Shown here: one piece after another, positions 1 through 64,000 of the stretch
How positions within the stretch are numbered: the first letter of the stretch is position 1
Layout of the letters: every line of letters begins with the position of its first letter
NCBI RefSeq assembly: GCF_035084215.1
Contig: NC_090355.1
Coordinates: 4,588,001 to 4,652,000, forward strand
Direction of reading: 5' to 3'
Length of the DNA stretch: 64,000 bases
Source: Heptranchias perlo
Taxonomy: Eukaryota
Notes under the pieces: generated by a model
What the model was told of the DNA's origin: nothing
The model's input: only the letters and a program-made list of their open reading frames with translations
Databases searched by the model: none
Translations under genes and position numbers: made by a program

Positions 1-404
1 CCATACAGACCAGTATGCCTGTGCTGAGTTAGTTGAGCTAGTTGAGCTGCGGGAAAGAGAGAACAGTAGGGATGCTACAATTGGCCTCAGTGTCACTGGG
101 TTGAGGAGGTCACCCCTCCTAATATCTCCTCCTTTGGCTCGGTGTCAATTTTTGTTCGATAACGCTGCTGTGAAGCTCCATGGGACATTAAAGGTGCTAC
201 ATAAATGCAAGTTGTTGTTAGTGCACTTCACCAAACTAGCCTGGCTCCAAACAGCAGTTTATCTGCTGCCTGACCCAGAGGCTGTAACAAATAGCAGCTC
301 AGTCCCACTCAAAAGGATCTGCAGCAAAACGCAATCTCCATCGATTCCCCGCGAATGAAGGGACTTCTTCATGTTTAACTGGAGAACCTGACAGAACAAA
401 CAAA

Positions 405-676
405 TTAAGAGCAGGAGAAGGCCATTCGGCCCCTCGAGCCTGCTCTGCCATTTATAAGATCACGGCTGATCTGATTGTGACCTCAACCCTACTTTCCCGT
501 CTACCTACTATAACCTTTGACTCCCTTGTTAATCAGGAATCTTTCTAACTCAGCCTTAAAAATATTCAATGACCCTGCCTCCACCGCTCTCTGGGGAAGG
601 GAGTTCCACAGACTCACGACCCTCAGAGAAAAAATTTCTCCTCATCTCCGTCTTAAATGGGAGACCCCTTATTATA
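405..676 (-). mobile_element. CR1 LINE 3' end fragment
   Basis: Reverse complement of the CR1 3' end seen at 12000-12227 and 51350-51610. Confidence 0.8.
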
Positions 677-1059
677 AGTGGGTAAAAGTGTTGTCCCAGT
701 GTCAAAACACAATGTCTGTAAGAAACATCTACAGAAAGGGGAAGAAAGGGCAGGTGGGAGAGAGGGGGTGGGGGGGGGGGGGGGGGGGGGAAGAAAAAAA
801 ACTGGGATCAAAACTGAGCAGGCGGGTCAGAATGGCATTGGCAACAGACACGGGCAAATGTAAAACCCAGAACATCTGTCCTCCCAACTGCAGGAGGAAG
901 CAGACACATCGGTTATCGGCAGGTGATCATTCACCCATTACAGCAACTCCCTGACCTCAAACGACAGGTCACAAACTAGCGAGGAAAACCCGAACGATGG
1001 TCGCCACTAACTTAAAAGGACTATCGCTCCCTGTAGAACTCTTAAACTCGGTGTTTTAC

Positions 1060-4000
1060 CTGAAGGGCCAAGAGCTGACCCATCTCCTCGGGGAGCGAGG
1101 TGAGGCGGTTGCCATGGAGATCCAGAATCTGAGAGAGAGAGAGAAACAGATAGTAACAATCTCCACAAAAACACCGCCCAATTGACCTCAATACCGAACA
1201 TTACTTACACACTTACTTACACACACATGGAATATTGACCGCTGGCACTCTCAGCGAATTACTCCACCCACTAAAGCTGGACAAAGAATGACAATTGGTG
1301 ACAGGCTATAAAAAAAATTATGCTGGCTTGCAAATAATTTTTTTTTAATATACTCGTTCTGGGGATGTAGGCGTCGCTGGCAAGGCCGGCATTTATTGCC
1401 CATCCCTAGTTGCCGAGAAGGTGGTGGTGAACCGCTGCAGTCCGTGTGGTGAAGGTTCTCCCACGGTGCGGTTAGGTCGGGAGTTTCAGGATTTTGACCC
1501 AGCGACGATGAAGGAACGGCGATATATTTCCAAGTCAAGATGGTGTGTGACTTGGAGGGGTACAGGGAGGTGTTCCCATACACCTACTGCTATTGCTTTT
1601 CTTGGTGGTGGAGGTTGCAGGGGAGGAAGGTGTGAAGTAAAGATAAATATTCCGGGCGAATACAGAGAATATTGCAGCGTGACCCACCACAGAATGACCC
1701 ACCTGTGAATCAGTCACTTATAGTTTACACAGTCAATAGAATAGATTCAATATTCCATAACATCCAGTTTTACAGGGAAATTAGAGCAGCACACAGATTT
1801 TCTGCACAGTAATGATGATTAATGCTCATCACGTAGCCAGCCCCACGAACAGTTACTCCTTTAGGAGCCACACAGCCTGTGGACCACCTACCATCAGGGC
1901 CCGAGGCACTAGGCAGGAAATTTTATCCAGCGAGGGAGAGAACAGGGGAGCGAGGGAGAGAACAGGGGAGCGAGGGAGAGAACAGGGGAGCGAGGGAGAG
2001 AACAGGGGAGCGAGGGAGAGAACAGGGGAGCGAGGGAGAGAACAGGGGAGCGAGGGAGAGAACAGGGGAGCGAGGGAGAGAACAGGGGAGCGAGGGAAGC
2101 AAACAGTGTGCAGAGCAGGGAGCGTGAAAGCAGGAAGCGGTATATAGTGAGGAGGGAGAGAGCAGGTGTGGAGGAAGAAGGAGATGGTGCACATGAAATG
2201 AGCATTGTACATACCCAATTGAAAGGAGAATCAGAAAGATTCAGATCTCCGTGAGATCTGTAGCCCGACACAAGTACATTAGGTGTAACATAAACCAGGA
2301 GTAACCTTACTCTAACACATGACCCTGCACTCACCTTCAGCATCGATAGATCCTGGATGTTACACGACTTGGGCAGTAGTGTTGACAAGTGATTAGTGTG
2401 AACAATTAAGACCTGGAAAACAAACAGAGCAATGAAGCTCTTTCAGACACAGTGCAGCCTCGTACCAACACTCGATTGCCAGTCACACTGCTGACCAGAC
2501 ACAAATGAGAGGCAGAAGTGTCCTGAGGAGATAAAATTGAATTAAAGGTACTGAAAAAAAAATCAACAGCTCACACAGGATTCGCAGGCTCCTCTGAAGG
2601 AATCTGAACCAAACACCTGTGACCCACAGCACCAAGACTGCTTAGAATTTGTCACTAAATGGCAACCCAATTTGGAGACGTTGATATGGGAAATGGAAAT
2701 CTCACACAGCAGGGGACTGAAGCACATCATCAGGACTTTAGTCTGTACCTAATCCATGCTGCCCCTGCCCTGGGAGTGTTTGATGGGACAGTGTAGAGGG
2801 AGCTTTACCCTGTATCTAACCCATGCTGTACCTGCCCTGGGATTGTAGAGGGAGCTCCACAGGGCAATTAAGCTCATGACTGTAACAAGGAACTTTACAC
2901 TATGACTTCAATGAATGAAAACATCAATTTGATGCACGAGAGGTACAGTACACGGGGGAAAATCTGCTCAGCCAGGCCACACTGCCATCGCTTGGCCGGG
3001 GGGGGGGGGGGGGGGGGGAACAGCGGGGACCTGATGTGGGGCGAGTGCGAAGTGGGAGCAGGGCTGAATGGCATGGCCCATAAACAAACAATCAGAATAA
3101 TTCACGACAGAGCAAGGCCGCTGTGGCCTTCTCAATGACACGAGAAGGGCGAGGTTACCATGGACACAGGAACTGAGTAACTCCTCAACCCCTTTCCACA
3201 GCATGCAGACCCCTTCAGTTACAGAGCCAGAATCTAGTTACATTTCACGGTTAATCAGACATTATGGGTATTAATGTATTAGATGCCAGGTGAGCGCATT
3301 AGGGTTTGAAGGATGTTGGGTCAATGCTGTACTTGATGCGACCCGTCTCCATTTTTTTTATTTGTACAGCGGCTCTCTCATCTCCTCTGAATGGATCAGT
3401 GGGTAAATGCACCCTGCGGTGTGGTCCTGAGCCACGGGCACCAGTGGGGTGGGGGGCCCAGTCTGTGCTGGGCCAGCGGGGGAGGCCCCAGCATCCTGGG
3501 GCTAAAATAATAAATCACCCCCCTCCCCCCTCAATCCCGACTGTAGTGCAGGACATCGGGTGAGGGCAGGATCGGGCCCGGCCGTGGTGCCAAAGAACGG
3601 GCCCTTGGGCAAGGTCGCAGAGGAACCATGCGGAGGCAGGAATCAGCACCTTCACTGCAGGCGTGCGGAGTCTGACGTGAATTTACAGTGCTGCACGGAG
3701 AGCTCAGGAGCCAACTCTGCATGTTGTTTATTCAGGTTTTTTTTAAAAATATAAATATATACATTTTTTGGCACAATCAGTTGTTGGATAAGAGAGAGGG
3801 AAACACACACACGATACACACAGAAATTGGCAGAGAGGACAGAGAAAGGGGCGGGCACACGCAGACAGCTCCTACCTTCTTCTGTAAGACTCTGCACATG
3901 GAAAAGACACTGGCTGGAATCTGGTAACACAAGGTTGAAAAATGAATACAGCTGCAGAATCCTGTCCAAACGACTTTACAGAATCCATCATTCACTCAGC

Positions 4001-7000
4001 AAGTCCTGTAATTCTTGGCACATTGCACCGCACTAGCTTAGGAACTGGGCCCCGAGTCCCAGTGCAAAAAATAACCAGCGGTGGTGAGGACACTCCTTAA
4101 CGGGCCCTGGGGAAGGGAGAGAGGGAAGAGGGGAAAGAAAATCAGCCCTGATTCCCACTCCTGATCACTACCCAGCTACTCCAGCTGGAAGGCATGTTTT
4201 GATCATGGGTGAGGTTAGGATCAGGCTTGACTGATGCCCCAACAGTTTAACAGTGCAACAAAACTCTTTATACCCACATATGAAGAAAGGCCTCTTGGAC
4301 GGACAGTGCCCGTCCTTTGAACTGTCTCCCGACATGGGGCAGTCCTCAGGAGAGGAGGGGTAAGGGGAGAAGACGAGACTTGGGTTCTACAGACCTCTGC
4401 TACTTCTATCAGGTGCACCTTTTACTCCCTTCCATCCCTAGCCCTTCACATTATATTGCACTCTAAGCCTCCACTCATTCCAATGTCTTTGTACGACTCA
4501 GTGACTAGTGCACCTCAGCATCGCTGGAGCCAGGCTAACAAGGGCAAAAATGTTCTGAAGAAGGCCTATCCCAGAAGGTGATCCAGGTGTCAGCTGTGGC
4601 TCAGTTGATAGCATTCTCGCCTTGGAGTCAGAAGGTTGTGGGTTCAAGTCCCACTTGAGACTTGGCCACAAAAACTAGGCTGACGCTCCATTGCAGTACT
4701 GAGGGAGCGTTGCACTGTCGGAGGTGCCGTCTTTTGGATGAGACATTAAACCGAGGTCCCGTCTGCCCTCTCAGGTGGGTGTAAAAGATCCCACGGCACT
4801 ATTTCGAAGAAGAGCAGGGGAGTTTTCCCCGCTGTCCTGGCCAATATTTATCCCTCAACTATCGTCAGTAAAAAAAATTATCTGGTCATTATCACATTGC
4901 TGTTTGTGGGAGCTTGCTTTGCACAAATTGGCTGCTGCATTTCCCTACATTATAACAGTGACAACAATTGGCTGTAAAGCTCTTTGAGACGTGCCGAGGT
5001 CGAAAGACACTATATAAATGCCAATACTTTCCTTAAAGAATTTAGTAGACACAGTGTACCTGCATCTCCTTAGCACAGCCCCATCAACAGGACGGGCTGT
5101 CTCACTGACAAATGGAACAGGTGATCATAGCAATCACCATGGGCCTCTCTGACCATAGGGGCCCACCACAGTCACAGCTTACCTCAGACAGCTCGCACCT
5201 CGATATGTCCAGGATGTCATCAGCACCGGCTTCGCGAGCCTGTCCATAAGGGAAAAGGGAACGATATATTTTTAGATGTTAAAAGAAACTTGGGGCAAAA
5301 ATAAAGTGAGAACCTATTCAAAATTTGCTCAACTTGCAGTTATATTTTCAAACACAAAGATACATAGAGCTAGAGGGAAAGACCTTCCCCACCCCCTCCC
5401 CAACACAAACACACTAATCAGTTGTAGCAGCGATACAGGTTTCACACACCCTTAGTTAACAGTAAGCTCTGTTGGAAAACCTCTTGTGGGATGAAATTGT
5501 GCTGTGTGATAGTAACTTAATGAGCAGTCCTCTATCCGCTGTCTGAATGAAGTATTCATCTATTTATTGTTGGAGGGTTGACACTTTCATTAAAGGTCAG
5601 AAAACAGGGAGAGAGAGAGAGAGAGAGAGACAGACAGAGAGAGAGAGAGAACACGTGCACTTAGTGACCAACCTAATTGATGCATTGAAGGGGAAGCTGG
5701 AGGGAGAAAAGAATAGAAGGATATGATAATGAGGTTAGATGAAGTAAGGAGGGAGGAGGCTCGTGAGGAGCATAAACAACGGCACAGACCAGTTGGGCCG
5801 GACGGCCTGTTTCTGTGCTGTCAATACTATGTAACCCACAGCAGCCACCATTGCTCTGGCTAGCTGGTGTATATAAATACAGAATACAGTACAGTACTGT
5901 TACAGCTGTGATTTAAATCTGCACCAGTTACAGGGTGAAGACTCCAAACTCCTCCCACCCCCCTGCCCTGCCCCTCCCCACAGCTGTCTTGTTCAGTGAC
6001 TTAGGCCTTTGCAACGTCACTCAAAGAAGAGCACTCAGGCTACACACAATCTGCAGGCACTTAACAACCTGCATCACGAGGAGATAGAGGGACAACTCCT
6101 TACGAGCTTCAGACCCCAGCTATGCCAGGGGATGGAATGCAAAACACTCAATTAGAGAGTCGGTGGAGATGGGGGGGGGGGAAGGGTCAACCGCCCATCT
6201 ACTCTGCTGGTAGGAGAGGGGGTGGAGATCTAATGTGGGGCAAATTAAATAAACTTTATTTATCAGAGAAGAGGGTTACCATTCACACATCTGATTTGAT
6301 CATATGCAAATTTACACTCGAAGCCCTTAATCTCAATTGTCCCCAATGTTCTGCTGGCCAGCCTCCCCCTTCCACCATCTATAAAATACAAGTCACCCAC
6401 AGTCTGTGACCCATGTTCTTGCCCACACTAACAGCCCCATCACCTCGTGTTTAGTCAAGCTCCACTAGGTTCCCATGTCTCAGAGAATTATCGTTCTCAC
6501 CTTTCCTGACCTCCGTGATTTTGACCCTGCATGCACCCTTCACTCCTCAAAAACGTGTGTTCTCATCCCTAGGGATGCCCCTTCAGCCACTACACCTCCG
6601 CCCTCTAGATCTTCCTCAGCACCTCCACCATGTCACCTCCCAATCTTCAAAAATTTCCTTAAGACCCCCTTGTGACCCTCTTCCCTTCCTCCCTCCTGCC
6701 TATCATCCTCTCTTGGTGACATCTCTCTGCGCACGATGGGTGATACAGAAACGTAACTGAGTCAAGCTAATTCTTCACTTGAAATCACAGCTCTCAAAAC
6801 GGATTATAAATGTTGGACAACTGAAGTGAGCAGAGCACAAGCCAACAGGGGAGTCAACGAACTCTCCTCACTGAACGAGAGAGACAGGCACAGAGAAAGA
6901 GAGAGAGAGAGAGGGAGAGAGCGAGTTGTCACTTTACTCCAGAATGAGATGTTTCAGCCCAGAGGCGTTCTCAGCTGGACAGTGAAGATCTGCTCCACAC

Positions 7001-9344
7001 TCAACGGCTGTCGCTCCTGTGAGCAAAATGAGTTCACGGTATTTGGTCATCAATGGTCACTCCTCCCCTTTTAAACATAAACCTGCTTTAAAGGGGAAAT
7101 TCTTCAATGAAGAAGCTGCTCATCGACTATTGGCATCAGGTGCAAGAGATGAGATTGAAATCATAAAAGCAGAAACTGCTGGGCAGGCTCAGGTGAGGCA
7201 GCCTCTTTGTATTGGAAAAAAAATAAACTCCTGACTGGTGTCCGCGGGGAATTAAACCATCGGATTGTTAAATGTTTACAAACCGTACAAGACATTGGGG
7301 GGAGGGAGGAATAGTCAGAGCCCCGATCCTCCCTCCCTCCCACCCAGCGCCCCCGTCCCGGCCCCTCTCCCCCGGCCCGGCCCCCCCGCTCTCCCCCGGC
7401 CCGGCCCCCCCGCTCTCCCCCGGCCCGGCCCCCCCGCTCTCCCCCGGCCCGGCCCCCCCGCTCTCCCCCGGCCCGGCCCCCCCGCTCTCCCCCGGCCCGG
7501 CCCCCCCGCTCTCCCCCGGCCCGGCCCCCCCGCTCTCTCTCCTCTCCCCCGGCCCCTCTCTCTCTCCCTCTCTGCTCTCCCCCGGCCCGGTCCCTCTCCT
7601 CTTCCCCCCCCCCCCCCGGCCCGGTCCCTCTCCTCTTCCCCCCCCCCCCGGCCCCCCTCTCTCCCCGGCCCCCCCGCTCTCCCCCGGCCCGGTCCCTCTC
7701 CTCCCCCCCCCCCCCCACCCCGGCCCGGTCCCTCTCCTCCCCCCCCCCCCCCCACCCCGGCCCGGTCCCTCTCCTCCCCCCCCCCCACCCCGGCCCGGTC
7801 CCTCTCCTCCCCCCCCCCCCCCACCCCGGCCCGGTCCCTCTCCTCCCCCCCCCCCCCCCACCCCGGCCCGGTCCCTCTCCTCCCCCCCCCCCCCCCACCC
7901 CGGCCCGGTCCCTCTCCTCCCCCCCCCCCCCCCACCCCGGCCCGGTCCCTCTCCTCCCCCCCCCCCCCCCCACCCCGGCCCGGTCCCTCTCCTCCCCCCC
8001 CCCCCCCCCACCCCGGCCCGGTCCCTCTCCTCCCCCCCCCCCCCCCCACCCCGGCCCGGTCCCTCTCCTCCCCCCCCCCCCCCCCACCCCGGCCCGGTCC
8101 CTCTCCTCCCCCCCCCCCCCCCACCCCGGCCCGGTCCCTCTCCTCCCCCCCCCCCCCCCCACCCCGGCCCGGTCCCTCTCCTCTCCTCTCCCCCCACCCC
8201 GGCCCCCTCTCCTCCTCCCCCCCCACCCCGGCCCGGCCCCCTCTCCTCTCCCCCCACCCCGGCCCCCTCTCCTCTCCCCCCACCCCGGCCCCCTCTCCTC
8301 TCCCCCCACCCCGGCCCGGCCCCCTCTCCTCTCCCCCCACCCCGGCCCCCTCTCCTCTCCCCCCACCCCGGCCCGGCCCCCTCTCCTCTCCCCCCACCCC
8401 GGCCCGGCCCCCTCTCCTCTCCTCTCCCCCCACCCCGGCCCGGCCCCCTCTCCTCTCCTCTCCCCCCACCCCGGCCCGGCCCCCTCTCCTCTCCTCTCCC
8501 CCCACCCCGGCCCCCTCTCCTCTCCTCTCCCCCCACCCCGGCCCGGCCCCCTCTCCTCTCCTCTCCCCCCACCCCGGCCCGGCCCCCTCTCCTCTCCTCT
8601 CCCCCCACCCCGGCCCGGCCCCCTCTCCTCTCCTCTCCCCCCACCCCGGCCCGGCCCCCTCTCCTCTCCTCTCCCCCCACCCCGGCCCGGCCCCCTCTCC
8701 TCTCCTCTCCCCCCACCCCGGCCCGGCCCCCTCTCCTCTCCCCCCACCCCCCCTCTCTCCCCCCACCCCGGCCCGGCCCCCTCTCCCCCCACCCCCCCTC
8801 TCTCCCCCCACCCCGGCCCCCTCTCCCCCCACCCCCCCTCTCTCCCCCCACCCCGGCCCGGCCCCCTCTCCCCCCACCCCCCCTCTCTCCCCCCACCCCG
8901 GCCCGGCCCCCTCTCCCCCCACCCCCCCTCTCTCCCCCCACCCCGGCCCGGCCCCCCCTCTCTCCCCCCACCCCGGCCCGGCCCCCCCTCTCTCCCCCCN
9001 NNNNNNNNNNNNNNNNNNNNNNNNNNNNNNNNNNNNNNNNNNNNNNNNNNNNNNNNNNNNNNNNNNNNNNNNNNNNNNNNNNNNNNNNNNNNNNNNNNNN
9101 NNNNNNNNNNNNNNNNNNNNNNNNNNNNNNNNNNNNNNNNNNNNNNNNNNNNNNNNNNNNNNNNNNNNNNNNNNNNNNNNNNNNNNNNNNNNNNNNNNNN
9201 NNNNNNNNNNNNNGCCCGGTCCCCCTCCTCTCCCCCCCCCCGCCCGGCCCGGCCCGGCCCCCCCTCTCTCACCAGGCACATCTGATATTCCAGCCGTTTC
9301 CGCGCCTCTTCATTTTGCTTCTTTTTCCGAGAGAAAAGCATCAT
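1060..9344 (-). CDS. LRSAM1: E3 ubiquitin-protein ligase LRSAM1, first five coding exons (gene continues left of the window)
   Basis: GT-AG exons, all phase 0: 9344-9273 (MMLFSRKKKQNEEARKRLEYQMCL), 5239-5183 (AREAGADDILDISRCELSE), 3920-3876 (IPASVFSMCRVLQKK), 2412-2335 (VLIVHTNHLSTLLPKSCNIQDLSMLK), 1128-1060 (ILDLHGNRLTSLPEEMGQLLALQ). The peptide matches the vertebrate LRSAM1 N-terminus and first LRRs. Head-to-head with RPL12, as in human. Confidence 0.95.
1339..1625 (-). mobile_element. 3' fragment of the second LINE family (same as 39755-41048)
   Basis: Near-identical to 52456-52745. Confidence 0.85.
1929..2097. repeat. 20-bp perfect minisatellite (CGAGGGAGAGAACAGGGGAG) x8
   Basis: Direct inspection. 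Confidence 0.97.
2600..2860 (+). mobile_element. LF-SINE-like element fragment
   Basis: Contains GGGAGTGTTTGATGGGACAGTGTAGAGGGAGCTTTACCCTGTATCTAACCCATGCTGTACCTG, homologous to 62780-62880 (minus). Confidence 0.55.
4587..5030 (+). mobile_element. tRNA-derived Deu-domain SINE (SacSINE1/AmnSINE-like), near full length
   Basis: A box TGGCTCAGTTGA and B box GGTTCAAGTCC; central GTGCCGTCTTT..GATGAGAC..TAAACCGAGG..AAAAGATCCC domain; tail CACTATATAAATG. Confidence 0.85.
7327..9270. repeat. C-rich/G-rich minisatellite in LRSAM1 intron (copy 1)
   Basis: Variant units built from CCCCGGCCCGG, TCCCTCTCCT and poly-C; very few A on the plus strand. Confidence 0.95.
9000..9213. other. assembly gap (214 N) inside the GC-rich minisatellite
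   Basis: Run of N. Confidence 1.
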
Positions 9345-10012
9345 TTCGGGCCGAGGCTCCGCCTGTCCCCGCGGGGAGCGGCCCGGACAGCGGGGAGGAG
9401 GAAGAGGGACAAGCGGCCGCCAGCACGTCCCTCTGCGGGATCCGCTCGCTCGGCACCGCCTCGGCCTCCCACCGATCCTCAGACGATTCTTAACCCAAGG
9501 CAGCGACTGACTCAGTTCCGCCTCCCGTCACTCCTCCAGCGCCAACAAGCGCCCAAAGAAAAGCAAGAGGTGTCACTTCAACCAACAAGTAGCGAGAGTG
9601 AAACAAGAGGTGTCCGCTACGCTGACCTCCCAACGCTGAAACCCCCCCAAATGCTGACAGGAGAATAAATACCACAGTAATCCAGTAGATAAGTTTGTTA
9701 TATATCCTACGCTTTACTATTTGGTTAATTTTTTTCAAGATTTCCAGTAATTTGCCGTCCGTGTCGTTATGACTTGCTCTGATTCTCGGACTGTGATCTT
9801 GTTTTTGCCTCACACAATATGGCGCCGCGTTGGTGCCATTCGGAAACCTCGCGATACTCGGCCTGGGTATATAAGGCGGGAGCGCGATAAGGTCTCCCTT
9901 CTCGCTGCTCCTGTCGGTGACGGTGCAACTAAACTTCGGTCGTCCCGAATCCGGGTTCATCCGACACCGATACCGCGCGTCAGAGCAGTAAACGCCGTCA
10001 GCCGCCGCCGGG
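9345..10012. promoter_or_regulatory. CpG-island bidirectional promoter RPL12/LRSAM1, with TATA box and TCT/5'TOP start
   Basis: About 670 bp between the divergent ATGs. TATATAA at 9868-9874 lies about 25-30 nt upstream of the pyrimidine tract CTCCCTTCTC (9894-9903). YY1-like AATATGGCG near 9816-9824; CCTCGCGATA near 9847-9856. Duplicate at 19795-20462. Confidence 0.85.
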
Positions 10013-13000
10013 ATGCCTCCTAAATTCGATCCCAACGAAATTAAAGTCGGTGAGTGTGGCGGGGAGCTGGCGGCTGGGCCTTGGTGGGGGAAGCATCAGG
10101 GCTCAGGGCTGGGGCCTGACTCCTGCGCGGGGCCGCGTGTTTTACAGACATGTGTCCGGTCTCTGTGTGCGGATCCATGGCTGTGGGGGGTGGGTGGTAA
10201 TCTCCGCCACGGGATTCCCGCGACTCTCCTCACCCCCCCCCCCCCCCCGGTGGTAGGCTCGCTGCTCCTGGTCACTGATAGGCCCAGCCCTGTCCCCAGT
10301 GAGGGTTTGCAGTACTCCACTGGCACTGTTTCTCCGTCATTAAACCTTCAACTCGATATCCAGACTGCACCTCAACAGGGTTAAAGTGAAACGACCCGAG
10401 GACCTGAATATGCCGGACTGCGAGCAGCCAGCCAGGCTGTTCCAGTACAGTGATTCCTTTTATTATAATAATGACTGTAACTGTAGTAAGTGTGCTGCCA
10501 TTACTGCTGTTTGTAGCAGTCACGGCACTTCAAAAGTAATTAATTGCACGTGAAGTATTTTGGGATGTGGAGAGGTGTGTAACTCTGCAAGTATGTCTTC
10601 CCATGACATTAATGCGTTGATTTGGTAATAATGGTCCTCGCTGTTCTGTTGTATTGAAGGGCAGTTGCAGACTGTTGGACCAAAAAAAAGTTGATGTATA
10701 AAGCTTCAATTTTTAGTGTGAGTCTTTGGGTTTATAATTGGAGGTATACGTACTTCTGTCAAGGAAAGTGGCCAGAGCAACAATGCTGTAGGAACACCAT
10801 CGCTTCCAGGTTCTCCTTCAAGTGACACAGTATCCTGACTTGGACATGCATCACTGGAAATCCTGGAATCTGCCACCCCTCTCACACCATTGTGGGCACA
10901 CTATCAACAGAAGGACCGCCATGGTTCAAGAAGTCCCACCATTCTCAGGACTAGAGATGGGCAATAAATGCCAGCCTTGCTAATGTCTCTTTGAGAACAA
11001 AAAGATAATTTAGATTTTAGTTGACGTTTATAAACAACAGCTTGGAGCAGTTTAATGTAAATGAGCCTGTTCCCAATGGCTGCTTCTAGTGCCTGAAGTA
11101 TTGGATTGCCAGGATTTTCTGCAATTTATGAATGCCATAACTGGCATTTGTGAATGTTCTGGTGTTGGGGGTCCTTGTGGTCACCTCACGAATTAATGTG
11201 GCTGTCAATTATCTGAAAGGCAATGTTGACTTAGGAACATGGGAACTTGGAGTAGAATTTTGGTGTAGATTTATTAAAATTAGAATTTTAATGAATCTGG
11301 TTGGTAAGTGTGAACTTTCTCACCAAAGAATAACACGTGTGCTCTTGTGTAATGTATCCAAGTTTGCCGACGATACAAAGCTAGGTGGGAAAGTAAGCAG
11401 TGAGGAGGACACAGTCTGCAAAGGGATATGACTGGTTAAGTGAGTGGGCAAGAAGGTGGCAGATCGTGTATAATGGAGGGAAATATGAGTTTATTCACTT
11501 TGGTAGGAAGAATAGAAAAACAGGATATTTTTTAAATGGTGAGAAACTATTAAATGTTGTGTTCAAAGAGACTTGGGTGTCCTCGTACAAGAAACACAGT
11601 TAGCATGCAGGTACAGCAGACAATTAGGAAAGCAAATGGCATGTTGGCCTTTATTGCAAAGGGGTTGGAGTACAAAGAGTAAGGATGTCTTACTATAGTT
11701 GTACAGTGCATTGGTGAGACCTCACCTGGAGTATTGCATACAGTTTTGGTCTCCTTATCTAAGGAAGGATACACTTGCCTTAGAGGCGGTGCAACAGAGG
11801 TTCACTAGATTAATTCCTGGGATGAGAGTGTTGTCCTTTGAGGAGATTGGGCCTATACTCGCTGGAGTTTAGAAGAATGAGGTGATCTCATTGAAACATA
11901 TAAGATTCTGAGGGGGCTTGACAGGGTAGGTGCTAAGAGGTTGTATCTCCTGGCTGGAGAGTCTAGAACTAGAGGGCATGGTCTCAGGAAAAGGGGTTGG
12001 CCATTTAAGACTGAGATGAGGAGGAATTTCTTCACACAGAGGGTTGTGAATCTTTGGAATTCTGTACCTCCAGCGGGCTGTGGATGCTGAGTTGTTGAGT
12101 ATATTCAATGATTGGGTGGGTCCATCCAAGCCATCAATCAAGCGCTATGGGGTGTGGGTGGGAAAGCGGAGTTGAGGCTGATGATCCGGTGATATGGCCT
12201 ACTCCTGCTCCTATGTCTTATGTTCTTTCTATGTGAAGTAGTAGCTGAATTCATTATTTAAAATAAGCTGCCTGTCAGTGGGTAGCGATTAGCCCACTAG
12301 TTTATGCCTCAGTGGAAACATTAGTCTGTGTATCAGAATGTGGAGGGGGCGGGGGAACCCTGTTGGGGCAAAATAGGAGTGTTGCCGGTAGACAGTTTTC
12401 TTAAATTACTAAATGTAAACTTTCCCGTCAAGAGTTTAAAGGGTGTTTAGTTAGAGAAAGCCGTTGTTTGCAAAAGCTGGTTTTGTAAAATGCTGACGCC
12501 CTCCCCTCAAAGGCATAAAACAAAATAGGGATTAATGAGTCTGCCAATGTGGGGGAAATTCAGATGAATCAGCAGACCCTGGGTTTAGTGTTTGTAAACC
12601 ATGCCTGGTGACTGTCTTTTGTGTCTCCATAGTGTTCCTCAGATGCACTGGAGGTGAAGTTGGTGCGACCTCTGCACTGGCTCCCAAGATTGGCCCACTG
12701 GGTCTGGTGAGTCTCTGCCGCCCCCCCCCCCCCCCATTACACCCATTTCAGATTACTCCTAGCAGTACTTTTTCTTCTTAACTTTTCCTCCTTTTCTCTG
12801 TTTAGTCTCCCAAGAAGGTGGGTGATGACATCGCCAAGGCTACAGGTGATTGGAAAGGCCTGCGTATCACAATCAAGCTGACTATTCAGAACCGACAGGC
12901 GCAGGTATGTGTTGGGGGGGGCGCTGCTTGCATCTACACTGACTTTTTTCCAGCTGTGGTAAAAGGGCTAAATTTTTGATCCATCATGTACACCTATAGC

Positions 13001-16000
13001 CTACTTGAAAAGCATTACAGTAGTATATCTGGGGATCACAGGCATTAGAGAGATGTACAGCAGGACAGTGTTGTGCTGTGGCTACCAATGCAATGTTTCC
13101 TAAGTTGACATACCCAACCCTGACAGTTTAAGTTTGCAGGTTAAGATTATCTCTAGGTGTCCGCTGCTATTAAGCCAGCCTGAGGGGTATTGAGTGACAG
13201 CTGCACAGAGGCTGTGTGTATAAAACTATGGGTGCTCCCTTTCCAAACCAAAGGCGCTCCTTTTCCAAACCACATGCATATTGGCATAGGGACAGGCAGA
13301 TTAGATGGTTAAGTGCATGGCTGAAAGTGGTGTGGGAAGCAGGGGTTTTGATTCATGGGGCATTGGCACCAGTACTGGGGAAAGAGGGAGCTGTTCTGTT
13401 GGGATGGGCTCCACTTAAACTGGGCTGGGACCAGTGTCGCGGCGAATCGATTAACTAGGACGGTAGATAGGACTTTAAACTAATAAGGTTGGGGGGAGAC
13501 AGTTCAGGTGAAGGTAAATTTATAAGTCTAAAGAGTAAAGTCAAGGCTGTAGAACGCAGTGTGTGTCAGGAAGGGACAGAGAGCTTAACAAAGGGCATTA
13601 GTGACATGGGTCACAAGGGAAAATGGTAAAAAGTTAAAATTAAAGGCACTATATCTGAATGCATGAAGCATTTGTAACAAGATAGATGAGTTAATGGCAC
13701 AAATAGAGATAAATGGATTTGATGTAGTAGCCATTAATGAGATGTGGTTGCAGGGTGACCAAATTTGGGAACTAAATATTCCAGGGTAGTTGGCTTTTAG
13801 AAAAGATAGACAAAATGTAATTGGGGGGGGGTAGCTGAGATAAAGGTAGCAGTGAGAAAAGAACTTAGTTCAGAGAATCAGTATGGGTGGAGCTAAATAA
13901 CAAGGGACAGAAAACACTGGTGGGAGTAGTTCATAAACCACCTAATAGCAGTTAGTGTTGGACAGAGTGTAAATCAGGAAATTAGAGGAGCATGTAACAA
14001 GGGTAATGCAATAATTATGGGGGACTTTAATCTTCATCTAGACTGGGCAAACCAAATTGGCAAAAGTAGTTTGGAGGATGACTTCATGGAATGCATTCGA
14101 GACCGTTTTCTAGCACATTATGTCGAGGAGCCAACCAGGGATCCGGCTATTTTAGCTCCAGTATTGTGTAAGAGACAGGGTTAATTATTAATCTTTTATA
14201 ATAAAGAATCCTCTGGAAGAGTGATCATAATATGATAGAATTTCATATTGAGTTTGAGAGTGATGTAGTTAAGTCCGAAATTGGGGTCTTAAATTTAAAC
14301 AAACTCAATTACGTAGGTATGAATGGTGCGTTGTCTAAGATAGATTAGGAAATTAGATTAAAAGATATGATGGTAGATAAGCAATGGCAAACATTTAAAG
14401 AAATAATTCACAATTCTCAATGAATATACATTCCCTTGAGGAATATAAAAACTCCACAGGAAGTGATCCAACTGTGGCTAACTAGAGAAGTTAAGTATTA
14501 GATTAAAAGAAAAGGCTTAGAATGTTGCCAAGAAGAGTAGTAAACTTGAGGATTGGGAGGGTTTTAGAAATCAGCAAAGGGTGACCAAGAAATTGATAGA
14601 GGGAGAAAATAGAATGAGATGAAACTAGCAAGTAATAAAACAGATTGTAAGAGCTTCTGCAAGTATGTAAAATGGAAGAGAGTAACAAAAGTAAACGTGG
14701 GTCCCTTTTAGAAGTAGAGACAGGAGAAATTATAATGGGGAATAAGGGAAAGGCAGAGACGTTAAACAAATATATATTGTATCTGTCTTCGCAGCAGAAG
14801 ATACAGAAAACATAACAGAAATAGTGGGGAACCAAGGGTCTAATGAGAGTGAGGAAATTAAAGTAATTAATATCAGTAAAGAAAAAGTACTGGAGAAACC
14901 AATGGGACTAAAAGCCACAAATCCCTATGACATGGTTTACATCCTAGGGTTTTAAGAGGTGGCTGCAGAGATAGTGGATACATTGATTTTGATCTTCCAG
15001 AATTCCCTAGATTCTAGTACAGTCCTATAGATTGGAAGGCAGCAAATGTAACCCCACTATTCAAGAAAAGAGAGGAAAAAAACAGGGAACTATAGGCCAG
15101 TTAGCCTGACATCAGTAGTAGGGAAAATGCTGGAATCTATTATTAAGGATGTTGTAACAGGGCACTTAGAAAATCATATGATTAGGTCGAGTCAAGGCAG
15201 TTTTATGAAAGGGAAATTGTATTTAACAAATTTATTAAGAGTTTTTTGAGGATGTAATAAGCAGGATAGATAAAGGTGAACCAGTAGATATATTTTCAAA
15301 AGGTAATCGATAAGGTTCTTCAAGAGTTTGTTACACAAAATTAGGGCTCGTGGTATATAGCATGGATTGAGGATTGGTTAACGGACAGGAAACAGCATAG
15401 GAATAAACAGGTTGGTTTTGGGTTAGCAGATTGTAACTAGTGGGGTGCCACAAGGATCAGTGCTCGGGCCTCAGCTATTTACAGTACATCAGTGACTTAG
15501 ATGAAGGGACTGTGTATAATGTATCCAAGTTTTCTGATGATACAAAGCAGTGAGGAGGACGCAAAGAAGCTGCAAAGGGATATAGGCAGGTTAAGTGAGT
15601 GGGCAAGAAGGTGGCAGATGGAGTATAATGTGGGGAAATGTGAAATTACCCACTTTGGTAGGAAGAATAGAAACACTGAATTTTTTTTGAGAAGTTGGTT
15701 GTCAGGGATTTGGGTGTACATGAATCACAGAAAGTTAACATGCAGGTACAACAAGCAATTATTCAATTCATTAGCAATTAGGAAGGCAAATGGTATGTTA
15801 TACTTCAATCCCGTTGCAATAAAGGCTAAGAGTACGGAGGTCTTGCTGCAATTATATACGGCTCTGGTGAGACCACCTGGAGTACGTTTTATTCTCCTTA
15901 CCTAAGGAAGGATATACTTGCCTTTAGAAAGGGTGCAACAAAAGTTCACTAGATTGATTCCTGGGATGAGCGGGTTGTCCTATGCGGAGAGATTGAGTAG

Positions 16001-17992
16001 AATGGGCCTGTATTCTCTGGGGTTTAGAAGAATGAGAAGTGATCTTATTGAAACATAAGATTCTGGTCAGCCATTTAGGACTGAGATGAGGAAAAATTTC
16101 TTCACTCAGGGTTATGAATCTTTGGAATTCTCTATTCGAGGGCTGTGGATGCTCAGTCATTGAGTACATTCAAGACAGATCGACGGATATTTGGACATCA
16201 AGATATAAGGGGATAGGGTGGGAAAGTGGAGTTGAGGTTGAAGATCAGCCATGATCTTACTGAATGGCGGAGCAGGCTCAAGGGACCGTATGGCCTACAG
16301 CTCCTATTACGTTACGTCTGTCTTTGAGCATCCAGTGGCTTTTTAAACCACTGGAGCCAAACTGTAGCTGGGCCGCCTCTGGTACCTCATCCGAGTGGTC
16401 AGTTGTGTGAGATCCCAGTGGATGTTGGCAGGCTCATTGTTCGTTGAAGACATTAAACCCCATTCTGTTGTGTTCAAGACTTGCATGAATATCCTTTTTC
16501 ACCAGGAGATGCTGGTTTATGATGAGAACAGGAGCCCTGGCTGTTGCTTCCACTGTGCTCCAGGCCAGTAGCCATGTCCAAAAGTTGACTTCACTGATTC
16601 AGGAAGAAAAGTGTCCAGAAAATGTTAACTAGTTCATTGAATCTGGACTTAACTCCTGTCTTAGAACTGCACATTGTTGGCTGCAGGTTACAGGTGAAAT
16701 AGAGATGCCAAAGTCCCATTGGAGCATAGTGTGGTGCATTTTGAATTGTGTGTGTAACTGCATTGGTCAGTGGGGCTGTGGTTCGTGCCCTGTTGTTCAC
16801 GTAGCCTTGTAAGTGATTTGCACACAGGCTACTGGGGACAGGCCGTCCTATGCAAGTGATCAGGGAAAATTCCTTGTAGAATGTTCCTCTGGGAAAGGTG
16901 GATGAGATTAATTGTGAGTTGAGTTTTGTTCACTGCTGTATCTTCTACTGACTGCTGTATTTCATTCATAGATTGAGGTTGTCCCATCAGCTTCTGCCCT
17001 CATCATCAAAGCCCTGAAGGAACCGCCCCGTGACAGGAAGAAGCAAAAGAACAGTAAGTAGTGATGTAGGGTGGGCAGAGGTTCGACGCTGTTCAATTTG
17101 CCTCTTCCATGCAACATTAACTACCTGTGGTAAAAGCTGAGTGAAGATCTATTTGGTTGCAGTTAAACTTATACACTGTTGTACTGTGGGTGTTGTTTGA
17201 CTGTGATTCAGAAATATCTGGTTGTGTAGATTTGCTTTCTCTTCCCCCCCCCCCCCCCCCAATTCCTCGAAGATGCTGACTGCCCAGTGCAGTGGTCCTC
17301 CAGTACCTTGCCCAGTGTTCCAGGTGATGTGTTGGTGGGCTATATAACTGGGAGACATCACAGCCAGGCATGAACACACCTTCACAGGACTTGCATAAAC
17401 ATTTGATGGTTAGCAGTGAAGTGGTAACTCTTGACCTTTTATTCGCACTCTCCCCGTGTGTGCTGATGAAATCAGAAGCCAGGATCTAGGCTGTCGTTCA
17501 CTGGGCATTGAGTTTACCCACTGGTGGTGCAGCTGGCCTGTTGTATGGGGGTGTGTATTAACTGCCAGTATTGATTCTGTGTTTCTTTCTAGTTAAACAC
17601 ACTGGCAGCATCACCTTTGATGAGGTGCTTAGTGTCGCCCGACAGATGAGGCATCGTTCTTTGGCCAGGGAACTTTCAGGTAGGTGCTGACTGATGTAAT
17701 GGGCCTTGGTGTCTGTCGTGCATTCATGCTAGATTGGTGGAATAGGGATAAGACTGATCTTGTTTATAACCACCACAGGGACTGTGAAGGAAATCCTGGG
17801 AACTGCTCAGTCCATCGGCTGCAATATTGATGGCAAACACCCTCATAGTGTGATTGAGGACATCAACCAGGGCAAGATCGAGTGTCCTGCTGTAAGTTTG
17901 GTTTTTTGGATTACCTTGTACTGCATTGATTTTTGACTCGTGCTTTGCCAAGTCGACTTACACAGTCTATTCTTTCCTTCCAACAGGAATGA
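10013..17992 (+). CDS. RPL12: 60S ribosomal protein L12 (uL11), copy 1, complete
   Basis: Exons 10013-10049, 12633-12706, 12806-12904, 16972-17053, 17593-17679, 17779-17891, 17987-17992 (37+74+99+82+87+113+6=498 nt), all GT-AG. Encodes [48 protein letters not shown]...GKIECPAE*, 165 aa. Confidence 0.98.
11348..12227 (+). mobile_element. CR1 LINE 3' fragment in RPL12 intron 1 (duplicate 21800-22679)
   Basis: Encodes [11 protein letters not shown] and downstream RT C-terminus, with frameshifts; TATGTTCTT-type tail. Confidence 0.9.
13265..16320 (+). mobile_element. decayed CR1 LINE (end of ORF1, endonuclease, RT) in RPL12 intron 3 (duplicate 23712-26769)
   Basis: DGLHLN (SGNH-esterase ORF1), IIMGDFN (endonuclease), NYRPVSLTS and [10 protein letters not shown] (RT), with many stops and frameshifts. 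Confidence 0.92.
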
Positions 17993-18020
17993 AGTGGAGG
18001 TACCATAGAACTAAGTTTCC

Positions 18021-18026
18021 AATAAA
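18021..18026 (+). terminator. RPL12 polyadenylation signal (copy 1)
   Basis: AATAAA about 30 nt after the stop codon, followed by a GT/T-rich downstream element. Confidence 0.85.
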
Positions 18027-18076
18027 AAGTCTTTAAAAACAATTGAACCTGTTTGTGTGCTGGTTTGTTTTCTTTG

Positions 18077-18276
18077 NNNNNNNNNNNNNNNNNNNNNNNN
18101 NNNNNNNNNNNNNNNNNNNNNNNNNNNNNNNNNNNNNNNNNNNNNNNNNNNNNNNNNNNNNNNNNNNNNNNNNNNNNNNNNNNNNNNNNNNNNNNNNNNN
18201 NNNNNNNNNNNNNNNNNNNNNNNNNNNNNNNNNNNNNNNNNNNNNNNNNNNNNNNNNNNNNNNNNNNNNNNNNNNN
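18077..18276. other. assembly gap (200 N) between the duplicated blocks
   Basis: Run of exactly 200 N. Confidence 1.
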
Positions 18277-18832
18277 TAGTCAAGCTAATTCTTCACTTGA
18301 AATCACAGCTCTCAAAACGGATTATAAATGTTGGACAACTGAAGTGAGCAGAACACAAGCCAACAGGGGAGTCAATGAACTCTCCTCACTGAACGAGAGA
18401 GACAGGCACAGAGAGAGAGGGAGAGAGCGAGTTGTCACTTTACTCCAGAATGAGATGTTTCAGCCCAGAGGCGTTCTCAGCTGGACAGTGAAGATCTGCT
18501 CCACACTCAACGGCTGTCGCTCCTGTGAGCAAACTGAGTTCACGGTATTTGGTCATCAATGGTCACTCCTCCCCTTTTAAACATAAACCTGCTTTAAAGG
18601 GGAAATTCTTCAATGAAGAAGCTGCTCATCGACTATTGGCATCAGGTGCAAGAGATGAGATTGAAGTCATAAAAGCAGAAACTGCTGGGCAGGCTCAGGT
18701 GAGGCAGCCTCTTTGTATTGGAAAAAAAATAAACTCCTGACTGGTGTCCGCGGGGAATTAAACCATCGGATTGTTAAATGTTTACAAACCGTACAAGACA
18801 TTGGGGGGAGGAATAGTCAGAGCCCCGATCCG

Positions 18833-19720
18833 CCTCGTCCCGGTCCCTCTCTCCCCCCCCCCCCCCGTCCCTCTCCTCTCCCCCCCCCCCCCGGCCGGTC
18901 CCTCTCCTCTCCCCCCCCCCCCCGTCCCTCTCCTCTCCCCCCCCCCCCCCCCCCCGGCCCGGTCCCTCTCCTCTCCCCCCCCCCCCCCCCCGGCCCGGTC
19001 CCTCTCCCCCTCCCCCCCCCCCCCCGGCCCGGTCCCTCTCCTCTCCCCCCCCCCCCCCCCGGCCCGGTCCCTCTCCCCCCCCCCCCGGCCCGGTCCTCTC
19101 CCCCCCCCCCCCGGCCCGGTCCCTCTCCTCCCCCCCCCGGCCCGGTCCCTCTCCTCCCCCCCCCGGCCCGGTCCCTCTCCTCCCCCCCCCGGCCCGGTCC
19201 CTCTCCTCTCCCTCCCTCCCCCCCCCCGGCCCGGTCCCTCTCCTCTCCCTCCCCCCCCCCCCCCGGCCCGGTCCCTCTCCTCTCCCCCCCCCCCCCCCCC
19301 CGGCCCGGTCCCTCCCCTCTCCCCCCCCCCCCCGGCCCGGTCCCTCTCCTCTCCCCCCCCCCCCCCCCCGGTCCCTCTCCTCTCCCCCCCCCGCCCGGTC
19401 CGGTCCCTCTCCTCCCCCCCCCCCCCCCGGCCCGGTCCGGTCCCTCTCCTCTCCCCCCCCCCCCGGTCCGGTCCCTCTCCTCTCCCCCTCCCCCGGCCCG
19501 GTCCGGTCCCCCTCCTCTCCCCCCCCCCGCCCGGCCCGGCCCCCCCCTCTCCCCCCGGCCCGGTCCCCCCCCCCCGCCCGGCCCGGCCCCCCCCTCTCCC
19601 CCCGGCCCGGCCCCCCCCTCTCCCCCCGGCCCGGCCCCCCCCTCTCCCCCCGGCCCGGCCCCCCCCTCTCCCCCCGGCCCGGCCCCCCACTCTCCCCCCG
19701 GCCCGGCCCCCCCCTCTCTC
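18833..19720. repeat. C-rich/G-rich minisatellite in LRSAM1 intron (copy 2, shorter)
   Basis: Same unit family, about 0.9 kb, gap-free. Confidence 0.95.
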
Positions 19721-19722
19721 AC

Positions 19723-19794
19723 CAGGCACATCTGATATTCCAGCCGTTTCCGCGCCTCTTCATTTTGCTTCTTTTTCCGAGAGAAAAGCATCAT
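19723..19794 (-). CDS. LRSAM1: LRSAM1 first coding exon, duplicated copy
   Basis: Same 72-nt exon (MMLFSRKKKQNEEARKRLEYQMCL) and GTGAGA donor as 9344-9273, offset 10450. Confidence 0.9.
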
Positions 19795-20462
19795 TTCGGG
19801 CCGAGGCTCCGCCTGTCCCCGCGGGGAGCGGCCCGGACAGCGGGGAGGAGGAAGAGGGACAAGCGGCCGCCAGCACGTCCCTCTGCGGGATTCGCTCGCT
19901 CGGCACCGCCTCGGCCTCCCACCGATCCTCAGACGATTCTTAACCCAAGGCAGCGACTGACTCAGTTCCGCCTCCCGTCACTCCTCCAGCGCCAACAAGC
20001 GCCCAAAGAAAAGCAAGAGGTGTCACTTCAACCAACAAGTAGCGAGAGTGAAACAAGAGGTGTCCGCTACGCTGACCTCCCAACGCTGAAACCCCCCCAA
20101 ATGCTGACAGGAGAATAAATACCACAGTAATCCAGTAGATAAGTTTGTTATATATCCTACGCTTTACTATTTGGTTAATTTTTTTCAAGATTTCCAGTAA
20201 TTTGCCGTCCGTGTCGTTATGACTTGCTCTGATTCTCGGACTGTGATCTTGTTTTTGCCTCACACAATATGGCGCCGCGTTGGTGCCATTCGGAAACCTC
20301 GCGATACTTGGCCTGGGTATATAAGGCGGGAGCGCGATAAGGTCTCCCTTCTCGCTGCTCCTGTCGGTGACGGTGCAACTAAACTTCGGTCGTCCCGAAT
20401 CCGGGTTCATCCGACACCGATACCGCGCGTCAGAGCAGTAAACGCCGTCAGCCGCCGCCGGG
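19795..20462. promoter_or_regulatory. duplicate of the RPL12/LRSAM1 bidirectional promoter
   Basis: Near-identical to 9345-10012, with substitutions at 19892 and 20309. Confidence 0.8.
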
Positions 20463-28441
<7,979 letters not shown>

Positions 28442-28469
28442 AGTGGAGGTACCATAGAACTAAGTTTCC

Positions 28470-28475
28470 AATAAA
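28470..28475 (+). terminator. RPL12 polyadenylation signal (copy 2)
   Basis: AATAAA plus GT-rich downstream element, as in copy 1. Confidence 0.85.
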
Positions 28476-28739
28476 AAGTCTTTAAAAACAATTGAACCTG
28501 TTTGTGTGCTGGTTTGTTTTCTTTGGGTGTATGTGGGGGGAAGTTCAATCTGAAATTTGCTTCCTGCAATGTTAAAAGTTTGGATACATTTTTTTGATCA
28601 TCATCTAAACATTTCCCTGATGGCTTTGAGTTCCTTGTTGTTACTGAAATGGGTTGGAACACAGATTGCATTGACTAAAACAGCACAAAGTTCTTGCGTC
28701 AGTAAATGCTTTTTTGTATATGAAGCAACCCTTGAACAT

Positions 28740-29050
28740 TTCGTGGAATTGAATTCAGTAAATCTGATAATTTGTGATCCAGTGCCAGCTAAAAAATATC
28801 CATGAAAAGCTGCTGGATAGTTGTAAAAACACAGCTGGTTCAGAATGTCCTTCAGGGAAGGGAACCAGCCACCCTGGCTCAGTCTAGCCAATATGTAACT
28901 CCCACTTCTGCACTACATTGCTAGCTCCTTCTGCTCTGTTAAAGTGCACTTGCATGCAACTTATAGTTACTTAAGGTGGCCCATGGCCTTGGAGCAGCTA
29001 GGTATGGGCAATAAATGTGGCTTCACCAGTGTCATGAGAACAAATGTTTT
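28740..29050 (+). mobile_element. old SINE (MER131-like), same family as 55115-55447
   Basis: Shared GTAAAAA..CTGGTTCA..AATGTCCTT.AGGGAAGG core and GGGCAATAAATG tail. Confidence 0.6.
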
Positions 29051-29349
29051 TTAAAAAACATTGTTATTGCAGGTCTCCAAACTGGTTTGCAGTAAATGAA
29101 ATATTTGGTGCTAAATTGACCTATTGATATAATCTGAGCACAAAGCCTAATCTCAACCATTCCTTGTCTTTCAAATGGAAATCCTGCAAAATGGCTTGTA
29201 GTGAGGCTATGAATAATTGTGGGGAGGTATTACCTGTGAATCATGTAAGCCTGAATCCATAGAGTGGGGCAGATCGTGTTTCCTGTTCTCCCACCCCTCC
29301 CTACACACTGAATGAACTAACTTGCTGGGATTATGTTCTGTCCATGTCA

Positions 29350-29560
29350 GCAGCCCTCTTGTACTTCAGCCAAGTGATCATTCTTCACATGCAAGACTCA
29401 TGTCTGCAGACTCTTAACACAGGATAGTGATCAGGAAAGGGAACCCTTGCTGCTGCTTTCCCTTCCCCTCCCTAGTGTGTAGGGGTGTTGAGGTCAACTG
29501 TAATGTCCCAATTGCTACCCAGGGTGGAGGTCAAACCAGGGACACTTTGGTCGATGTAAA
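29350..29560 (-). mobile_element. old tRNA-derived SINE relic (related pieces at 1-110, 4140-4300, 16370-16560, 17285-17525)
   Basis: The segments resemble one another (GTACCT..CC.AGTG..CA, GATAGTGATCAGGA..GGGAACCC, GAGGCCAATTGTAG). Family name uncertain. Confidence 0.5.
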
Positions 29561-31377
29561 ACTTTACATATTAGGCCACTGGAGAAAATGTTACTGTTGA
29601 ACAGTCCATCTGTTACTACAAATGAGGATTTTTAAGAACAGAAACCAATAATTAAGATTTTTTGATTGAGATTATTTATAGCAAGGGGAGAGAAAAATAG
29701 CATGCATTTACCATTCTTAACTCAAACCTTTTCCCTGCTAAATATTTATCCAAATCTCTCAAACTTGCACTTCTTGTCCAGTCTGTTCCATATACTCATC
29801 AATCTATGTGTAAAGAACATAGTCTGTTTACCTTCCCTCTTGTGAATTTGAGTCTTCTCCTTCATTGTTATACGTTATGGTTCAATTTACTTTAGAACCT
29901 TGGATAGTACAATAAGATCTCCCTTGTAGTTGTACTACAGTGAAACCTGTACAAACGGATGCCTGCAAAAAAAAAAGTACACTTATTGACAGTCCCAAAT
30001 AACTTAAATTGTAATAGATACAAGCTGCACCTTGAAACCATGGACACTTGCAAATTACGAATTATGGGCAGCCTTCGCTGCACCAAGTCCATTTACAACT
30101 TAAAACACTAGACTCAGAGGTAAGTGCAAGGTGGCAGCGGGTGAAAGAAATGGCTTTTGTGGAATGGAGATCTCTTTACCCCTCAACCACAGTGGCAGAG
30201 AAACTGCTCTATCTCTGGGATTAAATGCTCGTATAGCTCTATCTGAGGGATAGAGCAGTTTCTCTGCTGCAATGGATGGTGGGTAAAGAACTCCCCATTC
30301 CACAAAAGCCGGGAAGTGCCAGTTGGGAATTTGGGGGGGGGTGGGTGCTCGAGTTTGGGGAAGAGGAGAGATTGGTTTCCCCTCCTGCTCATATGTGGCT
30401 TCCTGTTTCTTGGAATGTTGCATACATCAGCTGCTGGCGTGAAACCAAAAATAAAGATTCTCAACTACAGGGGCCCTAACCTTTTAGGACTCCAGGATGG
30501 CAATGAACTGGGATCACATCCTGCTGGCAGGGCTCCAGAATTAGGCATGGTCCCAGGTGAAAGCAAAAAAAGGAACATTGCAGGAGATAGCCAATCCTGG
30601 GATATTTAGTGCATCTAGTTACTGTACATAATGACAATTTTGAAAACAAGGATACCTATAAATAAAGGACACTTGATGCAAGTCCCTCAGGTTTTAGTAT
30701 ATTGGCTAGGTTCTGTAGCCTCACCTTAGATTAGGCACCTGTGTTGTGAGGAATCAATTTTAGTAATTACTCTCTCCAATGCTATAATATCCACCTGTAA
30801 CCTTGACCAGAATTATACACTGGGTGGGGTTTGCTACATCATTGCTTTGTACAAACTCATTTTTTGGAACACTCACTCTATTTGTCTGGTTGTGAGATCT
30901 TGTTTGTAGCCCAATGAGTGTTCAGATTGTGTTGACTATGGGTTCACCTCACTCAAAAGAATTCCATCTAGTTTGACATGCTGGAGGATTTACATGAGAC
31001 TACAGCAGAGAAACAGGCCATTCGGCCAACAGTGCTGTTAACAATGTTTGTGCTACACCTGTAAGACAAGGATACTTGAGCTCAAATTACAATCAAATCT
31101 AAATAGCTAAAATCTCACAATTTATTAACCGCAATATGGGTGTAGTTAGCGGTGCTGGTCCTAAAATGAGATGGAGATCTTGCCCCATAGGAAAGTGCAG
31201 ACTAGAAGGTGCAAACACTGGACTTGTGTACAAACATAATCCTTTGTAAGATGTCCTGATGTTCATGCTATTGCCCCATCAACACCATGTTCTCTATGCT
31301 ATATAACCTCAATGACTAGGTAACTAGGTGGTGTCATTCTCTTCCCCCACTAAACAATACTTAGTTTTTTTGATGAG

Positions 31378-31650
31378 TTTTTGTGCTTAACAAGTCAGGG
31401 CTGACAGTGCTGGGGATTGGAATACTTCTGTCACCCAGTGTCAGCATCCAGTGCTCCAGATCAAGTATGGTACAACCAGATGCACAGCCAGGCTCTGTCT
31501 ACTCTGCCCCAACAATGTGGCTAAACCCCAATCTTAGAGCACCCCTTAATGCACAAGCATGATATTTCCATTCCCTGCACCAGCCATCCTTGTTTAAGTG
31601 ATAATGCCAATCTAGTACTGAATTGTGGGTTTTGTATTGTGCTCTAGTGG
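31378..31650 (-). mobile_element. LF-SINE-like element, 3' half
   Basis: Reverse strand reads ...GGGGTTTAGCCACATTGTTGGGGCAGAGTAGACAGAGC...GATGCTGACACTGGG...AAGCACAAAAA; homologous to 61985-62950. Confidence 0.55.
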
Positions 31651-32679
31651 AAATCTGGAACTCTCCACCAAAAGGCTGTGGATGCTGAGTCAGAACTGAG
31701 ATCGATAGAAGACCATCGTCTCAGGGTAATAAATGGCAATAATGCCCACATCTTGAGAATCAATTTTAAAAATGACAGCTCCAAGGTGAGTTTGTTGTCC
31801 CTGGCATCATTCTCCAAGACCACTGCCATCCCACTCTCATCCAGAATAGCATTTAGGAATTTGTATACAGTCCACACCATCTTCCCCATCATTAGCTAGC
31901 CATTAGTGTCGAGTTTGCCTCCTTTCCCCCCCCCCCCCTCCCAGCCCATCAATCTGGTTTCTTAATGACCCATGATCTCTGCAGCAAATCACCGGCCTTT
32001 TCAATTTCCATGCAATTAGATTCTCCCTACCGCCTGTTGGGTCCGGTACCAAATCAGTATAGTGCTCGCTCCAGATATTGACGATGCACTCACTGCTGTA
32101 GTGGCGAGCAGTCAACTTATCAGTCATTGGCATTAGCACAGAGGAACCCATTTGGGCAGGACAGATGATACAATTTAGCCAAGAGTAGCAATTTAGGGTC
32201 ATTTTTGAGTTAATGGTGTACCTTCGTAGATAAGTGCATTTCCCCAGTGACCCACCCGCCTGGCTTCATAATACACTACATTAGAATTCAACTTTGCAGC
32301 AGCTCATGATTGCTCCAAAGGCTTCAAATACCATTTAAAAGCTGTCTGCTTTTGTCCAACAGCTTGCCTTCCCCTTTTAGTTACCTTTACATGATTCTGA
32401 TTAATTGATGAGCAGCCTCACAGTCTCTAGTTTGTTTATAACCTCAGTTGCTGAAGCAAGGAAATCATTGGCAACACCATCTGCCATCAAACCTGCCCTC
32501 TCAGTAGTCATACAGAGTACTTGCTGGCATTGTGGCCAGCAATATACCTCTGGTAGCTAAGTATGTTGGCCTGCTTGCTCAGAGCACAAAAGCTGTTCAC
32601 CACATTGACTTGTCAGTCGCCCTCTAGCTCAGGGCCAGCAACCTGCTAAAGACAGCTAGGAACTGTCTTCTCGATGTTG

Positions 32680-33970
32680 CTCATCTGTGCCCATCTTACC
32701 CGCAACTCCATGTTTGAATCCCTCCAATCAGGTTTCCGCCCCTGTCACAGTACTGAAACGACCCTTACCAAAGTCACAAATGACATCCTTTGTGACTGGA
32801 GAACAATCCCTCCTCAACCTTCTGCAGCCGTTGACACAGTTGACCACACTATCCACCTCCAATATCCAACTGCGTGGCACATCCCTCACCTGGTTCCATT
32901 ACCTATCCTGTCATAGCCAGAGAATCACCTGCAATGGCTTCTCTTCCTGCTCCCGCACCGTTAACTCTGGAGTCCCCCAAGGATCTATCCTTGGCCCCTC
33001 CTATTTCTCATCTACATGCTGCCCCTCGGCAACATCATCCGAAAACACTTACGACACCCAGCTCCACCTCATCACCACCTCCCTCAACATTTCCACTGTC
33101 TCTGATTTGTCATATTGCTTGTCCAATATCCAGTACTGGATGAGCAGAAATTTCCAACTAAATATTGGGAAGACTGAAGCCATTATCTTCAGTCCCCGCC
33201 ACAAACTCCATTCCTTAGCCATCAACTCCATCCCTCTCCCTGGCCACTGCCCGATGCTGAACCAGACCTTCTCAATCGTGACCCAGAGATGAGCTTCAAA
33301 CCACATATCCGCTCCATCACCAAGACAGCCTACTTCCACCTGCGTAACATCGCCCATCTCCGCCTCTGCCTCAACTCATCTGCTGCCAAAACCCTCATCC
33401 ATGCCTTTACTACCCCCAGACTGGACTATTCCAATGCTCTCTTGGCCAGCCTCCCATCGTGCACCCTCTGTAAACTTGAGCTTATCCAAAACGCTGCTGC
33501 CCGTATCCTAAATCGCACCAAGTCCCGTTCTCCCATCACCCTTGTGCTCGCTGACCTACATTGGCTCCCAGTCCAGCAATGCCTCCATTTTAAAATTCTC
33601 ATCCTTGTATTCAAATTCCTCCATGGTCTTGCCCCTCCCTATTTCTGTGACTTCCTCCAGCCCTACAACCAGCCGAGATCTCTGCGCTCCTCCAATTCTG
33701 GCCTCTTATGCATCCCTAATTTTAATCGTTTTACTTAGTAGCTGTGCCTTTAGCTGCCTAGGCTCTAAGCTTTGGAATTCCCTCCCTAAACCTCTCTCCT
33801 CCTTTAAGATGCTCCTTCAAACCTACCTCTTTGACCAAGCTTTTGGTCACCTGTCCTAATATATCCTTATGTGGCTCGGTGTTACATTTTGTTTGATAAT
33901 GTTCTACCTTGTGAAGCACCTTGGGACGTTTTATTATGTTAAAAGCGCTATATAAATGCAAGTTGTTGTT
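32680..33970 (+). mobile_element. L2 LINE, 3' part of ORF2 and tail
   Basis: QSGFRPCHSTET, GVPQGSILGP, AYFHLRNIA, RLDYSNALL, LHWLPV motifs; tail GCGCTATATAAATGCAAGTTGTTGTTG. Confidence 0.92.
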
Positions 33971-35224
33971 GGAGAAGGTAACTGGCCAACGGTACCAAGG
34001 TTAAACACTGTAACTGGAAAGCAAAGGAGATGCCAAGCTATTTATCACCACGACTGCTGTGTCTCTCTCTGAGTCCCATGCCAGTACTTTGCAATTGGTG
34101 AACCTCAGAAAGGAAGCATATGGCATCACTGGCAGATGGATTTGAACCACTTTAAAGAGCATCTATCCCAGACAAACTTAGCCAATTATGCTCCAACTTC
34201 CACTGCAAGTAGATCCTGATTAATGATCAGAACCATGTCTGGGCCCCATTTGTTTTCTGAGCCTAAAAGCCCATCATCAACTTGGTAATAGTGAAACCTT
34301 AGGCAAGAGTTGTTGACCATTCCACCTATTTCCTGTAAGGACACAAATCCATCCCTGGGAAAGGAAACATCTGACCTCAGGTTTCTTACCAACCTCCAAG
34401 GAATTGGTAGTCCAAATAACAAAAGAGATGTCAGACTTTTGAAAGGAATCCTACTTCCATGATGGGAGTGATGAGACCCAGATGAACGTATGTATAACCC
34501 TTGTTCATGACTATTGGCCGTAAGTGCATTGAGTGTAAGAATTTCTAAACCCTCTTCAACCTAGACCTCAAACTGAACCGTTCAGGGTTCTGCTACTAGG
34601 CAATGGCATTGAATTATGGAGTTTGGGCCGAGTTCCACTCAAACATATCCATAATGAGTCCCTCTCTTTTGTCCCACTTGTAGCCACGTGCTCACAAGGG
34701 GAGAAGTCTAGTACCATTAAACACACTAAGTTTCCCTGGAGAGCTTGTTCTGTATGGAAGAATTTTCAAAGTACACCCCAGTTCTGTCCTCCAGAAGCAG
34801 GGGATCTAGGCCATTTTAAAAAAGTTTGTCACATGTAAGCCAGTACAGCCAGGCCGACACTATCCTGGTCAGCTAGCCCTTTTTCCCCATTGCAGGGGTG
34901 TACCTTTGTTAAGAGGTGTTCTCGTTAATCAGCGTACTCCCAAAGTAGGGACTCCTGGTCCCCTCCAAAGCAGAGTCATTGACTCACTGTGTACTTGATT
35001 CCAGAGTAGGGTTTATATTAGTACCCGTGGCTCAATTTCTACCTGCATGAAGTGGGCCCAGGCCTTGTACCTCTGGTGGTTTTTGCACACTTCCATAACC
35101 CTTTCTCCAGCTTAACAGTAGGAAGACTGAAGCCACCCTCTTTGGCTATGCAACAAACTCCTCCCGCACCAGTGACTCCATCCCCTTTCCCAGCCACCGC
35201 CCAACAACAAACCGGTATGTTCAC

Positions 35225-35855
35225 AACCTTGGTGTAGTGTTTGACCCACAGCCGAGTTTCTTACCTAGTGTCATCTCCATTACAAAGACGGCCAACTTCC
35301 ACCTCTGCAATTTTGTCTGCATCTGCCTATCTGCCGTTGAAACCCTCGTACGTACCTTTGCTACCTCGATTACTCCAGTGGTCTCTGCCAGCCTCCCATC
35401 CTTCATAAACTCCAGCTCATCTAAGAGGCTGCTGCCTGCATCCTTTTCCACACCAAGACCCGCTCACCCATCACTCCCTCCATCCTGATTGATCCACATT
35501 GGTTCCCAGTCTCAAATTTATAATTCTTGCCCTTATCTTTAAAATCTCTGTAACCTCCTCCAGCCCTTTAACTTCCACAAATCTTTTCTTCCTCTGAATG
35601 CAGCCTCATGTGCACCCACCCCCCCTCCCTACACACCCTATGACTGGTGGCCATGCCTTCAGACACCTAGGTCCTACTCTCTGGCATTCCCTCTCCACCT
35701 CCTTTAAGATCCTCCTTAAAACCCATCTCTTTGACCAAACCTAAAGTGACCCCTCCCAATCTCTGTGGCTTGGCCTCCATTTTTCCTACTCCTTGGTGAA
35801 GCATCTTGGGATTTTTTTAATGTGTTAAAGGCACTATACAAATGCAAATTGTTAC
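35225..35855 (+). mobile_element. older L2 3' fragment
   Basis: Degenerate homology to 33280-33970, including the tail GGCACTATACAAATGCAAATTGTT. Confidence 0.75.
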
Positions 35856-36469
35856 TCCCATTCTTAAACTTCATTAATGCACCCAGGTAAAAACAAAGCG
35901 GTGGCTCGGTGCCAAAGGCCAGATCTAACAGACTAGTTGCTAATAATGTTAAAACCAATTGACATTCAAAGTAGGAAGCTATACTATAGTTAGGAATACC
36001 ATGGATTTGAGTGATTTTACACGTTTCATCCTGGAGTGTTCTTGAAGTACAATACCTACTGCAAGCTGGCCATTGGATAACAGACGCTGGCTCCCCCACC
36101 AATAGATCAATGGTCTCTATTAACACTTTAACCTCACTGGCTAATTCCAGGTGCCTGGAGCCATCTTAATAACAAGAGTGAAAAAACATTTGTCCTTTTG
36201 AATGCATTATTCAAAAATTCAATTTTACAAAAAGATAACTCGACCAATTAACAAAATAGAAAAGGTTTCAATTTCACCCAACTATACAAAAACAAACAGA
36301 GAGGGAGCACAGTGCAGCTCCACCTCCTTAGTGCTCCCAACTCAATGGTACAAAGCCCTTAAACAGAGCTGCCGAAGTGTACTGGGATAATCCTTGTGAT
36401 CACGGCTAATCGCCAGACACTGCATCGTTCTCACTCCCTTTAGTCACGTGTACAGCATTTACAGGCGTC

Positions 36470-39400
36470 TCAGTTTTCCACATCCTCTTCCTCGTTTTCA
36501 ACCTCCTTTTGATCATCATCTTCCACCATTTTCACCTCTTCTGTATCTTCCTCGTTCTCGTCTTCCTTGCTCTTTTCATGTTCCTCACTCTCAGGCTTCT
36601 TATCCTTCTTCTTCTGTTCTGAAGCTTCTTTCTTTCCTCGCTGCTCTCGCTTGTAAGCTGTCGGGAAAGAGGCAGGATCATAAGAGGTTTTAAATATCAG
36701 AAAACATGGGCATGAGATCAGCAATTCCCAGGATTTAGATCAGTGTGAGTCCTCAGTAAGGGGGAAAGTGATCAATTTAGCAGAACACAGATGAGAAAAT
36801 CACCAATCAGGAACCAAGAAGAAAGCATCCCATATTTAAGTGTGGAATGAATAAAAACACCAAGGATGAGCAGAAATTGTTACTCTGATCATTTGGAAAC
36901 CAGGCCAAGATAGGCCTCAACTAGTTCTCAATTAGGACCTTGTTAACATGTTAATGGATCCATTATTCAACCCATGAATATGTTTGCATCTCATAGAAAA
37001 CTGCACTGTTAATCAGATTCGTTCTTGCCCACAGAGTTAGTCAATTGCGGACTCTTGTTGTAGCCCAACCATACTTTTTGGCATTCTTACTGGGTGGTCC
37101 TTGGAATTTATCTCGAGTTCCTGCCTACGGCCATGATTCTTTAGGGACAAGAGATAATTGTTCCACTGATTTATTCACATGTGGGGGAGTCCAAAACTAG
37201 GGACCATAAGTATAAGATAGTCACCAATAAATCCAGTAGGGAATTCAGGAGAAACTTCTTTACCCAGGACAGTAGTTTGAATGTGGAATCCGCTACCAGC
37301 GGGAGTGCTTGCGGTGATTAGCATAGATGCATTTAGGGGGAAACTAGATAAATACATGAGGGAGAAAAGAATAGAAACATAGAAAATAGGAGCAAGAGTA
37401 GGCCATTCAGCCCTTCGGGCCTGCTCCGCTATTCAAAATGATCATGGCTGATTGTCTAACTCAGTACCCTGTTCCCGCTTTTACCCCATATCCCTTGATC
37501 CCTTTAGCATTAAGTAATATATCTATCTCCTTCTTGAATACATCTAATGACTTGGCCTCCACTGCCTTCTGTGGTAGAGAATTCCACAGGTTCACCACCC
37601 TCAATGAAGAAATTTCTCCTCATCTCGGTTCTAAATGGCATACCCCGTATACTGAGACTGTGACCCCTGGTTCTGGACTCCCCAGCCATTGGGAACATCC
37701 TCCCTGCATCTAGTCCTGTTAGAATTTTATATGTTTCGATGAGATCACCTCTCATTCTTCTAAACTCCAGTGAATATAGGCCTAGTCAACCCAATCTCTC
37801 CTCATACGTCAGTCCTGCCATCCCAGGAATCAGTCTGGTAAACCTTCGTTGCACTCTCTCCATGGCAAGGACATCCTTCCTCAGATAAGGAGACCAAAAC
37901 TGTACACAATACTCCAGATGTAGTCTCACCAAGGCCCTGTATAACCGCAGTAAGACATCCCTGCTCCTGTACTCAAATCCTCTTGCAATAAAGGCCAACA
38001 TACCATTCGCCTTCCTAACTGCTTGCTGCACCTGAATGCTCGCTTTCAGCAACTGGTGTATAAGGACACCCATGTCTCGTTGCACCTCCCCTTTTCCCAA
38101 TCTATCACCATTCAGATAATAATCTGTCTTTCTGTTTTTACAACCAAAGTGGATAACCTCACAGTTATCCACGTTATACTGCATCTGCCATGTTCTTGCC
38201 CACTCACCCAACTTGTCTAAATCACATTGGAGCCTCTTTGCATCCCCCTCACAGCTCACATTCCACCCCAGCTTTGTGTCGTCTGCAAACTTGAAAATGT
38301 TACATCTAGTTCCCTCATCCAAATCACTGATATATATTGTGAATAGCTGGGGCCCAAGCACTGATCCCTGCGGTACCCCACTAGTCACTGCCTGCCACCC
38401 GGAAAAAGACCCGTTTATTCCTACTCTGTTTCCTGTCTGTCAACCAATTCTCAATCCATGCCAGTATATTCCCCCCAATCCCATTTGCTTTAATTTTGCA
38501 CACTAACCTCTTGTGTGGGACCTTATCAAAAGCCTTCTGAAAATCTAAATACACCACATCCACTGGTTCTCCCCTATCTATTCTACTAGTTACCTCCTCA
38601 AAAAACTCCAGTAGATTTGTTAAGCATGATTTTCCTTTCATAAACCCATGCTGACTTTGTCCAATCCCATTAATGCCTTCCAAATGTTCTGTTATCACAT
38701 TCTTTATAATAGACACTAGCATTTTCCCCACTATTGATGTTAGGCTAACTAGTCTGTAATTCTCTCCCTCCTTTTTTAAATAGTGGGGTTACATTTGCCA
38801 CCCTCCAATCTGTAGGAACTGTTTCCAGAGTCTAAAGAATTTTGGAAGATGACCACCAATGCCTCCATTATTTCCAGGGCCACTTCCTTTATTACTCTGG
38901 GATGTAAATTATCAGGCCCTGGGGATTTGTCAGCCTTTAGCCCCATTAATTTCCCTAACACTTTTTTTTTACTAATACTGATTTCCTTCAGTTCCTCCCT
39001 CTCACTAGACCCTTGGTTCCCTAACATTTCCGGGAGGTTATTTGTGTCCTTTGTGAAGATAGAACCAAAGTATGTGTTTAATTGTTCTGCCATTTCTTTG
39101 TTCCCCATTATAATTTCCCCCATTTCTGACTGTAAGGAACCTACATTTGTTTTCACTAATCTTTTTCTCGTGACATATTTATAGAAGCTTTTACAGTCAG
39201 TTTTTATGTTCACTGCTAGTTTACTGTCATACTCTATTTTTCCCCTCTTAATCAATCTCTTTGTTCTCCTTTGCTGAATTCTGAACTGCTCCCAATCCTC
39301 AGGCTTGTCGCTTTTCTGGCAATTTTATGTGTCTCCTCTTTGGATCTAATACTATCCCTAATTTCTTTTGTAAGCCACGGTTGAGCCACTTTTCCTGTTT

Positions 39401-42400
39401 TATTTTTGCGCCAATAGAAGGATATGCTGATAGGGTTAGATGAAGTAGGGTGGGAGGAAGCTCGTGTGGAGCATAAAAACACCGGCATAGACCAGTTGGA
39501 CCAAATAGCCTGTTTCTGTGCTGTAGATTCTATGTAATCCACTACCCTATCAGTTGTTGATATAGCTGCCTTTGCCACACTTGCCCTGGGAATGCTCGAT
39601 GCTGATCCCTGGGTGCCTGAAATGGGAGTGTGTTCCAATCTACCATTCTTCGACTTGAACACAAAACATTAATGAAAAAGTAAGCAATCGACTAGAGGAG
39701 TGTTCCATCTACCCAGCCCTGAGAGTAAGACATACAAGTTTTGGTTTCAAATACTTACTCACCAATAACCTGCTCACTGATGCTCAGTTTGGGTTCCGCC
39801 AGTACCACTTGGCTCCAGACCTCATTACAGCCTTGGTCCAAACATGGACAAAAGAGCTGAATTCCAGAGGAGAGGTGAGAGAGACTGCCCTTGACATCAA
39901 GGCAGCATTTGACAGAGTGTGGCACCAAGGAGCCCAAGTAAAATTAAAGTCAATGGGAATCAGGGGGAAAACTTGCCACTGGCTGGAGTCATACCTAGCA
40001 CAAAAGAAGATGGTAGTGGTTGTTGGAGGCCAATCATCTCAGCCCCAGGACATTGCTGCAGGACTTCCTCAGGGCAGTGTCTTCGGCCCAACATCTTCAG
40101 CTGCTTCATCAATGACCTTCCCTCCATCATAACGTCAGAAATGGGGATGTTCTCTGATGATTGCATAGTGTTTAGTTCCATTCGCAACCCCTCAAATAAT
40201 GAAGCAGTCCGTGCCCGCATGCAGCAAGACCTGGACAACATCCAGGCTTGGGCTGATAAGCGGCAAGTAACATTCGCTCCAGACAAGTGCCAGCCAATGA
40301 CCATCTCCAACGAGAGTCTAACCACCTCCCCTTGACATTCAACGGCATTACCATCGCTGAATCCTCCACCAACATCCTGGGGGTCACCACTGACCAGAAA
40401 CCTAAATGGACCAGCCACATAAATACTGTGGCTACAAGAGCAGGTCAGAGGCTGGGTATTCTGCGGCGAGTGACTCACCTCCTGACTCCCCAAAGCCTTT
40501 CCACCATCTACAAGATACAAGTCAGGAGTGTGATGGAATACTCTCCACTTGCCTGGATGAGTGCAGCTCCAACAACACTGGAAGCTTGACACCATCGAGG
40601 ACAAAGCAGCCCGCTTGATTAACATCCCATCCACCACCCTAAACATTCACTCCCTTCACCACCAGCGCACAGTGGCAGCAGTGTGTACCATCTACAGGAT
40701 GCACTGCAGCAACTTGCCAAGGCATCTTCGACAGCACCTCCCAAACCCGTGACCTCTACCACCTAGAAGTAGGACAAGGGCAGCAGGCACATGGGAACAC
40801 CACCACCTGCACGTTCCCCTCCAAGTCACACACCATCCCGACTTGGAAATATAGCGCCGTTCCTTCAGCGTCGCGTAGTCAAAATCATGGAATTCCCTAC
40901 CTAACAGCACTATGGGAGAACTTTCACCACACGGACTGCAGCAGTTCAAGAAGGCGGCTCATCACCACATTCTCAAGGGCAATTAGGGATGGGCAATAAA
41001 TGCTGGCCTTGCCAGCAATGCCCACACCCCATGAACGAATAAAAAAAATGCCAAATCCAGTTTCTACCGTATGATGCCACGGTATTGATCGCATCAAGTG
41101 TCTGTAAAGGATGTATTCACTTGTATTGTACACCAGTTTTTCAGTTCATTTTAAAGTACTTGTCGCATACCTGTAAAATGTCACTTTTTGCATTAGGAAA
41201 CAAAACCAGAGACATTCAAAATGCAGCTACAATTTGTAGTTATGGTCCTTACTTAGGTGTGCAGAATGATCTTGTCCTTGCCATTTCGTTAATTAAATGA
41301 TGCAATTCAATTAGTTCAACAGTTTAAACAGTATGTCACAGGCTCCTCACCTTCCAATGCATCTTTCAGTGGGGTAATGAAGCGATCAAACTCCATCTCT
41401 TCCATTGCTGCAAGCACATCAGAGGCACTCAGTGTCTTCCTCTTGCTCTTCATTGCAAAGTTATTTGCGCTGGGAAGATACACAGACTTTAATGCATCTC
41501 TTTACCACCTTTGTGTATGATACAGCCATTAAAACACCATCCCACAGGCTTAATGCATCACACAACCCCAACATCAAGACATAGCTCTCAGTGCACCATT
41601 AGACAGCCTTCAGCACAGAGATAAGGCCCTAAGTGTCATTAAGCATTGGAGAGATTCAAGCCATTTTATTCAGCTTCCTCCAAAAACTCTTGTACCCTTG
41701 CCCCCAAGTGCATCCATGATTTCATTGTTACCTACCCAAACATAGCCAGTGCATCTGCAGCAATAGCTTCTCATCCCTCCCCTGTATTACCTCCAGAATC
41801 TATCCTTGGCACTCTCCCCTTATGTATGTGCTGTCCCTTGGTGACATCATCCACAGGGTCAGCTTCATATGTATGTTGACCACATCTTGTTCTATTTCTC
41901 CACCATCTCTTGCTGCTGGCATGCTGTCAAGCTGCTTGTCCAACATGAAGTCAAGGATGAGTCCTAATTTCCTCCAATTCAACACCAGAAAATAAAAGCC
42001 ATTGTCCTTGATGCTTACCACAAAATTCCTCTGCTGCTGACTTCACCCCCCCCACCACCACCTTTCTGGCTATTATCTCGGGCCAAATCAGATCATTTGC
42101 AACCATGGCCTCCTATTCAAGCTGAGCTGAGCTTTAAACCCTACATCCCATCAATCAAGACTGCTTATTTCCACCATTGCAACACTGCCCACTCCACCCC
42201 ACCTCAGCTCCTCCACCGACTAAAATCCTTATACATGCATTGGTCACGTCCAGACCCGGCCACTCTCCTTGCTGGCCTCCCAACTTCCATTAACTCCAAC
42301 TTGTCCACAACTTTGTTGCAAGTGTTCTGTCCCACACAGAGTCTTGCTCCTCCATCAACCTGTCCTCATTGACCTACATTAGCTCCTGATCCCAAACACA

Positions 42401-45400
42401 TTAAACTTAAAATCCTTGTCCTCATCTTGAAATCACCCCCATGGCCTCATGCCACTCTATCTCTGCAATTTCTTTCAGCCCTACATCCCTTCCTGAGCAT
42501 TCATTCCTCTGACTCTGGCATTCCGTTCTCACAGCTCACAGAAGCCCAGAAAAGAACGCTGCCCTTTTCTTGGCTCCCCATTGCAGTAAGTTGACGCCCA
42601 GAAGCTTGCAGATAGTTTGTGGGTGAATTTATAATTAACGAGCAGCGGACACCATTCCTTCATCGCTCAGCATAATTTCCGGACCAATATCTTTACTCAG
42701 AGAGTGGTTAGAATATGGAACTTGAAAAATTGAGGTGAATAGCTTAGATGCACTTAAGGGGAAAACTAGATAAGTACACAAGGGAGAAAGGAATAGAAGG
42801 ATATGTTGATAGGATTAGATGAAGAAGGGTGGGAGGAAGCTTGTGTGGAACATAAACACCGGCATAGACCCGTTGGGCCGAATAGCCTGTTTCTGTGCTG
42901 TAAATACTATTTAACATAAAATTAGAAACAAAACACATTTACCAGACACAGAGAATAGCTAAAGGGGGGCATGTAAGTAGAATGGGATGCAAGTTTTTAA
43001 ATGGTCTTTCGCCATTAAGATCTCGGTTCACATCAGCCCAGAGTGAAGGAATGAAATCTCTTCTTTGTTAATTCTATGTAAAACCAGTTTGAACAGTGTC
43101 CATCTGATTCCTACAAGATGTAGATCTACCAGGACAAAGCTGCTCGTTAAACAGCACTAAATTGGAAATCTCACTCAGTTGCCAACTTTGAGTGGAGGGA
43201 GCTTTATTGTACCTGTAACCATACTATTTCTCAACAGTGTCATGATTGATGCTGACATTCTTCAGCATTAACATCTTTCACTTTGATGAGCACAAAATTC
43301 AATAAAAGTCATAAAAAACGAAGCTTTGCCACTGTGATAGCTCTATAGTTAAACCAATCAGAGAAGGCATGCTAGAATTACAGAGAGCCACAGGGCTACG
43401 TGGCTTTACTGCTCAAGTGGAGTTTCTTACCAGGAGGTTGCATAAAGAACAAAGACACTAGCTGCTCGGGATATTGCGCTGCGGGCTTCCTTTGACACAT
43501 TCACTCCATCTGGAAGCTAAGAGAAGAAGAAACAGATTAATCCAACTGCATGCAAACTAGCTTTATACCAGTTCTATAGATTGAGCACAACTATATTATA
43601 GATAGAAAGTCATTTAGCAAGCAGCCATATAGCCAATGTAGAGCAATTTTGTTGTTCACGAGATGATATTTGACTTCCAAAAATATACCACTTTTTAACC
43701 TGGGGGCTAGCAAGAAGGACAGTTTTCTGGAACTCTACATCGCCCCATTCCATCAACTAATCCCAAGCCCTTATGTGATGCCATATAGTAATGTAAAGTG
43801 CTTCCTCGCATTGATTATCCAAGCACCCCCTTCAGATAACAAAGGCTGCACTTGTTCTAATTATCCTTACAGTCAAATGCAAATAAACAAACCTCATCAA
43901 AGCACAATTTCCATGACTCAACCCATTCCTCTCCCTTGTACAAAAACTCAAGGAACCCAACATTTCCCATTTACTCCCACTGTACAGAAATCCAAGGGAC
44001 CAAACCAATTGTACAGAAATCCAATGGATCTAACTGCTTCCGGCTCACTCCAATTGCATAAAAGCCCGGTGGACCCAACTACATTCCATTCACTTCTACA
44101 GTGTGGGAACCAAATAGATCTGCATACAAACCCAGCAGACACAAAACCTTACCATTCACTCCCACTGCATACAAAACTTGACAGCTCAACTCTTCCTATT
44201 CATTACTGCTATGCATAGAAACACAGTGAACCAAACTCCTTCATATTCACTCCCATTGTACAACATAGGTTTACAAACTGGAGTCCCCAAGGCAATCCAG
44301 GGAGTGGGGTCCTCGAGGTCATGAAATTTCTGTCCATCTCATTTGATTTTTGTATTTGTTAAAATATTAGCAAGTTACTTCCATGGCTGTAAACTAATAA
44401 AGTAAAAACTTTTTCTGCAATGATAGTGCTGTTTTCCTTTGGGTAACTGGAACTGTCTTTTGGAAATAAGGACAGAGATGCCTATTTGAGAGGGAACTTC
44501 AGTAACATACAGATATTAGCATGGGTCCCCCACACAGAAAAGTTTGAAAACTACTATTTTACAGAAACCCAAATCTTTCCTTATCACTGCAACTGAGGAG
44601 AAACTCAATGGACTAAACTCCAATCAAATCACCCTCACTGTTTAGAAATCTAATGGACTTGTTATGTTTTGGGGTTTCAGATATCTACTTGGGTTTAGCT
44701 AACCGGAATATATCATGTGCCTCCTGACCTTCAGTAGGCAGATGAACATGCATTCTAACAGACCGTAGCTCAGGCTGTAAACCACTAGACAACTTTATTG
44801 AACATTAAAAGAGATAAATGCATAGTACTGAACAAAAAGAATATGTATGCAGTAAATATAGATTTCACTATCCTCCTTGGAATCAAAACATGCACTTTGC
44901 ATGCGCTAACCCGCAACATAAAATTAACCCTTCAAACACAGTTGCTTATTTCTTACGTATGCAATCGCTACCACAGTCATCTGATGAGTTTCAGATTCAT
45001 TTTAAAAACTATGGAGTTATATTTGCTCTCCAGCATGAAATTGGAGTAGTGGGCAGTTTTGGCAGGGGAGAGTGAGGACCAATAGCACTTGGTGTGTTCC
45101 AGCCAGATCTGGAGATGGATGCGAAACCAGCTGTGTGCCATCGTACTTTCAAACTGTGCCCTTGGACTTGAGGGAGCTTAGGTGGGGGGCCATTCCAGCG
45201 GGAATGACTGAAATGTGAGGAGTAAAGATTTTGCTGGGAATAAGAACATTAAAAGGTGGAGCCAAGGAATGGTTGAGGAAATCAACAGTTGCATAAATAT
45301 TGTGGTGAATGGAGGGTCAAAAGCTAGGCAGTTTGAAAATGCAGCTGTAAGCGACCTGGGGGAAAGTTTTTTCCTCAGGTGTGGATGCAGAAAGAAGGGT

Positions 45401-46498
45401 ATTGAAGGGGGTAGGGTGATGTAGGCGGTGAGGGATACAATGAAGTGGTCAGAGATAGCCTCGACAGTGATCAAGACCACGGGAGTAGAGGTCACAGGAG
45501 ATGGCAAGGTCAAGAGGGTGGCCGTGAATATGATTAGTAGAGTTTATATGGAGGGAGAGGTTTAGGGAAAACAGGAGGGCACTTTGTGCAATACCATCCA
45601 AGGAGTAGCTCCAAATTCCTCTGAATATATCTCAGAGTAAAGAACGTTCAAACTGTATTCCTCATAACTACATTTAGGTAGTCGGACAAAAGTACAGTTG
45701 GAAAACGTTTAAAACAGCTGTGTAGGATGCTGACTAAATGGAACGGTGTGACCCTTTCGTCAGTTCCAAATATTTTGAATGATCCATGAGGCAGGTCCCC
45801 ATCCAAGGACAATAGCAGCAATTGATGCACGCACATCAAGGCCTTTGACATACCAGACTGCAATGTACATACTCTGCAGCTTGCAGAAATGGCTAGCAGT
45901 CATCAATTTTAACCGTGTGTCATGACCAGCAAGAAAGAATCCAATAAAAAATCCACCGAAGACAAAAATCCTTCTTTTGTCACAAACCATATAGAAATGA
46001 ATCCATCCCCTTTCCATTCACCCCCACTGTATATTAACCCACTGGACTCATTCCCTCCTGTTGTACATGATTTTCTATGTAATACAATTTTTTGATAGAA
46101 TCCATGTTCCAAAGTTATCAATTTTTTTAATAATCTGTTCATTGGCCAGTCACTCCACTGCCACATTTCACAATTTAAAAACCAAAATCAGCTCATGAAA
46201 AATATATTTTTAAGTATTTTCTAACATCCGGTGAATGACTATGCAGTTGTAGGAGTTCCTGATCATTTATTAGGAAAATAAATTATGCATTTATCAGCTA
46301 TTGGTTGCACAAAAATAGCAATAATGACTCGAGGTATGAAGACACCATTCATCAATCTTATGGAATTAAATTAATAAAATCTGTGATTTATGGATCCCTG
46401 TATAAATTGTGAGAAACCCCAGCAGTGCTCACCGCCTCTTTGATAATCCTGGTAATGACTGCATTCGGCAGGTTTAAATCCTCTGGTCTCTCGGCCAT
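36470..46498 (-). CDS. POLE3: DNA polymerase epsilon subunit 3 (CHRAC17), histone-fold protein, complete
   Basis: Coding exons 46498-46433 ([22 protein letters not shown]), 43516-43431 ([28 protein letters not shown]), 41469-41351 ([39 protein letters not shown]), 36657-36470 ([14 protein letters not shown]...EEEDVEN*). Total 459 nt = 152 aa; GT-AG with consistent phases. Confidence 0.97.
37377..39412 (-). mobile_element. CR1 LINE (2 kb, RT region) nested in an older CR1 3' fragment
   Basis: ORFs with [53 protein letters not shown] on both sides (37370-37376, 39413-39419). Host pieces 37175-37376 and 39413-39537 (+). Confidence 0.93.
39755..41048 (+). mobile_element. non-LTR retrotransposon of a second family (CR1/Jockey group, possibly Zenon-like), RT and 3' end
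   Basis: [39 protein letters not shown]; ends in poly-A. Clearly different from the HER1-type CR1 copies. Confidence 0.88.
41790..42520 (+). mobile_element. old L2 fragment
   Basis: Degenerate homology to 32980-33720 (LSFKPYI..KTAYFH). Confidence 0.7.
43915..44660. repeat. degenerate ~45-bp tandem repeat, interrupted by a hAT MITE
   Basis: Recurring CATTCACTCCCACTGTACAGAAA...GGACCCAAAC-like units. Confidence 0.6.
44264..44556. mobile_element. hAT-type non-autonomous DNA transposon (MITE)
   Basis: Imperfect TIRs CATAGGTTTACAAACT / AGTTTGAAAACTACTA; degenerate 8-bp TSD TTGTACAA / TTTTACAG. Confidence 0.6.
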
Positions 46499-46994
46499 CT
46501 TTCTCACCTAAACCACAAATACAGAAACCAATTCAGATTGTTAGAAATGTGACAATTCAGGAGCAGCTGAGACATTCCTCTCAACTCCAGAACTACCTAC
46601 CCACTCTCAAATGTGACATCATGGCCAAGACCTAATATCTTGGACATACATGTAGCCGTGCATTTGTGGTTCAAAGGCACAATAAGCAATGCATTCTTGG
46701 CTGTTTGGATGCTGGCTGGCCAGTAAGGCAGAGGATACATTTATATTTAAGTGGCTTCCACCACACTACCAGATAATCTAAAGTCCATATCCATTTAAGA
46801 AAAACACTATGCACGTATGAAAACATGACATTCGGCTACGTGCACATTTTTTTTCTGAACAGCACAATGAAAAAAAACAAACTTTTGCTACCCAGTTTGG
46901 AATTATCAAAATAATTTGGCAGCTGATTGAAAAAGTCAATTTTTCAGTGTACGCAGTCAATGGTCACCCTACTGCACCCACTGAACCAGGCCTT

Positions 46995-48170
46995 GGCAGC
47001 AGTACTGAGCGAGTGCTGCATTGTCGGAGGTGCAGTCTTTCAGGTGAGACGTTAAACGGAGGCCTCACTTGTCTGTGCACGTGGATGTAACAGATCCCAC
47101 AGCGTTATTCAAGAACAGCAGGAAAGATCTCCCAATGTTGTGGCCAATATTTATGCCTCAGCCAACATCACAAAAAAAAATTAACTAGTCATTTATTCCA
47201 ATACTTTTTGTGAGACCCAGCTGTCCACAAATAGAAACATAGAAAATAGGAGCAGGAGTAGGCCATTCAGCCCTTCGAGCCTGCTCCGCCATTCAATATG
47301 ATCATGGCTGATCCTCTATCTCAATACCATATTCCCGCTCTCTCCCCATACCCCTTGATGCCTTTTGTGTCTAGAAATCTATCTAGCTCCTTCTTAAATA
47401 TATTTAGTGACTTGGCCTCCACAGCCTTCTGTGGTAGAGAATTCCACAGGTTCACCACCTTCTGAGTGAAGAAATTTCTCCTCGTCTCAGTCCTACCCCC
47501 TATCCTGAGACTGTGACCCCTCGTTCTGGACCACCCCCCAGCCAGGGGAAACATCCTCCCTGCATCCAGTCTGTCTAGCCCTGTCAGAATTTTATATGTT
47601 TCAATGAGATCCCCTCTCATTCTTCTAAACTCGAGAAAATACAGGCCGAGTCGACCCAATCTCTCCTCATACAACAGTCCTGCCATCCCAGGAATCAGTC
47701 TGGTGAACCTTCGCTGTACTCCCTCTATGGCAACTATATCCTTTTTTATGTAAGGAGACCAAAACTGCACACAATACTCCAGGTGTAGTCTCACCAAGGT
47801 CTTGTATAACTGCAGTAAGACATCCTTGCTTCTGTACTCAAATCCTCTTGCAATGAAGGCCAACATACCATTTGCCTTCCTAACTGCTTGCTGCACCTGC
47901 ATGTTTGCTTTCAGTAACTGGTGTACAAGGACACCCAGGTCCCTTTGTACATCAACATTTCCCAATCTATCACCATTTAATTAATACTCTGCCTTTCTGT
48001 TTTTCCTTCCGAAGTGGATAACTTCACATTTACCCACGTTATACTGCATCTGCCATGTACTTGGCTGCCACGTTCACCTAAATAACTTCAAAAGTAACTG
48101 GCGGACTGAGAAGAACTGGGACATCCCGGTGATGTGAAAGACACTATATAAATGGAAGTTCTTTCTTTCT
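46995..48170 (+). mobile_element. Deu-domain SINE split by a CR1 insertion
   Basis: 46995-47231 and 48061-48170 join (..CACAAAT|TGGCTGCC..) into the SINE seen at 4587-5030. Confidence 0.8.
47230..48062 (-). mobile_element. young CR1 3' fragment
   Basis: Uninterrupted 214-aa ORF2 C-terminus (47965-47321); (ATAGAAAC)-type tail. Confidence 0.93.
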
Positions 48171-48777
48171 GGTGAAGGGACAACAAACATAAAAACACAC
48201 AGACAACACCTATACATAGAAGTTACAACACAACCACTCCATCTAAGCATTAAACCTCCACACAAGCAAATAGATCTAATCAAATTTACCTAACCTGCTC
48301 CCATATCCCTTCATCCACCTATCCAATCTAATCTTGAATGTTGACATAGTTTCTGCCTCAGCCACTGACCCAGGAAGTGAATTTCATATCCTCACAATTC
48401 CATGTAAAGCAGTATCTCCTGCTCTCTGTTCTAAATCTCTTGAAAACTGTGTGCTTATATCTACCCTGTCTCATCCTTTCATAATTTTAAACACTATCAT
48501 ATCGCCCTGTAATCTGCGTTGTCTAACAGAAAAAAGACCCAATTTTTCCAAGTCTTTCTTCATATTTTATTTCCACACGCGATAGCATCCTCATGAATCT
48601 GCATTGTACCCTTTCTAAAGCCTCAATATCCTTCCTATAGTGTGGAGCCCAATACTGCACAGTACGCTAATTGAGGAATTATGAAAGTTTTATATAGGGT
48701 CCTCATTACCACTTGGCTTTTATATTCTCTACCTCTTGTGATGAAACCTTATACTGAAAAGCTGTGCCCTAACCAAA

Positions 48778-49155
48778 GAAGACTTGCATTTATTTAGTGC
48801 CTTTCATGACCTCAGGACTCCTCAAAGCACTTTACAACAAATTAAGTATTTTTTTTTTAAGTGTAGTCACGGTTGTAATGTAGGAAACACAGCAATTTGC
48901 ACACAGCAAGGTCCCACAAACAGCAACTTGATAATGACCAGATAATCTGTTTATAGTGATGTTGGTTGAGGGATAAATATTGGCCAGGACACCGGGCAGA
49001 ACTCCCCTGCTCTTCTTCAAATGGTGCCATGGGATCTTTTATGTCCATCTGAGAGGGCAGTTTAATGCCTCATCTGAAAGACGGCACCTCCGACGGTGTA
49101 GCACTCCCTCAGTACTACACTGGAGTGTCAGTCTGGAAGTTGTGCACAAGTCCCT
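48778..49155 (-). mobile_element. Deu-domain SINE
   Basis: Reverse complement of 4660-5030. Confidence 0.85.
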
Positions 49156-49514
49156 GGTCTTCCTGAAAGTAAGGTCTCCATTCATTGTAACCCAGGCCTA
49201 TGGAGGAGGGCCATATGCATGCATCCCACACGCACCACAGCGCAGCAGGCTCACACATGCAGTCGCGTCGACTGCCACCACTATCTATGGCGGTAGTAAT
49301 ACATTCTGCTACTGCCACCGACAGGATGTGGGAGGACAATACTTACCTAACCCTTTGTCTGGAATGTGTAATTTAATCCAGTCTGCTGCAGTAATTGAAG
49401 CTCTCTGGAATGTGTAATTTGATCCAGTCATTGTCTGGCAGGCTAGAGTTCAGCGAACGCACAGCGCTGACACTAACGAGTTCAGCGAACGCACAGCGCT
49501 GACACTACCGAGTT

Positions 49515-49965
49515 CAGATAGGAAGGTATGAGGCCATGAAGGGATTTCAATACAAGGATGAGAATTTTAAAATCAAGGTGTTCACGGACCAGGAGCCAAT
49601 GTAGGTCAGCGAGCACAGGGGTGATGGGTGCACAAGACTTGTTGCGAGTTAGGATATGTGCAGCAGAGTTCTGGATGATCTCAAGTATATTGAGGGTGGA
49701 AGATGGGAGGCCGGCCAGGAGAGCACTGGAATAGTTAAGTGTAGAGGTAACAAAGACATGGATGAGGGTTTCAGCAGCAGATGAGCTGAGGCAGGGGCGG
49801 AGGTGTTACGGAGGTGGAAGTAGGTTGGTGATGGAACAGATGTGTGGTCGGAAGCTCATTTCGGTCAAATAGAATGCCAAGGTCTGGTTCAGCCTCAGAC
49901 AGTAGCCAGGGGAGGGATAGAGTCTAGGGAACAGAGTTTGTGGTGGGGACCGAAGACAATGGCTT
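49515..49965 (-). mobile_element. L2 fragment
   Basis: Reverse complement of 33170-33640. Confidence 0.8.
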
Positions 49966-51211
49966 GAGGACAGGGGAGAGGGGCCTTGGAAGGGTAAAGA
50001 GAAAAGACGAAAAAAGGGAAAATAGAAGCGATGGGCTTAGGTCCGGAGCGGCAGTCAAAATGGGCACATGAATGGACACAGGGAAACTCAAGTTACATAG
50101 GCGTGGTTATGTAGCAAGCTTAGGATAGATATGTCCTGGTAATAAACAGGGAAGAGAGAGGAGGCAATAGGAGGGTGTCCAAAGTTAAAGTCAGAGGTCC
50201 CGTGATGGGATACGGTTGACGTAGATAGGGTGGAGTCAGCTTGGAGCTTCGACGAACTGCTGTCCAGGTTCAGAGACAGATGTGGAGGGCAAGCCAATAG
50301 GTTGCCTCCAATTCCATGTGCTCTCATTTTTGTTAACAGTCTACGTGGAACCTTGTCGAATGCTATCAGCATGATCTGATTAAAAACTCCCACCAAATTC
50401 CCTTCTGCTGGAGGGGTGAGGCCTCCACATTGCGCAGCCTCGCAGCTCGCTTCGACTCTGAAAACACTCCACTCCAGGCCAACCCAGCAATTGACTCGTG
50501 GGCCTCTTCAAACATGTAGCCCCATGAACGGGCACTGCAAGATCATACGGGGGGTGCTGCAGCTGTTTCTCTGAGAGGCTGAATTTGACAAATCCACAGC
50601 ATTGCCTATTTTACATAACTTGAGCTACAAGGTTGGTTTAGTGAGGCACATTTCATTTAACGAGAACGGGTGAGGGTGACGTCATTGGAAGTGAGGTCAC
50701 TAGCGGAGCCATAGCTTTTTAGCATGTGCTGAGAGTGATGTCATCGGGTGGCCCAGCGCACACGCAGGAGGACATCACAGGTCGATCGAAAACCAGAAGT
50801 CCCCACACTGTCACTAATCACTCCCGTCAAAGAGCTGCGGTGACTGATTGGACATCGTGTGTGGGCCATGGATTGTTTTCAGATTTACTGGATAGAAAGT
50901 GGGGGCGGGTCACCTTTTACATTACAAAGTGAATAGTAGCACTGCGCGCGCACTGAGCTTTCCAAGAAATCAACTCGCTGCCGTTCATGCTCAAGAGCGA
51001 GATCCAGGTCTAACGGTTGGGAGGAGAACAGCGTGATCCAGGTCTAACAGGGGGAGCAGATGAATGTGATCCAGGTCTAACGGTGGGGAGGAGGAGAGCG
51101 TGATCCATCTCCCCATCTGTTCTCCCTCTCTTACCCCTCCTTATACCTGGATCACATTCTCTCCTCTTCCCCCCCCTGCTTGCTCCCACCCAGCTCCCCC
51201 CTTCCCCTGCT

Positions 51212-51612
51212 GCTGGAGTTTAGAAGAATGAGAGGTGATCTCATTGAAACATATAAAGATTGAGAGGGCTTGACAGGGTAGATGCAGAGAGGCTATTTCC
51301 CCTGGCTAGAGAGTCTAGAACAAGTAAGCATAGTCTCAGAATAAGGGGTTGGACATTTATGACTGAGATGAGAAATTTCTTCACTCAGAGGGTTGTGAAT
51401 CTTTGGAATTCTCTACCCCAGAGGGCTGTGGATGCTCAGTCGCTACGTACATTTAAGACTGGGATCAATAGATTTTTGGACTGTAAGGGAATCAAGGGAT
51501 ATGGGGATCCTCCAAGAAAGTGGAGTTGAGGTCAAAGATCAGCCATGATCTTACTGAATGGTAAAGCAGGCTCGAGGGGCAGGATGGCCCACTCCTATTT
51601 CTTATGTTCTTA
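51212..51612 (+). mobile_element. CR1 3' fragment
   Basis: [16 protein letters not shown]...[14 protein letters not shown] plus TTCTTATG tail. Confidence 0.9.
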
Positions 51613-51759
51613 TACTTCTGCTTCCCCCATTCCCCCGCCCGTCGCTGCTTCTGCTACCCCCTTCTAGCACTGTTTCTGCACCCCCTTCCCTGCCTCCTTC
51701 TCCCCTTCCTCCATGCTCTGCTCTTCCTCTCCCCTCCCTTACGGCTACCTGCTATATCT

Positions 51760-52400
51760 TCGGTGCTCGGCCTCCAGTCCGCGCTTTTAGCGAGCGGCAA
51801 AGGGGACAGTTGGTGACCTACAATGCGCGTGCGCGGTCCCAACACGCAGCGGTCCCGAGTGCGCATGCGCTATCCCCTGGCGCTGCTCACGGCGCGCATC
51901 GACCCACCTGTGCCCGACCCTCACTGGAGGGGGAGGGGGGGGGGTTCGGGGCGGCTGGTTACCAGGGCCGACCAACGGCGTCGGACCGATCCCGCTCGAC
52001 CAAAGGCCCCCGCCCCCCGAGCATTAATAACGGGACCTCAAACTGACAAGATACGCGCTGCAACCGGACAGTAAATGAAACGATTACTTTATAATAATTA
52101 ATGACAGTTGATTTATAATAAGCACATCTCCGTCCGCCGCGCCGCACTCACCTGGCCACTCGCTCGAGCGCAGCATCAGGCAGCCTCTCCAGCTTTGACC
52201 CCACCCACTCTCTGACCCCGCTCACAAACTGCGTGACTGGCTGCCGGGAGGTCACGTGACCAATGCCATTCCCGCCTCTTCTCATATTTCCGACATCGCC
52301 CGCGCGCTGCGCCTGGTTCACAGACGATGAGACCGGGAGAGTGATGCGGGCGGGAGCTTTAAAAAAAACACGTGTGTTTCGCTCTCTACCCCCAACTTAA
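51760..52400 (-). promoter_or_regulatory. POLE3 CpG-island promoter
   Basis: CpG-rich. Palindromic E-box GGTCACGTGACC 52250-52261 overlapping CCAAT; E2F-like TTCCCGCC 52269-52276; GGCGG-N4-TTTAAA 52349-52363; second CACGTG 52369-52374; NRF1-type TGCGCATGCGC 51860-51870. Confidence 0.75.
52152..52240 (-). other. POLE3: probable non-coding first exon of POLE3
   Basis: Consensus donor CAG|GTGAGT at 52152/52151 inside a CpG island. The ATG exon has its own acceptor at 46507, so an upstream non-coding exon is needed. The 5' boundary is approximate. Confidence 0.6.
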
Positions 52401-52455
52401 CAAATCCATATCCAGCGTCCGAGAGTAAAAGCCTCCAGCATCTATTAGCCTCATA

Positions 52456-53472
52456 TTTTTTTTTATATTCGTTCATGGGATGTGGGCGTCACTGGTGAGG
52501 CCAGCATTTATCGCCCATCCCTAATTGCCCTTGAGAAGGTGGTGGTGAGCCGCCTTCTTGAACCGCTGCAGTCCGTGTGGTGAAGGTTCTCCCACAGTGC
52601 TGTTAGGAAGGGAGTTCCAGGATTTTGACCCAGCGACAATGAAGGAACGGCGATATATTTCCAAGTCGGGATGGTGTGTGACTTGGAGGGGAACGTGCAG
52701 GTGGTGTTGTTCCCATGTGCCTGCTGCTCTTGTCCTTCTAAGTGGTAGAGGTGCTGCAGTGCATCCTGTGGATGGTACACACTGCAGCCACTGTGCGCCG
52801 GCGATGAAGGGAGTGAATGTTTGGGGTGCTGGATGGGGTGCCAATCAAGCGGGCTGCTTTGTCCTGGATGGTGTCGAGCTTCTTGAGTGTTGTTGGAGCT
52901 GCACTCATCCAAGCAAGTGGAGAGTATTCCATCACACTCCTGACTTGTGCCTTGTAGATGGTGGAAAGGCTTTGGGGAGTCAGGAGGTGAGTCACTCGAT
53001 GCAGAATACCCAGCCTCTGACCTGCTCTTGTAGCCACAGTATTTATATGGCTGGTCCAGTTAAGTTTCTGGTCAATGGTGACCCCCAGGATGTTGATAGT
53101 GGGGGATTCGGCGATGGTAATGCCGTTGAATGTCAAGGGGAGGTGGTTAGACTCTCTCTTGTTGGAGATGGTCATTGCCTGGCACTTATCTGGCGCGAAT
53201 GTTACTTGCCACTTATCAGCCCAAGCCTGGATGTTGTCCAGGTCTTGCTGCATGCGGGCTCGGACTGCTTCATTATTTGAGGGGTTGCGAATGGAACTGA
53301 ACACTGTGCAGTCATCAGCGAACATCCCCATTTCTGACCTTATGATGGAGGGAAGGTCATTGATGAAGCAGCTGAAGATGGTTGGGCCTAGGACACTGCC
53401 CTGAGGAACTCCTGCAGCAATGTCCTGGGGCTGAGATGATTGGCCTCCAACAACCACTACCATCTTCCTTTG
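52456..53472 (-). mobile_element. young copy of the second LINE family, directly upstream of the POLE3 promoter
   Basis: 254-aa ORF with [10 protein letters not shown] and FADD; near-identical to 40005-41048; poly-A tail at 52456-52463. Confidence 0.9.
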
Positions 53473-53952
53473 CACTTGGGAGTTATCTCTTTCTATCTTC
53501 ATTTATCTGTTAGTATTTAGTTTCACAGGTTTATTCTCTTATATACAGTGATTAACGCTTAGAGCAGGGTCATATTCATTATTTTAGTGATTGAATGTTG
53601 TTCCATTTTCACTGTGGAGATTTCACTCTTTACACACACCAACCTAGAAAAGTTGATACTTTTGCTGACAGCCCCCAAAAAGCTGTCCCTGAATAAAAGT
53701 CTCTGACACATGAAAGCAAGTCATCCATGCCTTTGTTACTTCCAGACTGGACTACTCCAATGCTCGCCTGGCCGGCCTCCCGTCTGCCACCCTCCATAAA
53801 CTTGAGCTCATCCAAAACTCTGCTGCCCATTGAAAACACTCCTGTGAAGCGCCTTTGGTCGTTTTATTACATTAAAGGCGCTATATAAATGCAAGTTGTT
53901 GTTGTTATATTGAATGCCTAACACACCAAACATTCCTTCACACTTAAGTAAA

Positions 53953-54262
53953 AAGAAAGACTTGCATTTATATAGCACCTTTCATGACCTCAGGCCGTCA
54001 GAAGGCGTTTACAGCCAATGAAGTACTTTTGCAGTCACTGTTGTAATGTAGGAAACACGGAAGCCAATTTGCAATTTGCACGATCCTACAAACAGCAATG
54101 TGATAATGACCAGATAATCTGCTTAAGTGATGTTTGTTCAGGGATAAATATTGGCAAACGCCATTGCTCTTCTAAGAAATAGCGTCATTGGATTTTTTAC
54201 GTGCACCTGAGGGGGCAGACGGGGCCTCGGTTTAACGTCTCATCTGAAAGACGGCACCTCAG
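53953..54262 (-). mobile_element. Deu-domain SINE
   Basis: Reverse complement of 4720-5030; an L2 tail on the plus strand lies just left (53720-53907). Confidence 0.8.
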
Positions 54263-55114
54263 ACGTGAAACCTGAAAGGGTATTCAAGTTTTTAAGGCAC
54301 CAGTTTTATTTTTGTGGGGGGATGGGTGGGTCTGAGACATGATCACCCAGGAAATTTAGATTTTGACACTTTATTTGTATATTCCAAAATACCGGAAAAT
54401 GTATCAAAGAACTTGGGCATTGCAATGTTTTCATCTGAAGAGGCAGGGACTTTTGTTCAACTTCATTGAAAACTACACTTGTCATTTTTCAGAATGATTG
54501 ATTTATCTTCACATTTTGAAACTTCTTGCTCCCAGTTGCAGTGGATAATTTATTATTAGGAGTTTTTTTAATTGCCTAATAGTAAAAAGGGGATTCAACC
54601 CAGTCTTATTGATCACAGAATCATTTTAGTTAAGGCTTCACAGTTGTAACAGTCCTTCCAAATGCTGCCTCCTGTTCGAACATTTCCCTCTTCGTCTTTA
54701 AGATCCTCCTTAAAGCACACTTCTTCAACCAAGCTTTTAGTCACCCCTCCTTCTCTGGCTCAGCGTCCATTTTTACCATGTGTCTTGCACCTTGGGCCGT
54801 TTTTTCTAAGTTAAAGGCACTATATAAATGCGAGTCGTTGTTGCCGTAGCAATAGGTGAACTTAGAAATTACTGATAGGGATGTTTATACAAAGAACAGA
54901 AATTTATTTTCTAAAGGCATGTTCCCCCAGGGTGTTATTTTGCCCACTTTCTGGTATTCTGGGGCTGACAGGCATTCTGCCTTTCAAGATAAAAATAATT
55001 CCTCCAGGAAGGATTACAGATATTCTAAGTATAAAATAAACACTGCTGTATGGACTTCAGTACAACGTTAGAGGGTGAAGTTAACATAAACAAACTAACA
55101 GCATGGCAGTCTGA

Positions 55115-55447
55115 GAATTTGAACTCAGTTTAAAAAGCTGGTATCAGTAAAAAAAAATGGCCATGAAGTTGTCGGATTGTCGTAAAATCCCAGGTGGTTC
55201 ACTAATGCCGTTTAAGGAAGGAAACCTGCCGTCCTTCCCCGTTCTGGCCTGTATGTGACTCCAGTTGCACACCGATGTGGTTGACTCTTAACTGCCCTCT
55301 GAAGTGGCCTAGCAAACCCCTCGGTTGTATCAAAAAGCGGTTCAAGAAGGTGGCCCACCACCACCTTCTCAGGGCAACTAGGAATGGGCAATAAATGCCG
55401 GCCTCGCCAGCGACGCCCACATTCCGAGAATGAATAGTAAAAAAAAA
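55115..55447 (+). mobile_element. SINE (MER131-like core) with 3' tail of the second LINE family
   Basis: Tail 55338-55440 matches 40943-41040. Confidence 0.7.
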
Positions 55448-56199
55448 CTCTGTTAAAATAGCAAATAGAAAAGTGTCAAGTGAACGCACTGAGCTTTCAC
55501 GATAAACAGCTGAGATAGAGAGGGATGAACATCAGAGGCCTATACACAGACATCAGTGAGAGACAGACGGACAACAGAGAGAGAAAGACACACTAATAGC
55601 AGAAACATGCAGACAGCATGAAATCAAAGCAATGAGAAAAGCAGAAGAGACTGCGAAAGGAAACAAAGAAGGCATAAAAAAGGTGAAAAACATTAAACAA
55701 TATATATTGAATCTTACATCATAAGTTTTTCTGCCTACACTGAGAACACAGCAAAAAAAAAGGCACAGAAAAAGTTTAATTCCATGCAGGAAAACCAGAG
55801 AGCAGGTACAGGGAAAAATACATATAGTAGATAGGAGATCTGACTGTGGTACAGAAAGCATTGGTATTCGCAGTACTTTTCTGGTCCAGTAGGAGTGTGC
55901 TTCTGGAGTTGGAGTCAAGGCACACTGCTGGGATCATGTAGAGGCCTTAGGCCAATGTCTGAGCTGCCTCTGACCTGGGAAGCGGTCAGTGGATTGCAAA
56001 AGGTGTTTCATTCTCCATTATCGACATCCTTCACCTTGATCAGCGCAATAATTCACCAAAGAGCATACGATGTTCCTGAATCGTAGAATATCGCCGGTAT
56101 CTCGTAGGTAAAAGAAAGTCACAATGTCCTGCACAGGTAACATTTTAATATAAAAGAAAGAACCAGCTTGCGTTGCTAATTTTCCTTGTATCCGTAGTG

Positions 56200-59100
56200 C
56201 TAAACCTCTGGCCCACCTTGATCCGTCTCTCCAACAGGTGGAGATGCTGTTTCAGTGGGAACTGTTGTAACTTGTTCTTCAACGCTTTTGGCAACTACAA
56301 TGCCATTCTGGTGATCCTCAGACCTTTCACGATTCCTCTGTTCCAGGATCACAAGTCTACTTTCAGTGGCAGCTTCCGGACCTTCCTGTTCACTCCTTTC
56401 GGCAATTGGAAGGCTGATCTGGTCCTCAGATCCTGCCTGTTCCAGAAGTGGAGACCCCATTTCAGTGGCAGCTTCCGGACCTTCCTGTTCACTCCTTTCG
56501 GCAATTGGAAGGCTGATCTGGTCCTCAGAGCCTGCCTGTTCCAGAAGTGGAGACTCCATTTCAGTGGCAGCTTCCGGACCTTCCTGTTCACTCCTTTCGG
56601 CAATTGGAAGGCTGCTCTGGTCCTCAGAGCCTGCGTGTACCAGAAGTGGAGACCCCATTTCAGTGGCAGTACTGAGATCTTGCTCTTTGATCCACTTTAC
56701 ATTTTGCACTTCATCTCCTGGGTGACAGTAAAACAATGTCAAATATTTGCAGCTTAGTAGAAATACAGGTGAAAGGTCACTCTGCAACTTATTACTCAAG
56801 GGATCCTGTCATTAATTGCTCTACTATATACCGCTATCTTAGACATAAAGCATTTTTTGGGGAGCTTGGATATCTGAGTTTTCTCTTATTGAATCATACA
56901 GCACAGAAGGAGGGCATTCAGTTAGCTCTTTGAAAGAGCAATCCAATTAGTCCCACTCCCCTGCTCTTTCCCGTAGTCCTGCAATTTTTTCCCCTTCATG
57001 TATTCATTCCAGTCCCTTTTGCAAGTTACTACTGAATCTGCTTCCACCACCCTTTCAGGCAAAACCCCACATGATTTTGAACACCTCTATTAAATCTCCC
57101 TTGAACCTTCTCTGCTGTAAGGGGAACCATCCCAGTCTCTCCACATAACTGAAGGCCCTCACCCCTGATACTATTCTGGTAAATCTCCTCTGCACCCTCT
57201 CCAAGACCTTGACATCCTACCTAAAGTGTGGTGCCCACCAGCTGAGGCTGAGGCTGCTGTCCTCTGAGAGGAAAGTTTCACACACATGAAGGAGTACATG
57301 ATGGATATGTCCTCATGGTAAGTCCATACCCCAGTTAAAACTCACACATTGTTCTAAAAATTGGCTTTAGGAATAGAATCGCAAATGTGTTTTTATCCCA
57401 AAACAGTCTTTTTTTTCCCAGAAGACCAAAGTGATTGTTCCTGGGGAATGGGATTCTTTCCATCTTTGGCACTTCTCCTCCTCTCTCTGCTCCTTAAAAA
57501 TGCTCCTTAAAACCTGCCTCTTTGAACAAGCATTTGGTCACCTGTCCTAATATCTCCTTATGTGGCTTGGTGTCAAATTGTGCCTGATTACGCTCCTGTG
57601 AAGCGTTTTGGGATGTTTTACTATGTTAAAGGTGCTATATAAACACAAGTTGTGGTTATTGTTGTTAAATACCTCCTACTATTCCACCGTGACATTCCCA
57701 ATTTCCACATCAGCCATCCTTGTAGCCTGAATGAAACTGACAATTAGTGCTGAATTAAGGCCAGTTTTGTACAGCGGACCCAAGCCCATTAGAAACTAGA
57801 CTGAAAGTGCACATAGAACCCTTATGGCTAGCAGGCAGAGAGAACTTTCATCTCAACAATCTGGGGTGGAATCAAACCTAGGACTCAGGTGCAAGGACAG
57901 AGTGCTATTGTCTCCAGTAAGAACGTAGTCAGCTCCCTTTAGCCTACATGTCATAAACATGCCTTAAGTTATAAAACAGCGAGTCCTCCAATTCACTGTG
58001 AGCAACACCACGCGATATTTGCTATACACATAAAAGAATTTAGACAAGCATGTAGCAAAGGTAGAGTGGTTTCAGTGGGGAATTTTAACTTTCATATACA
58101 TTGGGATAAGCAGACGAGCTCATGTCAGAAAGGTGGCAAATTTCTTGAGTGTTCAGGACAGCTTTCTGCAACAATATATCCTAGAACCAACAGGGGGCAG
58201 GCCATACTAGATTTAATAATGAGTAATGAGCCAGATTTAGTTAACAACCTAATGGTCCGTGAACATTCAATAGCGATCATAATATGATCAAGTTCAACAC
58301 TGTGTTTGAAAGGGAGAAACCCGTATCAGCTACTAAGATTCTAAATTTAGGCAAGGCCGACTTCAACGGGACGAGACAGAGATGGTCCACAGTAAACTGG
58401 GTAAATCTGTTAATGGGTAAAATGACAGAAGATCAGTGGGGGGTGTTCAAAAAAGAATTTAACGTGGTACAGAACCAGTTTATACCCCTAAGGGGCAAAA
58501 GCTCTATTTGCTAAAAAAAAACTGCCATGGATGACAAAAGAGGTAAGGGGCAACATAAGACTAAAAGAAAAAGCCTACAAAAATGCAAAACGTAGCACAG
58601 ATCCTGGCGACTGGGAGAGATACAAAGAACAGCAAAGGGTGACAAAACAGATAGTAAGAGCTACAAAAAGGGGAGTATGAAAAGAAACTTGCAAGGGGTA
58701 TCAAAATCAACACAAAAAAAATTTACAATCATATTAGGAAAAAGAGGGTGGTCAAGAGCAATGTGGGCCCCTTAAAAACTGATAATGGTGATACTGTAAA
58801 TGAAAATAAGGAAATGGCAGACATGTTAAATAATTACTTTGCATCAGTATTTACAGTAGAGGGAGAGGATGGTATGCCAGACACCCCAAGGAAACTAATT
58901 TTGAATCAGGGATGGGGACTCACCATAATTAATGTAAACAAATTAACAGTAATGAAGAAAATAATGGCACTGGTGACAAATCCCCAGGACCAGATGGTTT
59001 CAATCCCAGGTTTTTAAAGGAAGTAGGTGAGAACATTGCAGATGCCCTAACTATAATCTTCCAAAGTTCTCTCGATTCAGGAACCATTACTTTAGATTGG

Positions 59101-62100
59101 AAAATTGTACCTGTCACTCCGTTATTTAAGAAAGGTGAGAGAGGGAAACCAGGGAATTATAGACCAGTTAGCCTAACATCTGTTGTTGGGAAATTACTAG
59201 AGTCTATAATTAAGGATAGAATGACTAAACACCTTGAAAATTTTCAGCTGATCAGAGAGAGCCAGCATGGATTTGTAAAGGGTAGGTCATGCCTGACGAA
59301 CCTGATTGAATTTTTTGAAGAGATGACTAAAGTAGTGGACAGGGGAATGTCTGTGGATGTTGTTTATATGGACTTCCAGAAGGTATTTGATAAAGTCCCA
59401 CATAAGAGACTGTTAGCTAACGTTGAAGTGCATGGAATTGAGGGCAAATTATTGACCTGGTTAGGAAACTGGCTGAGCAGCAGGAGACAGAGAGTAGGGA
59501 TAATGGGCAGGTACTCAAATTGGCAGGATGTGACTAGTGGTGTCCCACAGGGATCTGTTTTGGGGCCTGAACTAGTCACTGTATTTATTAATGACTTAGA
59601 TGATGGGATAGAGAGCCACATATCGAAGTTTGCCGATGACACAAAGATAGGCAGCATTGTAAGCAATATAGATGGAAGCATAAAATTACAGAGAGATATT
59701 AATAGATTAAGTGAATGGACAAAACTGTGGCAAATGGATTTCAATGTAGGCAAGTGTGAAGTCATCCACTTTGGACCAATAAAAGATAGATCAGGAGTAT
59801 TTTCTAAATGGTGAAAAGCTCAAAACAGTGGAGGTCCAAAGAGACTTGGAGGTCCATGTACACAAATCATTAAAATGTCATGGACAGGTGCAGAAAATAA
59901 TCAAAAAGGCTAATGGAACGCTGGCCTTTATATCTAGAGGACTAGAATACAAGGAGGTAGAAGCTATGCTACAGTTATACAAAGCCCTGGTTAGACCACA
60001 CCTGGAGTACTGTGTTCAGTTCTGGAAACCGCACCTTAGGAAGGATATAATGACCTTGGAGGAAGTGCAGCACAGATTTACCAGAGTGATACCTGGACTC
60101 CAACGGTTAAATTACGAGGGGAGATTACACAAACCAGGGTTGTAGTCCCTGAAATTTAGAAGATTAAGGGGTGATTTGATCGAAATTTTCAAGATATTAA
60201 GGGGAACCGCTAGGTGAGTCTAGGGCTAGGGGACATAGCCTAAAAATTAAAGCCAGTCCTTTCAGGAGTGAAGTTAGGAAACACTTCTACACGCAAAGGG
60301 TGGGAGAAGTTTGGAACTCTCTTCCGCAAACGGCAGTCGATGCTAGCTCAATTGTTAACTTTAAATCTGAGATTGATAGATTTTTGTTAACCAAAGGTAT
60401 TAAGGGATATGGGGCTAAGGCAGGTATGGAGTTAGGTCACAGATCAGCCATAATCTCGTTGAATGGTGGAACAGGCTCGAGGAGCTAAATGGCCTCCTCC
60501 TATTCCTATGTTCCAGGAGAAAAATGAAAAGGGACATTAAAAAAAATTGTGCCTTTCTCATTTTCTTTGAACACTTTTGTTTATTAGTTATAAAAATATT
60601 GGAGATGGGAGGAGGAGGCTGTTTGACCAGGCGGGGCAGATGGAGGTTGGAGGTCATATGATGAGACCTCCAGGAAAACGTCCAACCAGAGCTGGCGACG
60701 CGACTTACAACAAACACAGCTAAAAGAAAAAAATAAACACAGAAAATGCTGGAAAACCTCAGCAGGTCAGGCAGCATCTGTTGGGAGAGGATGGTAGGGT
60801 TAAGGTTTCAGGACGATGATCTCTTATCAGACCCGCTATATACACACACACATATATATATATAAAAGTCCATGTGGAATGAGTCGGAGCCGGAGACAGT
60901 TGCTGAGATGTGACTGTGAAAGCGGTTGTAAGAGAACACGTGATCAAAGACAAGAAGGGAGATAGATAACGATGAAGGTGAAGGTGAACAGGGTAAAAGA
61001 GACAAATGAAATCACATGGAAAAGAGGAGCAGAAGTTCGTCAAGGTGGGGACTCCTGGAGGAGAAGCGGCAGTGAATCAAACAATAAAGATGCTGGAAAT
61101 CTGAAATCGACCCGAAACGTTAACCCCACTTTCCTCTCTCCACAGATGCTGCCTGACCTGCTGAGCGTTTTCTATTTTTATTTCAGGTTTCCAGCACCTG
61201 CAGTATTTTGCTTTTTCTTCTTTCACCCAAAAGTCATACCATTTCCTCCAACTAACCATCAGGAAGTTCACGGGACATTCACTAGAATACAGGCAGACAG
61301 CGCAGCACTCTACATCACCTGCGCAGATTTCCAGGTCCCAATGTTTGCTCTTTGTTGATAAATTTAGTGAAAACGTAGAGCTGGGTAAAATTGAGGTGTT
61401 ACTTACCTGGCTGAGCAGGTAGATTCAGAGGGGAGTTCATCTCTGTGTCAGTCTCTGCATTAGTCAACAACCTGTTATCCACAACAGTTGACGGTTTGTT
61501 CTTCACTTCACTTTTCACTTCCTGCAATTAAAAAAAAAATTAGGCAATGAAGAGCTGGGAGTGTAGTTGGGGTCCAGTCCCCTAAAACATGCATCATGGT
61601 TTGGATGCCAACCGCGACTGGCACAGCCATTGATTTCACAAGCTAACACACATAGACAAGGCTAATACACATGGGGAGAAGCAGATACACAGTGTTAAAA
61701 CATATGGAGAGAAGCAGATACACAAATGCTAATACACATTGAGGAATGTAGATACACAGAGCTAATACACATGGAGAGAAGCAGATACACAGGGCTAATG
61801 TACATTGAGGAATGTAGATGCACAGGGCTAATGCACATTGAGGAATGTAGATGCACAGGGCTAATGTACATGGAGAGAAGCAGATACACAGGGCCAATAC
61901 ACATGGAGAGAAGTAGATGCAATGAGCACAGTTGCTCACAGTTTTACGCTCCCTCGCCTTTAGTGTATTTCTTGTGTCGAATTTCTTTTCTTTGCCCACT
62001 ATGGTAGCAACGTCAACACTGGAAAATGAGACACTTTCCATTCCGGGTCCCCAGTGTCAGCATCAAGCACTCCCAAGTTCGCGACAGTGAGAATACCTAC

Positions 62101-63764
62101 GAGGTGCCCCTCTAATGAAATGCATATGTAGTAAGCTTTCAGTAGCTCAATAAGATGCCTCCATAACAAAATGGCAGTATGGTAAACCAAGGGTTAATAT
62201 AAGTGGCCCATTTTGCTAGCTAGAATTAGAACAATGAGCTTTTCAAATGAGTTTATCCTTGATCATTCGTTTATGTTATTAATTTCCTGTATGAAAATGT
62301 ATGCTTTATTATGAATCAAGCAAAGCGATATGATAAGCTGAATTCTGGGGTAAGCAGGTGTAGGGAGTGTTGTTTTGCAGCTACCTAATGAATGGATCCT
62401 TATTTCGGACAAGGTCGAAAAACATCCCAGGCCTGAGATAAGTGAGACTCCCTTTCCTGTGACCTACGTATGAACAGGTATCACCTGTGAGTGGTCGGTC
62501 ATTATGTCAGTTAGTATGGCTTGCCCAGACTCAGCTTATGATTGGTTTTAACCCCTTGCTACTCATGTCCCTCCCCACTCTGAAAATGTATAATTGTGTG
62601 AACTTTGACTGTGTAAATTGCCTGTTCTATGAGATTGACCAGACTCTGTCAAGAGTTGAAATCAATTCTATAGATAGGGTCAGCTGCAGCTAATAAATTG
62701 TGTTAAAACTTTCAAGTGTATTCGCTTTCAGTTTTTGCTGAACCAGACTAAGAGTAAAGAATCCGGTATCGTCAACAGCAGGGGTTAAATAAAGAGTAAA
62801 ACTCCTTTTACATTGCCCATCAAACACTCCCAGGTGAAAGACGGCATGGGTTAGATACAGATGAAGCAGTCTTTATACTATGCCAACAATGCACCTCATG
62901 ATCAGAAGGGGACCCTTTACTGCACCTGTATGAGATTTCAATTTCCTACACCAGTGTTGTCCAATAGAAATTGCTGACCAGCTACAGGTGTGGCTACAGT
63001 GACACTTATTAGCCACACACACTAACTTTAGTAAAAAAACACCTTACACACAATACAGGTAAATGTACATCACATGTATATTTACTTCACAAACATCTAT
63101 CACCATTCAGTAACCAAGGAAGGCAAGGAACTCACAACAATCTAAAAATACTCTGCCTTTATCTTACTGTTTTACCAACAAAACGTACAAAAAGGTTAAA
63201 GTTCACATGCATATGCAGTACGAATATGAGTATTGAGATCACGTGCCCAACAACCGTGTCTATTACTCATTTTTATTTACTATTCAGAAATGCAATTTAG
63301 CCACATCTGGATTCCCAATTAGCCACATGTGGCCAGTGGATAATGTATTGGTCAACACTGTCCTACACCATCCATCTTTATAGCCTTTCTGAGCAAGATT
63401 ACCAATGAGTGGCAGACCATGCACGTGTTTGTGCTATAAACCCATCCTTTGTGAACACTGAGAACTGGGTAGAAACTCCCCCAGTTCATTATGGTCAGTA
63501 TATAGAGAGAGAGAGGAAACTTTCCCCTCATTAGTCTGTACTGGATTTGAACCCAGCCCCAGGTCTGAATCTTTCTTGTTGGTCTGGGTTTTTGTGCGAA
63601 TAAAAGTGGAGAACTCACCGGTATAATGACAGAGCTTTCTAAGCAGTCGCATAAACTTGAACAACGACTAGAAAAGATCTGGAAATCACTTCCATAAAGG
63701 TTCGAGCATCGTTGGGTGCATTCCTCTTCAGTGGGAGAGACAGGAGATGGTAGAGCCACAGTCC
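56200..63764 (-). CDS. unidentified protein, last three coding exons; acidic low-complexity tail with 3 x 33-aa repeat
   Basis: Exons 63764-63619 (xTVALPSPVSPTEEECTQRCSNLYGSDFQIFSSRCSSLCDCLESSVIIP, donor GTGAGT), 61521-61407 (EVKSEVKNKPSTVVDNRLLTNAETDTEMNSPLNLPAQP, donor GTAAGT) and 56717-56200 (GDEVQNVKWIKEQDL...GGPEV*). Phases 1/0/1 join into one open frame. I do not recognise the family. Confidence 0.75.
56361..56669. repeat. 99-bp coding tandem repeat x3 (33 aa)
   Basis: Units start at 56361, 56460, 56559 and (partial) 56658. Confidence 0.95.
57665..57907 (-). mobile_element. LF-SINE-like element, 5' half
   Basis: Reverse strand shows a tRNA-like head (GGTTTGATTCC) then TTCAGTCTAGTTTCTAATGGGC...ACAAAACTGG...GCACTAATTG, resembling the LF-SINE core as I recall it. 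Confidence 0.55.
58040..60512 (+). mobile_element. CR1 LINE, 2.5 kb (endonuclease end, RT, 3' tail)
   Basis: [62 protein letters not shown]; TTCCTATG tail. Confidence 0.94.
60725..61216. mobile_element. inverted pair of Penelope-like terminal repeats (third copy 63857-63940)
   Basis: CTCAGCAGGTCAGGCAGCATCTG at about 60758-60780 and its reverse complement at about 61143-61165. Family assignment from memory. Confidence 0.55.
61661..61925. repeat. 33-bp minisatellite x8 with two variant types
   Basis: GCTAATACACATGGAGAGAAGCAGATACACAGG-type and GCTAATGYACATTGAGGAATGTAGATGCACAGG-type units. Confidence 0.9.
62088..62774 (+). mobile_element. solo LTR (ERV- or Gypsy-type), 687 bp
   Basis: TG...CA ends with inverted termini TGAGAATACC / GGTATCGTCA; 4-bp TSD ACAG (62084-62087, 62775-62778); ATTGG 62541, TATAA 62589, AATAAA 62692. 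Confidence 0.85.
62952..63360. mobile_element. hAT-Charlie MITE (MER3/MER33-like), 409 bp
   Basis: 15-bp TIRs CAGTGTTGTCCAATA / TATTGGTCAACACTG (1 mismatch); perfect 8-bp TSD TCCTACAC (62944-62951, 63361-63368); subterminal TAGCCACA / TGTGGC motifs. Confidence 0.9.
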
Positions 63765-64000
63765 CTACAGACGCACAATAGGAAGCCTTTAAACAACGGG
63801 TTTAATGCTGCATGTTGCACCAGCATTGCTCTGAGGCATGTTTATAATGGACTATAATCGACCTGAAACATTAACTCTGTTTCTCTCTGCCTGACCTGCT
63901 GAGTGTTTTCAGCATTCTCTGCTTTTGTTTTACATCTGAAATAAGGTTCTCTGTTTTCAGGTTTTGCCGACTTTCATCCCAAAAAACGGTAAGTTTTCCA

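Follow-up and report, generated by a model that had tools for sequence, protein, structure and literature searches.

The 5' leader of the RPL12 (uL11) gene carries a conserved 49-nt motif, which is likely a feedback operator. As judged from sequence, it would mimic ribosomal RNA, bind free uL11 and repress RPL12, and we put the probability of this reading at about 0.65. What is new here is seen in the aligned bases, where the invariant positions of the leader copy the base of helix 43 of the LSU rRNA. RPL12 feedback has reportedly been known genetically since work on C. elegans. The motif offers a 49-nt candidate site for this feedback, with base-level predictions from L11-rRNA crystal structures, and the question is therefore directly testable. 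If the reading is true, RPL12 feedback would have its missing cis-element, and uL11 a first mRNA element to which it binds. The motif would also be one of the few instances of rRNA mimicry of the bacterial kind in mammalian mRNA, would extend a bacterial textbook principle to a vertebrate TOP message and would give a handle on RPL12 dosage.

The RPL12 gene and its leader motif

We analyzed a stretch of 64,000 nucleotides from Heptranchias perlo, which is called the window below and is meant at its full length. The + strand carries the RPL12 (uL11) gene, in which a TATA box is followed by a pyrimidine tract and by the ATG at 10013. Start sites, UTR introns and isoforms, here and below, are predictions from sequence. 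The features of the window are as follows.

9273-9344, - strand: first coding exon of a head-to-head gene, which we take to be LRSAM1; 24 codons, then GT
9868-9874, + strand: RPL12 TATA box, from sequence
9893-9903, + strand: pyrimidine tract, the TOP/TCT start site predicted from sequence
9904-9919, + strand: predicted basal extension in Heptranchias perlo
9921-9969, + strand: conserved RPL12 leader motif, 49 nt, in the order P1, bulge, P2, internal loop, P3
9921-9925, + strand: 5' strand of P1, pairs with 9965-9969
9926-9935, + strand: one-sided bulge, N-A-A-Y (two invariant A) and a variable linker of 3-6 nt
9936-9939, + strand: 5' strand of P2, pairs with 9961-9964
9940-9942, + strand: 5' side of the internal loop; 9942 pairs with 9958
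9944-9955, + strand: P3 and its loop (9948-9951), lineage-variable in length and sequence
9958-9964, + strand: 3' side of the internal loop and 3' strand of P2
9965-9969, + strand: 3' strand of P1, contiguous with P2, with zero unpaired bases between them
10013-10049, + strand: RPL12 exon 1, coding part, then GT donor
12633-12706, + strand: RPL12 exon 2
12806-12904, + strand: RPL12 exon 3
near 16972-17058 and 17592-17888, + strand: further RPL12 exons
20371-20419, + strand: second, identical copy of the leader motif, inside the duplicate

The preliminary description had claimed a 57-nt element at 9912-9968, and we confirmed it between the pyrimidine tract and the RPL12 ATG. Minimum-energy folding of 9922-9968, and of the whole leader, gives its three nested helices, with pair probabilities of 0.95-0.97 in the latter. 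The predicted basal extension pairs 9912-9919 with 9971-9979 and 9904-9910 with 9983-9989. Across relatives the bulge is 7-10 nt long, one-sided and begins with N-A-A-Y, and P1 stacks on P2. Above P2 follow a two-by-two internal loop, then an invariant G-C pair and finally the variable P3. Folding energy was considered as evidence and rejected as not significant, as it did not rise above chance (z from -0.9 to -1.7 in five + strand folds); the support for the motif therefore comes from conservation. No Rfam 15 family reached its gathering threshold in the window, and the leader itself had no Rfam match up to E = 10.

Among the records compared, the RPL12 exon peptides of the window were closest to the shark record P0173. 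The whole gene is present twice, at 9232-18076 and 19683-28525 (8.86 kb, 99.4% identity, 23 mismatches and 10 gaps). Runs of N at 9000-9213 and 18077-18276 bracket the first copy, and 6760-8245 recurs at 18278-19718. The identical copy of the element reported earlier at 20362-20418 is present, within this duplicate. The second RPL12 copy is probably an uncollapsed haplotype or an assembly duplicate. Since its motif lies inside the duplicate and the first copy is bracketed by N gaps, it is no independent evidence, and we dropped it as support.

A long C-rich minisatellite with units of about 37 nt occupies 7322-8999 and 18830-19718; it reaches the first intron of the opposite-strand gene and borders the first N gap. 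Intron 1 of the window RPL12 holds donor-like sites at 10486, 10718, 11304 and 11440, which could serve unproductive splicing. In the annotated vertebrate uL11 isoforms P0173, P0215, P0226 and P0236, exon 1 is replaced by other sequence. Human RPL12 is the host of SNORA65; in the window RPL12 introns no snoRNA was detected at the Rfam threshold.

Conservation of the motif

We scanned a metagenome collection with a degenerate pattern of the first coding bases of RPL12 only, a search that is blind to the leader, and obtained 25 loci (L001-L025). The motif was present in 24 of them, 10-78 nt upstream of the ATG, and in these as in the window it stands between a pyrimidine tract and the ATG, in the predicted 5' region of the ribosomal protein's own transcript. 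The sole exception was L020, in which the motif was not found. In that locus an intronless RPL12 (501-998) stands beside a frame that is LINE-like by eye, which is what one would expect of a retrocopy from a lineage in which splicing removes the motif.

Local alignment to the window leader linked L010 alone (score 69; the others scored 14-23), and the architecture was alike by eye in nearly all loci. Based on flank similarity, the 24 motif loci formed about 6 clusters, with 16 loci in one of them. We infer that the loci are invertebrates and one vertebrate-like locus; the closest named full-length matches of L009 were copepods (84-86%). Intron 1 follows base 37 in the window, in L010 and in the large cluster, follows base 33 in L002, L007, L015, L022, L024 and L025, and is absent from L009 and L020. 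To us these three states suggest that the loci diverged long ago. Scans of the viral and prokaryote collections yielded 0 further RPL12 loci, hence the leader set is without fungal, plant or protist members.

A descriptor of the motif, derived from the 25 loci themselves, matched the window at the two copies only. Among 52,000 shuffled leaders it had 2 matches, and 38,016 control bases gave none. As these loci had themselves supplied the descriptor, we added a held-out test with a covariance model (R1); it was trained on 18 distant loci and excluded both the window and L010. The top hit of R1 in the 64 kb was the window element (19.9 bits, E = 0.004; the next hit had 10.7 bits), and the held-out L010 was found at E = 1e-4. 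The window and L010 share 30 of 32 nt in the core, both changes being in the hairpin loop; outside the core only 1 of 6 linker positions and 19 of 46 positions of the downstream UTR are identical.

Further, we used uL11 protein records that start upstream of the true start. Such extensions are translated 5'UTR, and they report codon compatibility, not DNA identity. Among 120 uL11 proteins listed, 2 were extended, and the cluster of one of them yielded more. We examined 12 mammal records, 11 of which were extended (mangabey, macaque, gibbon, hyena, hedgehog and deer are among them, and several are 'like' copies). Seven of these 11 fit the window core at 32 of 32 nt and the other four at 28-31, while shuffled controls reached at most 26 of 32. 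The 5' word was compatible at 8 of 8 positions in 9 of the 10 testable mammal records, with a 5-nt linker. Conservation up to the human leader, as claimed earlier, is thus borne out for mammals at the codon level (11 records, none of them human), and DNA identity is not visible in records of this kind. Among extended invertebrate proteins, 4 of 12 fit the full descriptor (shuffles 0/2,400) and the other 8 start inside the motif or miss one position; as all of them are close relatives of L009, they carry little independent weight.

Four sequencing runs that we guessed to be RNA of one organism (A) contained 0.5-0.88 of the words, and organisms B-D and fish metagenomes contained small shares; the four runs have their sample code in common with the possible source, and none of these data were counted as evidence.

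Covariation of the paired positions

The two outer pairs of P2, which the descriptor leaves unconstrained, were Watson-Crick in 20 of 20 distinct cores. One of them occurred as C-G (11), G-C (7) or U-A (2) and the other as U-A (18) or C-G (2), and the two inner P2 pairs were invariant. RNAalifold recovered P1, P2 and P3 from the plain alignment. In the model alignment 92% of 300 cells were paired and 9 of 15 pairs had changed on both sides, with 38-56% paired in slid controls; this alignment was fitted to the model, and its counts lean towards it. Independent compensatory events are few, because there are only about 6 flank clusters and 16 of the 24 loci fall in one.

The leader is nearly invariant in vertebrates and therefore silent in vertebrate covariation screens, and its structure emerges once invertebrates are added. 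A conserved secondary structure with compensatory changes was found across these clusters. We are close to certain that the RPL12 leader holds a conserved RNA structure, and the preliminary description was right in calling it a structured, conserved cis-RNA, as the motif reaches invertebrates and covaries. Its conservation goes deeper than that description had supposed.

Resemblance to helix 43 of LSU rRNA

The target of the comparison, the uL11 site in LSU rRNA, was set beforehand, and the parts compared were picked after inspection. As references we used E. coli 23S rRNA and a eukaryotic GTPase-centre domain (L027) that was confirmed by Rfam RF02543. This domain comes from the viral collection, in which two contigs carry eukaryotic LSU rRNA at their ends (L027 1-415, L028 208-329). 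In the RF02543 consensus, helix 43 consists of three pairs, then a two-by-two loop and another stem. P2 and the internal loop align position by position with rRNA 1057-1062 / 1076-1081, as listed.

9937-9939, + strand: equivalent to rRNA 1057-1059
9940-9942, + strand: equivalent to rRNA 1060-1062
9958-9963, + strand: equivalent to rRNA 1076-1081
9923-9929, + strand: last three bases of P1 and the next four, like rRNA 1091-1097, the helix-44 word

At G1058, G1059, U1060, G1062, A1077, U1078, C1079 and C1080 the leaders are invariant and carry the base of eukaryotic rRNA. In total, eukaryotic rRNA is matched at 8 of 9 helix-type invariants and, in the 5' word, at 6 of 6 near-invariant positions. 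Position 1076 is C in the leaders, as in E. coli, versus A in eukaryotes, and 1061 differs. In the rRNA, A1088 is two bases from the pair beneath helix 43. The mimic is partial, being without the 1067 loop, without the 1082-1086 hairpin and without A1088 in sequence order; P3 and its loop stand where rRNA has the 1067 loop. We conclude that conserved bases of the leader resemble the rRNA site of uL11 as a partial mimic, in which the equivalent of A1088 would have to be supplied from elsewhere.

When the 58-nt domain was shuffled 20,000 times, 1,008 shuffles reached the helix-43 match and 392 reached the 5' word; 21 reached both. The joint score was not attained by any of 285 tiles of E. coli 23S rRNA. 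Against the likeness, a looser pairing descriptor gave 2 hits on E. coli 23S rRNA (helix 43 and one chance site; 0.58 expected), and R1 did not match rRNA up to E = 1. The predicted pairing of the 5' word is not the same in leader and rRNA, so its likeness may be a coincidence.

According to the available text of PMC2175356, the C-terminal domain of L11 binds this stem in its minor groove and also binds the U1060-A1088 pair, and eukaryotic rRNA is bound by bacterial L11. The bacterial-type 1062-1076 pair of the leader therefore need not hinder binding.

The structure might be real and the rRNA likeness due to chance, with another ligand (a TOP/LARP1 partner, uL10/P0, a uL11 chaperone or importin) or with ligand-free tuning of translation. 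Each rRNA match alone is modest (5% of shuffles for helix 43, 2% for the 5' word), the mimic is without the tertiary partners of helix 43, and only 25-50% of bacterial ribosomal protein leaders imitate rRNA, according to the available part of PMC7247131. We nevertheless consider this unlikely, since the invariants coincide with the uL11 footprint, with pairs and internal loop arranged alike, and do so in uL11's own gene, and the joint chance is about 0.001 for a single rRNA site that was chosen a priori.

Proposed feedback by uL11

That uL11 binds the leader motif, as the preliminary description had guessed, is, on the sequence comparisons, quite probable; the case is strengthened by the motif's reach into invertebrates, by its covariation and by its likeness to the rRNA site of uL11, which that description had not noticed. 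Repression by uL11 through the motif, as judged by analogy, is likely, if with less confidence; PMC8047918 and PMC4937301 lend it indirect support. Three of the five defining features of rRNA-mimicking autoregulatory leaders were found, namely location, structure and rRNA likeness.

We envisage that uL11 in excess of the needs of ribosome assembly would bind the hairpin and stiffen it. One of the two invariant bulge adenines would cross the deep groove of P2 and dock on the U1060 equivalent, filling the place of A1088. In vertebrates, where the motif appears exonic, the bound hairpin would slow scanning or AUG recognition. In the lineages of L007 and L024, in which a short 5'UTR intron apparently contains the motif, close to the donor, splicing would be blocked. 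New rRNA with the full site would draw uL11 off and lift the block.

The distance from the motif end to the AUG is about 45 nt in the window, 14 nt in mammals and 10 nt in the large cluster, where the motif is apparently exonic; this closeness to the AUG points to scanning or start recognition. A perfect donor lies 15 nt upstream of the motif in L007 and 12 nt upstream in L024, and both loci have a pyrimidine/AG acceptor 30-41 nt downstream of it. Such a position between donor and acceptor points to splicing. In L024 the last three donor bases lie in the P1 extension. L002, L022, L015 and L025 have acceptor-like tracts, with donors weak or absent.

Alternatively, uL11 might bind with an outcome other than repression, such as catching new uL11 for folding, hand-over or local storage, or stabilising the message. 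Either sign of regulation would agree with the sequence data, and the distance between motif and AUG varies from 10 to 78 nt. This outcome seems quite unlikely to us. The known ribosomal protein leaders repress, as far as they are covered in the available text of PMC10931766 and PMC7247131, and in C. elegans an excess of uL11 lowers its productive mRNA (PMC8047918, part of the text). Moreover, P1 borders on the AUG in the cluster of 16 loci, and in L024 it borders on the splice donor.

Returning to the operator reading, we offer a broader version tentatively, at somewhat less than even odds. An ancient operator of animals and possibly fungi may rebuild the uL11 site in a new strand topology, where an adenine of the bulge takes the place of A1088, and may have been redeployed as a translation block (vertebrates, exonic) or a splicing block (some invertebrates, 5'UTR intron).

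Alternative fold and promoter element

The preliminary description had proposed a two-state switch, in which 9912-9920 pairs with the 3' arm as an alternative fold. The complementarity does exist in the sequence, and upstream pairing carries weight in L001 (0.46) and L021 (0.36). The second state itself did not hold up: in the full leader the alternative register has P = 0.000 and costs +10.9 kcal/mol, and 9912-9919 instead extends P1 by pairing with 9971-9979 (P = 0.73-0.86). The weight of an upstream competitor was 0.00 in 19 of 21 distinct leaders, the window among these. Even the 9912-9968 fragment favours a third fold, and the switch would be possible only briefly in transcription, before 9970-9979 is made. 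No two exclusive conserved folds of similar energy were found among the 21 leaders, and we regard the switch as highly improbable.

The motif might instead belong to the bidirectional RPL12/LRSAM1 promoter as a DNA element, the fallback of the preliminary description, or to an exon that overlaps it. This would agree with a position about 25 nt past the predicted start site in a head-to-head gene pair and with very high vertebrate sequence identity as promoter elements have it, but is very unlikely given that paired positions change on both sides, P3 and linker vary in length between fixed words, flanks are unrelated, spacing and promoters differ, the motif is always on the RPL12 sense strand, and the LRSAM1-like coding exon lies about 580 nt away without overlap.

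Comparison with known systems

An animal RPL12 leader structure or a mimic of the uL11 site was not found in the literature; a report of one could exist in supplements or subscription papers. The main text of 10.64898/2026.10.24.761493 does not mention RPL12, nor do 12 of the 20 supplementary files of PMC13271884.

The closest published structure is a fungal one. Gao et al. 2021 (PMC8216456, available text) describe an RPL12 5'UTR structure in Pezizomycotina (57 sequences, 9 covarying pairs). It shares with the animal motif the gene, the region and a proposed autoregulatory role, but concerns filamentous fungi only, and its available text makes no claim of rRNA mimicry and does not mention animals. 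Compared by description, the two may be the same element.

Feedback of ribosomal proteins on their own pre-mRNA, conserved across animals, is found in C. elegans rpl-12, in the unproductive splicing of human RPL12 and in the L10ARE of RPL10A; unlike the leader motif, these controls are intronic. The available text of PMC8047918, PMC4937301, PMC7354994 and PMC5765348 describes that an excess of uL11 shifts rpl-12 splicing in C. elegans and that human RPL12 has NMD-targeted isoforms, and gives no cis-element for uL11 feedback. The L10ARE is unrelated to its rRNA site (PMC4937301, part of the text), and in the part of PMC2095825 available a direct action of rpL12 in its own regulation is stated as not proven. 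The mapping of the C. elegans rpl-12 control to an intron counts against a leader operator.

The uL11 site itself (helices 43-44, E. coli 1051-1108) shares with the leader the pairs 1057-1081, 1058-1080 and 1059-1079. The U1060/U1078 loop, A1077 and G1062 are arranged alike, and the 1091-1097 word is present. The leader differs in that it is without the 1067 loop and the 1082-1086 hairpin, its strand order is another one, and A1088 would come from the bulge. Its 1062-1076 pair is G-C as in E. coli, whereas eukaryotes have G-A.

The bacterial uL11 operon has uL1 as its repressor. Leaders that mimic rRNA in bacteria and archaea (the uL1 operator of rplK-rplA, and those of uS8, uS15, uL4 and bL20) likewise copy an rRNA site in the gene of the ribosomal protein, while the RPL12 leader belongs to a eukaryotic, single-gene, capped TOP message. 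A leader bound by uL11 is not named in the available text of PMC7247131 and PMC10931766. By analogy with the bacterial rRNA-mimicking leaders that these two sources describe in the same text, the RPL12 leader motif likely works as they do.
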